Shown: piece by piece, positions 1 to 64,000 of the stretch | How the letters are laid out: every line of letters begins with the position of its first letter | Numbering within the stretch: position 1 is the first letter of the stretch | Assembly: GCA_001687465.1 (NCBI GenBank) | Contig: LVLI01000231.1 | Span: 62,001 to 126,000, forward strand | Direction of reading: 5' to 3' | DNA: 64,000 bases | DNA from: Halocafeteria seosinensis | Taxonomy: Eukaryota | Translations under genes and position numbers: made by a program | The notes under the pieces: model-generated | Told to the model about the DNA's origin: nothing | Seen by the model: the letters and a program-made list of their open reading frames with translations, nothing else | Database searches by the model: none

Positions 1-1843
1 CTTTGCTCTCGCCGTGTTCCTTTGACACTTCGTCGTCTTCATCTTCGTAATGTTGATCAGTATACATTTGCGTGATTTTGTAATCGGCCAAAATTCCCAA
101 GCTCAACCCATACACCCGCATGCGGCGTCTAAACAAATCGGCCGTATCGCTAGAGCTAACTGCAATGTAGTGGATATACATGCAGGATATGACCGTCCCA
201 ATTACGAAAAGTTTTATCCATATATAATCGCACAGGAAATCCCCCGCAGACCAACTTGTATAGGGAATAGTAGCCTGGGACAAGTACTTGCATACCACCG
301 GCTTTACGAAGTCCACTGTCTCCACATTATAAAAGAAGAGACCGAACAGGATCGAGAGGTAGCAACCATAGATACCGAGCTTCCACCCAAGTACATTCAT
401 GACCCAGAGAGCTACCTGAACAAACGGAAACCAAAATTCTGATCTCGATGCTACAGTCGAGAATGTGGGATGTAGGGCTGCCGGGGTTGACGCAGCATTG
501 ATAGTTGCCTTGAGTTTTTTTGATTCACTCTCCAACTGCCTTAATCTTTCATTGAATTTTACTGAGGTTTCCTCCTCTTCCTCTCCAGCGTCTTCTTCAG
601 GATACCCTGAAGTTCCTTCTCCCACAGACTGACCCTCCGAAGCGGAAGATCCTGGGTGCTTTTGCGAGACAGATGAAGATGCAGCAGCAGCCGCTGCTGT
701 CCCATGTTTCCTCTCGGGGCTACGAATGCCTGTCTTACTGGGACTTTGCTCAGGCTTGGACGCGCGTGTATCACCAGTCCCACTCGGTTTCTGCTGTTTG
801 CGCTTATTCCGAAGTCGTCTCTTCCAGTCAGTCACCGACACAAGCGGAGGCGGTAAAGCGGTGGAAGTCCCGAGAATGCCCTTGAGCCGTCTAGTGCGGG
901 CGCCAAATGCTCTCTCGTAACACATTTCGCATGCACGTTCACCCTTAACATCATGACTGGAGCATTCATAACAGTATATTCCTCCGCAAAGACGGCAATG
1001 GTGTTTTCTTCGTATGAAGGTGAACTTCTCATCACAGATCAAACAACGCTGCACATTCTTGTCGGGGAGCCATTCAATTTTGGTTGATTCATGGTGCTCG
1101 GTTGGAGTTTCGTTCAGTCCCTCTAGGCGGTTCGTTTGCACTTGAGAGTGAGCGTAAGATGGGACCCGTCGACGACGCATGGTATTGCTTAAGTCAGAGG
1201 TAGATGTTTGAGACTTAGACGCTCCCGAAGAGTGTTTTGGCGCCGCAGAAGAAGCCAGTTCAACCAGCTTTGTTAAGAGTTTGGTATCACCTCGCACCTG
1301 AGGCGCAAAGAGAGCAATTAACACCCTGTCAGTCAATGAGGACTTCATGAGTCCATTTATTGCTTACCTTCAATCTTCGAGTCAGAAAATCTTTTTTCAA
1401 GTCTTTTCCTTTCAGAAAGTTGCGGAACACTTTCTCAGATGAAAATGTCAGTTCCACATCAGATGTCCCATGCGTCCCCTGCAACACCGCCGTTTTCGTT
1501 ATACAGCAGGCTAATTTCAGTACAAAAGGAAAATCCAAAACGTACATCTTTAATGACTGGTGGCTTGGAACTGAGATCAATGGTCCATGACCCCGTTTGG
1601 GTAATGATGAAATGGCATACTCCCTCCAGCTCCACCGTTTCGTAGTGCTGCGCTAAGAATTCCTCCAGCTGCAAAACGCTCAAAACACACCCAAACATAA
1701 TGCGGATCGAGGAGTTCAACCAATGAACCAGCCTCCACTTGCGGCTTTGTACAGACAGGAAAACTGTAGTGTGCTCTGTATAGGCGCTACTGACATACCT
1801 TGCTAAAAAACTCAGCCGGGGAGGACATTTCGGATGAGTCCAT
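1..1843 (-). CDS. SCP2 sterol-binding + FYVE zinc finger + transmembrane protein; runs off the left edge, possibly into an ABC1/ADCK-type kinase domain
   Basis: Exons 1799-1843, 1546-1668, 1368-1478 and <1-1297 join in frame via GT-AG introns. SCP2-like C-terminus ..KKDFLTRRLKVRGDTKLLTKL; canonical FYVE WLPD..CLIC..RRKHHCRLCG..CYEC..RACEMC; two hydrophobic segments; then RRRMRVYGLSLGILADYKITQ, which resembles the lead-in of ABC1 kinases. Missed by the ORF track because it has no stop in the window. Confidence 0.85.
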
Positions 1844-1894
1844 GGCTTTTATTTCACTACCTCTACCCTATAAACACTTCACAATGCACTATAT

Positions 1895-2229
1895 AAGGGA
1901 TATGCTGTCCTCAAGATGAATATGGATCCCTGTATGGGTCCTCAAAAAGGGAGGTAAAGCCTGTGTTTTTCTACACAAGGGGGTGTCTGAGGGGACCCTT
2001 CAAGGTATATTACACGTCTACTCCGCCAAACACCAAGACCCCACAGTGTAGCAAGTACCCTCTGGTATATTATTGTCGTGTTGGGTCACAAGGCGGTGTC
2101 AACCACTCAAACCTAACCTAAAGACGACTTGTCCTATACTGCCATCCTGATCCGCTCCCGCGCTCTAGTGCTCCCTGCCCTCGGGCGGGACTTTAAGCGC
2201 AAGAAGTTGCCAACGTAGGACGTCAAGTC
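1895..2229 (+). ncRNA. Candidate multibranched structured RNA (element A) with an AACCTAACCTAA linker
   Basis: Stems GGGTCC 1936-41/GGACCC 1993-98; CCGCC 2023-27/GGCGG 2092-96 enclosing GACCC 2037-41/GGGTC 2083-87; GACTTG-TCCTA 2126-36/TAGGA..CAAGTC 2216-29. No convincing ORF. Confidence 0.45.
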
Positions 2230-2260
2230 ACCAGGGAAGCACAAGTAAAGAGGGAAAGAT

Positions 2261-4162
2261 CTAGAGCAATTCGGAACTTTGCAGAGCTTTTTCCAGTATG
2301 GATATCCCATTATGCAGCTCGTCCGAAGACACGACCAGAGGAGGACACATACGAACAGTCTGGAGATTCCGTCCGCAGCACTCCACGAGTAAACCGAGCT
2401 TGCGGCATTCTTCCACGATAGCCCGAGACTCCCACTCAAAGTGAAATGCCACTGCTAGCCCTGGCTCTATACCATGAGAAACGTCCTTGATAAGATGCGG
2501 ATATCTGTGCTACCAGGGTAGGCCACAAAAAAGTCTACCGGAGGAAGATCCGGAACAAGAAAAATAACTCCCCTTTACCTTACCTGGCTTGTAAAGATCG
2601 AGACAACCCAATAAGAATTCTTCCCCTCTCTCTGGTTAACTCTTTGAAAGCTTTGGAATTAAGCAATTTCATCGCTGCGGCGCAGTCGTCTAGCTGGCTA
2701 ACTGTGACATGGTCAGGTATAGCTTGCCTGAGGAGGCGTGCATACTGTTCTAAGCCCGAACTAACAGCTACAAATTCTATTGGCTGAAACATGTTGCTAA
2801 CTGGTACCCTTCCTAACAAAATGTCGGGGGAGACATGCGCACTAGCATGAGTCCAGCCAGTTCCATTGTAGCCCGGTGCAAAACTCCGTTCATCCACGGT
2901 TAGTATACTCTTCGACTCAGAGCACATCTGACGCAGTGCGCGCAAAAAGCTCGCGTCAGCAAATTTCATGGTGTCCCATTGCACAGATTCCACAATTACA
3001 CCAGGGGAATCCTCTGAAATAAACCTTGCAGCGTCTGTATCCAGTATAATCCCATTCCAACGATAGGTGAAACGATCAATAACTTACAACTCACGCACCG
3101 TTTACATCATTGAAGTGGCTGAAAAGTACATTGGGCACTTGTCGGTTAAGTAAAGCCCGGAACACAGGATCATGACTCAAAGATAGCCCTGCAACGCTTG
3201 ATCCGTGGGAGGAATCCTGTAGTGCGCCAAACTATAGCCCTAGACACGCCTACCTACGGGTATCCGGGTACTTCCACATCCTTACCTGGAAGCAGATGAC
3301 GCTGTCATTTGGAGAGCGATCTTGTGATGGCACATGTACCAAATCTTGCCAGCAAGGGCATCTGCCAGTATCATCGACTAAACAGTCGCGGGGAATTCGC
3401 GATTTTGCCGTGGGTTTCCGTCCTCCATGAGCGGCTTCCCCCGTACTTCGTTGATTACACGAGAACGATCTCTGCCATGGATGCTTGTGATTTTCATCAA
3501 AACCTCGATACTGCAAACACCTGGTAATTTCCGGTTTCTTTTCAGCATTCCATTGTAGAATTTGCCTCAGTCTAAGAATCTGAAGCGCGTAGTCTACTCC
3601 AGAATCAAGACCACACAGACGAATGCTAACATCCTGAGCCGGAAAACAAAGATACTCTATACATATTCAATATCACAAAGAACCAATCCAACTTCGACTT
3701 ACTTTGCCCATTGTTTCTTCTAAAGATTTTGCAATTTCCTGTTCCAGTCTTCCCCACGCTTCTTGCAGTGGAACTGATTGGTTAGTTCCCTTTGTTCCAA
3801 ACGGATCATCCCATTGTACGTTCAGGGCTGGTTTAGATTCTCCCGTTTCTGGTAATTCTTGTCCAATCTCCTCACATACTTCCTCTAGGTTCCCCGTATG
3901 GCCAAAAGGATTCCCTGCAAAGTCAATTCATTCATGTGAAGATGACGAAGCAGTCAGTCTTATTGGACCCACTCTTCGGACCGGTGCTGAAGTCTAGATA
4001 TCGATTCCCTCCTGAGTCTGTGAGCACGCAACCGGAGCCATCGACAAACTGCAATCGTTCATTTGCTGTCCTTGTCTGGTACAATCGACGGCTACAGCTC
4101 AAGCTGCCTTCAGCCCTTTCTGGTCGCCTCGAGAGACTCCTGAATATTCGCAGGACGTTCAT
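2261..4162 (-). CDS. Acetylornithine aminotransferase (ArgD, class III)-fold protein with a degenerate active site and mitochondrial-type presequence
   Basis: Six exons by manual splicing. Motifs GNRYLDFSTGNPFGH, ICFQDSSHGSSVAGLS, SHFNDV, GVIVESVQ, ILTVDE, SPDILLGR and VRMCPPLVVSSDEL are collinear with ArgD. Arg/Ser-rich N-terminus MNVLRIFRSLSRR. Confidence 0.8.
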
Positions 4163-4682
4163 TCTCTTCGGCCCGAACACCTCTTAGTAATCTGGAGAAC
4201 CTTCCCAATGGACACATGCAACTCTACGACTCAACTACGAGGCTATCACACCGTCGTGTATTCCCTGTGAAGTTGCTGCTTGGTCGCTAAGTTCACGGAG
4301 TTGTCCCATCGATTTACGGGAAAACCTACCCACAGAATTGTGCGTCGCAGATTTTCGGGAAGACATACCCTAGTGCTGTTAACTTTTCGATCGTGAATTT
4401 AGTTATTCACACTTCAAGAAGAGGGGGAATTCTAGAAAAAGCCAGTTAAGTTACGGTAGGGCACCCAAGTTTTTAGTTCCCTGCTGCACCTTTCTGCCCA
4501 AAACAAACGGTCAAGAGTCGGTAAAAAATCCTGTGTTCTTCTTACAGGCGTGTTCAACGAGTTAGCTGAACTACACCTGAGAGAACGAGTACGCTTAGTC
4601 GGACTCCCCATTGCTTTACTGTCTTGAACTCCCGCTTAGAAAAGGCGAGTATCGTATCCAGGATAGAAACGGAACGACAGCC

Positions 4683-5235
4683 ATGGCAAGCGGAGGTGTA
4701 TGCGGCCGCGTTCTCGCGGCCATAGACATGATCATAGGAATCCTTGTTGCTATTTTGGGTAAGTATGACACTAAGCATCCACCCAAAGCGAAGTTATGTA
4801 ACCTACATTGCCTCTAACGGTGCAGGCATCATGGTTCTTATCGATGGATCTTTTACGTCCATCGTGCTTGGGGTTGCTATAACGTAAGTCTTTGCACTGG
4901 AGTCAAAAACGAGGATTCCAATGTAACCTATTGCTATTCTCTCAATGTACAGGGCTGGCGGTATTCTGCTCGCTATTATTTCCTTGACTTCAGTAGGATG
5001 TGTGGATACATACATGCAGTTCTTGATGAACTACATCGGTCGCGGAATCTCGTTCATAATCCTGGGGTGTCTGGCTCTACCCAACTCAGCGGAAGCTACG
5101 TTCAACTTCATCGTGGGCCTTTTCTGTATCCTCTACGGGATCATAGTTATCATTCTGGCACTAGCATTGGGTATGAAGCCGACGCAACTATGTGGTGGTG
5201 GCGGCGGCGGCAACAAAACCGCCCCGCGGCAATAA
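4683..5235 (+). CDS. COPI-associated Golgi membrane protein (TVP15 family)
   Basis: Three exons (two GT-AG introns); hydrophobic helices and the family motif MQFLMNYIGRGISFIILG. Confidence 0.75.
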
Positions 5236-5253
5236 CACTGAAGTGCTATAAAA

Positions 5254-8200
5254 TCACTTCCCACCAGTATCACTCTCCTCTCCATTTGAGTCCCTCCAAG
5301 AAAAGGGAGAAGTACCCCGTAACATATCAGTGTCATCTGCAGACAAAGCCCTTCGTCTAGGCGGTTTATCAGCTGAAGTTCCCGCCAAAAAACCCAAGGG
5401 GCTATTGGGCGAACTTTCTCCTAAGCCTTCGTATTCTTCGTCGTTTGCATCCGTCTGCCACCATTTCGCCTCTGATCCCGGGTTTTGTTGAGAACTGATG
5501 TTCTTCAGAACCAATTGAGATGAGCTGTTAAGGTCCATTGTCCGGGGAGTAAACCCAGGTGTTTCCCCCTCCCGCAGCCCACTAGTAATTGCCGGAGAGG
5601 GTCCAATATTGCCAAGATTATACTCTTCGGTGCTACTGCTCCGCGGAACCCTCACTGTCAAAGTGTTAGAAGACGCTGCACCAGTGACAGAAGATTCAGA
5701 AGATGTAGCACTTTTCGTCTGGCTATCTTGTTGCGACTGCAGCATGGGTCGATACTCCGGACGTAAGAAGCCACTGCCGTGCTGTCCGCTACTTTGACGA
5801 ATGCCGCGCTCGGCAGGCTGAGGCACACTCGCGCGTTTATTGCCCTCTTCTTGTTCTGGTGGCAAAAGAGAACCAGAAGACAAAGGCATACCGCCCTGAG
5901 CGCTCGTGAGTTGGGTGTCTAGGGAACCTGATCGATGTCGCGACATCTTGGAAGTCATTGGATAAAGCCCCGCTTCTCGATCACGCTTTCGCGACTGATA
6001 TCGCCTCTCCTTACTAGCAGGCTTGAATGAATAATTTGCCGTACCTCCGTGTGATAACGGAAGTTCCGGCATTTGGGAAGTGGATTCGGCAGACCCGGGG
6101 GTTTCAGAACCGAGAGAAACATCTCCTGATATAGGCAGGTTCGGTATCTCATAGCCACTTGTCTCGGACATCCCCTCCAAGGGACCTATGGTTGAAGAGA
6201 GTGAGGTTCTTAGAGTATAGTTCTCCGGCCCAGAGTCCTTAGGTTTATCCCACCCGAATACTGCCGAAGATTCGATCGGAGAGGACTGGTGTCCACCTGA
6301 AAGACTGTAATTGGGAGTAAGGTCGGGTACTGATGCGCGGTACGCCGAAGAGGTGCTTCTTGCGGTCCTTTCCCTTTTCGCTGAGCCACCTGATGCACTT
6401 CGTCTTCCGACGCTGTGCGACGATGTTTGGTGCTCCGGACCTGAAGTGGATGACAATGATCTGTTCTTCTGCGCAGAAGAGGAATACTGGGGCGCAGGGA
6501 GATCTAATTGAGCAGGGGCACCAACAGGCGCTGATGCCTCCCATGATGGGGTTGTACCACTGGGTGAGGGAATGACAGCCTCATTCTTCATAGTCTGTTC
6601 AAATTTATCGTCAACTGCTGGGCGTGACTCCCCATGAGGAACGTGAGTGCAGTACTTGTAGCTTCCAATCGCATTGTCCACAATCTTATCTAGATCAATT
6701 TGATTACGCTTTTTAATGCTCTCCACAAAAATATACCGTAGACGGCGCAGCTTTCTCAAAGCATCATCCCTCCTTGCCCTCCAATCAGCCGCCGCAGTAG
6801 AGAAGTCCCTTTTGTATACTTGTTTCCCGATGGACGCATCCTTGTTGTACTTCTTTGTTATGCGCATAGGAGTACAATGGAGTTGTTCTGCGAGCGTAGT
6901 TCGCAGAGTCGCTCCTTCATGAAGAGGTAGAGTACCTAAACGGAAGCAGTCCACCAAAAACGACGCATATTTCTCTTCCTCGTCGCTCCACTTTCCCCTT
7001 CGAGGCTCCATATCTGACAGTACACGTGACTCCCGAATGTCTTGCTTAATAGCTTGGGCTTCAGGGTTGTTGTGGTCAGTAAATGACGATTCTCCCATGC
7101 CACTCATGCGAGGACTACTCCGACTCCTTTGCCGTGTTTTCAACGCTTTTCGTGGTCCCAATACTGGAGACTTTCCTTTTCGCTCAGATCCTTGTTGTGG
7201 TGGAGACGAGTGGGCAGAGGACTCTTCCGTCTTGATAAAGTGATGGTGCCTTACAGACACAAAAAAGTCATCTAATGTGCTTGCAAAGTAGCTGTAGAAG
7301 TCCTCGTTGACTTCCTTGACTTCCTCCTTCTCCTGTCCCCAAAAGAGCAGCACACACTCTCCACTCCTTGCATTAGCCCACCTCACCGGCACGGCAATGA
7401 TAGTATCCACTGTAAAACCCATAGACTTTACGTCCTCCTTATCGAACTGAACAGGCTCGTCCTGGACACGGCGTAGTATCTTCTTGGAAGCAGACTCATC
7501 CGCGATGTCATTAGGATCACATGCTAACTGTAAGAGCACTTTCCCTGATCCACTGTTGACCCCTGCCCACCATTCGATACGATCGCAGGATAATGCCGAA
7601 AACGTAGCGGCAAGAAGAGGCTCTACCATTGGACCAACGCGAGACGTAGAAGCAACATCCTCATTCTTGGATATTATATTCGTCGGTAAACTGCCATTAA
7701 AATCTGTGAATGGAAACGATGTTACAGCCATAGCTAGTTTGACAAATGGTCCTTCAGGCTCCGTAACAATCTGAAAATAATATCGAAATCACATGAACAC
7801 CAAGATCCACGACGAAGTCTAAATAGCATTCGAAATCCACTTACATGGAGAGAATTGGATGAGTACAGCGTAATAACTAAGTCTGAATCTAAAGATTCAA
7901 AGTGACAAGGGATAGCACAGAACTGCTCTGGTGCTGGCTGCCAACTTGTGGCGAAGGTGTCCGCTGCCGGATGGGACATCAGTACAAGTTTTCCTTGGTC
8001 TAAACTCGCCGAGCAATGCTCTAAAATGGTATTTCTCTCGCCCCTCTCAAATGCTTCTAACCCTAGCCGTTCACCTTCTTCATCAGATATTTGCTTCCCA
8101 TTTATAAGCATATTAGGTTGAACAAGGAGCATCTTAAGCAGCGCCCAACCGTCGTCTCCGGCTCCTTTTTGCCAGACCTCCACAGCTACGATTTCATTTT

Positions 8201-8333
8201 GATGGTCCCATTCACCCGCTTCTGTGTCTTTTGAGGCTTGACGCCTTGCCTTTTTCGTCGAATGATGCCTTCCTAGACAAGATGCAAGGCTTGCAAAATG
8301 TGGAGCGAGCGCTTTCTCTGTCTCGAACGACAT
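5254..8333 (-). CDS. Putative transcription factor: two GAF-like N-terminal segments, a stramenopile Myb/SANT-like domain and a long Ser-rich disordered tail
   Basis: ORFs 7734-8333 and 5254-7731 join through a GTAAGT..TTTCAG intron (..SNSLH|IVTEPEG..). Contains RRGKWSDEEEKYASFLVDCFRLGTLPLHEGATLRTTLAEQLHCTPMRITKKY. Confidence 0.75.
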
Positions 8334-10630
8334 TGCTCCTCCGAGGGCACGTGTCTAAGCAACTTCCACAAGAACCAAACAAGGATGACCTTCTACTAGC
8401 CTCAGTGTGTCCTACACTGCCTTTCTCTTGATCCACGATGGCCAAAATAAGAACTTGGAGCCACTCGTAGTCACCTGTACAGGGGACAGACAGAAGAAGA
8501 CTTGGGACTTCTGCTGCTCAATGATTGCCAATATGGACTATCCCAGGCTGCCTTTGAGATCGAGAGAGCGTATCAATAGTAGAGATTGTATAATGAATAA
8601 TACAAGTACAATAAGTAATCAGAAAAACAGTGTACAAGGTCACAGACTTTTTCGGCGGCGACCTCAGTGGCTCACCAGATGATATTGACACGTCGTCCAC
8701 AGCCCAAATCAAATCAATACTGCCCCAAAAAAGTGGGGTCGATCAGTAAAGAGAACACTTAAAACAGTTAGAATTCCTTTTGTCACCAAATGGGAGTTCT
8801 CCTCTCCTCATAATCCAAGGAATTCTTCTCTTCTGTTTTTTTGTCTTTTTGAAGGCGCCCCTGATCGAGGGGGGACATACTTTTCCGCTCCAACCGTAAT
8901 AAAGTACACAGGAAAGCGTCTTCCCGCATCGCTTGGTTCTCAAGGTGATGCAAAGGAAACATAATGCCGGTGGAGAGTGGACGGCACTACTGCATGTACA
9001 ACGTTGCCTCTCTTGAAGATCTGCAATACATGTACTCGTACTGTACAACGTACAGTACTTGGCCCAACCAGCCGCATCTTGAATTCCTGGCGCAATAAAG
9101 ATCGTCAACGCAGATTCTGCAGGCGAGGCCACCTTTGTCTCCTCCTCTGCTGCTTCTGTATGGATCATAGCGGTGCTCATCTTAGTCTGGCTGTTTGTCA
9201 ATTTCCGCTGCAGTGTCCCACAACAGCATCAGCTGTACTTACGCCCACTTGTACAACGTTGTTACAAGTGTACCGTTCCATTCGTGCGATACTAAAATTA
9301 TATTTTCGTATACTCCGCTAGTCATAAGCACTGCACATATCTCAGGTGGATAAGTTACGCCACAGTATAAGCTCTTCTTACATTCTTCCCGTATGGTATC
9401 AATACCAGTAATTCACTGGAGGACAGAGCACTGTGCAGTAGGGATGCGTGGAGAGTACAACGACAAGCAGTAGGTCACAAATTTCTATCGACATATTTAC
9501 AGCATCCCGTGGAATACTGCTACAAAGCAAAGTTTTGGGTTTCTTCCATGAAGCATGCTTGCTAGGTGAAGCGGTGTAGGCACTCAGGGACCTAGGGTGT
9601 AAATTACATACCAAGGTAACAAAGCTGGTGTGCTGCTTCCATAAACACGAAGGATCTGCGCTACTTCGACAAGACTCAAAGGAACGAATTTTGGTTTGGT
9701 ATATTGGGAGTTAGTTATATGAAATAAGCGAAGAGCAAAGATCGGGGAGAAAGATACAGTACACCCGACCTGCGTTCCCAATAGTTCCGCACTGAGAATC
9801 TTCTCCATGGTGTTCACTAGCTTCTCTACGCATGACCCGCAACTGAGACTGGGTACATATATAAAATACAAGCTCCAATAACCCACCTCTAATTCCATGA
9901 CATCGTAGCTCAGCATCTCGCGGTGTGCTTACAGAGGTGGCGGAATGCTCACAGACTCACAATTCCAACAGTTCGCTATTGGTGTTGGTAGTAAAAGTCA
10001 GACAACTAAGGCGGCATCACCCTTTGAAATAGGTAACTACCTGAGACAATGACACTCTGAGCGTACATAGTATAACTCCTTGATTGACTCCCGCCTCCTC
10101 CACCCACAATGCTCTGACTTCTACTAGTCGACAAACACTCAGCAACTGATCAAGCCACACACACAAATGTGATAGATAGCCCACCGGCCGGGGAATTGAC
10201 CGCATCCTCTTAACGAGGAGCGGTATGCGCCCGTGTTAAGCAGCGGCGGGCCAACAAGCCAGCCAAAAATGAAAAATAGCGACACTAACTTCTTCTATGG
10301 CGGCATTCATGAAATAGCTGTTTCGCCGAAATTGAATGGTTTCTATTTCAAATAGTATCCTCTGGGCAGAAAATCCAACAACTAAGAAACACTCGATTCC
10401 AACCGTGCCGGACGGCGTGCCCAAACGTTCTTATTCCAGGCATCGAACGACTCGGAACCTTCTGCGTCTCGCACTTCACAAAGTCTCGGAGGGAATGAAT
10501 TCCCCACTTCAAAACCCTAGAACGACACGCCTTGTTGAATCGGCACGTAGGTACAGTTATTGGGAAACGAGATGTTCACATGGTGTTTGAATGCCCTGAG
10601 AACGAGCCTAGGCCAGAGCAATTACGCAGA

Positions 10631-11410
10631 ATGAACCCGACACAGACAGGAGGTGCCGCTGGAGGGCCGCAGAACATGCCAGCACCAGCGATGAATGGAA
10701 GTTCGGAGGACATAGTGAACAATATATTCGGAATCGTTATTCCAGGAAGACCACTAATAACGCAGTTTAAACAAGCAGGACCCAATAAGTTCTTAACAGA
10801 AATCCAACAGCCAGCCACTGCTGGGGAATTGACTTTGTTTCTACAACCAGGCCAGGTATTACCACCAAGTACAGGAAGTAAGCTTCGCCCTTCTATCGAG
10901 AAATGCGAGAAACAGGGTTCATTGCTTTAATCTATCTCTGTAATTGAAATATGCAGTTGCAATATATTGGAGTTATCCCCCCTTCACAGAATGGTTGACA
11001 CTTGGTACACTTCCTCCCAACCAAGCCAGGTAAGGAATTCCAAAATTGTATGTCGGGATATGGTCTCTTCATTTTTCCTCCTCTGGATGAACAGCGAAAT
11101 ATTTAGCACTGGATGGCCTCATTTAACTGAACTAAAAAATGTTCCGACAGTACAGTTGGGCGTCAGTGTCGAAGACGCATCAATGATTGCCAATCTCAGT
11201 CAAGCTGTCGGTACCCAGAAGACACATGAAAATCGCTTAGAATTTGCCAGACTAGTTGCAAAGAACCTCTTTCGTTATTTAGAATCGTTTTCGCAAACTA
11301 CCCCCGAAGGAGAGCGACTCGTGCTCCCAATGAGTGCTTTGGAACGGTGGTTGCAGAGGTTCGAAGAGAAGTATAGGGCTGATCCTAACTTCCTGTCAAA
11401 TCAAAGTTGA
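10631..11410 (+). CDS. HIKESHI: Hikeshi/OPI10 family Hsp70 nuclear import carrier
   Basis: FGIVIPGRP N-terminal motif, VQLGVSVE, NLFRYLESF and WLQRFEEKYRADPNFL C-terminus; two introns. Confidence 0.9.
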
Positions 11411-11709
11411 GCAACAGCCTAATTCTACACACGGAAGTTACAATGGCGACATAGTTGCCAATATGGCGCTCATTAAAACGGCAGAGCCGATCCATGTGGG
11501 TAGTTGAACGACGCAACAGAGGACTCGCCAAACTGCGCCACCGTGACCGTTTCTTAGCATCGAACGAGTCGTCGAAACCCGTTCATGGAAGACACCAGGA
11601 CGAATCTTATAGACCTCGCCGCCGCGTAACTACTGTTTACTTATGACCAGACACACCACCCATAAATAGCCGACTTGTTGCCGAAGACAGTTTAAGGCTT
11701 GAGAGCTCT

Positions 11710-12472
11710 CTACTCGGGTTTGATCATGTCAGGTGATCCCCGTAAGTAGCAACACCATTCATCACGTGGTAACTCCGTTCTGCACAAGAGTGCTGCAGCG
11801 ACTCCCCTTCCTTCTTGGTTAAGAACATTAAATGTAGAAATCGCGTGTTTCTGCAGTCGTACCCACACGTTGAAAACACGGTTATCGATTCGCCGCTACC
11901 CACTCGCTTGACGTACCGATGCCATATGCTCCACTGCTACTCCATTCCTGGCAAAATGACCAAACAGAATAGGATTCACCTCCTTCATTTCTTCTCCCGT
12001 TCCTATAAGAAGCATCTCTGCGTGCGCATGGAATTTCAACCCATTACTGCGTTCACCCAAGGAAGGCGTGTGTCTATGAAACTCACCGATGCGTGGCCGG
12101 ACTATCAATATGGGAGACAAGTTTTGCGGGGTGATTTCGGTAACTTTCCCCACATCCCATAATAGCGTGAAATTCGGAAAACAGAGAACAGAGCCTCTCA
12201 TATAGATCCCATTCACCTGGTATCCGAAATCATCCATTCCATGAATTACTGTATCATTCTCTCCAATCTGCAGCGCTTACGTCACAAAAATCACTTGATG
12301 CACGATTTCTGATGACGAAAGCTTTAGAGCAGCAGCATACCGTTGGTGAGACGTCCTGCTCTGTCAGGGAGGACTGATGACGTTTGAAACAAGCCTGAAT
12401 AGTCTGTATAGGGGAACAAGCCGTGCTTCTAAATGCACGCGAACCTAGCGCTCGACCGCCTCTAGACAGCAT
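11710..12472 (-). CDS. NDUFAF3: Complex I assembly factor NDUFAF3 (Mth938 domain)
   Basis: Mitochondrial-type N-terminus; GSVLCFP..LWDV, EMLLIGTG, VEHMAS|KHAISTFNVLNQEGRGVAAALL across GT-AG introns. Confidence 0.9.
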
Positions 12473-12627
12473 TATAGCACGTTCCAGAAGACAGATCGAA
12501 AGCGCAAACTAGCAAAAAACAGTACGATTAGCAAAGATGCAGTGTATTCACAAGCCTATACGCATGAACTATGGATTAGATTCCTACCCTCCTGGCACAT
12601 TGCCAAGTTCACAAACACGAGAGGAAC

Positions 12628-14752
12628 TTACACTCCCAGTGGGTGGGGTGGAAGATACCGTCCAGCTTTCAATACCGTCGATGAAATGTTTTGGCAGAGT
12701 TTATCGCCGCTGACGTCTTCGCCGCTATTAATGAGCTTTAGGTTGTCTTCAATGCGCCGACTGCTTGTCAAGGCAACGTACTTGGCGAGTTCGACCTCAT
12801 GATCAGCTATCTCCTTTCCAGCTTTTGTCGACGACGCCCGAGACAATGAGGTCGACATTGCATATAGATCAATCGCAATATCTGCTACTCGTTCCAGCTG
12901 GCGCTGCTGGTTGATAATATCTTTCTTGTGCTTCATCAATAAGTCACGCACAACGTTGCTAAACTCCGTGGTGTACTTGGATAAATTATCACCCTCTCTC
13001 TTCAGTTCACTCCGAAGACCGGGTATAGACTCTAGACCCATACCTGTCTTTCCAGAGACAAACTTGCTCAACATTTCGGGAATTCTACCAGCAAATTTCA
13101 GGGGATTGCTCTTCGCTTCTTTTTGAATCTCAGCTAGCTCAGCACCCGGTCCTTGGATGCACGTAAGAGCAACGAAAAGACGCAGTATTTCATTTGTGCC
13201 TTCGAAAATCATCAGTATTCTCGTATCTCGCATAAACCGCTCATAAGGAGGTGCACCTTCACCTGCCATGAAGCCCATCCCTCCGAGTATCTGAATGCAT
13301 TCGTTCACGCTGGTCCACATCGCCTCGCTCCCATAAATCTTGCAAATGGCTGCTTCTACGGCACAGTCGATGCTCGTGCTATCTAGTAAACCGGTTGTGG
13401 CATAAGCCATGCTTTCTATAGCGTACGCCTTTGCAGCCATTTCGGTGAATTTCTTCTGGATAAGCCCAAATTCGCTCAGAGGCTTGCCGAATTGCTTCCT
13501 TTCATTAGCATGCTCAGCTATCATTCCCATCAGCCTCTTGATAGCTCCGGCAGTTCCTGCACCTAACCCGAAGCGTCCGTTGTTCAAAATAGTCATAGCC
13601 ACTTTAAACCCTCCTCCCACTTCTCCGAGAACATTTTCTCTAGGGATCCGGCAGTTGTCGAAAGTCAATTGAACTGTATTTGAACCACGAATTCCTAGTT
13701 TTGTTTCCGGCTTGCCGGCCTCGATACCTCCGAAAGCCTTCTCGACAATGAACGCCGTCATCTTATCTCTAGTCTCACCAGTTTTTTCGTCTTTCACCGG
13801 GGTTTGGGCAAACACAGTGAACACGTCTGCGATTCCACCATTACTTATCCACATCTTGCTCCCATTGAGTACAAACTCCTTGCCATCTTCGGAAGGAATG
13901 GCTTTACATTGTACTGAGGCTGCATCCGATCCCGCACTGGGTTCAGTAAGGCAGAATGCAGCGATTTGCTCTCCAGTGGCCAGCTTCGGTAGGTACTTTT
14001 GCTTCTGTTCCTCATTTCCATCCAACAGTATACCCTTCAAACCTATACTTTGGTGAGCCATCAAGGTGACGGCAATGGAAGGGTCAAGAACCACCTCCTC
14101 TGCAATTCGAGCGTAGGCAGAGTTGCTCAAGCCGAGGCCGCCATACTCCTGAGGAATCTGAAGGCCGAATAGTCCCATCTCCTTCAGGCCATCCATGGTT
14201 GCTTTGGGTATTCTGCAAGCACGCACTTAAGTAACGTAAATCTCCTAGATGTCTGATAACTAGCACCGTCAGAGCTACGTACTCATGTTGCAAATCGATT
14301 TGGACCGAGTCTACACTTTCTTTGAAGAATTTGTCCACGGGTTCACTTAGCACTTGCAACGTTTCTCGTGCTTCTTCATCCAGCGCTACGGGGAACGGGA
14401 AAAGTTGTTTGTGCATAATATCTCCATAAAACAGCCTTCTCACGTAGGACTGCTCCTCTTTCGGCGGAATCCGGGAGCTGTTTTGCCGCACACTTTGTGT
14501 TTCCACAACGGGGCGAGACTGCACGCAGTAAGCAAAATTGCAATGTTACAGGTGAGATCCATTACTCTACGTTCCAAATAAAGTGTTGTAGGGCCTATAA
14601 GGGGACTGAGCTCGGCACGTCTGGGAGAGTCCCTGACGTGGTGCTGTGGGACGTACCATCGATAAGGTCGTTGGGGAGCCAAATAGGCCCTTTTGTCGAC
14701 CAATGAACGATCCTCGTAGTGAGGATGGGTTTGCAAGGACTTTGCGAAACAT
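12628..14752 (-). CDS. Very-long-chain acyl-CoA dehydrogenase (ACAD9/VLCAD subfamily), mitochondrial
   Basis: AFCLTEPSAGSDA, LNGSKMWISNG, RKQFG, catalytic IFEGTNEILR and the C-terminal extension typical of VLCAD/ACAD9. The 5' exons are only partly resolved. Confidence 0.93.
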
Positions 14753-15116
14753 GTTTGCCAAGGGATAACCCGAGAGTAACGAGATACAACAAGAGTTTTG
14801 CGGGAAAATACTCGGGATTACTTCAAGGAATTGTAAGCGCGATACTAATGAATGGAACAAAGCAATAGCGACAAAACAAAAAAAAGTCTGTCTTTTGGTG
14901 TTTGTCAATCAATTTGAGCTTTTTGGTGGGACTACAAAACTCCTGGTACTTCAAACACTGGGAAGTACAGGGCAATCTTCAAGCTGCTAACTCCCACAGC
15001 TACTTGTTTTTGAAGCAACCGGTCACATAAACGCCGCGTGTTGTAGATGAAGGGACGGACAAGCACTGTATCCTTTTTCTGTTTATGCGTCGTGTAGCGA
15101 AAACAGAGCGCTATGG

Positions 15117-16442
15117 GTGAATATGTCATCGACGTTCAAACGCAAATCGTCTGGGAAATTAACAGCGCAACGCTTACAATATTCACCAAACAAGAGCCTG
15201 TCTACAATTGACACTAAGGATGAACCAGTTCATCCTGGACCTTCCACAAGCCATAGCAGTCCGGCACTAGATGAGACTAAGGCGGATTCCTTGGATCTCT
15301 TGCATTCGGGCATAGAGGAAGATGCACCAACAACTAACACATCTCACAACAAACCGAGGACTACGAAGAAAAAGACGAAGAAGACTAAACAGAAGAATTC
15401 ACGTGGTATAGCAGAGGAAGGTTCAACAGCGAACCAGGCTCCGACGAAAGGAAAAGATAAAGGCGGTGCTTCACCCTCTAAGAACTCTGTCAAATTCCAG
15501 TAAGTCGTTGAAGTCCCCTTTTTGGCCACGATAGTTACCGATGCGCTTGATTTCCTTCTCATTGTGTTGTTCATTCCGTCTCATTGAGTTGTTTGTCAGT
15601 CTCAGCACACTTCGCGTTCGAAAGTGTGGATTTGGATGGCAGTAGATAGAGGATGAATTGTACTGCTGCTGTTGGGTAGGCTAGTACTGAACATATTGTC
15701 TATGCAGATACCAATCCGTAGCACCTACATTTGGAGTAAAAAGAGAGCAATATAGTACATTTAATTTCAACGAGGATGCGGTGTTGCCCCCTTACGTGAA
15801 GGAATTCGATGAATACGTACGTCTGAAACCGTGTGCTTATAAATGACCGTACCAAAGAACTCGTTTTCAATGCAGCTCCAGGGCAAAAGCAACAAAACAA
15901 CCAGGCGACCTAAGAGACAAAGTAGTAAAGAGCAAACGATGGTGTACGGAGCTGCATCCCTCGTTTCAGAACACTCGTTGGATCAATGCAAAAAAAAAGA
16001 CCAGGCTTATGCTGAATACTCCACCCAGAAAGCCCTGATAAAGTCGTGCGGTAACCAGCTAGCAGAGGAGCTAAAGGAGCGTATGAAACAAGTTGATCCA
16101 GATGCCGAATTCGCGATATCAATGAGTGTCCAAGAAGGCACAGTTTGGAGTACAGAGCCTAGCAAGTCCTCCACCTCGCTTTTCATTGCGGATGCCTCCG
16201 AACTACCTTTAATAGAGTTTACGATTACAATCCCGTCCACATACAGACAGCTCAACAAGTTGAAGGCTGAAATTGGAATAGAGTTTCATAGATGTTGCTA
16301 CAGACACCTGACCGCCTGCTGCTTCGCAAGAGCTTCCAAGGGAATCGCAGAGCCTAAGAAGGGAGGAGTAGTTCTACCCTACATGATGGATCCTGAGGCC
16401 CTGGTACTGCCACGAGCAGTGTTTCGCATAAGACATTCATAG
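15117..16442 (+). CDS. Hypothetical protein (exon structure uncertain)
   Basis: Lys/Ser-rich first ORF ending at a GTAAGT donor (~15500) and a downstream 199-aa ORF. I could not build a fully canonical internal splice model and recognise no domain. Confidence 0.45.
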
Positions 16443-19280
16443 CTATTCAGTCCCAACAATTTGCATCACTTCGTCCACATCACTTGGTTGGAATTGACCC
16501 TGCTGTTTCTCATAATAGACAACCTCATTATGCAAGTAAATGTTCAGTGAACGCTTCTTCCCTGTAAGCCTGTAGACTTGCTTCCCATCCACTTTACCGC
16601 GTTTCAAGTTTGGAACAAATTCCACACCGTTTTCCGCAGCAATGTGACTGACAACTTCTGAAAATGAGAGAGACATTTCTGTTTCTCTGGTCCGTGACTT
16701 TCGCGGCGTACTTGCACCACCTGATGGTGCGTTTTCTTCCTTCGCATTCGGAGTTGCTTCTTCCTTATCTGAAGAACTTTTCTGTCGCCTCTTCAGCACT
16801 TCATAGTAACTCGTTTCTGCGGGCACAAATTTGGAAGGAGATGCCTCTTCAGGCTCATGAGACATGTAGTGATCCAACATTTCCAAGGCCAAATCGAAGT
16901 AGTGGACCACACGCTGCTCATCAAGTAATCGCTCTGGGAACCGTTGCTTCCAACCGCTATACCATTCAGATACTTCCTCCAGATCGACTTCTTCCGTAGA
17001 CCATAGCCAGTATCGAAGAGTGGCAAGCCACTTAGGGAAAAATTCCCCTTCCAAAAGACACACAAGGTGAAAATGAGGAATTAAATCTACCCACTCCATT
17101 ACTTGGTTCCAAGGCTTCATCCTTTGCGAAGAAGGATCTATTTCAAGTTCCCGCATGGAGGAGACAAGCTTTGGCATAACTGAGCGAAGCAACAACGAGT
17201 TCATCGCTTGTTCACTCCAGACGCCTTTCCAGCGTTCCAGCACGACTCTAGCCGAGGTATCAGAGGGATCCCAGTTTACCAGCTCGCGAGAGAATTTTTG
17301 TCGAATGAGCGGGAATAACGTTTCTAGCTCTTTTGGCAAGAACTGCCGCCAGGGAATGATCCACGAGTCTATAGGTGTCATATCGGTGCGAGGATTCCAC
17401 TCCTCTACAGCCAACTTAAGTCGAGGGAATATAAGCTGTTGAAGGATTTCATTAAAACTGCTTTCATCTACCACTGGTTGCAGATTCCTGAGCAACTGAA
17501 TAATGTCATTAGAGTCGGTGGGGGACCACTTCTGTAAGACTTTACGAAGCCATGGGAGCACAAACTTGCTAACAACTCCTTGAATATTGCCAACATGTTT
17601 TCTTTGTTCCTGGGAGCCTTTGCTTTTTGTTGACACTGTTTCGATCCATTGTTGCACCGTTTCGCATATGAGTCGCAGCTCCTGTTCATCGTCGACGTCA
17701 CCGGAAAAATTGTGCGGTGACTGCTCAAAACAGTGCTCAACCAGCGCTGGAGCGAGCTCCATCAAATTATGAAGATCTATTTCTTCGCTCCTGGAGACTA
17801 AAAGATCCTGAAACATTTGGTGTGCTCTTTGAAGATTCTCCCAAAGAGAACCGTTTTCCAGGGAGAAGTTCTCCAATTCACGCACTATGACATCGACGGA
17901 TTCTTTTTCCTCCTCGCGATTAGTTATGCGCCTCTCCATAACAGTTATATCATGTTCTAATGAGGTATGCTTGTGCTCGTTCCTTGAAATTTCACGTTGT
18001 AGCTGCTGTAGTTGCACCTGGGTCGTATCGGCGAGAAGAGACAGATTATGCCGAAGTTCTTCCCCAACTTTATTTACCTCAGTATCTTCTTCAGTGAATG
18101 GCTCTTGTTCACTAACTTTGCTCATATCTGTTAGAATCTTCTTCTGCGGGCCCCTCATGTCGACAATTACTTGAGAAGCCCCCGACTGGTCAGCCTCGGA
18201 CGTTTGTAAAACCTCAGCTGCAGTCTTGTAAGACTTACGAGGCTGCTTCTTTTTCTCAGTGGGAGCCGTTTTCTTCCATTCTTGAGTATCTCCTTTGCGC
18301 TCTTTCTTTTCTTGGTCTTCAAACTGGTCATCTCCAAAATAGTCTTTCGCAATCTCTTTATTTTCTTTCAAGTGTGTGGCTTCTTTAAAGTTGCCGTAAT
18401 TAATACCACGACGATCGGGTCTTACTTGAACCGCAACAGGCTGCGCGATACCCTGCTCGAACTTTCCCAAGCGTCCCTTGAATCCAAACTTGGACAAGTA
18501 CTTCATTCCAAACCCTTTAGTGTGCTTCTCGAACTTTCCCAAATCCTTCATGGGGGGTGGTGGTTTCTTGTACTGTTTTCGATGTGAATCGTCAATTTCT
18601 TCCTTTCCTGACTCTTGCTCTTTGTCTGAAGGAGGCTCTTCACCTCTGGCACCCCTCAGTAATGAAGCAAAGTCTTGTTGAGTGGAGCCTATACCGGCAC
18701 TCCCTAGACCTGCGTGACTAGAGCTTTCTGGATCTTCACCTGCTTGCTGCTTGGCGTCCTCCTCGGAGAAAATATCCACATCCTCTCCATCGTCCTCTTC
18801 CTGATTCCCCGTGTTCTTGGAGCTCTTCACGAATGACATGTTTGAAGCACCAATGCCACTCCTGCTGGTCTGGAAGGACGGAGCGCGTTGGGTAGACTTT
18901 TTACTAGACCTTCTTCCTCCCAGTCGACTCTTAATGCGATCATCCATGGTTTCCTGCTCATCATCCGAACTTGATGCTTCTTTAAATACACCATAAATTG
19001 CATCTTCTTTGCTCATTTTCGGCTTCTTCTGTTTCTGCTCTTCGTAGTAGAATTCACCATCAATCCATCTACCACCAACAAAATCCGTGTCTTCTGTAAA
19101 TGCCATACGTTCTTGATCATCATCGTGTTCCTCAGACTCACCGACACCTCCCATGCCATTGTGTCCTCTTCCTCCTTGCTTCCATCTACCGCGAGTATGG
19201 GGTCCTTGGTGGGCATTTTCTTCATCACTGCTGCTCATCGCCACATTCCCACCACTGCTGGAGCCACCATCAGAGTCCAT
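16443..19280 (-). CDS. TFIP11: Tuftelin-interacting protein 11 / Ntr1 (spliceosome disassembly, G-patch)
   Basis: Intronless 945 aa. GRWIDGEFYY..SKEDAIYGVF N-terminal motif, G-patch KHTKGFGMKYLSKFGFKGRLGKFEQGIAQPV, GCFC domain WNPRTD..IDSWIIPW, EVSEWYSGWK. Confidence 0.95.
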   Translation of the reverse strand: MDSDGGSSSGGNVAMSSSDEENAHQGPHTRGRWKQGGRGHNGMGGVGESEEHDDDQERMAFTEDTDFVGGRWIDGEFYYEEQKQKKPKMSKEDAIYGVFKEASSSDDEQETMDDRIKSRLGGRRSSKKSTQRAPSFQTSRSGIGASNMSFVKSSKNTGNQEEDDGEDVDIFSEEDAKQQAGEDPESSSHAGLGSAGIGSTQQDFASLLRGARGEEPPSDKEQESGKEEIDDSHRKQYKKPPPPMKDLGKFEKHTKGFGMKYLSKFGFKGRLGKFEQGIAQPVAVQVRPDRRGINYGNFKEATHLKENKEIAKDYFGDDQFEDQEKKERKGDTQEWKKTAPTEKKKQPRKSYKTAAEVLQTSEADQSGASQVIVDMRGPQKKILTDMSKVSEQEPFTEEDTEVNKVGEELRHNLSLLADTTQVQLQQLQREISRNEHKHTSLEHDITVMERRITNREEEKESVDVIVRELENFSLENGSLWENLQRAHQMFQDLLVSRSEEIDLHNLMELAPALVEHCFEQSPHNFSGDVDDEQELRLICETVQQWIETVSTKSKGSQEQRKHVGNIQGVVSKFVLPWLRKVLQKWSPTDSNDIIQLLRNLQPVVDESSFNEILQQLIFPRLKLAVEEWNPRTDMTPIDSWIIPWRQFLPKELETLFPLIRQKFSRELVNWDPSDTSARVVLERWKGVWSEQAMNSLLLRSVMPKLVSSMRELEIDPSSQRMKPWNQVMEWVDLIPHFHLVCLLEGEFFPKWLATLRYWLWSTEEVDLEEVSEWYSGWKQRFPERLLDEQRVVHYFDLALEMLDHYMSHEPEEASPSKFVPAETSYYEVLKRRQKSSSDKEEATPNAKEENAPSGGASTPRKSRTRETEMSLSFSEVVSHIAAENGVEFVPNLKRGKVDGKQVYRLTGKKRSLNIYLHNEVVYYEKQQGQFQPSDVDEVMQIVGTE

Positions 19281-19618
19281 TTTTACTTCTTACAACGTGT
19301 GATACACCTACATCCACCAACACGGCGTCTCTTCGTTCCTTTTGGCCTTTTGAGTCTGAAGTCCCGGGAAAGCATCAATCAAACCTTGCACTTTTTCTGG
19401 TCAATCAACAACGCTGCGACTGGGAAGCTTCTCAGTCGGTCGCATAAGTTATGGCGAAGGCAGGTCAGTTTCAGACAACTACTAACATTGAAGTGGGATA
19501 GTATATATGTTTGATAGAACACCGTCAACGTATGTAAAGTACCAAATTACCAAGTTCTTACTGTACAGGCAGTCATTTTGTTGACTCGCATGTAAGGCTA
19601 ACTTGTAAAGCAAAAAAA

Positions 19619-21414
19619 ATGGAATTTGATGCGAAACAAGTGCTACTCGGCACAATAGCTTTATTGGCGCTGGTGGCGCTTCTCTCCTCCTCCGAGTACA
19701 GCACATTCATCCCAGGGTTTGCAGCACCGACCGCTAAGAAGCAGCACAAACAGCCGAAGCAAACAGGGGCTGCGAGGACCCCTGACCTCCAAGGGAGTGA
19801 GTGCTCGCAACACTTTACCCGGTCTTTGTACTGCCACGTGCACGTTGCTCTTGTCGTACCCTGCAGAAAAAACTGACAGTGGTGGAGATCGGGAGCCTTT
19901 TGTCGATACGACGTCTCGGCAACCTCCGGAGAAATCCCGGCAGTTTCCGGATAACTTGGGGCCGGCCACCACCAGCGACAAAGTTATGGAAGACATGAGC
20001 GTTTTCAAAGAAGTTATACACCCTCTTCGACGTATCGCCGATCTTACCAATAAAAAGTATCATCGGTTAAGTGAACGCCATGAAAGAGCACTGGAGGCAG
20101 ACAAGGTGCGCACGCTGGTCCCTGCGAACTACGTTGGGCGACACTTATCTATACCAAAGCCGATTGATCCGAAAGAAATCAAGAAGAAACACAATAATTT
20201 CTTATGGGGAACCAAAAGCGATCAGAGTAAAGTGAAGCAATGGAAGGATAGGGTCTGTAAAGAGCTGGAAAATCGCCCAATGCCAGGTGTCACCAAAATG
20301 CAGGAACTTCCTTTTGTGAATGATAGCAACGCTTTGGTGCAGCGATCGTTTGAAATGTTTAATGTCAATTACGATTCAGATGTGGAGCGTCCCATTTTTC
20401 CGGACAATGGACGTCCATTGGAGGAGCCATATTGTGACCTTCGAAAGTGCGATCAGAGCAAATTCCCATTTATATATTTCATGATTGCGCATCGGAATCG
20501 TCCAGCCAATCTCCAAAGGCTTGTGGCTTCGTTTCGAAATGCTACACTACAATGTGAATCACCTCCAGAATGGTTGCCTTGCTTATGCATTTATGTTAGT
20601 GACTATGGTACCTCCATGGAGACGGAACTGGCATCACGTCTTGCCAACACATGGAAGGATCGCGTCCGTCTGCTATCACGCAGAAACGTTACCCGTCCGT
20701 TCACCAAAGGAAGGGTAAGGTGCTTTTTGAACGTACGGTGTGATTTTATCTTTGCATACCATATACCATTACTCTGTGGATCCAGACTTATAACGTAGGC
20801 TTGAGATACGTTCAAACTCCTGCCAACAGAAGTCTCATATACGAAATTGATAGCGACTTGATCATGACAGATTGGGGAGCAGTAAATCGGGCATTGCGCA
20901 ATACTTTGTTAGGTAAGACTTATGTCGATAAGTTCCCTTGTGCATGACGTTTTATTTATTCTGACGTTTCAGGGCGACGGGTTACTTTCCCCATCATTTG
21001 GAGTACGAAGCCGCGTGTAAAGAATTTGGATACTTTCAACAAATACCTACTCAACGGCACCATTACGTCGAAGAAAAACGCATATAAAAGAAGTAAAGGC
21101 TACGGAATGACGACGTTTTATTTATACGACAATCCTTTTGGACTCTGGTAAGCACATGTTCGATTATACAATCATTTGAGTTATCATTTACAAAGTGGGT
21201 GTACTGCAGTGGACCTTTCATAAACCGTAGCGCTTGGGGATTGGAGGACAATGTGATGTACACTCAGGCGATGAGAGTTGTCAAAAGTCGAGAAATGAAA
21301 AAGCCAGGTCGGTATGAAGAAAAGTCTCTTTGGCATATCTTCCACTCCAAGAATACAAATTGGAAAAAAAGTAAGGATGGAATAGGCAAAAAGAGCAGAG
21401 CAAGGATCCTTTAG
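19619..21414 (+). CDS. Type II membrane glycosyltransferase, chondroitin GalNAc-transferase/B4GALNT-like
   Basis: Signal anchor; spliced product gives FTKGR|TYNVGL, DxD motif IDSD, VTFPIIW, GYGMTTFY and WGLED; five exons. Confidence 0.75.
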
Positions 21415-21919
21415 AAACACTTGACTCACTGGACCTGCATAACTGGGCGCTTGTAAGTTCAGTGCGAACCTCGTGACCATGAACCCCTGGGGTTAGCTCG
21501 ATTTTGTTAATGATGTGTCTGTGTAGTTTCAAAATTGGTACGCATTCATTCAGCGTTACAGTTTCGGTTGTTACCAGTGTACAGTAGTACATCCTGTACA
21601 CTGCACATGAACTACACGAACACACACGTACTGCAATTGTGTGGCGGTAACGCTCTTCCCCAAACTAAAAAGCACCAATGACGAACAAGTGAGATACCTC
21701 CACCACGTACACTACGTTAGCGTATTTTTGGCCTCTTACAGACTCATTGTAGCATACACGAATGTACAAGTAGTGTCTACTAATGTTGTATTCTTAATCC
21801 GGCGCTTTGTGAAGGTACGTCACCGTCTGAAGTTCCAAATTCAGTCGGTGGTGACATTTCGTTCTTGATGTACCTTAGGACGACTCTCTACACCATGGAA
21901 ACTGTGAATAAGTAATAGC

Positions 21920-23527
21920 ATGCGAAGAGTGGTGGCAGGATTGGCGCCACTCAAGCGCGGGCTATGGGGCCGTCCGGGTTATCGATGGAGGACTATCACA
22001 ACACTTCCACTGTATGCCGCCACCAGTGAACAAAATGAAGCCATTCATACCTCTCGAGGGACAAAGGATGTTTCATTACCACATCGAGTGATCTCGGGGC
22101 ACGATATATCCTTCTTGAAATCACCTGAGGAATTCCACTCCCAGCTCCTACACTTGGCCAGGAATGCCAAACGAGAGATTGTGCTGGTTTCACTGTATAT
22201 CGGAAACGCGAGCAAAGAGCAGGAGTTCATTGATAGTGTAAAAGAGGCCCTGAACCAGAATTCTGAGCTGAGATTGCGGATGCTATTTGACTACGGGCGT
22301 GGGAAACGAACTGCTCATGGATCGGATAAGTCCTCTTTCTCGTTATGCCGGGAACTACAACGGGAATTTGGGCAACGAGTACAGGCTTCATTTTTCTCTG
22401 TCCCCTGGCAGCATAACTTTCCCTGGAAATACTTACGCTCCAAATTCCAGGAAACAGTCGGGGTGCAACACATGAAGTTTTATGCGTTTGACGATGTTGC
22501 TATGATATCAGGAGCGAATCTCAGCCGCGACTACTTCTCCAACAGGCAAGACCGATATGTAGTAGTGCAGAATGCGAAGGAGTTGATAGACGATGTGCGT
22601 CAAATTTCGTCCGTTATTGAAGAATATAGCATTCCTGTAACATCTACCAATCCTCCTGACATTTTCTCGAGACCAAACTCATCCGAGAGCTTATGGAGTA
22701 GGTTGGAACAAACGTTCTTGAAACTTGGTGATAGAGGTGACTTTCCGGTGAGCGCTTCAGGCGAAAACGTGATCGCTTCGGTTTTGGTACAATTTGGCCA
22801 AGTTGGTTTCAACCTTGATATAGATGCAACGCGAAGGATTCTTCATGTCGCCACTGAGGCTTCAAAAGCGGGGGCTCAACCCACGCTGCACCTTGCAACG
22901 GGATACTTCAATTTACATCCAAAATACGAGGACTTACTAATCGAATTAGCCTCTTCGGGTGCCTACGTCAATATACTCACTGCTGCGCCTGAAGCAAACG
23001 GTTTTCATACGGCCACCGGCCTTGCGTCCTCCATTCCTCAGGCGTACACAGAGTATGAGAGGGATTTCCTAACCAGAGTAGACGCAAGGGGACTGAACGA
23101 CAGAATTGCCCTGTATGAGTATAAAAAACCTCAATGGACCTTCCATGCTAAAGGACTGTGGCTTCACATAGACCCTTCGAAACTTCGGCAAAGCGAGTTA
23201 CTCAGTAAAACTCATCACAGCGTATTTGACATGATGGAACGGGAGGGCGGCGTGTTAGAGCTGGTTGGTTCGTCAAACTTTGGTATCAGGTCTGTTGAAA
23301 GGGATCTGGAGCTACAGCTACTGCTGTATAGCAAGAACACGTACTCGGTATTCGGGCAACAGTTTTTTGAGGAAATTAGGAGACTGTGGTCCACCGGAGA
23401 CAAAACCATAAAGCAAGTTGACTTGAATACACTGTCGGTGGAGGATCGTAGCCTAAATGAATTCTTTTCTTGGAGTAAAGGAAGTTGGATCCGAATCGGA
23501 AAAAGCCTTCTCAAGAGCTTTTTCTAA
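21920..23527 (+). CDS. PGS1: Mitochondrial phosphatidylglycerophosphate synthase (PLD superfamily)
   Basis: QHMKFYAFDD..ISGANLSRDYFSNRQDRY, ATGYFN, WTFHAKGLW, GSSNFGIRSVERDLE. Confidence 0.95.
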   Translation: MRRVVAGLAPLKRGLWGRPGYRWRTITTLPLYAATSEQNEAIHTSRGTKDVSLPHRVISGHDISFLKSPEEFHSQLLHLARNAKREIVLVSLYIGNASKEQEFIDSVKEALNQNSELRLRMLFDYGRGKRTAHGSDKSSFSLCRELQREFGQRVQASFFSVPWQHNFPWKYLRSKFQETVGVQHMKFYAFDDVAMISGANLSRDYFSNRQDRYVVVQNAKELIDDVRQISSVIEEYSIPVTSTNPPDIFSRPNSSESLWSRLEQTFLKLGDRGDFPVSASGENVIASVLVQFGQVGFNLDIDATRRILHVATEASKAGAQPTLHLATGYFNLHPKYEDLLIELASSGAYVNILTAAPEANGFHTATGLASSIPQAYTEYERDFLTRVDARGLNDRIALYEYKKPQWTFHAKGLWLHIDPSKLRQSELLSKTHHSVFDMMEREGGVLELVGSSNFGIRSVERDLELQLLLYSKNTYSVFGQQFFEEIRRLWSTGDKTIKQVDLNTLSVEDRSLNEFFSWSKGSWIRIGKSLLKSFF

Positions 23528-23607
23528 AACAAAAAGCTGGACGCCTATGGAACAATAAGAACGTCGTGTATTGTGTCCATATGAAATGCTAAGGCTAACG
23601 GGATATG

Positions 23608-24918
23608 TTAAGACATGTCGACATCCCCTCCAGCAGTTTCTTCGGCGCCTTCGGCATGTTCTGTACCATCAGGTGCGGCGGCTCCGCCAGTGTCACCTCC
23701 TTGCTGTCGGAAGTTCTCTAGCTGCAGAAGGATCGACTAATGATCACCCCTCCATATGAAAACCATAGACACGATGATACTTACCAAGGGAGCAACTTCT
23801 TGCCCATCATACATTGTGAAATCCATGTCCTCGCCGACAACAGCAAGAGTCGTGTTATCTGCGTTTAGTGGCTTTTCAGCTTCGGTGCATGTTGACAAAG
23901 CCTTCAATGCGTTAAAAATCAGCTCATCTTTTGTCACTGTATGGATGGAACCATGGGGGATTAGACCGTACAAAACACTCTGTTCATGCCCAAGTAAGCA
24001 AGAGAACGTACTTGAAGGGAAAGATTCGAAGTTCTTTTCCAAGTAGGTCTTGGCTGTTTGAGACCGCGCACCCAATGCCATGGATTGCAGTTCCCAGAAG
24101 TTTCCTGATGGGCACGTCTGGTATAAATGCGCCCCATTCGCCTGCAGATGACACATACACAATCCTTGTAAAGCGTTTTACGAAAATGGACACACTAGAT
24201 TTCAAGCGACTCACATCCTTGGCGGCGATAAGCAAGCCAACTCCATATGGTCTGCGAACGTATGACTGGGTGCATCTCTGATGTCCTGCAATAGATAAAT
24301 TCGTAGACATTGATCACCAAGTCGCTTATATTACACTAGCCATTAAAGCCCTTACTGTCTGCTAAGTCAGCAACAAGCCTTCCAGGTTGAATATGGGAAT
24401 CATAAACGTATTTATGATTGAGGCAAGCTCCACGCATAACTCTGAAGTGGCAAAGACTGTACTCTTCAGGAGATCCAACATCGACAGTGAGGGCGACTTA
24501 CTTAGTCAGAGCACGTGCATCCGCTGTCAAACCAGAAATGACAATACCCATGTGATCATCTATACGGAAAACTTTCTTATAATAGGACGCCAATTCAGAT
24601 GGAGATCTGTCTCGAGTAGTGAAGTAGGTCAAAATGTGCCCCTGGACTATGTGAGCTGTAGACTCTTGACTTACCGCTTGAGAGCTGCCAATACGGTATA
24701 CTTGTCCGAGCAAATACCTACAGTTGCGCTACCTTGTTTCACCGCCTCCATAGCATACTCAACCTGTATAACAAGCAATATGGGGTTAATCATACCATCA
24801 TAAGAGGCTTTCGTTCTTGCCACCGGGCAGACTGTCCCGTTTTCCCTCTACATACCTGGAATAGACGCCCTTGGGGAGACCACGTGGTCACGTCTGTATC
24901 GTACATGTTCCTATTCAT
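23608..24918 (-). CDS. PSMA1: 20S proteasome subunit alpha type-1 (alpha6)
   Basis: [62 protein letters not shown]; multiple short introns. Confidence 0.95.
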
Positions 24919-26130
24919 CTTTGTTTCGCTCCAAAGGAGTATATATCAGGGTATAACCAATACGGCAAGGCTGAATGCCAGAAGAATATCGTGGGATTGT
25001 GTCTTGCTCAAAGCCACAATCGCGCGTACCAAATCGTAGAAACTACACTAAGGAGAATGAAGTTTCCTCTATGCTATCCACAATCCGTAAAACATCGACC
25101 AATTATGCCGATAATGAGCTCGAAAACAGACCCATCGCAAAGGATACTGCAGAAGATCAACTGAAAGGATTGTTTGCTCTATTACCTCAGTTGGCCCTTC
25201 TCCCCGAAAGCACCCCTAGCGAAATGTCCCCCTTCCTTTTGTAATTTTCAGGGGGAAGTGAGTAAGCTTTCGAGAATTGACAAGCGGCGAGGACAATGAG
25301 TTTCACGAGGACCTGGTGTTTTCTTACTCGTAAATGTAGCTATAAGCTATGTTTGCCTAGTTCTTTTTGCCTATTAGTTACTCATCACATTCTTGTGCCT
25401 AGAAGGGCGTACAGTACCCAGTTGCTAGAGCATGAAGAATCAAGAATTCATGAGGAATTCCACGGAAACGTAATGATGATCTATTGCCTCCTGTCTCGTT
25501 CACTGTGTTTGAGTAACCGGGTAAATGGTGATTTAGTTTCTCAGTTTTCTGCAGAAACTTGTATAGAATCTCTGCTCCTGGAATTTATCACATTGAGTAC
25601 TTCCACTTGTCATGTGTCTTGGGGGCTAACCCCCCTGATACCTATGAATTTTGACGATATTGACCGCCGAAGTTCCTACGTTTTGCTGGAAAAAGCTGAC
25701 AATTTATTCACGCTTACCACTCTTAACTCATTCCGAGCGAATGCGGTTTACGCAGCTGTGAATACGTTGAAGTTGCTTTCCGCAACTTGGACGGATTTTC
25801 TTTCGCCAGTTGATACCATTTATACAGTGTACACGACACGCAGTTAGCTTGCCAGTGTAGACGGTGGCAGTAGAATAGTAGTAGTTGCTCTAGAGCAACA
25901 CTTGTGTCTCTGTTCTTTGTGTCTGGTGGCTTGATGGTCTCGTTTTTTTCGGATCACTGCGAGCATTTGTTTTTTTGAGAAGATTTGGGGAGGGATTTCG
26001 ATCATAATAACCCCTACCAAGAGAGACATACATCGCCATACAAGCTGAATTACTTCCCGTGATAGGAGTGGCGTGGGCGTCGAAAATCAGACTTGGAGAT
26101 TGTTTTGTAGTGAGAACTCGTGTCTAGACC

Positions 26131-27520
26131 ATGGTGAGGATGCATGCGTCTCCGGCTACCTACATGCAAAATGGGGGCCCATCGGCAACAACATTAGACA
26201 GCAATGGCGACAGTAATCCGCATAGCAGTGCTACCATAACGGAGGAACCAGCGTCGGATGAAGAGCACCACCATGGCTTAGACAACGTCCGCGAGATGCA
26301 TGACCATGATGGAGCCTGCTGCTGTGACTGTAATGCCGATTCGGACGACGAAAGCCAGCATCTGGTGCGCCGAAGTCTCCCTTACTCGAAGCGAAAGGGT
26401 TGTGGAACCTCGGATAGTCACAGGATATGGTTTAATTGGGACTGTTGCGGGCTATTTTGCTGCATTTTTACTTGGTCTCTTATAACGTTTGGGACTACCA
26501 CCACATGGGTATGTTGGAAATGCTACGGATTTCACTTAAAGAAAATTTCGGGTTGAATTTTTGTTCTTTATGGCAGGTTTATGTACTAACACCTTGGGAA
26601 TTACCAACGTGGTTAAAAGCAAGCATCTATTCCTCCATGGTGCTCTTTGCCCTTTTGGCCATTGGTAGTCATCTTCGAGGTAACTATACATTTTCGCGAA
26701 ACACATGTGCCTTAGTGTGCTTTATTGTATGATCACACCCCTGATGTACAGCAATGCTTTCGAATCCTGGCGCTGTTCCATTTGATGCGAATCCTGTGCA
26801 TCCTCATTTGGCCCAGCGAAAATGCGTTCGCTGCAAGAATTTCAAACCCCCTCGAGCTCATCATTGCAGCATGTGCCAAAGGTGCATAATAAAAATGGGT
26901 ATGTCTTCACTTGCATATGTTCGATGAGGCTTGAGCATTGTATTGGTGTTCACGCTTTTCAGATCATCACTGTCCCTGGATAAATAACTGCGTGGGTCTG
27001 GCGAATCAGAAGTATTTTATCCTGTTTGTAATGTATACTGCCCTTCTGTGCGGACTTGTGAGCCTCGTTATGGTTACTAGAGCATACAACTGCATTGGTA
27101 GCAGTCCCGGTTGCGGAGTTCGCGGTGGAATAGGTAGGTCCCACGACTTCCACGTATCTCATCATTGTAAAAACCAACTCTTGATTGCTCACCCTTTTGA
27201 GTGCAGTTACTGGGTTCATACTGATAACGTTCATTTTTTCCATTCTCTTTGGATTGTTCACGACGTGCATGTTCTTTGACCAGCTTCATGTCATTAGCAC
27301 AAATACAGCGGGCATTGACAGAATGAAGGGTCACGAAAATGAAGATGTCAGTATCAGGCAAAGCTTGAGTGAAGTCTTTGGAGGAGAGCCCACAGATGGA
27401 TTCCGTTTTTCGTGGCTATTACCGACTCCCTTCTATTACCCAGATAGAGAGGTTCTAACAGGGTTTACGTTCAAGAAGGTACAGGGGCCGAAGAGTTGGG
27501 CACAATTGGAGATGGTATAG
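26131..27520 (+). CDS. DHHC palmitoyltransferase (ZDHHC3/7-like)
   Basis: [43 protein letters not shown] and four TM segments; several introns. Confidence 0.93.
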
Positions 27521-27522
27521 CT

Positions 27523-28454
27523 TCAAGGCTTTCCACGTCTCTGCCGATTCGAGTATCCATGCTTCTCTAGCATTTCCCGTGCAACGTTGTTAATGTATCG
27601 GAATCTCGCTGGCCCTAATAGAGTCCCGCCAAACCATCTAGATACCACCACTATAGCGTCTCGTGCATCTATCATTTCTAAGAGAGCAGCTAGTCGTTGA
27701 CCTGCCCCAGATTCGCCGTCATCGTCGTTATCGCTGACCCAGCATTGTTTTTCTTGATCGAAGAAGCGATAGGCATTGATGTTATGCGTGGCCTTCTGTA
27801 TTTTCTTGCTATTAAGAAGTTGTCGCATTACAGCCTCAACTTCTTCCTTCGACTTCACCGTAGCAACATGCGCCTGAAACGTACTCTTCTTCTCGGTAAC
27901 TGGGTCACCGTGGAACACGGTAACAGAAGAGCGATTTTCTTCCTCCTCTGCATTTTCTTCATCATAGTAGTAGTCAGATTCTGATGCATTGGCAATGTTG
28001 GATTCAGCTCCTGTATCGGCTTCGGTGGTACTGGATGACATTAGTTTCTCTTCACATATACTGAGACAATCAAACAGCGAGACTTCGCCTTCATGCTGCT
28101 CATGTACCACATGCTGCGTTATCGTCGTGAAAAGCACAATTAAATCCCCGGACGCTCACGGTAGAGGTGTTGACAGTGACTTACCATTTCGGTAGCCAAT
28201 GTTTCTGCCTGGTCTATCGATACACCACCTCCTTCGAATTCAAAGTCTGGAGCTTCATGAACTGGGTACAAGGGGGGCACTTTGGCTCGAATCACCGTGG
28301 AGTTGGGAATTTTGTAGAGCACCGTATAGCTTCCATCCTCTCTCCGTGGATGCACTTTGAGCTGGGAGGGCTCATACATACTCTGCAACACCTCAATTTC
28401 CTCTTCCTGTTTCTCCCTGCAAAGTTCTGGACCATCGTCATGCTCAGCACTCAT
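27523..28454 (-). CDS. IMPACT: IMPACT/Yih1 (RWD + UPF0029 domains)
   Basis: RWD QEEEIEVLQSMY..PPLYP..P; KKSTFQAH, ATHNINAYR, DDDGESGAG, VVVSRWFGGTLLGPARF; one intron. Confidence 0.93.
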
Positions 28455-28600
28455 TGTGCCCGTTTTCCTCTCAAGATATCATCTGACATTTTTTCTGCTT
28501 CTCGAACGCAACCAACAAACCGGGGCTTATTCCTAGCTCAGACAGTCTGTCAGACTCTCTGGAGAGGCCTTTATCGAACTTCACAAGTGGCTGAATAGAC

Positions 28601-29150
28601 TGTTGATCCATATCATCATTATGGTGTATTGACTACAACCTTGCTACGAGCCTAGGGTTCTTCTGTGTGTCCTACTTAGAACAAAATTCGGCTGCTGACC
28701 ACTCAATAGAAGTTGACCTGAGAATTAACACCGATGGCGTAGAAGACCACTAAACAACGCCACTTGGATATGCATCCCGGCGAGAACGCCTTCTATTGGA
28801 GTGGATCAAGCAGTCATGTAATCCCGGACATATGATTCCAGACCGGCGCTCGGTAAACCCTAAGCCTGTCGGTAGTGGTCTACATTCCGGGTGAGCAAGT
28901 GAATATTTATTGCTTCACACTCGCGGATTTGCTGTAGCTAGGAAGCACTAAACCTATACAAGAGTTGACTACAAATCTGCGAGGTTGAGGCCGTGGAAGT
29001 AGAACAAACAGATTGGGCGTTCTACGAAACAACAAAAATAAGACAAGGGGATTTGTCAGGTGGCGTCTTAAAACACTGTTCATCATCATAATCTAAGATT
29101 CGACTCAATCCCTTCTTGGTCGTAGTCGAAGGATTACCTTGGATCAAACA
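28601..29150 (+). ncRNA. Candidate ~550-nt structured RNA (element B) with a terminal closing helix
   Basis: The ends pair: TTGATCCA/TGGATCAA and TTGACTACAACC 28629-40/GGTCGTAGTCGA 29118-29. Bulged ~22-bp stem 28690-712/28790-815; 12-bp stem 28920-31/28972-83; several more hairpins. No ORF. Confidence 0.6.
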
Positions 29151-29267
29151 ATGGAAAACTTAGGTACCATGACGTATATAAGTCAACAAGCGACGATATA
29201 AACGTGTAGACCAAGATTTGTTTCTTGACTCAAGCGCAAAGAGACGATCCTGCAGCGCCAACAGCTA

Positions 29268-32200
29268 TTATTCACTTTTTCCTAGTACTATATTGTTTTC
29301 TACCTCATCTTTCAAGGTATTGACAAGCTCACGATGAGTGCCTTTCAAAGAGGTATTGACATGATCGGATTCCATCTTAAAACGGCACGTAAAGTGCGAG
29401 CCGTCGCTTCCCATTGCATATACGATCGCGTGCATGTCGGTGCACATAACCTCAGCACACTGAACAACTTGGCCGAAACTGTTGAGAAAGTCACGCATTG
29501 TAACCTCAGAAGGGTTCAACGAAATGTTAAAGTTAACATCATATAGCTCTCCTTTGGTGTTGGTGAGCATGTCCTTATACTCTGACTGCGTCAAGCTGAT
29601 GGGTTTCAGCAACTGTCCCACAAGTACTGTTAGTGAGGCTGTACTAGTTGTCGGTTCTTCTTGACCTTCCATCTGCAGCTCTACATTGATTTCACGTCGA
29701 ACTGTTGACACAAGCGACGAATCAATATCTACTGGAACCGCTACAGTTCTGCTAGTGGATGATCCTTTCTTCTTTTTCCTGCAGGTCATCAGTACAGACA
29801 AGTGAACGTAGGGACGCATAAGGAATGCGCGCTCGTGCCTAGTCATTAGCTTATTAGCTTACCTCAGATTCGTAGCAATTCGTACGGAGCCGGGAGTATC
29901 CCCGGAAGGCAACCCTGCTAAGCGAGCAAGTCTGTCGGGGAAGATGATGTCAATGTGTTTCACCTTAGTCTTAGACTTTCCCTCAGCAGCAAAATTTAGT
30001 GTTACAGATGGGGTCTTGTCGCTCTGAACCCCAGTAACAGATGTGACACGCACGTTGTCGTCTTCATACACCGTCAAAGGTAACGGAGTTGAAATTGGAT
30101 CAATGTTCTCTTTCCGAGTTGTGGAAGATTCCTCTGGTGCAGGGACATTCTCTTCTTCAGTCTCTTCCTCCTCTTTTTCAGGGGCTTCCTCCTTCTTCGA
30201 TTTGGATTTGCGCTTATCCTTGCTTTTCTCCTTCTCTTTCTTCGTTTTCTTTGTTTTTTTAGACTTTCCAGTTTTTTCTCCGTCTTTTCCTCTACGACGA
30301 CGCCGCCCTCCTGAAGCAGCTCCGGCCGCTGCCGACGCCGCAGGCTTCTTGGATAAGTCAACTTTCGCCAAAGGATCGCTCTCAGCTTCTTCACTATCTT
30401 GGGAGTCAGATAACTCAGCGCCTTCAGGAATGTCTTCTTCATCGTGCACACGATATTTCGGCATGGCAGGGCGTTCATCATCCTCGTCGCTTTCAGAATC
30501 ACTGCTATGGCTCTTTCGAGACTTTTTGTTCTTGGCTTTTCGAGAATCTAGTTCATCGAGCTGTAATTGCTGCAGAGGGATATCTGCCTCATCCTCATCG
30601 TGCCTAGAAGCGCTGGATTTTTTCCCTTTTGAGGAAGAAAGAAGGAACGGGTCATCATGTTTCTTGGAAGACTTTTTCTTACGTTTCGACGATTTCTTTC
30701 CACGATTCATCAAGTCCTCGAACAAACCTTCATCGTCCGAGCCGTAGAAGTTCAACGTATCGTCAACATTGTCTCCTTCCTTTTCATCGGCATAAATGCC
30801 ATAGCTCTCAGAAAAATTAATATGCTTGTATGAGAAGACCTCAGTATCTAGACTACTCTCCGCCTGTTTTTCCTCTTCAGCGTCAATCCACTTATCCAGG
30901 TCTAGGCCTTCTGGAAGAGGGACCTTCTTTTGGGCTTTTGGATGTACACGCCGCAATTTTTCCGCGAACAAGTCGTCGAGGTAGTCGCTAATTATTTCAA
31001 CCTCGGGTTCCTCAGGGTCTTCTTCTGTTTCTTCGTTACCCTCTACCAAAGCAAGCAATTCCGCTTCGCGTTTCGCCTTATCTTCGGCGTCTTGGTCTTT
31101 CGAAGGAAGTGGCTTAAAAGGTACATTCAGAGAGGCAAGAATTTGTTGAGTCCCAACAGCTCGCTCCTGCACCTCAACGTGAGTACTTTGAGCAAACGAA
31201 TGGAGTCGTTCAACTACAGTTCCCGAGAGTTTGATGAACTCCTTCCGATGATCATCACCATCACCTCGAGCATTGGATGCCATTTGTCGATACAGTTTTA
31301 AGACGCACTGAATGTAGGCTGACTGCACAGCAGCGGGAAGACGCGTTGAGGCGGGTTGAAGCAAAGAATCTATCATTGGTTGCAACATTTCACTATCCAT
31401 GCAGCTCGCGTATTCACCTACGACGAATGCTGCCGCAACCAAGATTCCGCCACTTGCCGTAGAGGTGGTGACGTTCGCCAAAGAAGGATCCTGAAGTAGC
31501 GGCGAAAACGTCTTGACAGCATATTCTCGGACTTCTTCCACTCGTACGCAAACATCAAGAATCTGTCCCGCGATGGTTTCCGCGTGCTTGTTTTCGGGGA
31601 TATAGGACAATTTTCGTAGAATAGACAGATACCAGGCAAAATCCTCCAAACATGCATAGGACTCATGACTGCACATATAAATTACTTTATTGATTAGTTC
31701 ATCCTTGTATACGCCTTCTGCTTCCTCAAGGTGTTCCATCAATTTATGGACGATTTCTTTAAGGTTCTTCTTCGTGACCATGCCAACCAACAAATCGAGT
31801 GCACGCAGCCGGATTGTGACATCCTCATCTCCGAGACAGTCGACAACCAGCTGGCGATGCTCTGAAACAACACGAGGATGGCTCTTCATTAGTTCCACAA
31901 GCCCAACAAGTCCTAGATATTTCAAGTTTTGGTCAGGGTTAGTTATAAACTCTCGTAGCGTATCCGCACATAGCCTTACAATGGCAGGAGCATTCTTGGC
32001 GTCACTACCGTCTGATCGCTTCGTATACTGCAGGGCTTTCGTCAACGTGAATACACACTCGTATGTTAGAGACTTGGCGCCGGTGTTTTCCACCAGGTGC
32101 GCCAGGGGCTCAAGAAGCTTTCTCGCCAGACGTGGCTCTTTAGATACCAACGAACCGAACAGTTTCGTCACCTTAATTAGCATCCAATTGTTTTGACTCG

Positions 32201-33247
32201 TCTTCAATATATTGAACAATTTCGGGGCCAAAGCAACGTAATTCTCGGGGCGCTTTCTGGCAAGTTCACAGATGACGTTAACAGCACAAGAAACTACTGA
32301 AGGATTCTCGTCCTCGAGTCGTCTGGTTAAGTCTTCAAACGAATTGTGCAGTCCTTCAGGATACTGCTTGTAAACTTTAAATAGAGATAGGGTTGATTTC
32401 TTGCGAATGAACGGCTTCGAGCTTGTCAGCATCTTAGTAAGATCCGGCAAAAGTTGTTGTCCTAAATCGCGGGTAACCATATTCGAGAAGGCATTTATGG
32501 CTAAGCCCACTTCAAATTGCGAAGGGGCCTGAAATTCCTTGCGCAGCAATTGCGTACAGAGTACCAACACATCAGTTTCTTTGTCAAAACTCTGAGAAGC
32601 TGCCAAAGCAGCAATTCGTTTGTAGGCGAACCGTTGCTGCGACATCACTTCAATGACGGTGAAAGCAGCCCAGCGGATATCATATCCCAGCATATTCAAC
32701 TGCAGGTTCGAAAGGATTAAAAGCTCCGAAGTTCATTAAATTTGCAGAAACAAGTGGAACAACGAATCTCGCTGCACTTACGTAGCTCAATTTCTGAAGG
32801 GCCTGGGATTTCACTTTCATGTCCCTCGTTTTCAACTCATCCTTGATTTCCGCAATGGCTTTAGCAATGTATTGCGGCTGATCCTTGCTCTTGGAGGAGC
32901 GGATCCCCTTGACGAGATCTGCAACCAGAGGAAAGCGAAGTCAGTCAAAAAAATATGTCAAGTCCACACTGTCCCTCCAGAACAAAAAACTTCTATTAAC
33001 TATCCGCCGATATTACACAATACGTCAATAATCTTCCCCATCACGGTGCGGAGCCCCGATGCGTTGTTCCAGGTTCTCCCCTTCCGTACGCATCCCTCCG
33101 GCACACAACGAGCTCCCACAAGTGTACTACTAGGCACAATCTAACGCAATGTGAGCACAGGGTAGACAGTTCCCCTGAAAAGGGAGCAATGAATGAATAA
33201 AGGGCAAAGTGGAATTCTGCCTCACCTTGTAAGGATTTCTCGAACAT
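29268..33247 (-). CDS. AP3D1: AP-3 complex subunit delta
   Basis: MFEKSLQ|DLVKGIRS start, NNWMLIK, EPRLARKL, DQNLKYLGL, VEVQERA, AQKKVPLPEGLDLDKWI; Lys/Glu-rich hinge and C-terminal exon. Confidence 0.96.
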
Positions 33248-33611
33248 TGGACGCTTTTTTCTCCTTCGACACTTGCCCTCAATCACTACAAGCAACCCAC
33301 GAAGAAACGTGGGAAATGATAGGCAGCTGTAATTCGCTGAAAGAATATCAACCCAGCACGTACGGCGGATACATGCAATTCAGACTACTGCTCTCGAAGA
33401 CCCTTTTTGTTCTCTACGGTGCTCCCCTGTAGGTTGTCCCTTCAAAACCTCAGCAGTGTGCGAAAAGTTTGTTTTATAGGTGAAAAGATTGTCGTGTTAC
33501 TATATGGGGTACCTTTGGAGGCAATATGGGTTTGTTAATTGATTATGATTATGCTTCGGCTAGATAGTGGTAGAGTTCTTGTTGTTAGTGTCCGACGGTT
33601 TCAATTGTACT

Positions 33612-36600
33612 ATGAGCGGCGGAACGAATGTTGTCCCTCTGACTCATGTTGTACACTCAGTCACAGACAAGTGCTATGAGGAATTGGTGGTCCTACAAAG
33701 AGAAATAGCTGTCTTGCAGTATCAGAACCAAAGCGAACAACAAGATGCAAGTGGGAATGGTGATACAGAACAGAGGTCAAAGCGAGAAACAGTAGCTCTC
33801 ACCAAACAGAAACTTCTCCAATGCTTGAAACAAACGAAGTTGAGGTTGCTGAAGATATCTGCGTTACTACATTGGTGGAGTCAAAACGGGGAATCGGTTG
33901 ACGCATTACTTCCTCGACTACATCGTCGAAAGGACACTTCAGTCAGGATATACCACACTCGGAAGGCTCTTCGAACACAGCTAAGAAGATTTCCGGAGCA
34001 TAGGCCCGTCAATAGTTCGTTTGCCAACGTGCTGAACGAACGTCGGCTGGCCACATATCTTCCAGAGGTGTACCAAGGAGCTCATGCGCTCTCATTAGAA
34101 CGTTTCCCGTTTGTACCCCGGTCTGTGGCCAACCCAGTGGCAAGAATTCAGCAGCATCTATTGGGCTCCGCAGAAGACGAAGAGACGACACGAACATGGG
34201 TCGATACCCCTCTTTCACAGCCTGAAACCACTCATCAATTGACGACACAACTTTCAAGGTGGATGCTTTTTTGTGAACAACCGCTGCAGAACTGGGCGAG
34301 GTACGATTTGTCGGAAGTTGGGAGAGTATCGGTGGAGGTTCCAGATCGGCTTCGAGTGTCGCTCTTACCCTCGTTCGATCCGGTGAACCCTACACGTTCA
34401 CCTTTTTGGAGGATATGTGAGGTTTCCTCAATTTCTGATGAAACTGAGTCAATATTATCGTTTACTCCCGATGAATTAAACCTCCTTCACCTTAGATTAC
34501 AGCAGCTTCTAGACGAAGAGTATGTCAAGCATTCTCAGGCGTCATCTTCACATACCCGCTGGAACTCCCTCCGGATTCTCGCCTATGGCATAGCGAAAAT
34601 GTGCATGCAAATACTCTTTGATAGATTTATTCTTCAAGCGTCCGTCGTCGCCCAAATAAGCTCTACTCACGTTTCTACACAGGTGAAACAATTTGAGTTT
34701 TCTGACCGCATACTCTCCCAACTCAGGCGACATGGTGTTATCGATAGCGACTTCATATCCCAATTTGTGCTAAATGGAGGTAAAATATACGTCCATCAAT
34801 GGCAGGACTGTCGTGCTGCATTGATCACCCTGGCGTTTAGCCCAAACCAGGATTTGGATGGGAAACATCCTGAGGGCGGATCCGGGAGTCGACAGACACT
34901 GCCGCCTCCGTTCTCGCGTCTTGACTCAATGTATCGAGGTAATGCAGTACATAAGGATCCAGCATCTAAGGAGCAGCAGAAGTTCCAGGAATCGTGTCTT
35001 CGTGGGTCGCTGGCTGGTGAGTTTTACGAATCGACTGTTTCCGAAGCCTCCCAGACTGGGAGCTCCTTCTCCAGCTTATTTAAGCCTCTGGCAATGGAGC
35101 ATTCCATGACTGAAATCAAACTTGATGGATCTAATCCCATCTCCTCTACACCTTTTTCCGAATCAATGCATGCGTTGGTCTACTGTGGTACAGAGGCGCG
35201 TAACCTTGACAAGTTCCCGCAGGTGGTGATCGATGTTTTCCCTTACAGGTGTGACAACGGAGTTGATATTATCAGAGGTACGTTGAGCCGAAAATAGAAA
35301 GATAATGATTGTGAATGCCAAGGTCGAATTTGTAAACACGAGAGTTTTGATATGTCAGGTATCGATAGCCTTGTGGGAAAAATGATGCGCATCCGTAGGG
35401 AAAAGTTCCTTAGACTCTTTCGAGTAATGAAGGGATTTTCATCCGATGCCTTGGAATTTGACTACGTTTTGAATGAAATACCGTCCTCATCTGTGACAGC
35501 TCGTTTTGACAACGAGTTCGTGCAGTCTTTTCCAGAGATTGGTATTCGACTTGACGCTGAAGTGGACTTCCGAACACTAGATATTGTAAACACCGTAGAA
35601 GAGTCACTTCAGTCGCGTAAACAGTCATTCCACAGCCTTTTAGCAGAACGGAAGAGGCAATATGCCTGTTCTTTATCTGGGGCGCTCTCTGATCTCCATG
35701 GCCAACTCTTGTCTCATACAGGCGCTCAAACGTACGCAAAGGGGAATGGAGCATCGGCTTATTTGGGGCGCCACAGTGCTAATTTATCGGGGCATAAAAA
35801 GAGACGTAGAGAATGGGAACATGATTTAGAGCGAATCGTGGGAAGTCAAATTACAGCGGAAGCGATGAGGAACAAGTTCTCGATCGTATCGTCGGCGTTG
35901 TATGGTCTGGATTCCGCTCACTCAGAAGCCGACTTTATTGCCTCGATCATAGGGGCCTGGATAGGGATATCCTTCAGCAGTTCTGACCTGAAGAATATCT
36001 TTAGTTACGGACATATTTGGAGCAATTTCGACGAGCATGCGACTGTATTGCACTTCTCAACGAGGTTCACAAGACTTCTTTCTATATTCGATGTTATATC
36101 GAATTGTTTAGCTGTGGACTCCATGATGTCGTCTTTGCAAAGAGAAGTCAACGACTACACCGTTCGAATTCGGAAACGGAGGCAATTGTACGACTATAAA
36201 GACCTACATTATAAGAATCGGCACGCATTGTCCACCATAAGGTCTGCCGTAGGCGTTGACTTGCAATCAGTTTTCACCTACCGAAGAGAGCAGACACCCG
36301 AAGGGGTTCCCTGCGAACATGCTCACGTCACATGTCTCTCAGCGTGTCGTGCTATGACCCACGCTGACGACGTGTCTGCACAACAGGAAATGAAGCTACT
36401 ATCATATGTTAGCACTGCTGCTGAAATTAGAGATGCCCCGGATAAAATAATTTGGTTTGAACCTAAAGAAATGGTTCGCCTTACGATGAAGCTTTATCGC
36501 CGTTATGAAGAGTTAAAAGATCGAGAGGATTTAATATCGCGGTTCATGAATCATGCGAAAAGTGTCAAGTATTGCTTTGATTTGGCTCTACAACATTCTT

Positions 36601-38084
36601 CGCATCCGGAGGCTTCCACGGGTGTTGTAATACCTGTCGAATCGGTTTCTTCGTTGTCCATCCACTCCAATTTGAAGATTCTACATCCACGGCTCTTGGA
36701 ATGTGTGCTGTTTGCGGCAGCCCAGATGGGGGTTGCTCATGTTTGCTTCGTCGAGAAATGCCCATCTGAAGGATCGGGAGTGGATAACAGTGATTCTGTT
36801 GATTGGATAACTACGTATCATAATACAGATTGCGTACAATATCTGGTCGAAAGGTTCGCTCATGACGCGCAAAAACTACTTGGTAGCATTTGTGTTTGGA
36901 TCTCTGGAAACGACACGCGACAAGTTTCATCCGTAGCCAAGTCGAACTCAGAACTTGGTCAGTGTGCCACGGCGTTTCGACGCGCTAGCAGAGTGGATAC
37001 AGAAAACAGACAGCGAATTGTGGCATGGGCGTGTGTGGATAAACAGCTGAGGCATCAGAAAATGGTACAGTACTACCGCCAATGTTTCGCCATGGCAGGC
37101 GCCAACCCAGAGAAGGTAAGGCTCGAAACTCCTCCGAATGAAGTTTGGTTTGAGAGGGACATGTCGGATGGGAAACCACAGTTACGTGATTTTGAGGAGC
37201 TCAATCTCTCTGACTGGTTTATAAAACAAGACAAGATAGCAGCGTTTCTATTTGTGGATGTTGAGGCACAAGCTATTGTCCCACCGTCACGAAATGCTTG
37301 GACCGACCCGAATATTGTTGGGGTCCATTTCCGCCTACCGAAGTTCAAAGGGGTAAAACATCGACGAAGTGGAGCTTTTTGTGATAAAGAAACAGATTTA
37401 TGGAAAAACTTTCAAGCAGTAACACTGTCTCTGTTTCCACCATCACCAGACTCTTTAGTTGAGCTGGGAGAAGTCGATGTGCCGTTGGGTAACCGCCATC
37501 CATGGATTGACCGGCGCTTAACAGCATTCGCACCTATATCTAAGTATCTTAAATGCTGGAATGTTCATTCGAAGACGCACCATGATTGCAAAATTAAGCT
37601 GGACTTTAACGGCTCTCTCTTGCTTAAGGAGTTACAAGAAGTCTACCCCGACTTTGCGCAACTCGTGGGATCGATTGAATTAGAGGAGGAAGGTACTCGA
37701 TATGTACTGCGCAGCAAAGTGGATAGCATCGATATGCACTTTTCATCCCTGGCATATGGAGCAGAAGATTCTGGCAGCAGTTACTGGATCGACACGATGA
37801 TCAGGGCTCTGGCCGCTCTGCTAATCAGTCGTTCGTTGTCACGCCATAACTCAGGGGCACCCATCCGATTAAACGCCACCAAAGACCATCCGCCTTTCTC
37901 CGCTCTCTATACCAACGCTAATACTTCTGATAGGAACAAGACTAGGGTATTTAAACTGATGCTTAAGCGGGTACCACAGCCGTGTTTTACACTCAGCTGG
38001 GCTGTTCTGAAGCAGCTATCGACAGCGGCAATACAGCAAGGGAGAAGGTCTCTTACGCCGTTCTACGATTTTATTGCATCCTAA
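33612..38084 (+). CDS. MED14: Mediator subunit 14-like (conserved N-terminus, divergent remainder)
   Basis: VVPLTHVVHSVTDKCYEELVVL..KQKLLQCLKQTKLRLLKISALLHWW matches the Med14 N-terminal pattern. The two ORFs join via a GTACGT..TCAG intron near 35278-35359. Confidence 0.65.
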
Positions 38085-38094
38085 TCAATCGAGA

Positions 38095-40259
38095 CTAATT
38101 GAATTTGATGAAAGCGCGAACAGTTACTTCCGGTGTGTACCGATAAAGGGCACCAAGTTCGCGAGTAACGATTTCCTGCCCGGCATTTGTTAACTGCGGA
38201 GCAACTAGCGGCGATAAATTGCGCAATTCTAAGAAAAATGGCAAGATCCGAGCAATCGACAGCTTCGATCGACTTTCTCCGTTTTCACCATCCTCTTCTG
38301 CAAATCGACAGTAGCGATGGTGATCTAGTTTTGGTCTCACCTGATCAAGAGGAACCCATGAATGCGTTTCTGGACATAGTAGCTCTGAGGGTTGGTATTC
38401 CCCTTTATATCGCATCTTCTGGCAGCTATGGATATAATAGCCCATGCAATAGTAATGTAGATGTGGCCGAAGTGTTGCTGCTTGCTGAACCCATTGTATT
38501 TCACGCAAAGCACTGTATTTTCCAAGCTCTAGCCAGTAATAGTCTGGGTCGTAGAACACATAGACACTCGAGAGACAGGAGGGCAAGATATCCACAACTG
38601 CGACCGCTACAAGCACTCCATCATAGTAATACTTTTGGTGGAAAGTTCCCATCCCTATTTGAAGGTTGTTTTCTACCGATTGCTTGTCTACTGACACCGC
38701 GTTCGTGTTGGAAGTGAATCCGGACGGACACTCTATGTTCGCCGGTGCCTTGAGATCTTTTCTTCGCTCTAGCGCAATCCTCACTCGTTCCTGCCTGCTC
38801 TTTAGCAAACGCTCCAGCTTCCCAGTTTGTTGATCCAGTTTGGCGTAGAATTCGGAAGCCGAAATATCCTCTTCACATTCCGGTGGCATCTCTCCGAAAA
38901 CCTCCACAAGAACAGCATGGACAGTTTCAACGTTCTCTTTTGCCAGTTCATCTAGCACTGCACCTACTGTCTGTAGTTCCCCATCCAACATTAACGCACA
39001 GAAGCGGATAGCACTCCGCGGGACGCCTAGTTGCAGAAACTTGGATTCCAAGACTTCTAGAATGGAAGTATTCACTCCTTCCTCACGGGAATAACCAAAT
39101 GGCAGCTCCGGCAATTCCTCATTAAATGGCTCGTTAATTAATGGGGATTCGACCAAGAAGCGCTTGTAACCCTTTGCTGAGACCTCGTCAGGCCCTTCTT
39201 TGTGGATTTCCATTTGATACTTCCGGAACAGCTGGTATGACTCTTCTTCGTACTGCGCTTTCACCATTTCCACTCTTAAGCTGTGCTGGCTATTACTACC
39301 TGACTCTGTTGTGAGCGATTCTGGGCCACTAGAGTGTTGAAACATGCAGTCCAGGCTCAAATTCAGCTCAATTGTAACGAACCCTTTTCCAGAGGACTGT
39401 ATTGTATGTACTTTGTCTTTGTTGGACATGTGCTCAACTCTCTTTTTCATCACTGTAGCAAGGGTGGTGGCAATATCGTCAGAGGCACTAACGTTTTCGG
39501 CACTACTTCGTTTCCGAAGCACTGCGTGGGTCACCAAAGCGACATTACATGATACCCTACAGCGTGCTTCCGCAGTGGAATCATTGAGGTTGCCTTTTCC
39601 CATAGGTTTCACTTGTATCTTATCCCGAGGTAAAGATTCAGGATCGCTGTTCAAAAACTCGTCGATGGCGGCTTGATGGGCAGTCTCACACAATTCAGCT
39701 TGTAGAGCTTTAAAGGTGTTGGGATACGTCTTCTGTTTCTTGCTATTCTTGCTTTCGGAAGAATCTGCATGTCCCGTCGATGTTTTTTCAGCAGCAGATT
39801 CTCTCCCTGGCGATGGTCTTAGGCCCTGAAGATGGCGATTAACCCTTTTCACAACCCGATTTTGCTGTTTTGAAGCTTGAAACTGTGACACGTCCAATCG
39901 TCTGCACCCAAAGAACCAGAGGCATATTTCAGTCCACGCTGTCGGGGATGAACTTCTCGATCCGGTACGTACATGGTGTAGTTGGGACAACAACTCTTTG
40001 AGTTTATTGGGTAGTACAGGATCTTTCCGGATCGACGCCATCCTCGAAACATCATATCTTGGTAGTCCACACATCTCATTCGGCTGCTCCGGCAGTAAAA
40101 TCTGCTTGCCACATGAACATCATCAAATCACTACTGAGGAGAACAAACACCGTGTGAGACAAGAAGTACATACTTGGGAGCAGTGTCGCCATCAGCTTTA
40201 CAGTATCCGCAAGAACTCCATTGCTCTCCAAATGGCTCCAAGATCGTAAGATTCTGCAT
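38095..40259 (-). CDS. ATE1: Arginyl-tRNA--protein transferase 1 with internal insertions
   Basis: SSCGYCK, YQDMMFRGWRRSG, SCCPNYTIRLD, LFRKYQMEIH, YKRFLVESPL, GTFHQKY..LVAVAVVDILPSCLSSVYVFYDPDY, MGYYIHSCQKMRYKGEYQPSELLCP; two introns. Confidence 0.95.
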
Positions 40260-40646
40260 TCTTGCTGCTTTACCACAAACGAAAACACTACAGCCCAACA
40301 AACAAGGATTTATTAATAGTGACTTTGACAATCATATAGGGGGCGATGTAGCTCCAAAACTGGCCCAAAATTCGACGTCAATGAAAAGTGAATCAATTGA
40401 TTGCACGGTCCTCTCCATCTGGTCAAAGTCATGCTCAGCCTTTGCAGTCAGTTCATGATGATTATGCATGTCACAGAGCAAATTTGAACACTTGTCGTGG
40501 CAACAACGACAACCCTCATTGAGTATTCTGTTTGGAAGAGACGTCGAAAGGAGAAAACGTAAGCAAGCGAACACATAGATTGCGTGCGTACGTCGCGCTT
40601 CATTACACTCATTCTCCAGCCGACGCAGCGTGATAACAGAGCTAAA

Positions 40647-40901
40647 ATGGCCTCGGTCGGGAAGAAAGTGGCCGATGGACTGCATAAAGTAACAGTTTCA
40701 GCGCTTATGCTTGCCACGTTAGGCGGAATCGGAGCTGTAGGGTATGGGTTATACTCACTCTACGTAGTACGGCCACGCGTTCAAGGCTTCGAAAACTATA
40801 CGCAATGGCTGGAAACGAAGAAGAAAGAAAATGAATCAGTACCCAGTAATAATAGCTCCATTGCCACTGAAGGACAAGAGAGCGCCCAAGAGAATCGTTA
40901 A
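40647..40901 (+). CDS. COX14-like cytochrome c oxidase assembly factor
   Basis: 84 aa, single TM; MASVGKKVADGLHKVTVSALMLATLGG resembles the COX14 N-terminus. Confidence 0.6.
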   Translation: MASVGKKVADGLHKVTVSALMLATLGGIGAVGYGLYSLYVVRPRVQGFENYTQWLETKKKENESVPSNNSSIATEGQESAQENR

Positions 40902-41507
40902 GACAGCGAGCAGCAACAAGGTTGAAGAGTGTCCACACACGTTACAGGACAGCAGCATGTGGGAGCAAACATGTTGATTCTTCAATATCTGTTCTCCACA
41001 AATGGATCGAAGACAGCCAAGTACCACGGATTGGGCTTTTCCTCAACAGGGAGGTTCAGTAGCCAGCGAAACCCCAAAAATACAAGTACCACCGCTGGAG
41101 CGGTGCGGACGTATAGTTGTACAACACACAACTGTACTTGTGCAACACTACGCCCCTCAAATATGCATATATCGAAGTAGAAACGGGGAGTATCACTAAA
41201 ATCACAATGAATGGTAATGAAGCTAAGGAAATTGCCGCGTCATTATTATGTTCGCATATATCCCGCTTTCCAGTTTTTAATTTTTTTTTGTCCTACTGAC
41301 ATACACCTGTGTCCTTCCACCTAAAGAGCTACCGGCGATAGCTGCGCCAGGGATCCTCGGTTTGCCAGTAATCCAATACAGCGGGAAGTAAGCGCTTCGA
41401 CGCCCAGAGCTCTCTACTGTCTGACCCGTACAGCAGAGACACGTCACTTACATCATTTGAGAATGTAGCGCCTCCAAAAAAATCTCTTTCCCGAGTTAGC
41501 CTTACAG

Positions 41508-42132
41508 TTATCCTAGGTTCATCGTTCCTATGCCTTCGTCTCCACCAACACTCATTCCTACATCGCCAGCGCTAACTGCCGTAGTGTCGACGACTTTGCC
41601 AGCATCTCTACTTGAGCCCTTCTTCTGCTTCTTCGGAGTGGAATTTGATGAGCTTGTGGAAGCTTTAGTAGCGGATGAGGAAGCTGTCTTGCCTTTAGCC
41701 TTAGTGGCTGATGCTGTGGCGTTTTGCTGAAGCTGGTTGGCCGAAATCGTTTGACTCCGGACGCGCTGTCTAGCCCTCTCATATTCCGAATACCTTTTGG
41801 CAGCCTCCTCCTTACTAAGAATACCATGTTCAATAGACCATACCAATGCTATGTCACATTCAGGTTTTTCTTTCAATAATGTTTCATAAAAGACTCTCTC
41901 ACCGGCACCCTGCGGTCATGATATTAATAAACAAATGCAAAAGGTTCAAAGACGTAGTCAACTGGCGGAGACTTACTGGGGACGGTGTCGGGTATTTTTG
42001 TCCTGCTTTCTCATAGAACTGTTGCTCCTGTGCACCACTCTCATCCTTTTCTCTTTCTCGCTTCTTCGATGTAGAAGACGCAGAGGAGGATTTAGCGTTA
42101 TCTTCCTCCTTTTTCGTCGTTTCTCCCGCCAT
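41508..42132 (-). CDS. Conserved uncharacterised small protein
   Basis: Spliced GQKYPTPSP|GAGERVFYETLLKEKP..ALVWSIEHGIL, a motif I recognise from a plant/protist uncharacterised family; one intron. Confidence 0.75.
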
Positions 42133-42569
42133 GATACAATGCAAGCAAGTTCAGATCCCGGACGATTAAGAAGAAAATTTAACACGATAGGCCTACTTTC
42201 CGTTTTCCTCTCTACGACAATAATTCGCCAACCTCATAACGTTTCACAAATACCACTCGATAACGCTGCTTCTGGCTTGTTATAATCGAATTGAGTTTGG
42301 TGTGAGGCAGCAAACAAATGTTTCAGATCTCAGAGGTACCTCAGGTACTTGTCCATCGTGCACCACATTACGTCAGCTACGTGGGAAAGAAGTGAACAAG
42401 GTAATAATCAAGTGACAGGACTAAAAAGGAAGGAGTTCGTCGTAAGTCGTTCCTCGTCTGATGAGAGTTGGCGAAGACTGTATTTTTCATATGGGTTGTT
42501 CTTTTTTGCTGAATGCCTGCGCAGAAGTTTGCTGTTTACACCCATACTCGCGAGTACAGTCGCTATAAA

Positions 42570-43122
42570 ATGTCGTCTCTATTTGGCGGAGGAAGCAGTG
42601 GAGATAGTGGAAGTGATAGCTACGGTGGACAAGGAGGAGGGCAGGGACAACAGATGTCCAGAGAACAGCAGCAATCAGCCCTTATGTAAGTGTCACAATG
42701 ATGCTACAAGTGATATGCCATGAAAGTAGACTTGCATGCATCATGTTTCCCTAAGGGGTCTGGGTAGATGTTCCTCCGTTGTTTAGTTTTTGGCTTGGAG
42801 AATCTGTATGTGCCTCACTTCTTCCTGTAACTTTTTTCTTATCGCAGGGCCATTGCCCAGCAGCAGCAACAAATGCAGGTACGTGGCTCTATCCATATGT
42901 GGGTTTGCTTAAATGGAATGTGCATGGTTAAAACTTTATTTGGCTCTTTCGCAGCAAATGATGCTCCGAGCAAACGAAGCAGCCTTCAAGATGTGCACCA
43001 GCAAATCAACTGCGGCAGACTTATCAAAGAAAGAGAAGCAGTGCATTAGAAACGCTGTGAGCAACTTTGTCGAAGCGAGGACACTTGCTATGCAAGAAGG
43101 TCAACAGCAAGGCTTCCAGTAA
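42570..43122 (+). CDS. Small Tim chaperone (Tim8/Tim13-like) with an incomplete twin CX3C motif
   Basis: Three exons; ..QMMLRANEAAFKMCTSKSTAADLSKKEKQCIRNAVSNFVEA follows small-Tim spacing (xFKxC..LSxxExxCxxxx..FxEA). Confidence 0.75.
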
Positions 43123-43714
43123 TAACCTGTCCACCCATCGAATCGCACCTTGACGAAGCAGGGGAAGAAAAAATACACAAACCGACAGCTAACGCGTCTT
43201 TCTCACTCTACCATGCACTTTCTATATCGTGTGTGCAGCGCGCATAGTTTCCGTTATACAAATAGTCTCTTGGACTCCTTGTGTCCTATACTGGACCGAT
43301 AGTAACCTAAAGCTGTGAAGTTGCAGCAGCTGCCAGGCGACGCCAGCTGGTCTAGCAACCTACAGAACACACTTTCATGCATTGTTAGTGAGCGCAATAT
43401 CCAATAGCGCATTTCAGATGCCCCTCTGTGTAGGTCTTTTCCTTGGGAATTGTGCAAGGAGGGGTTATTAGAGCATCAACCTTGGGGACAGCTCACCGTT
43501 GGGGGTTAATTGTTCGTGGTTACAAGGTTGAAGAGAAGAGGGTACCTGAACCCCTTCATAAGGTGTGATTACATACCTCTCGGACTCTCTTTGTTTCAAA
43601 AAACGAGATAGGTCTGCTGTATTCCAGGTGAGAACCCCTCGTAGGAGAGGTACAGATATCTCCACACTTTCTCGGAGAAAGTTTCTTTCGTTGAACTCCC
43701 TCTTGTGGTGCACC

Positions 43715-46700
43715 ATGAGCACGAATACCTCGTTCCATGAGGAGGAGGCAGATGCCAGCAAGAGCACAGATTGCACGAATTTCATTCCACAGTTCTACCG
43801 ACCGGCGATCTGCATGGTATGCTACCGTTCTATAGCGGAGCACTTTGATGAGTGGACCTTCATCCCCGGAGACCTGGAGCAGGACTCACCAGCCAAATAT
43901 GTCAATCAGGAAACAGGAGAAACAGTATTTGCAAAGACAAAATACCAAGTGCGAAAACGTGAATGCAGTACTGATAGACGTCCCAGTCACCTTACTGAGG
44001 ATGGTCCTAGTCAAAGCAGATCAACTCAAGGTGGCCAATCGTTCGCTTCCGAATCTTCTCAACCTGGTGATGGAATAGGGAAGCAGAAGAGTACAATCGA
44101 AACCCCCGTTGAAGACGAATGCGTCAAAGAAGGGAAAGTGGATGAGTCTAATCGGGAGAAAGACCCTGTCGCCGTGGCAAATGTTCCGGCCGTTGCTACT
44201 CAACAACCGCAGAAAGCGGCGTCACCTCGAAAGATCGAACAAAAGAGCATTTCTGTCACCTCTGCGAAAGTACAGGGAGAACCTATAAAACCTACCATGT
44301 ACACACCTGAAAAAGTACAGTCGGTGACACTGTCGTCGACCCCTGTTAGCCCGGTGTACTCGATAGAGCCTCATGCCACGCACTCCGTTTCGAAAGGCAG
44401 CGTAGGTGTAGACAAAATGGACCAGGAGGGCTTTACTGCAGTTCAGCCAGTTGTATCCCCAGTCAAGATATCGAGTGTAAAAGCGAACAACGCTTCTGTG
44501 TCACAGTCACAGGTGGAGGGCAATGACATTTGCACAGATAGTGGTCGCTCACTCTCTAAGGACTCGGATTGGTCACTCTCCAGTCAAACGGGGCATTCTA
44601 CGTTTAGCTATGAGGAAGGGAAGAAAACAGCTATCGAATTTAGGACAGCTCGGAGTAGTCTAAGCACAGGACATGAACACTGCTACTGCAATCACCCTAA
44701 ACCACCCTTACCCCGGGAAGGTCGGCCATCAGGGCATCAATCTGGAAAAGAATACCACGGGAAATACGCCAGCAAGATATCTTCATCGAAATCAACAAGG
44801 GGCTCCTTGACAACGCAGCAGAGCCCGCAGGTTGAAGATATAGATGAAGATGTAGATATCCCGGATGCAGAGGAAGATGAAGACTTCGCAAATATGGACG
44901 ATCTCGCCGCGACCCAGTACGATTCCTCTTCTATGGGACAGAAGGGGTCTCATGGATCGTCTCGATTTGATGCGTTCCCCGTCGATGATCCGGCATTTGT
45001 GGATCTGGCGCAACTAAAGAGGTACGTGTTCTGCGTTGTTGTCGCGAAGAGCCATCGGGCTAAAGCCAAAAACTGCTGTATTTCACAGAGAATTTCCTTC
45101 GATAGAAATTGCCCGAGTGTGGCAGCATTTGCCCTCTTTCTTGCAAACTGCGTGGCAACTTAAGGATATAGCTGAAATCAAGGAAAGTGAACGGGACTCA
45201 CGAGCAGGAGCAACCTCGTTTCGGGATGATTCCATCCATATCCCCGCAAACTCACCTAGCAGGGTAGTGTGTGGACTCTTGATCATGGCGGGAAATTATC
45301 TGTTCTTCGTTCAGGTAAATGCGCCGAAGTGTCTACTTTCTGTTCTTGCCGGATGCATATGCGTTACTTGTTATGTATGCAGCCTAACTGTCTTCATCCC
45401 TCTTATGGCATCCTACAATGGATATGCCCGATATCTAGTATATCCTCAGTGCACATCCAGCTGGCGAAGGACAGTAGCTCACTAGGACGTGCCTCCCAGT
45501 ATATGGATTTGTCCCCCAATATGGGAGTGAGGGATATAAAGGTATCTACTTGGGCGGAGTATTTAGCAGCCAATGGGCTACCTAATGCATGGGATGACAT
45601 AGTAGCTAAGGGTGGTGGAAGCAGTGTTACACGACAAAAACGCCCGTCTATTTTTGCACGCGCACTTGGTAAGCAGGATACGAAGGTCCCATCGACCTTC
45701 CTGCAGCACTCCCCAGCCGCTCGACCGCAAGAAACAGTTGTAGCTTCTCTATTAACAAGCTACAAAGATAGCAATCAACTCCCCGAGTACGTCATCAGAA
45801 CAACCTCGCTAGCTCTTTCAAATGATACTGGAGCAGTCATGCAAGGGATAATGGAAAAATGTCCGACTGAAGAGCATCATCTAGTGAGAACGGCGAGAGC
45901 GTCCAGCGAACATTACCAGAAGCAGAAGCGTTCTTCTTTGTCAACGGTGAAGAACTGGAGAGCATTTCAGGGGAGTGCTTGGAAGAAGCGATTCTTTGTT
46001 TTGCGTAACGGCCAGCTAGAATACCACAATTTGCCGAAAGACTCGTCAACGTATACGTATGGAAGAAGCGTTCCACCCTCATCAGAAATGAAAGGGTCTA
46101 TCACTTTAGATGGGTGGACTGAAGTTTTCTTCTTAAACCAGTCCGAAGACGAATGGTCTATCAACAATGTGGAAGCCGATGATTTGCGTTCAACCGTCTT
46201 CGGTCTGCGGACAGCAACCTCGCATCATCTTTTCAGAGTGTCCGATCCAGATACGGCCAAAACATGGGTTCGCCGTATTCTAGCAACTTCCCACTTAGCA
46301 TGCTACCAAAACGAATTCCCTCAAAGTGTCATTTTCGAATCTCCTGAGAGCGCAAGAGGATTCTTTCAGCCCTTGCAAACTAGCAGCGTCATCGACGATA
46401 TACAGTCAGAGATTCCCCCACGAGCTCCAGATACCGACAACGACCGAAACTTAGCGGAGAGCCTGTCAGAAATGTGGAAGGCGGAAGAGAGTGTCCAAGA
46501 TCCTACATTGGAAAGCATTGCCCAAGTTATCTCGGAGGAGAACACACTAGCCGCTGAAGTATCTGGAAATAACGAAACTCCTTTATGGGAGTATTTGACA
46601 GGCGAAAGTGACACCGAGGGCCCTTATAACGAAACAGAAATGCGAGAGTTATTCATGCAGGGGGAAATAGACTGGTCGACTATGGCCCGTTGCCTCACAT

Positions 46701-47094
46701 ACATCCCTTCTGTAGACTACATTGCAACTAATAGGAGCGCCGACGAAACCGAGGCAATATTCCTTCCCGTGGAAGTACTCTTCCGGGATGGCACACGCTC
46801 CGTGTTTGATTGTACTGGCAATTGGATTTCCGCTTACAAGTAAGTTTCTTCCGCTATAGTTTAGAAACCTTCGGAAACCTCAAACCGCATTTGTTCGTAT
46901 TGCTATGCAGCATGGAAGTACAGTATCAACGCCTCATAATTGATGCTGTGGAGCTGGGCCTACCGTTCAATATGGTCCGGAAAGCTGTTGACGAGATGAG
47001 GTCAGCAACGATCCCGCCGGATTTAGCGACACTTCTGGATCGTCTACGTACAGCGGAAGGGGAAGAAGTTGTCGAACGAGCAAACGCACACTGA
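43715..47094 (+). CDS. Multidomain adaptor: N-terminal Cys/His module, WW-like segment, low-complexity linker, PH/GRAM-like region, PH domain and GYF-like domain
   Basis: CTNFIPQFYRPAICMVCYRSIAEH; EWTF..YVNQETGET; PH WKKRFFVLRNGQLEYH..KGSITL..AKTWVRRI; WEYL..EGPYNETEMRELFMQGEI. Four exons via GT-AG introns. Confidence 0.8.
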
Positions 47095-47106
47095 GAAAGC
47101 CATCTA

Positions 47107-48860
47107 TCATACTGTTTTCCGTATTCCCCTGACCATGAACTTCACCAGCTCAATTGTCGCCAAAGTTAAATATAATGGTAATGTAAACACCGTCCACCTG
47201 GTATTCGAGACTTTAGCCTTTTCGTTTTTGACTCCTACCGTCTTCCAATTCAGCGCTCTCCGGCAGCACTTTCCAAGAAAGTACGAAGGTACGCGCAATA
47301 GACTCATTATGAGAGACGCAAAAGAGTCCCATATCTGCTTAAACAGGAGCGATACTTCCCCACGAGGAGGCTGTTTCTCTCTGGAGTCAGCGAAGAAAAG
47401 GGGCTGATATACAGGTGTCCGTTGAGGCTCGACATAACCCATCGTTAGCACAATCATAAACGGAAGACTTATCGCGTATAACCCAGCGTTCGTCAAAAAG
47501 TTGCCAAAAAATGACACGATAGTAATCGGTATGCCAAAGCCAACAAACCACAGCCAGCGCGCTTCCGCGAACCTAATCCTTTGCGTTAAGCTCCACTGCT
47601 CGAGACTCCATTTGTAATCGAATGCGACAAATGCATACAGAAAACAACTAATTGAAAAACTTAGAGATTGTCCTATCCCTGGTATGAACAAAGCGACCAT
47701 TGCCTGCAAGTAGAGTATTCCCGTTAGAACAATGCGGTACGCCATCTCTGACAGGGATTGCAAGATAATTTCGTAGTGACGAATCGGCGAAATATCGGTA
47801 GGAGGTTTGGTCACGTTTCCGTCTTGTTGGACTTCATAAATCCGGTGAGCTGCTTAGTATCGTAGTCAGAGAACCAAGAAATGCTGTGAATACAGTTATA
47901 CGCAGTAACAGACTAAGACACACATACCAAACTTAGCGACGTCGATGAACCAGACGCTGCTGAGCACGAAAGAAATAACGTAAAGAGGCAATATGCCACC
48001 CAAGTGGAAGATTAAATACGAAATCCATTGCGCAGCAACGAGCTGAGACATGCCACAGGCATACCATATTGCTGCGCTGTTATTGCCGTTTGACAAATGG
48101 TACCGCGCGACCCGAAGGATGTCCGACACAGTAAGTTGCCGGGTATCCAGGGAGAGTCCTACGGAGTCAGCAACGTTATTGATCAATGGAACTGGCAAAT
48201 CGGGGTACTGTAAACGTAAAGGAATAAGAAGGACAAACTTTTTTAAGTGCCCCACTGAAATGCAACATGTTGTGTGTCACGTCACGTACTGTTTGTAGCA
48301 AGTACCCTCCTACAATGACGGCGGTGTTCAATGCCAAAAGCTGATTTTCCATGTTACAGGCAGCACATAAGTAGTACAAGTTACTCCTTCGATGATTGTC
48401 GAACGCAGAGACACACGTACTTGCAGTGTTTTGACCCCAATTGCTCGACTTTGCGCATAGACCGGAAGTGTTCGATGGAGTGAGATTCCACTCTGCCCCA
48501 AAAAAATAAAAAATAAATAAAAAGCGAAAATCAGTGGCATCGGCCGACGCATGATGAGCCAAGAGAGACAACATGTAAACTCACCATGATTCCATCCCAC
48601 AACACGCCTGCAATGGAGCTGCACCAAACTCCGAAACTTCGTGCCGAATGGACGTCAACTTCCTCTTCCGTTCTACTGGCATTCTCTGTCTTTCCTCCCT
48701 CCTCTTCCACCTCCTCATGTCGGTGAGATTTGTGTCTCCTCTGACGCGTGTTTGTCCCGACACTAGCTCGTGGGGCTTTGGTATAGGAGAATCGCGTGGT
48801 AAACGAGGAGGAAGAGCCCTCCGTCTTGCCACTTCTCTGGCGGGGTGGATTATCGCTCAT
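47107..48860 (-). CDS. EI24: EI24 (etoposide-induced protein 2.4) family autophagy membrane protein
   Basis: ILPLYVISFVLSSVWFIDVA, SLSEMAYRIVL, YAFVAFDYKW..WSLTQRIRFAEARWLWFVGFGIP; several introns. Confidence 0.85.
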
Positions 48861-49186
48861 GACACTGCTTTCATTCCATAGGCATACATACATAAACTAT
48901 TGGTTAACACTACTTGTACCATATCATTGTAGTGGAAATGAGCAACAACAATGACGATGAACTTGGACACAATGAAATGTGAAGTCATCAGTAGGTAGGT
49001 ATATTACAACCATTATGGTACAACCAGTACATATCTCTCTCTACTCGACCTAGGTATTGTATAGACACCGCCAGATTGCTTCGTTGTGGGGTTCTATATG
49101 AGCAACTAGTTCTCGACTGACAATTTATTTATTTATTTATTTGTATATTGTTCATGTCCAGCTAGGACAACAACATACAGGAGAAT

Positions 49187-50623
49187 ATGAGCCAGGAGGA
49201 CCATGGCGTCCCTATCCCTTCCTCTCGTATACGGAGTGAAGTCGTGAGGCCCTCTAGAACCACCGAGCGTGGTGGGAATAGTACTAACAGTGCCAAGAGC
49301 GCCCTCTACGCTGACCTCTCGGCAGCTAGCTTTGATGAACTACGATGGCTAGCCCTGGGGGCTGACCCGAAATTGGTCAATTATGTGTCGAGAATACGAA
49401 GCTCATTGTGGGATAAAGAGCGGTCAGATGTACCAGAAAGCCATTGGAAGTATGTACGCAGCAAAGATATATCCGAAGAAGAGGCGCTGGAAATAGAAGG
49501 GCAATCACAACAACCTTGGACCCCTTCCCCGGCCTCGTCATCGGAAAGAGGCAGTTCTAGCGTCATGTCGACAATGCAAGATGTGCGGCGAAATATCCTT
49601 CATGCCGTACTAGATGGGCTAGCGCAGCAGGTATACCGTCGAAGGGAAGGAAGAAATGAGTCATCGGCCGCTCAGGGAGAGGCTGACCCTCAAGACCTGC
49701 AGCAATTCGAGGAGGCTTTAGAGGAATATGGAAGGACCGATGTGGTCTCATTGGAAGAGTCTTCTGACAAACGCTATTTCGCTAATGTATCTGGAGAGGA
49801 GCAGGTGCAAAAGTTGAATAAGTTATGCTATGATGGGTGCTATAAGACGTATCTAGACTGGGCACAATCATATTGCCAAGAGTGGGGACAGCTTCTGAGC
49901 AATGTTGAACAGGGAAGCGACAGAAGGTTGGCAAAGTATCGAAAACCAGCAGAAGTCATAAAAGCATGGGCTGGCTTCTGCCGAAGCCTTCCGCAGGAAG
50001 CCGCCATGGAAGCTAAGAGGATCCCGATTTTACCAGGCGATGACAATCGAGATATGCTTTGTTCTGATGCCCAAGCTGGCTCTTTTGCAAGACCTTATCT
50101 AAAGCTAGCTACCCAGGTATTCTCTCCAGACGATACTTCTTCATCTGTGTACTACGAGATAACATTAAGAAAACTCATGAGTATAGTGGATGGGCACGTT
50201 GCCAGATACATCCAGCACATTGAAAACGCTTTGTGGGCCAAGTACGTACAGCAATCAATGAATTACTTTGGACAGCGATACCCCCAATGTGCGAAATTGG
50301 AGCATTTAGGGTTCAATGTAACTTCTTATCTTCCACGAGGACTCGCCCCGTCAGAAGAGCAAGAAACGGACTCGCCGACTGCAGAAGTAATACTAGAGGG
50401 CGTACGGCGAGCGTTTCGTGATTGTAGCAAGGAATTGGAGAATGTGCTTTCGTTTAATAGTGTGACTCCCAAAACGTCGATAGAGTCTCCAATGGAGGAA
50501 GAAAACGCAATTACATTGCAAGACTTTCACGAATGGATCAACTGTCGAACTCATTTTCCCGGTGCAACGGCTCTTTCCGCGAGTGCATCGCGTCGGATCA
50601 GGAAGCGCTCTTCTAAGTCCTAA
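49187..50623 (+). CDS. Hypothetical protein (478 aa)
   Basis: Long intronless ORF with protein-like composition; no family recognised. Confidence 0.75.
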   Translation: MSQEDHGVPIPSSRIRSEVVRPSRTTERGGNSTNSAKSALYADLSAASFDELRWLALGADPKLVNYVSRIRSSLWDKERSDVPESHWKYVRSKDISEEEALEIEGQSQQPWTPSPASSSERGSSSVMSTMQDVRRNILHAVLDGLAQQVYRRREGRNESSAAQGEADPQDLQQFEEALEEYGRTDVVSLEESSDKRYFANVSGEEQVQKLNKLCYDGCYKTYLDWAQSYCQEWGQLLSNVEQGSDRRLAKYRKPAEVIKAWAGFCRSLPQEAAMEAKRIPILPGDDNRDMLCSDAQAGSFARPYLKLATQVFSPDDTSSSVYYEITLRKLMSIVDGHVARYIQHIENALWAKYVQQSMNYFGQRYPQCAKLEHLGFNVTSYLPRGLAPSEEQETDSPTAEVILEGVRRAFRDCSKELENVLSFNSVTPKTSIESPMEEENAITLQDFHEWINCRTHFPGATALSASASRRIRKRSSKS

Positions 50624-51021
50624 CGCAACTCACAACCCATACATATACACACCAACACACATGTTATCGTAAGTACTCGCCCTATTGGAGTTAACAGACT
50701 TCTATTTATTTCTGTGGTTGACTGAATATTTAGGACATAACGCTGCGTCAGTTCAACTAAAAATATCACGCACAATGCACGTTTCTATTCGGTGCCTACT
50801 CAGTCGTCTCATAACCGTTATGCGAATACCTAGGTGGACGCTTTGGGGACCCCTACGTAGCGGTACACATAGCAGCACAGCAGATTCTGGAGAGGCAGGC
50901 GTCATTATGATTCGTCTGCAGCAAGAAATGAACCTTCGCGGCGGCAACTGCCAATAAAAAGGAATTCATCTATTTCTTCACTTTTCCTTTTCCTTTCTTC
51001 CTTCCAAACGTTTTGCAAGAA

Positions 51022-54000
51022 CTACAATATGTCGTCGTCATCTTCTCCCTCCGGTGCGGTGCTGTTGCTAACTTGAGGTTGGTCGTAGTACATTTGCAGC
51101 ACTTGGTTGGCATTTGTACAATCTTCAGCATTCTTGTCTTCCCTAACTTGTAAAAAGCGAGGAAAGCGTAGCGCGATACCTTTGCCTGCCGCAGCTTTTC
51201 CAACAGCAGCCGTATGAACAGGTGAAATAGACAAATCCGCAGCTTTCACTTCCCACACAAACTTCGGTTCAAACCATACATGCGGCGCAGTCAGGCCATT
51301 TCCTACGCGCACATTCTTCGGTTTAGAGTCGCAAATAATACAGTCCCCCTTAAACATTTCTGAGAGTTCGTTGAATTTCTTATCGGAGAAACCCGTTCCA
51401 ACCCTTGCAATAGTCTGAAATTCTTCTTCCTCATCATCGTAGGTAGCTAAAAGGTATGATCCGAACCAGCCCGTTCTTTTTCCCTTACCGTACCAGGCTC
51501 CTACCGGCACTAAGTCGAATGAGTCTGTGAGACCATCCATATAGTCTTTCTTCAGCTTTAGCCAATTGAGACTTCTCTTCGCTGGTTCGTATGTGGCGTC
51601 TTTCATTAAAGTCTTCACCATCAGCCCCTCGCAGTTTCCATCAACAGACGCTTTCAAATAAGCATCAACATCGTTAACATCTTCTCCAGTGTAATCTGCA
51701 CCATTAGCGAACGCGAACTTACCAGGAACCTCGAGAAAGTGATGGTGGAGCATTGCCCTTCGCTTAGCAAACGGCTCTCGTAGAAGGGATTGGCCATTCA
51801 AATACAGTAGGTCAAACGCCGCATAAATAACTTGAACCTTGATGTTTTCTGTTGTTACATCTTTTCGCGCGCGCGTAGACAGTTTTTGAAACGGGAGTAG
51901 TCTCCTCTCTTGTGGGTCGTACGCAACCACCTCTCCATCCATCACATAAGTGTCTACTGTGTCATACTTGTCTACCTGAAAGTCAAACTCAAGTTTGGTG
52001 CCAAACTGTGGAGGTTCCACATCTTGATCATCTTTGTCCCCCACGCAGACAGCCCTTTCAATTTCTTTCAAAAATGTGGTATTAGACTCCTTTGACACCG
52101 GTCCCTCGGCAGATGGCACAACTTCAGCAAGGTCAGGGTACTTCCCGGTAGTGTCTTCACTGTTTCGACTGAAGATCTTGACACAAGCCTGACCGTCCTT
52201 GTCGTGGAATTTGTGAATTTGAGCGCGTTCCCCGTCGTATTTCCATTCACAAGTAAACTGCTGATTCTCGAAGCGATCGAGCACCTCTGATACCCCCTTT
52301 GTAGGTTTCGCCAGCATTGGAGTAACGGGTACCCCCGGTGTAAGAGCGCATCGCTCACGCGCTTTATGGACACCACCGGAAAGCAAAGCGGGGACCACAG
52401 CATCAAAACTTGGTACCTCCGAAAAAACCTGTCGAAGAATCTGCACCGCCTCTTCAAGTTCCGCCTGGGTTGCAGTTTTTTCTCTTGCCTTTCCAGATGA
52501 GGTGACTCTGGTATCAAAAGTACTGGCCCAAGTTCCCGCCATCCCTGAGGGAGTAGAGGAGCTAGCCTTTGAGACTTCCGCTGCAACGGAGACTGGTGGA
52601 GTTATAGTGAATGCATGAGCAAGAGCTGTTAGCACCGTATTCTCTGCCATTCCAATACGCAACTTGCCCTGCAAGCAACGGATAATATAACGGGATTCCG
52701 CATGTTCCCCTTCAGCTTGTACCAATAGCTTTTTGATCGCTTCAACCTTCCGCTCTTGCATTTTGTTACCGGAAGCGCTTGCAATTTCCCGGAAAACGTC
52801 ATATACGTGTTTCACCTCCAGTGGCTTTTTCCTGGCGGCAAATCCTAGTGTTTTTTGTTGGGTACGACTTTTCTCCGCCACAAGCCCTAAATCACCTTCA
52901 GTCTTAGCCAATGCCTTAACATCCCGGATTTCGCGCCCCGTAGCCTGTGCAATAGCTTTGGTAAGTAATGCATCTCCTAGCCCCAGTTCTACACCCTCAT
53001 ATGCGGGAGCAAGTTTGCTAGAGCACAGGTAGATAGACGGCAACAGATCGAAAGGAGACAGGGTTATTATAGAGCGAAAGAGATTGCATAATGTTTCCTG
53101 TATAGCTAGCCTCGAACTGGTGTCTTCAATATGGCGAAAACAGTCAGTAAGAGCCCTATAGGGAACAGGTTGGTTAACAGACCAAAAATGCGAAACACTG
53201 TCGACGGGATGATACTCCCCCAGTACGTGACTGGACGTATTAGGGCTGTCGTTAGTATCAATAGCAGCTACCGAAGTAGTTTTATCGTTAGAGCTAGTAT
53301 CGCTCTCTTGACTCATATCAGACGATTCCTCAATGGCCTTGCTTCGCTTCCGGAGTCGTTTCCTGGGTTGTCCCTGGACAACATCTTCAGAGTTTTCCTT
53401 GCCTAGATCTTCCCTTGTATTCCCACTTTTCTCTTTCGCCTTTTTCGGTGAGGATGCGCCATTCCGATTCGAAGCGTTGCTTCCTTGGCTGTTTAGTGGT
53501 TCGGGTGACGGCGTAGAGCCCGACTCGTGAACGTTGTTGTTGCCTTCTCGCTCCCTCTTTGAAGCTGTTGTAGAGCCGCCAGGGTCGGTTTTGGATCCTC
53601 CTCCAAAGAAGGACTGCAGGGTTTTCTGCTGCTTGGTTCCTTCCATTGGATCGGAATTCTTCTTCTTCTTCTGCAAAGATGCGGGTATGAAGGTGAATTA
53701 GACTGTATCTGCGCTCCAACCGTCCTTACTAACCTTGTTTGAATTTGTCTTTCCCTTGGTGCTAAATCTCGAACCTGTCAATAATACACCATACAAGCAC
53801 ACAGCCAAGTATATGCACTTTTTGGGTATCGCAGTGCAAACCAATCAACATCGTTATCAAGCCGAAAATCCTATGGGAACTACTCAAAACAATTCAAAAA
53901 CTTCACGAACGACGCTCCACAATTCAAATTGAACAACACGCAACTTTTTTGGGGGGATACTTACAAGATATTGTGCTATCTCCCGCAACACAAGTAGGAT

Positions 54001-54130
54001 AGCAAAGCCCCCTGGGTATCCCCGTGTTCGATACTGTCTGACGAAGCTGAATTCGGTGCCTCGCTAGCAGAGAAGTTGCGATAAACTTTGTTTTACCACC
54101 TCCCGATAGGCAAGATATCTTTCTCCACAT
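51022..54130 (-). CDS. LIG1: DNA ligase I with a spliced N-terminal presequence
   Basis: PIP box QKTLQSFF, active site EWKYDGER, EGLMVK, WLKLKKDY, ALRFPRF. Upstream exons 53965-54130 and 53734-53774 splice in frame to 53670. Confidence 0.96.
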
Positions 54131-54914
54131 GCCAAGACTTCACTACGAAGCACGCAGTAGATTCGCCGACAAACGATCTATGCACAAATAATAATGCTCT
54201 CTTATGTCTGCAATGGAGATTGCGATTCATTGCCACTGATCAAAACAAACTTTTTGCAGACCGGGTACGTCTGTACAACATACGTTGTTTGTACTTAGAA
54301 CATGAAGTTGGTGGGCGGTTGGAGTCGTTGACGACACGTCTTAAGTATGAATATCTGTCAGTTTGGCGTCATGGATATGATTAGAGTTGTTGTTACTTTG
54401 AGCAAATCTGTTGTTACCATTAACGGTGCTGAACGTAAGGCAAGGTCTGGTGGAATCACTGTTCAGAAATTCCATGGCAGATGATGAGGGCGGCAATCCG
54501 CTTTAAACCATATGATGACTGACAGCATCGAATGTCAATGACATGGCTTCATGCAGTCTCAGGTTGAGATCTCAGCGTTACCTTATGTACTCTCACTTAC
54601 ACGAGTGATTGCTTCCGATATCTCCTATACGGTATTCTATGTGATCCTACATGGCTGATACTAGTTTTCAGGGGAGCAATATCTCTATACACGCACCCAA
54701 GCATTGGACCTACCCAACGAAGGCTCAATCCCTAACAAATTTGCTGCACCGTCATCCAGTTGTCTTCATACTTCCAATCTAGCAGATGCAAGACTTGGCG
54801 GCAAAGTGCACCAGACGGCGCATCGCCTTAGTCAGACTACTACACAGCTGGGTGAAAGCTCTGACCTACCTGAAGACAGCAAACAGCGCACTTAAACCCT
54901 GCGACGTATTTTCT

Positions 54915-56075
54915 TTAGGTTTTCTTGTTTCCCTTGGTTTTTTTGTTCCAACCCTTTTTAGCTTCATGCATTGCGGCGGCAGCACTTCTTGCCTGTTGAA
55001 CCCGTTGGTTCATCCCATGTGTGCGAACTCCGGTATTCGATTGCCTGCTAGAATCGGGCTCTTCGGTTTCTTTGTCATCTTCATCTTTGCTATCGGCATC
55101 CTCGTTCTTGCTTGCTTGTCCAGCTGGACTACGTGGCGACTCGCCTTTGTTCACTCGATGAATATTATCATTCACTTCGTTCATTGCTTCAGAGAACATC
55201 TTGACGCTCTCTTCCATCGACACTGGAGACTGAGGTCGCTCATATTTGAGACTTACCCCCTTGGCATCTATCCTATTGAATTGGTCGCGGAGCTTATCTT
55301 TTTCTTTCGACGACAGTGATTCGACGAAGTTTTCAGCAATCTCATTAGCATGTTTTTCCATCACAGCCTCATGGACCTGCTTGACATGGGCACTCATCTG
55401 AGCCCTTCTGGCAGGTGTCATCTTCTCTTCTGCAGCGTAGTACCTATTCTTGACGACGTTAGTTTCAAAGTCTACCTCTTGATCATATGCTTTCCACTCG
55501 GGTGTCTCGCCAATAGCCTGAATCATCTCATCTCTCAGTTCCCCCCGTTGTTCCACCTCTGCAAAACAACCACGGTGATGAAATTTGCCTGATTGCCCTC
55601 TTGTACTCGGACATCTACGAATTCGAATCTTACCATCAAGTGCTTCTCCAATAGTAGCAGGCTCCCGATGTCCATCTACTTCATACCTCTGTAGGAGCTC
55701 GTCCAGAGACGGTTCCTCTGTTTGCTGGGCGTGCTTCTCTCCGGAAATTTGCTTTCTGTCATCCTCGACCGATGTGTTGTTCTCTTGCTCATATAGTTTC
55801 TTCCTTGCAACGGGGGATTGTCGCGTTTCCGGATTCGCTTTGTAATTCTTCATAATTGATTTCTCCCTGAATACGGCTCTGTAGTTCCCTGTGGCCGATG
55901 TCCTCGAGAGCACAGCCCAGAGGCTGTGCCATCTTTGACCACAATCGCGTTTGCTGGTATATTGCTGTCCGTTTTGCAATTTTACACTGTGTAGCGTCGG
56001 TATTGGAGGAGCACCTGCCGTCAAAGCACAATTGGAATGCACCTTCACGGCGGGAGCTCTACGCCACGCTCTCAT
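54915..56075 (-). CDS. Hypothetical protein, probably mitochondrial
   Basis: 386-aa ORF with an Arg-rich, acid-poor N-terminus and charged helical body; no domain recognised. Confidence 0.7.
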   Translation of the reverse strand: MRAWRRAPAVKVHSNCALTAGAPPIPTLHSVKLQNGQQYTSKRDCGQRWHSLWAVLSRTSATGNYRAVFREKSIMKNYKANPETRQSPVARKKLYEQENNTSVEDDRKQISGEKHAQQTEEPSLDELLQRYEVDGHREPATIGEALDGKIRIRRCPSTRGQSGKFHHRGCFAEVEQRGELRDEMIQAIGETPEWKAYDQEVDFETNVVKNRYYAAEEKMTPARRAQMSAHVKQVHEAVMEKHANEIAENFVESLSSKEKDKLRDQFNRIDAKGVSLKYERPQSPVSMEESVKMFSEAMNEVNDNIHRVNKGESPRSPAGQASKNEDADSKDEDDKETEEPDSSRQSNTGVRTHGMNQRVQQARSAAAAMHEAKKGWNKKTKGNKKT

Positions 56076-56200
56076 TTTCTATTATCCCCAGGTCCAATAA
56101 ATCTACAATTCTTTGCTTTGTTAATCATGCAAATATAAATCCACTGCCGTCATTGTTATTATTGGCACTACTGGTCGAAATATTTGTATAAATCAATACA

Positions 56201-56633
56201 ATGCAAGGACCTTCGACAGGAGCTGGAGGAGCTCCTCAGCAGCAACAGCAACAGAAAAAGACAACTTCTAACCCCAGTGATTTCCTCAGGAGGATACTAG
56301 GGAAGCCAGTGGTGGTCAAATTAAATTCGGGAGTCCAATATAAAGGTACGAAGCAACTCATTGGTATTTTCTACGTGTCTGTATATGGACCCGATCGATC
56401 GTTGCTTGCAGGAGTATTAGCGTGTCTAGATGGGTTTATGAACATTGCCATGGAACAAACAGAAGAATACGAAGAGGGTGAACTGAAATCTAAGATCGGA
56501 GACTGCTTTATTCGAGGAAACAATGGTATGTGGGTTCACCAAGAGGATTTAGATATCGCGTGACGAAATCAAATTTTTGGCCGTAAACATTGCAGTGCTC
56601 TATATCAGTGCTCAGAAACCGAGGAAGGGATAA
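56201..56633 (+). CDS. LSM6: U6 snRNA-associated Sm-like protein LSm6
   Basis: PSDFLRRILGKPVVVKLNSGVQYKG|VLACLDGFMNIAMEQTEEY..FIRGNN|VLYIS; two introns. Confidence 0.93.
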
Positions 56634-56863
56634 ATACGAGGAGCTATACAGCTTTACTGCATATGTATAAAGAGAGCTCTTTTCTAATAGTGTTTACAGG
56701 ATAGTCTTGTATAGCCGACAGGCTGGGGAAGGTTTTTAAGATGACGCCCATGAACAGACAGCAACTAACGATCATACAGTGCTGTCTTATTTGTGCGAAA
56801 GAAGTGAAATTCCGGCGACCAAGAAAATGATACAAGAGTGATAGGATCAACAGGAAACAAGCT

Positions 56864-58102
56864 TTATCGTATAGCATCTTCCGCCTCTTTTTCTGCTTGC
56901 TTTTCGAGTTCTTCGCTTTCTTCCAGCAATTTCTGCTGCTTTTTCCTATCCTTGTCAAACTGAACTGCCCTGGTATACTCCTCTCCTGACTTATCAACTT
57001 TCTTAAGCAACTCAAGTGACTTCTCTTGGAATTCTTCGTCATCTCGAGATTTAATAGGTAGTCTGACAGCGCTCTTGAGCCAATGCAGTGCTTCATCCTC
57101 ATTTCCGAGCTTATACTCGGTTTCGGCCAGAAAGTATTGATTAGCTTTCCAGAAGTTGGGAGAAATGCGCTCAGCACCGGCAAAGTAATCTCGCGCTTCC
57201 TGGTAGGAGGACTGCACATGGTGTGAATCCCTGAGGAATAAAGAGAATCCTGAAACACTTCGCCAATGCCCAACCACAACTTACCGATGGAGGTTCTGCA
57301 AACAATGTCTTTGCAAAGGCTCGCTGATACCAAGCCATCTCTGTTACAGTAAAACACCATCTCCCCAAAAGATAGTGAGCTGATGCATCATCCGGGTTGA
57401 TCTCAACAGCCTGTTCCCATTGGCTTTTCACTTCGTAGGCATCAGCAATTTGTTGTTTGTACCCTTGGAAGCCACTATATGCTTGTAGCACGGTTCCATA
57501 CCAACGGCGACTATTGTTGTCATTGGGGTCCTGTCGAACAGCTTGTTTGCATGCCTTGTGAGCTTCTTCAAGTAACTGCTTCTTCTCATCTTGCGTAACA
57601 TCCGGCTCCTTGGTCAACTGGTAGGCAGCTCTGGCATGTCTCCACAGGATATTCGCATCCTCGTCGTCTTTCTCTGCCAATCGTTTGGTTTGTTCGTATG
57701 CTTTGCGTCGTGGGAAACGAAGAGGTTGCTCAGCTTGCGCATCTGCGGTCGGCGCTTCGTAAGCACTGTACATTGATCCATACATCTCGCATAATACATA
57801 CCTATCTCTGAGAGCTCGTAAATCGTAGCAGTGCAATTTACACTTCCTCCACCATTATGCTCCTGGGCCAGATACCAAATAAGCGTGGTTCCAGCAGCCG
57901 CGACGGCTGCTACAGCTCCTCTGTTTGTACTGGCAGACGAAGATGAGCTGGCGCCAGCAGCCCCAATCACGGAGCTGCTCGTCTCGAAGCTATGGAAGCT
58001 GCTGTAATTGGGACTTGTTGCTGCGGCCTCGTGCCCACAGATACTGGCCGTCTCCCCACGATGAAGTCGCCGGGAAACACGGAAGATTGATTGCCGGAGC
58101 AT
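56864..58102 (-). CDS. RMDN1: Regulator of microtubule dynamics protein 1 (FAM82/RMDN, TPR-like)
   Basis: ILWRHARA, AVEINPDDASAHYLLGRWCF..MAWYQRAFAKTLFAEPPS|SSYQEA, SPNFWKANQYFLA; mitochondrial-type N-terminus. Confidence 0.85.
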
Positions 58103-58155
58103 CTTCTGATTCACTGCTGCTGCTATATGCGTGCTTTTAATTATATTTCCTAAGT

Positions 58156-58225
58156 GTGCTTCTGCCAAGGTGCATATATCAACGCAATTCGTGCTTCTGC
58201 CAAGGTGCATATATCAACGCAATTC
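58156..58225. repeat. Perfect 35-bp tandem duplication
   Basis: GTGCTTCTGCCAAGGTGCATATATCAACGCAATTC occurs twice (58156-58190, 58191-58225). Confidence 0.95.
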
Positions 58226-58395
58226 GAATCGTCTTGCACAGAAGCAGTGAGCAGTCTTTCTTTCTTGCAACTTGCAGCCAGGCGGAGGGCAACCGTAAAC
58301 CACACCGCAGGTGTGCACACCATAATACATGAGTTGTTCTGTACCATAGCACGGTGGTAGTAAAGGTTAGCTTGGAATCCCTCAGCACAACCATA

Positions 58396-59462
58396 ATGGA
58401 AGTCTCCTTGAACGCCATCCACAGAGGTCTGCAGCTCAGCTTTCACGTGATTAACCGCGTTCATACAGCTCTGGTTCAGGCCCAAGCCCCGGATGCAACG
58501 CACAGATACCTCATCAATACAGTATGTCTTGCATTATCCTCAGGAGCGTCTCTACAGCATGGTTTTCGGCACCAACGAGGAACCCAGGAGCAGCAACACT
58601 TGACGGCGCCCATCCAATTGTCGGCTTCCGCCAAGGATACTGTCGCTAATACAATTGAACAGCTGCATAGACATCTGGAGTCGTATACACAAGAGAGGCA
58701 ACAACATCCGGAATGGGATGCTCACCCTGTGACAGTGGAACATAAAAAAATATCCCTCGTGGATGTCATGGAATCCGTATATTCGGTTTGGAATGCCCAC
58801 ATTGATACGCACAACCAGGATCCTCATCTTACACGGTCCCAGTTGTTTCGATATTTTGAAGGAATTAAATTCGTGTACAGGTACGTGGTACGCGTAAGAG
58901 TAGTCTGTTGTACTCGAGGGGTGCTTAGGAATGGGCTCGGGGGATCGATGCAGTCTAGCGCAAAAGCACGGCATTAGTGGCTCGAAGTTGACCAAGACTC
59001 TGAAAAAGAATAGCGAGTTGGAGTCCATCGTCTGTGATGCGTTTGCCGAGATTACTTTCAATCAACAAGTATGTGCAATGATATTATATGAATGGGAAAC
59101 CACCGCTGAGTGACCTCTAGCCTAACTTGCCTGGTACGCAGAACCAAAAGCTAACAGCATGGAAGAGCGTCGGTACGTAGAGTTTTCCGCAACTGATCAG
59201 CCTTTCCCATTTCAAACGTAATTGCGATGGCTTCAATCTTGCAGATACTAGCTCACGGCTTAGTAGGGTAGATTGGACATTGTTCACGACGGTGTCTTCG
59301 AGTGCTGCCAGGAGCATCGACGCACCACTCGTAAATTTCAATTTTGAAACGTGGTCAGCGAGCGGTGACAAATCGTGGACATCTGTCAACATGTCCATCG
59401 ACAAATTCAGACAGTTTCATGCCAAGCTTCGCTCAGCAGCACAGAAGGCCGGTATTGAATGA
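58396..59462 (+). CDS. COMM-domain (COMMD) protein
   Basis: Four exons; the C-terminus RLSRVDWTLFTTVSSSAARSIDAPLVNFNF..VNMSIDKFRQFHAKL matches the COMM domain pattern. Confidence 0.7.
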
Positions 59463-59543
59463 AAAACAATGCTATGATAGTGTAGCTAGGCCTGAGGACT
59501 CGCATATGTAAAATTTGTTTACTGGTAGTAAAAGTACAGTCCT

Positions 59544-62500
59544 TTACTGCTCGCTCTCCTGTCCAACGGGCCGCACCTCCTCCTCCTCCTCAGCTTGATC
59601 TTCCGGTATTGCCTCTTTCTGGCCTTCTACATTCAGCTCACTTGGTTCGTTGCGATCCTCTAAGTTATCATCTTGCGTAACTGCCTGCTCGTCTGAATCC
59701 TCATTCGTACCAGACCGTTCTTGTACATCTGCATCAGCTATCTCAGAAGCATCTTGAGCATAATTTTGCGCGTCATTGTCCGCCATGTCTGTTTGCTCAG
59801 CTTCAGCATCCCACCTATTTTCCGCCCCCTCTTCTCTTCTTCCCATGTGATCGTCGACTTCACCACCGTTGTTGTTTGAATCCTCCTGATTGCTATCATT
59901 TTCAACACCAGTTTGATCTTCTTCTTCACCGTGATGGTATGCTTCCTCCTCTGACAGTGCAGTTTTCGGTTCGACTTCTGCAGATTGTTGCGGGGCACCT
60001 TCCTCCTCCTGTTCTTCCAAAGACTCGGGCTTTCCATCGCGACCAGATTCTTTTCCACGTTCCTCTATTATTTGGCGAATTTGTCGTTGCTCACTCTCAA
60101 GACTGTCCGCCTCTTCGTACCGTTCAGCCTCAGCAGCCTCCTCTACTAATCTCTCCAACTCCTCGGCTTTGTTCTTCAGCTCGTCTAACGACAGATTGTC
60201 GTAGGCTGAAGCATGTCTCTCGTTGGTGCCGGCAACAGGGGACGAATCCTCTGCTTCTATACCATTGTCTTCAGCAGAGGACGTTCCTTCTTGCGTGTTT
60301 TTGGCAGGAGCCCCACTATCCACGTTTTCATTGGACCTCAAATCTATTTCAGCTGCGATCCGCTTTCGCTTTCTTTCGAGAGAATCCGCTTCATCATAGC
60401 TCTCTTCAGATACTTTCTCTTCAATTTGCGCATCTAACTGCTTGACTGTCTCTTGCAGTTCTTCAAGGGTCATGCTCTCGAATTGCTCACCTTCGCCACT
60501 TCCATCGTCATTGCTGGCGCCTTCAGCTTCCTCATCGGAATCTCGAGTCTCCTCGATGGAGGTATTTGGATCCATCGTACCTTCTACATCCAGCTCTTCT
60601 TGTTTTGCCCCTAGTGAACGAGCCTCCTCTTGTAAACCTTTGATCTGCACGTTCACGAGCTTCTGAAGGGCAGTCATAAACCGGCCACGCGTCTCACTAT
60701 TTGTAGAGGAGCCGTCGTGGTACGTTTTGGTTTCCAAGTGATGCTGAAACCCCTTCATCATTTGCAAAGCTTTCAGAGCCAAGTTGAGATGATTCTTCTT
60801 TACTTTCTCTTCAACAGCCTTGACTTCATCTCGCACTGACTCCAACTCATTACTCTTTGAGTCACGGTCGCTTGTTAGCTCGTCAATCTCACCCGCAAGT
60901 GTCCGGGTCTTGCTGGATAAATCCTCTTTCTTTTTTTCCAAAGAGTCCAATTCATTTTTCAGTCTACTTGCTTCTTTAAAGCGCCTCTCATCTACAGCTT
61001 TACGCTTCTGTTCAGAAAAATTGCTGACTTGCTCGTTTACATTCTGCAAAGTTTTCTCTTCATTGGCATACTCTACTTCTTTGAGATGCAGTTTACCTTC
61101 AATATCCTGAACGGACGCATTTCTCGATACCAACTTGCTATGTAAATCCTTAAGGTTGTTTTCGTCCTGCCTAATTTCTTTAATGAATGTCTTCCGTTGG
61201 TCTACTGCAGAATTGACGCACTTAATGACAGCATGTGTGCAACGGCTATCAAACTGCAGTTCTGAGAGATGCTTTTCTAGTGTAGCCAGGCGAGTTTCCT
61301 CATCTTCCACGTAACGATGCAATCCCTTCTCCTGGGCTCTTATGGCATCGATTTGCTCCTCATATTCTCTTTGCTCATTTTCCACCTCTTTCTCACGTTT
61401 TTGCAGTCTCTCAAGCTGCTTCGCATAGCCTGCGCGGATATCTTTGACCCGTTTGTCCAACGATTCATATTTCCCCTTTGCCTTCTCATGCTGGTGTCGC
61501 TTCTGCTCTAGCTTCCGTTCGAGCTCTTTAATTTCTTCTGAAAGCTTTCTCATATCTTGTTCCACTTGATCTCGTTCACGTTCAACAGCACCCCCTTCTT
61601 CGGATATTGCCGTTTCAACCGTGCTTCGCTCCTCTTTAATATGATTGAGTTCCCTTTCAACTCGGGCCTGTTTGAAGTTTAATTGCTGGCGTTCATGATC
61701 TACTTTCTCTTTGACAGATTGCCTATGTTCCTCTAAAGTCCGTTTTGTTTGGTCTAGACTGCTCTTGGCAAAACTCTTCCCTTCCGATATTTTAGTGACA
61801 AGCTTTTCTAGGGCTTGTGATGTGTCATCTAACAGTGAGGCACGTTCATTCTCCAGTTCTACAAGACGGTTTGTTTGCTGATCCTGTTGCTGCAGGGCAT
61901 CTTCCAGTTCATACTTGAAGCTTTCCAAAGTTTGATTCAAGGCCTCTGCGTTCTCAAATTCTTCGGCAGATACTGCTTGGTCAACATCCTTTTGCGTGCG
62001 CGCAACTTCTTTCTGCAAATCTGCAATACGCTCGTCAGTCTTCTTTCGCGTCTCACTAAGTTCGCGAATGTCGTCTTGGAGTTGTTGCCACCGGTTCGTA
62101 AGCGAGGAGGCAGAAGATTGCAACTCTTGAGGCACAGATGACAGAAGTTCTTCGATTTTAAAAAGACATTCATCAATCGATTTCAGTTCGTTCTTTTGCT
62201 CCAGTTCAAGTTTCTGTAGAGGGCTGGACACTACTTCATTGCCGCCATCTTCCTCTGACTCTCGTTCATTGCCTGTGGAGCCCGACAGGGCCTCGTCTTC
62301 CTCGTCCGCTTTACCCGTACTCTTTATCGTATCCTCGCCTTCTACTTCCGATGCCTCCACCGTATACTCAGCCTGGGGCTCTTCGTTGGACTGACGAATG
62401 TTCAATCCACTCAGGACACCGCCCTTTCCCTCATCTTCCTCTCCTTGGATCGGTTCATGCTCTTGTGTTGAATGGTTGGTAGCTTCTTCCCCGCTCGTGT

Positions 62501-63557
62501 TCGCCGCTACAGGAGGACTATGTATTTTCAGTCCAGCAAGCACACCTTCTCCCCCTTCCTGCGCTTCATTCAACGGTGCTTCTTGCTCTTCGCTGTGATG
62601 ACCACCCAAATCGCCTTCATTCTGCGTAGCTGATTCCTGACCAGCAAATCTATTCGTTTCCGTATCCATTCTTTGGCTGGACGCGACGGATCCGGTTTCC
62701 AGATCGTCACCAGTTTTGGACCTGGCATACCCTACCAGCGGGCCACTCCTCTTTTTCTTTTTCTTAGCTTTTTGAATTGGAGGAAGAGACTGGTTCTGCG
62801 ATTCAGATTCGTTACCTTTTATCTGTTCGGACCCTCTGTCGGATACACTAGGCGAAGCTCGCAAGAAAGAAAACGACGATGCATCCTTTGCTGAATCCGC
62901 GTCGTGTTTGACGGAGTCACTCTTCCCATCGACTGAATTGGTTGGTTGATGTCCCTGGGAAGACGCACTTGCAGCTCCCCCTCCACCTAGAAAGCTAAAT
63001 CCCGAAACGCTTTCTGCTGTACCGTCATTGTGCGGTTCAGTTCCTCCTTGTTCAGCCGCAGCTGATCCACTATTGTTACCTCCCATACTGCATAATTGGG
63101 GTCCAATTCAAGAACGTTACAAAACTACTGCGGGGCGAGCATGTTGAGATGGCACTTACACGAATGAAAAACCACTAGCGGCTTCCGATTGCGACACTTC
63201 CGCAGCATTACCACCACCACTGGTGTTCGTGAAAGCAAAACCGCTAGGTCCTGCGCTTTGGTCTTCCGCAGAGGAGTCTGCATGACCTACCCCAAAGCCG
63301 GATGATCCTGGAAACCCGGCACTGCTGCCACTGGCAGTCTCTGAGGTAGTTTGTTGGGGTGCTTGATTACTGTTTCGAGCAACAGGGAGATCAAAGAATC
63401 CACCTCCGCTGCTACCACTTCTTGAGGAACTTTGTTGCCACTGATTTTGAGATTGTTGCTGCTGACTGGAGGGAATGACGGGAGCTGGCGGCCGTGAGAC
63501 CCGAGCATTATCGTTATTGCTCTTGCTACCTCCGAAAATTTTGTTTATAAAACTCAT
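59544..63557 (-). CDS. Large coiled-coil protein with four UVR (UvrB/C)-like motifs and N-terminal GF-type low-complexity repeats
   Basis: Exon 63160-63557 splices to the 1180-aa ORF. Motifs AVSAEEFENAEAL, AVDERRFKEASRL, KVSEESYDEADSL, AAEAERYEEADSL; repeated SGF(S/A)F. Confidence 0.85.
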
Positions 63558-63725
63558 CCTCTTGGTTCATACATGCATGAACTAAAACAAAAACTTCATT
63601 GTCCACCCTTATACGGCAGACAGAAAGAAAACCACACCAGAGAGAAACAGCTTCCCTTGATAAACAAACAAATCGCATTCGTTTGCTACTCGTGTTACCA
63701 GTAGCAGGGCATTCGCTGTAAGTGA

Positions 63726-63968
63726 ATGAATGAACTGAATCAATACACAGAAGATCCGGGCGCTCAGCCCGGATTTTTCAGGAATGTTGGCAGGTTTTTA
63801 CACGATAATGAATGCATGCACGTTGTTGATCACACAAGTCGAATGTGGAAAGAAAGATGGGAGAATTTCCTGATGGTCTATTCTAGTGTGATCGGTTCTC
63901 GATTTGAGGAAGCCAAAAGTGGAGGACATGCACCCGGCTCAACGCCACCAGAATACGGGTGGGGAAGG
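63726..63968 (+). CDS. Possible first exon of a gene continuing beyond the window
   Basis: ATG-initiated ~81-codon ORF, divergent from the previous gene, ending at a possible AGG|GTATAG donor. Confidence 0.3.
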
Positions 63969-64000
63969 GTATAGTGCCCAAAATCGGTCCAATACAAGAC

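Follow-up and report, generated by a model that had tools for sequence, protein, structure and literature searches.

An ArgRS N-terminal (Add1)-like domain within the ATE1 arginyltransferase of Halocafeteria seosinensis and of plants, algae and amoebozoans

Arginyltransferase ATE1 is defined by two Pfam domains (PF04376 and PF04377) and a CxxC...CC motif, and the solved structures that we found, from human (8tzv) and two yeasts (K. lactis 7wfx, S. cerevisiae 8e3s), all come from a lineage without the domain described here. ATE1 has to select Arg-tRNA-Arg and to compete with translation for it. In yeast, the enzyme contacts tRNA on its acceptor and T arms, and these arms alone suffice for the selection of tRNA-Arg (PMC10115844). 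The loop between helix C and strand 6 is absent in yeast and unstructured in human and mouse ATE1 (residues 105–268 in human); in human ATE1 a basic helix of this loop raises the affinity for the acceptor and T arms four-fold (PMC11283454), and the mammalian disordered region at this site has been shown to add tRNA affinity (PMC11370617, PMC11283454). The insert of plant and slime-mould ATE1 has likewise been called disordered, from an alignment (PMC11370617). The other system of relevance is arginyl-tRNA synthetase (ArgRS), with its N-terminal Add1 domain (PF03485; 2zuf, 1iq0, 3gdz, 4q2t). In the E. coli enzyme, A20 of the D-loop is locked by F36, Q40, A78 and N84 and stacked on F82 (PMC8975779).

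The window, meaning the whole stretch of 64,000 nucleotides that was analysed, encodes an ATE1 in which the helix C–strand 6 site, unlike in human and yeast, carries a predicted folded Add1-like domain. The domain is defined at family level, the window copy being an atypical member. A search of the open literature turned up no account of an ArgRS-like domain in ATE1, and the domain is not named in passages of PMC6594445, PMC13592012 and PMC11668491. Since some ATE1s, including one from Rubroshorea (P0264), pass the PF03485 cut-off, the architecture likely exists somewhere as an automatic label.

The ATE1 gene and the relationship of its insert to ArgRS

Splice sites and translation define a single minus-strand gene of three exons at 38,095–40,259 (Table 1). 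Its translation is identical to a transcript-derived protein of 673 aa (P0002), which indicates that the gene is transcribed and its frame intact. A supplement of PMC8975779 lists the record prefix of P0002 under the bicosoecid stramenopile Halocafeteria seosinensis; the top-scoring named relative is Cafeteria. The product is an ATE1 arginyltransferase by both Pfam domains (ATE_N, residues 15–87, 69.6 bits; ATE_C, 147.3 bits; cut-offs 27 and 25), by the CxxC...CC zinc motif, which is present in its sequence, and by its predicted GNAT fold. The full AlphaFold model aligns with human ATE1 8tzv at Z 39.8 and rmsd 2.2 over 336 residues (VIA-align).

Table 1. Features of the ATE1 gene, in window positions; residues are numbered in the ATE1 protein
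Feature	Position	Strand	Remarks
ATE1 exon 1	40174..40259	-	start codon; CxxC of zinc site; translation identical to P0002
ATE1 intron 1	40102..40173	-	72 nt, GTATGT...GCAG
ATE1 exon 2	39973..40101	-	ATE_N, CC of zinc site; Pfam ATE_N E 1.4e-11
ATE1 intron 2	39902..39972	-	71 nt, GTACGT...GCAG
ATE1 exon 3	38095..39901	-	helix C, both inserts, GNAT core, C-terminus, stop
Linker 1, residues 98-130	39727..39825	-	predicted flexible; pLDDT 40-55 over residues 101-130
ArgRS N-terminal (Add1)-like domain, residues 131-253	39358..39726	-	predicted helix-strand-strand-helix-helix-strand-strand
S189-C190-N191	39544..39552	-	aligns with ArgRS GDY-x-x-N motif; Asn kept, Gly-Asp and Gln not
S242...F246-V247-T248	39373..39393	-	aligns with E. 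coli ArgRS A78...F82-I83-N84 (A20 pocket); aromatic kept, Asn replaced by Thr
Linker 2, residues 254-279	39280..39357	-	partly predicted flexible; pLDDT <50 at 263-272
Second insert in ATE_C, residues 326-489	38650..39141	-	predicted helical (helices 352-453)
ATE_C second part, residues 481-581, GNAT core	38374..38676	-	Pfam E 4e-43

Within a 674-codon minus-strand open frame, the insert lies between ATE_N and ATE_C, where it follows helix C and precedes the GNAT strand at 280. The preliminary description, made from the letters alone, had placed an ArgRS-N-like segment between the two ATE domains at 39,360–39,715; all the peptides it quoted fall in one minus-strand frame of exon 3, and its range is almost that of the domain in Table 1. 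In the full-length AlphaFold model (50-row alignment), residues 131–260 form a block with pLDDT mostly 84–97, with dips at two loops, flanked on both sides by low-confidence linkers. Folded alone (27 rows), the domain reaches pLDDT 88.7 and pTM 0.82, with the element order given in the table.

Single-sequence searches returned little. The window segment alone scores 14.5 bits against Pfam Arg_tRNA_synt_N (PF03485; E 0.057), under the cut-off of 21.5 and about equal to a PIN_8 match to the same segment, and PF03485 is not among the domains in a Pfam scan of full-length P0002. The insert gave no match by phmmer in the PDB and just ATE-type leads below 0.9 in the ESM Atlas, and a profile of the full-length protein recovered six ATE1 sequences and one stathmin from the PDB, with no ArgRS. 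PF03485 is weakly present in the insert region of 12 of 30 ATE1 homologs, always under the cut-off. Because the window copy is itself under that cut-off, we class the domain as a homolog and not as a Pfam member.

Family-level evidence comes from a profile (A2) built from 27 ATE1 inserts, its seed rows having been picked by a motif that covers the position equivalent to N84. Against the PDB, four ArgRS chains rank first (E 0.007–0.009). Among 301 genomes from the phylum of E. coli, A2 has a match at E<=0.05 in 182, mostly one per genome and with E as low as 6e-10. All of the top 30 loci are argS N-termini, and every one of them is accompanied by a match to the catalytic core and by a HIGH-like motif. 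The remaining 119 genomes have no match, and argS was missed in two enterobacterial genomes. In 1.84 billion proteins, A2 has 247 matches at E<=0.001, with E as low as 7e-9 for an argS N-terminus (P0180). The best 150 of these gave 138 new ids, of which 136 were scanned with Pfam, two long repeat proteins being left out; 34 exceed 50 bits on PF03485 without an ATE domain (8 of them with a catalytic domain), six are ATE1 proteins above the PF03485 cut-off, and two are unrelated repeat proteins. In profile–profile comparison, 133 ATE1 inserts score 89% (34 columns) against independently chosen E. coli-type ArgRS and 99.2% (96 columns) against the 30 argS loci, the latter figure being biased because A2 had chosen those loci; a reversed control gives 0.7% and 30 of 30 column shuffles stay below 0.4%. 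Three motifs, G-x-L-P, Y-x-x-N-x-A and G-aromatic-x-N-F, are common to ArgRS Add1 and the ATE1-insert family.

The predicted model of the domain has the Add1 fold, with the same order of elements. When it was compared with 48,161 chains by VIA-align, the top seven were all ArgRS (Z 10.5, 9.2, 9.2, 9.0, 8.8, 7.3 and 6.9), the best, from P. horikoshii, at rmsd 2.1 over 89 aligned residues; the first unrelated row follows at Z 6.6. With the full-length model, five ArgRS rows start at residues 130–137 and end at 255–264. Foldseek with the domain found nothing at E<=0.001, Klebsiella ArgRS 3gdz ranking first (E 0.32, probability 0.87), and with the full model no ArgRS was among the matches listed.

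It is the profile and fold evidence, and not single-sequence search, that puts homology clearly beyond chance, and on these predicted structures and sequence profiles we regard the ATE1 insert as almost certainly homologous to the ArgRS N-terminal domain. Convergence on a common small alpha/beta fold is extremely improbable: many unrelated alpha/beta folds do reach Z 5–6.6 and the Foldseek E is not significant, yet the profiles single out argS N-termini over nearly the whole domain, and the shared motifs stand in the same order in ATE1 inserts and ArgRS. The Add1 likeness proposed in the preliminary description is thus borne out, both by the profiles and by the predicted fold, the absence of either similarity being what it had named as contrary evidence. 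Its suggested Pfam scan succeeds for the six other ATE1s and falls short for the window segment, and its AlphaFold and Foldseek check yields a confident model with ArgRS at rank 1, though at an E that lacks significance. In contrast to ArgRS, the domain sits inside a GNAT enzyme that has no HIGH/KMSKS catalytic or DALR domain.

Distribution and origin

In a set of 190 ATE1 proteins and fragments, 133 score 15 bits or more on A2, and a further two lie at 5–15 bits. Named bearers are land plants, Chlorokybus, Chondrus, Choristocarpus, Tribonema, Chrysoparadoxa, Saprolegnia, Cafeteria, Nonionella, Stenamoeba, three dictyostelids and, weakly, Rhizomastix. These cover land plants, algae of the green, red and brown lineages, amoebozoans, an oomycete and a foraminiferan. 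A further search added 106 proteins, mostly from plants, all with the domain. With the window's clade left out of the profile, the window ATE1 still scores 23.3 bits, and the domain was not detected in any of 20 named animal (9) and fungal (11) ATE1s nor in that of the malawimonad Gefionella, all at or below 1.2 bits. In this sample the domain is undetectable in animal and fungal ATE1, in line with the preliminary description, in which it was foreign to the animal and yeast architecture. The clade of P0034 and its relatives has only a short loop in place of the domain; P0070 and P0089 are fragments that start past the insert site and are uninformative on presence. Named Discoba, alveolates, haptophytes, diatoms and opisthokont protists are not represented in the sample. 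P0034 is a eukaryotic-type ATE1 tagged "archaeon" by its source; it clusters with short-loop ATE1s and likely comes from a mislabelled assembly. The Rubroshorea protein has two tandem copies of the Add1-like block, either a tandem duplication or a gene-model artefact.

Plant and slime-mould inserts score as Add1-like (in Arabidopsis ATE1, residues 143–274, 98 bits), whereas the nine animal loops do not; the published description of the former as disordered (PMC11370617) would thereby be corrected.

The preliminary description had called the module borrowed and had proposed a survey of stramenopiles. Stramenopiles do bear it; it was not, however, acquired by this organism or by stramenopiles alone, occurring also in plants, red algae, a rhizarian and amoebozoans, and is most likely an old eukaryotic feature. 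A recent horizontal insertion in H. seosinensis was rejected on this wide distribution and on the composition of the insert, which is near that of the rest of the gene (GC 0.455 vs 0.471, GC3 0.447 vs 0.475). An archaeal donor was considered, as P. horikoshii ranks first by structure and in the PDB search with A2, but is not favoured by sequence: bacterial HGDY-type domains score higher on A2 (up to 41 bits in the genomes and 52 bits in the 1.84 billion proteins, vs 19.7 for P. horikoshii).

In a domain tree (79 rows, 123 columns, quick method) whose rows include no archaeal or eukaryotic ArgRS, a branch (SH-aLRT 87, unstarred) sets 36 ATE1 domains to one side. Such a tree is compatible with a single origin of the ATE1 domain, which it neither establishes nor rejects. 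In a tree of the ATE1 core (FastTree, 161 rows, 267 columns), the window protein and its nearest relative, P0003, fall beside opisthokonts and not with Cafeteria, at 0.83; we deemed this placement unreliable and used the tree for presence and absence only. On the accepted eukaryote tree, presence in Amoebozoa as well as in Archaeplastida and SAR suggests that the domain arose close to the last eukaryotic common ancestor and was lost later in some lineages. The sequence distribution thus suggests an old eukaryotic acquisition that was lost later in opisthokonts.

The A20 pocket and a probable second tRNA-binding site

The pocket that holds A20 in ArgRS is partly retained across the family. The Asn equivalent to N84 occurs in 125 of the 127 rows that have a residue at this position (weighted 0.97), and is the most conserved column of the domain, above every core hydrophobic column. 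These counts are plant-heavy and some bias is left by the Asn position in the seed motif; in the first batch, gathered by whole-protein search, 60 of 62 have Asn. His, Phe or Tyr occupies the F82 column in 124 of 127, and a small residue (Ala, Ser, Thr or Gly) the A78 column in 116 of 127. In Arabidopsis ATE1 the pocket Asn is N267 and the aromatic is H265. The equivalents of F36, Q40 and Gly-Asp are mostly lost across ATE1 domains, Gly-Asp surviving in a few such as Stenamoeba P0051, and many inserts have a basic stretch after the first strand (alignment columns 42–51).

Within this family the window copy is among the two least canonical of 127. It has the aromatic F246 and the small S242 of the pocket and lacks the (F/H)GDY(Q) motif save for the downstream Asn; the only Thr in the Asn column are its own Thr248 and that of P0003. 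A sequencing error was rejected, as the transcript-derived P0002 is identical and P0003 likewise has Thr. Cytosolic tRNA-Arg of H. seosinensis is listed with A20 (PMC8975779 supplement), so that Thr248 is not accounted for by a change in the tRNA; the 64-kb window itself holds no tRNA gene. Judged from sequence, the base check in this lineage is likely relaxed.

We propose that the Add1-like domain, carried on two predicted flexible linkers inside the GNAT fold, would grip the D/T-loop elbow of Arg-tRNA-Arg while the ATE1 core holds the acceptor end. Family-wide, the aromatic-x-Asn strand may read A20 as in ArgRS and provide an identity check or affinity for tRNA-Arg; in the Thr248 lineage the pocket would be relaxed, with the domain adding elbow affinity and reading the base more weakly. 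A single early acquisition from an ArgRS gene would have persisted in Archaeplastida, SAR and Amoebozoa, and opisthokonts would have lost it or exchanged it for a disordered basic loop. The insertion site and the tRNA contacts of the yeast and human enzymes would place a tethered Add1 domain within reach of the elbow, and an Asn column conserved in plants, SAR and Amoebozoa alike is what a specific side-chain contact would lead one to expect. That the domain is a second tRNA-binding site, with or without base reading, we infer with good confidence; the full model, with an elbow grip, A20 reading in most bearers and early acquisition, is somewhat probable from sequence, predicted structure and analogy with ArgRS.

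Against A20 reading, animals retain A20 (PMC8975779) yet the sampled animal ATE1s are without the domain, and F36 and Q40, out of five pocket positions in E. coli, are not conserved in most ATE1 domains. Since yeast ATE1 is selective via the acceptor and T arms alone (PMC10115844), the domain is in principle dispensable. An alternative is that a true Add1 homolog binds the elbow or backbone for affinity alone, its Asn being structural or a backbone contact. The tolerance of Thr in the window lineage, the loss of Gly-Asp as well as F36 and Q40 in most rows, and the basic stretch behind the first strand would all fit, as would the findings that the N-domain contacts of yeast ArgRS are unnecessary for specificity (PMC8975779) and that the human loop at this site works via basic residues (PMC11283454). 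An Asn conserved beyond any core hydrophobic column in plants, SAR and Amoebozoa argues the other way, and we consider affinity without base reading unlikely.

It is distinctly less likely that tRNA binding is gone and that the domain was repurposed for protein contacts, be it dimerisation, docking to ArgRS or the multi-synthetase complex, or binding of substrates or ubiquitin-system partners. Mammalian ATE1 does interact with ArgRS independently of tRNA (PMC9456563), human ATE1 dimerises (PMC11283454), and some ATE1s carry UBA or CUE domains; but conservation is highest on the surface with which ArgRS touches tRNA, and contact with tRNA is known for the site of insertion (PMC11283454). A decaying, functionless relic in the window lineage could explain the Thr in P0002 and P0003, the mere 23 bits against a profile built without these two, and the complete loss in several lineages. 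Such decay is highly unlikely, given an intact and transcribed frame, a confident predicted fold, and a domain that shares 31% identity and the same Thr with P0003.

Should the domain act as it does in ArgRS, the plant enzymes of the N-degron and oxygen-sensing pathway would recognise tRNA in a manner unlike that of yeast and human, and a non-ribosomal aminoacyl transferase would be seen to have reused the identity-reading domain of a synthetase. We put forward more tentatively, as possible, that ancestral eukaryotic ATE1 was a fusion with the A20-reading domain of ArgRS, by which plant, algal and amoebozoan ATE1 would still proofread tRNA-Arg. The structurally studied yeast and human enzymes would then be derived, having lost the module, and the disordered tRNA-binding loop of human ATE1 would have taken its place.

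The second insert and neighbouring frames

The second large helical insertion ahead of GTFHQKY, also noted in the preliminary description, is confirmed as 164 residues between two parts of ATE_C, predicted helical over the range in Table 1; human and yeast ATE1 do not have it. Its pLDDT is low to moderate (10-residue blocks mostly 53–69). P0003 has a visibly similar insert of 162 residues at the same place, and the Cafeteria-like clade has unrelated-looking inserts there. Three low-confidence predicted helices at 352–392 look UBA-like by eye. The second insert has no match in Pfam, the PDB or the Atlas, scores 0.2% against UBA/CUE by hhalign, and had no match confined to it listed in the VIA search of the full model. 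A UBA/CUE identity thus found no support in Pfam, PDB, Atlas or hhalign, a weak test in which the hhalign comparison used very small alignments. Elsewhere among ATE1s, P0006 has a true UBA at the same ATE_C site, and P0203 and P0208 have an N-terminal CUE; ubiquitin-binding domains recur on protist and algal ATE1s.

On the plus strand, two long in-frame ORFs (33,564–35,294 and 35,298–38,084) are separated by a single stop. The start of the upstream one is Med14-like, slightly under the Pfam cut-off (E 1.7e-5, 24.7 bits), and the downstream one ends 10 bases from the ATE1 stop, so that the convergent 3' ends must overlap. A small plus-strand ORF at 40,563–40,901, divergent from the ATE1 start, has one hydrophobic stretch and may resemble a small mitochondrial assembly factor.
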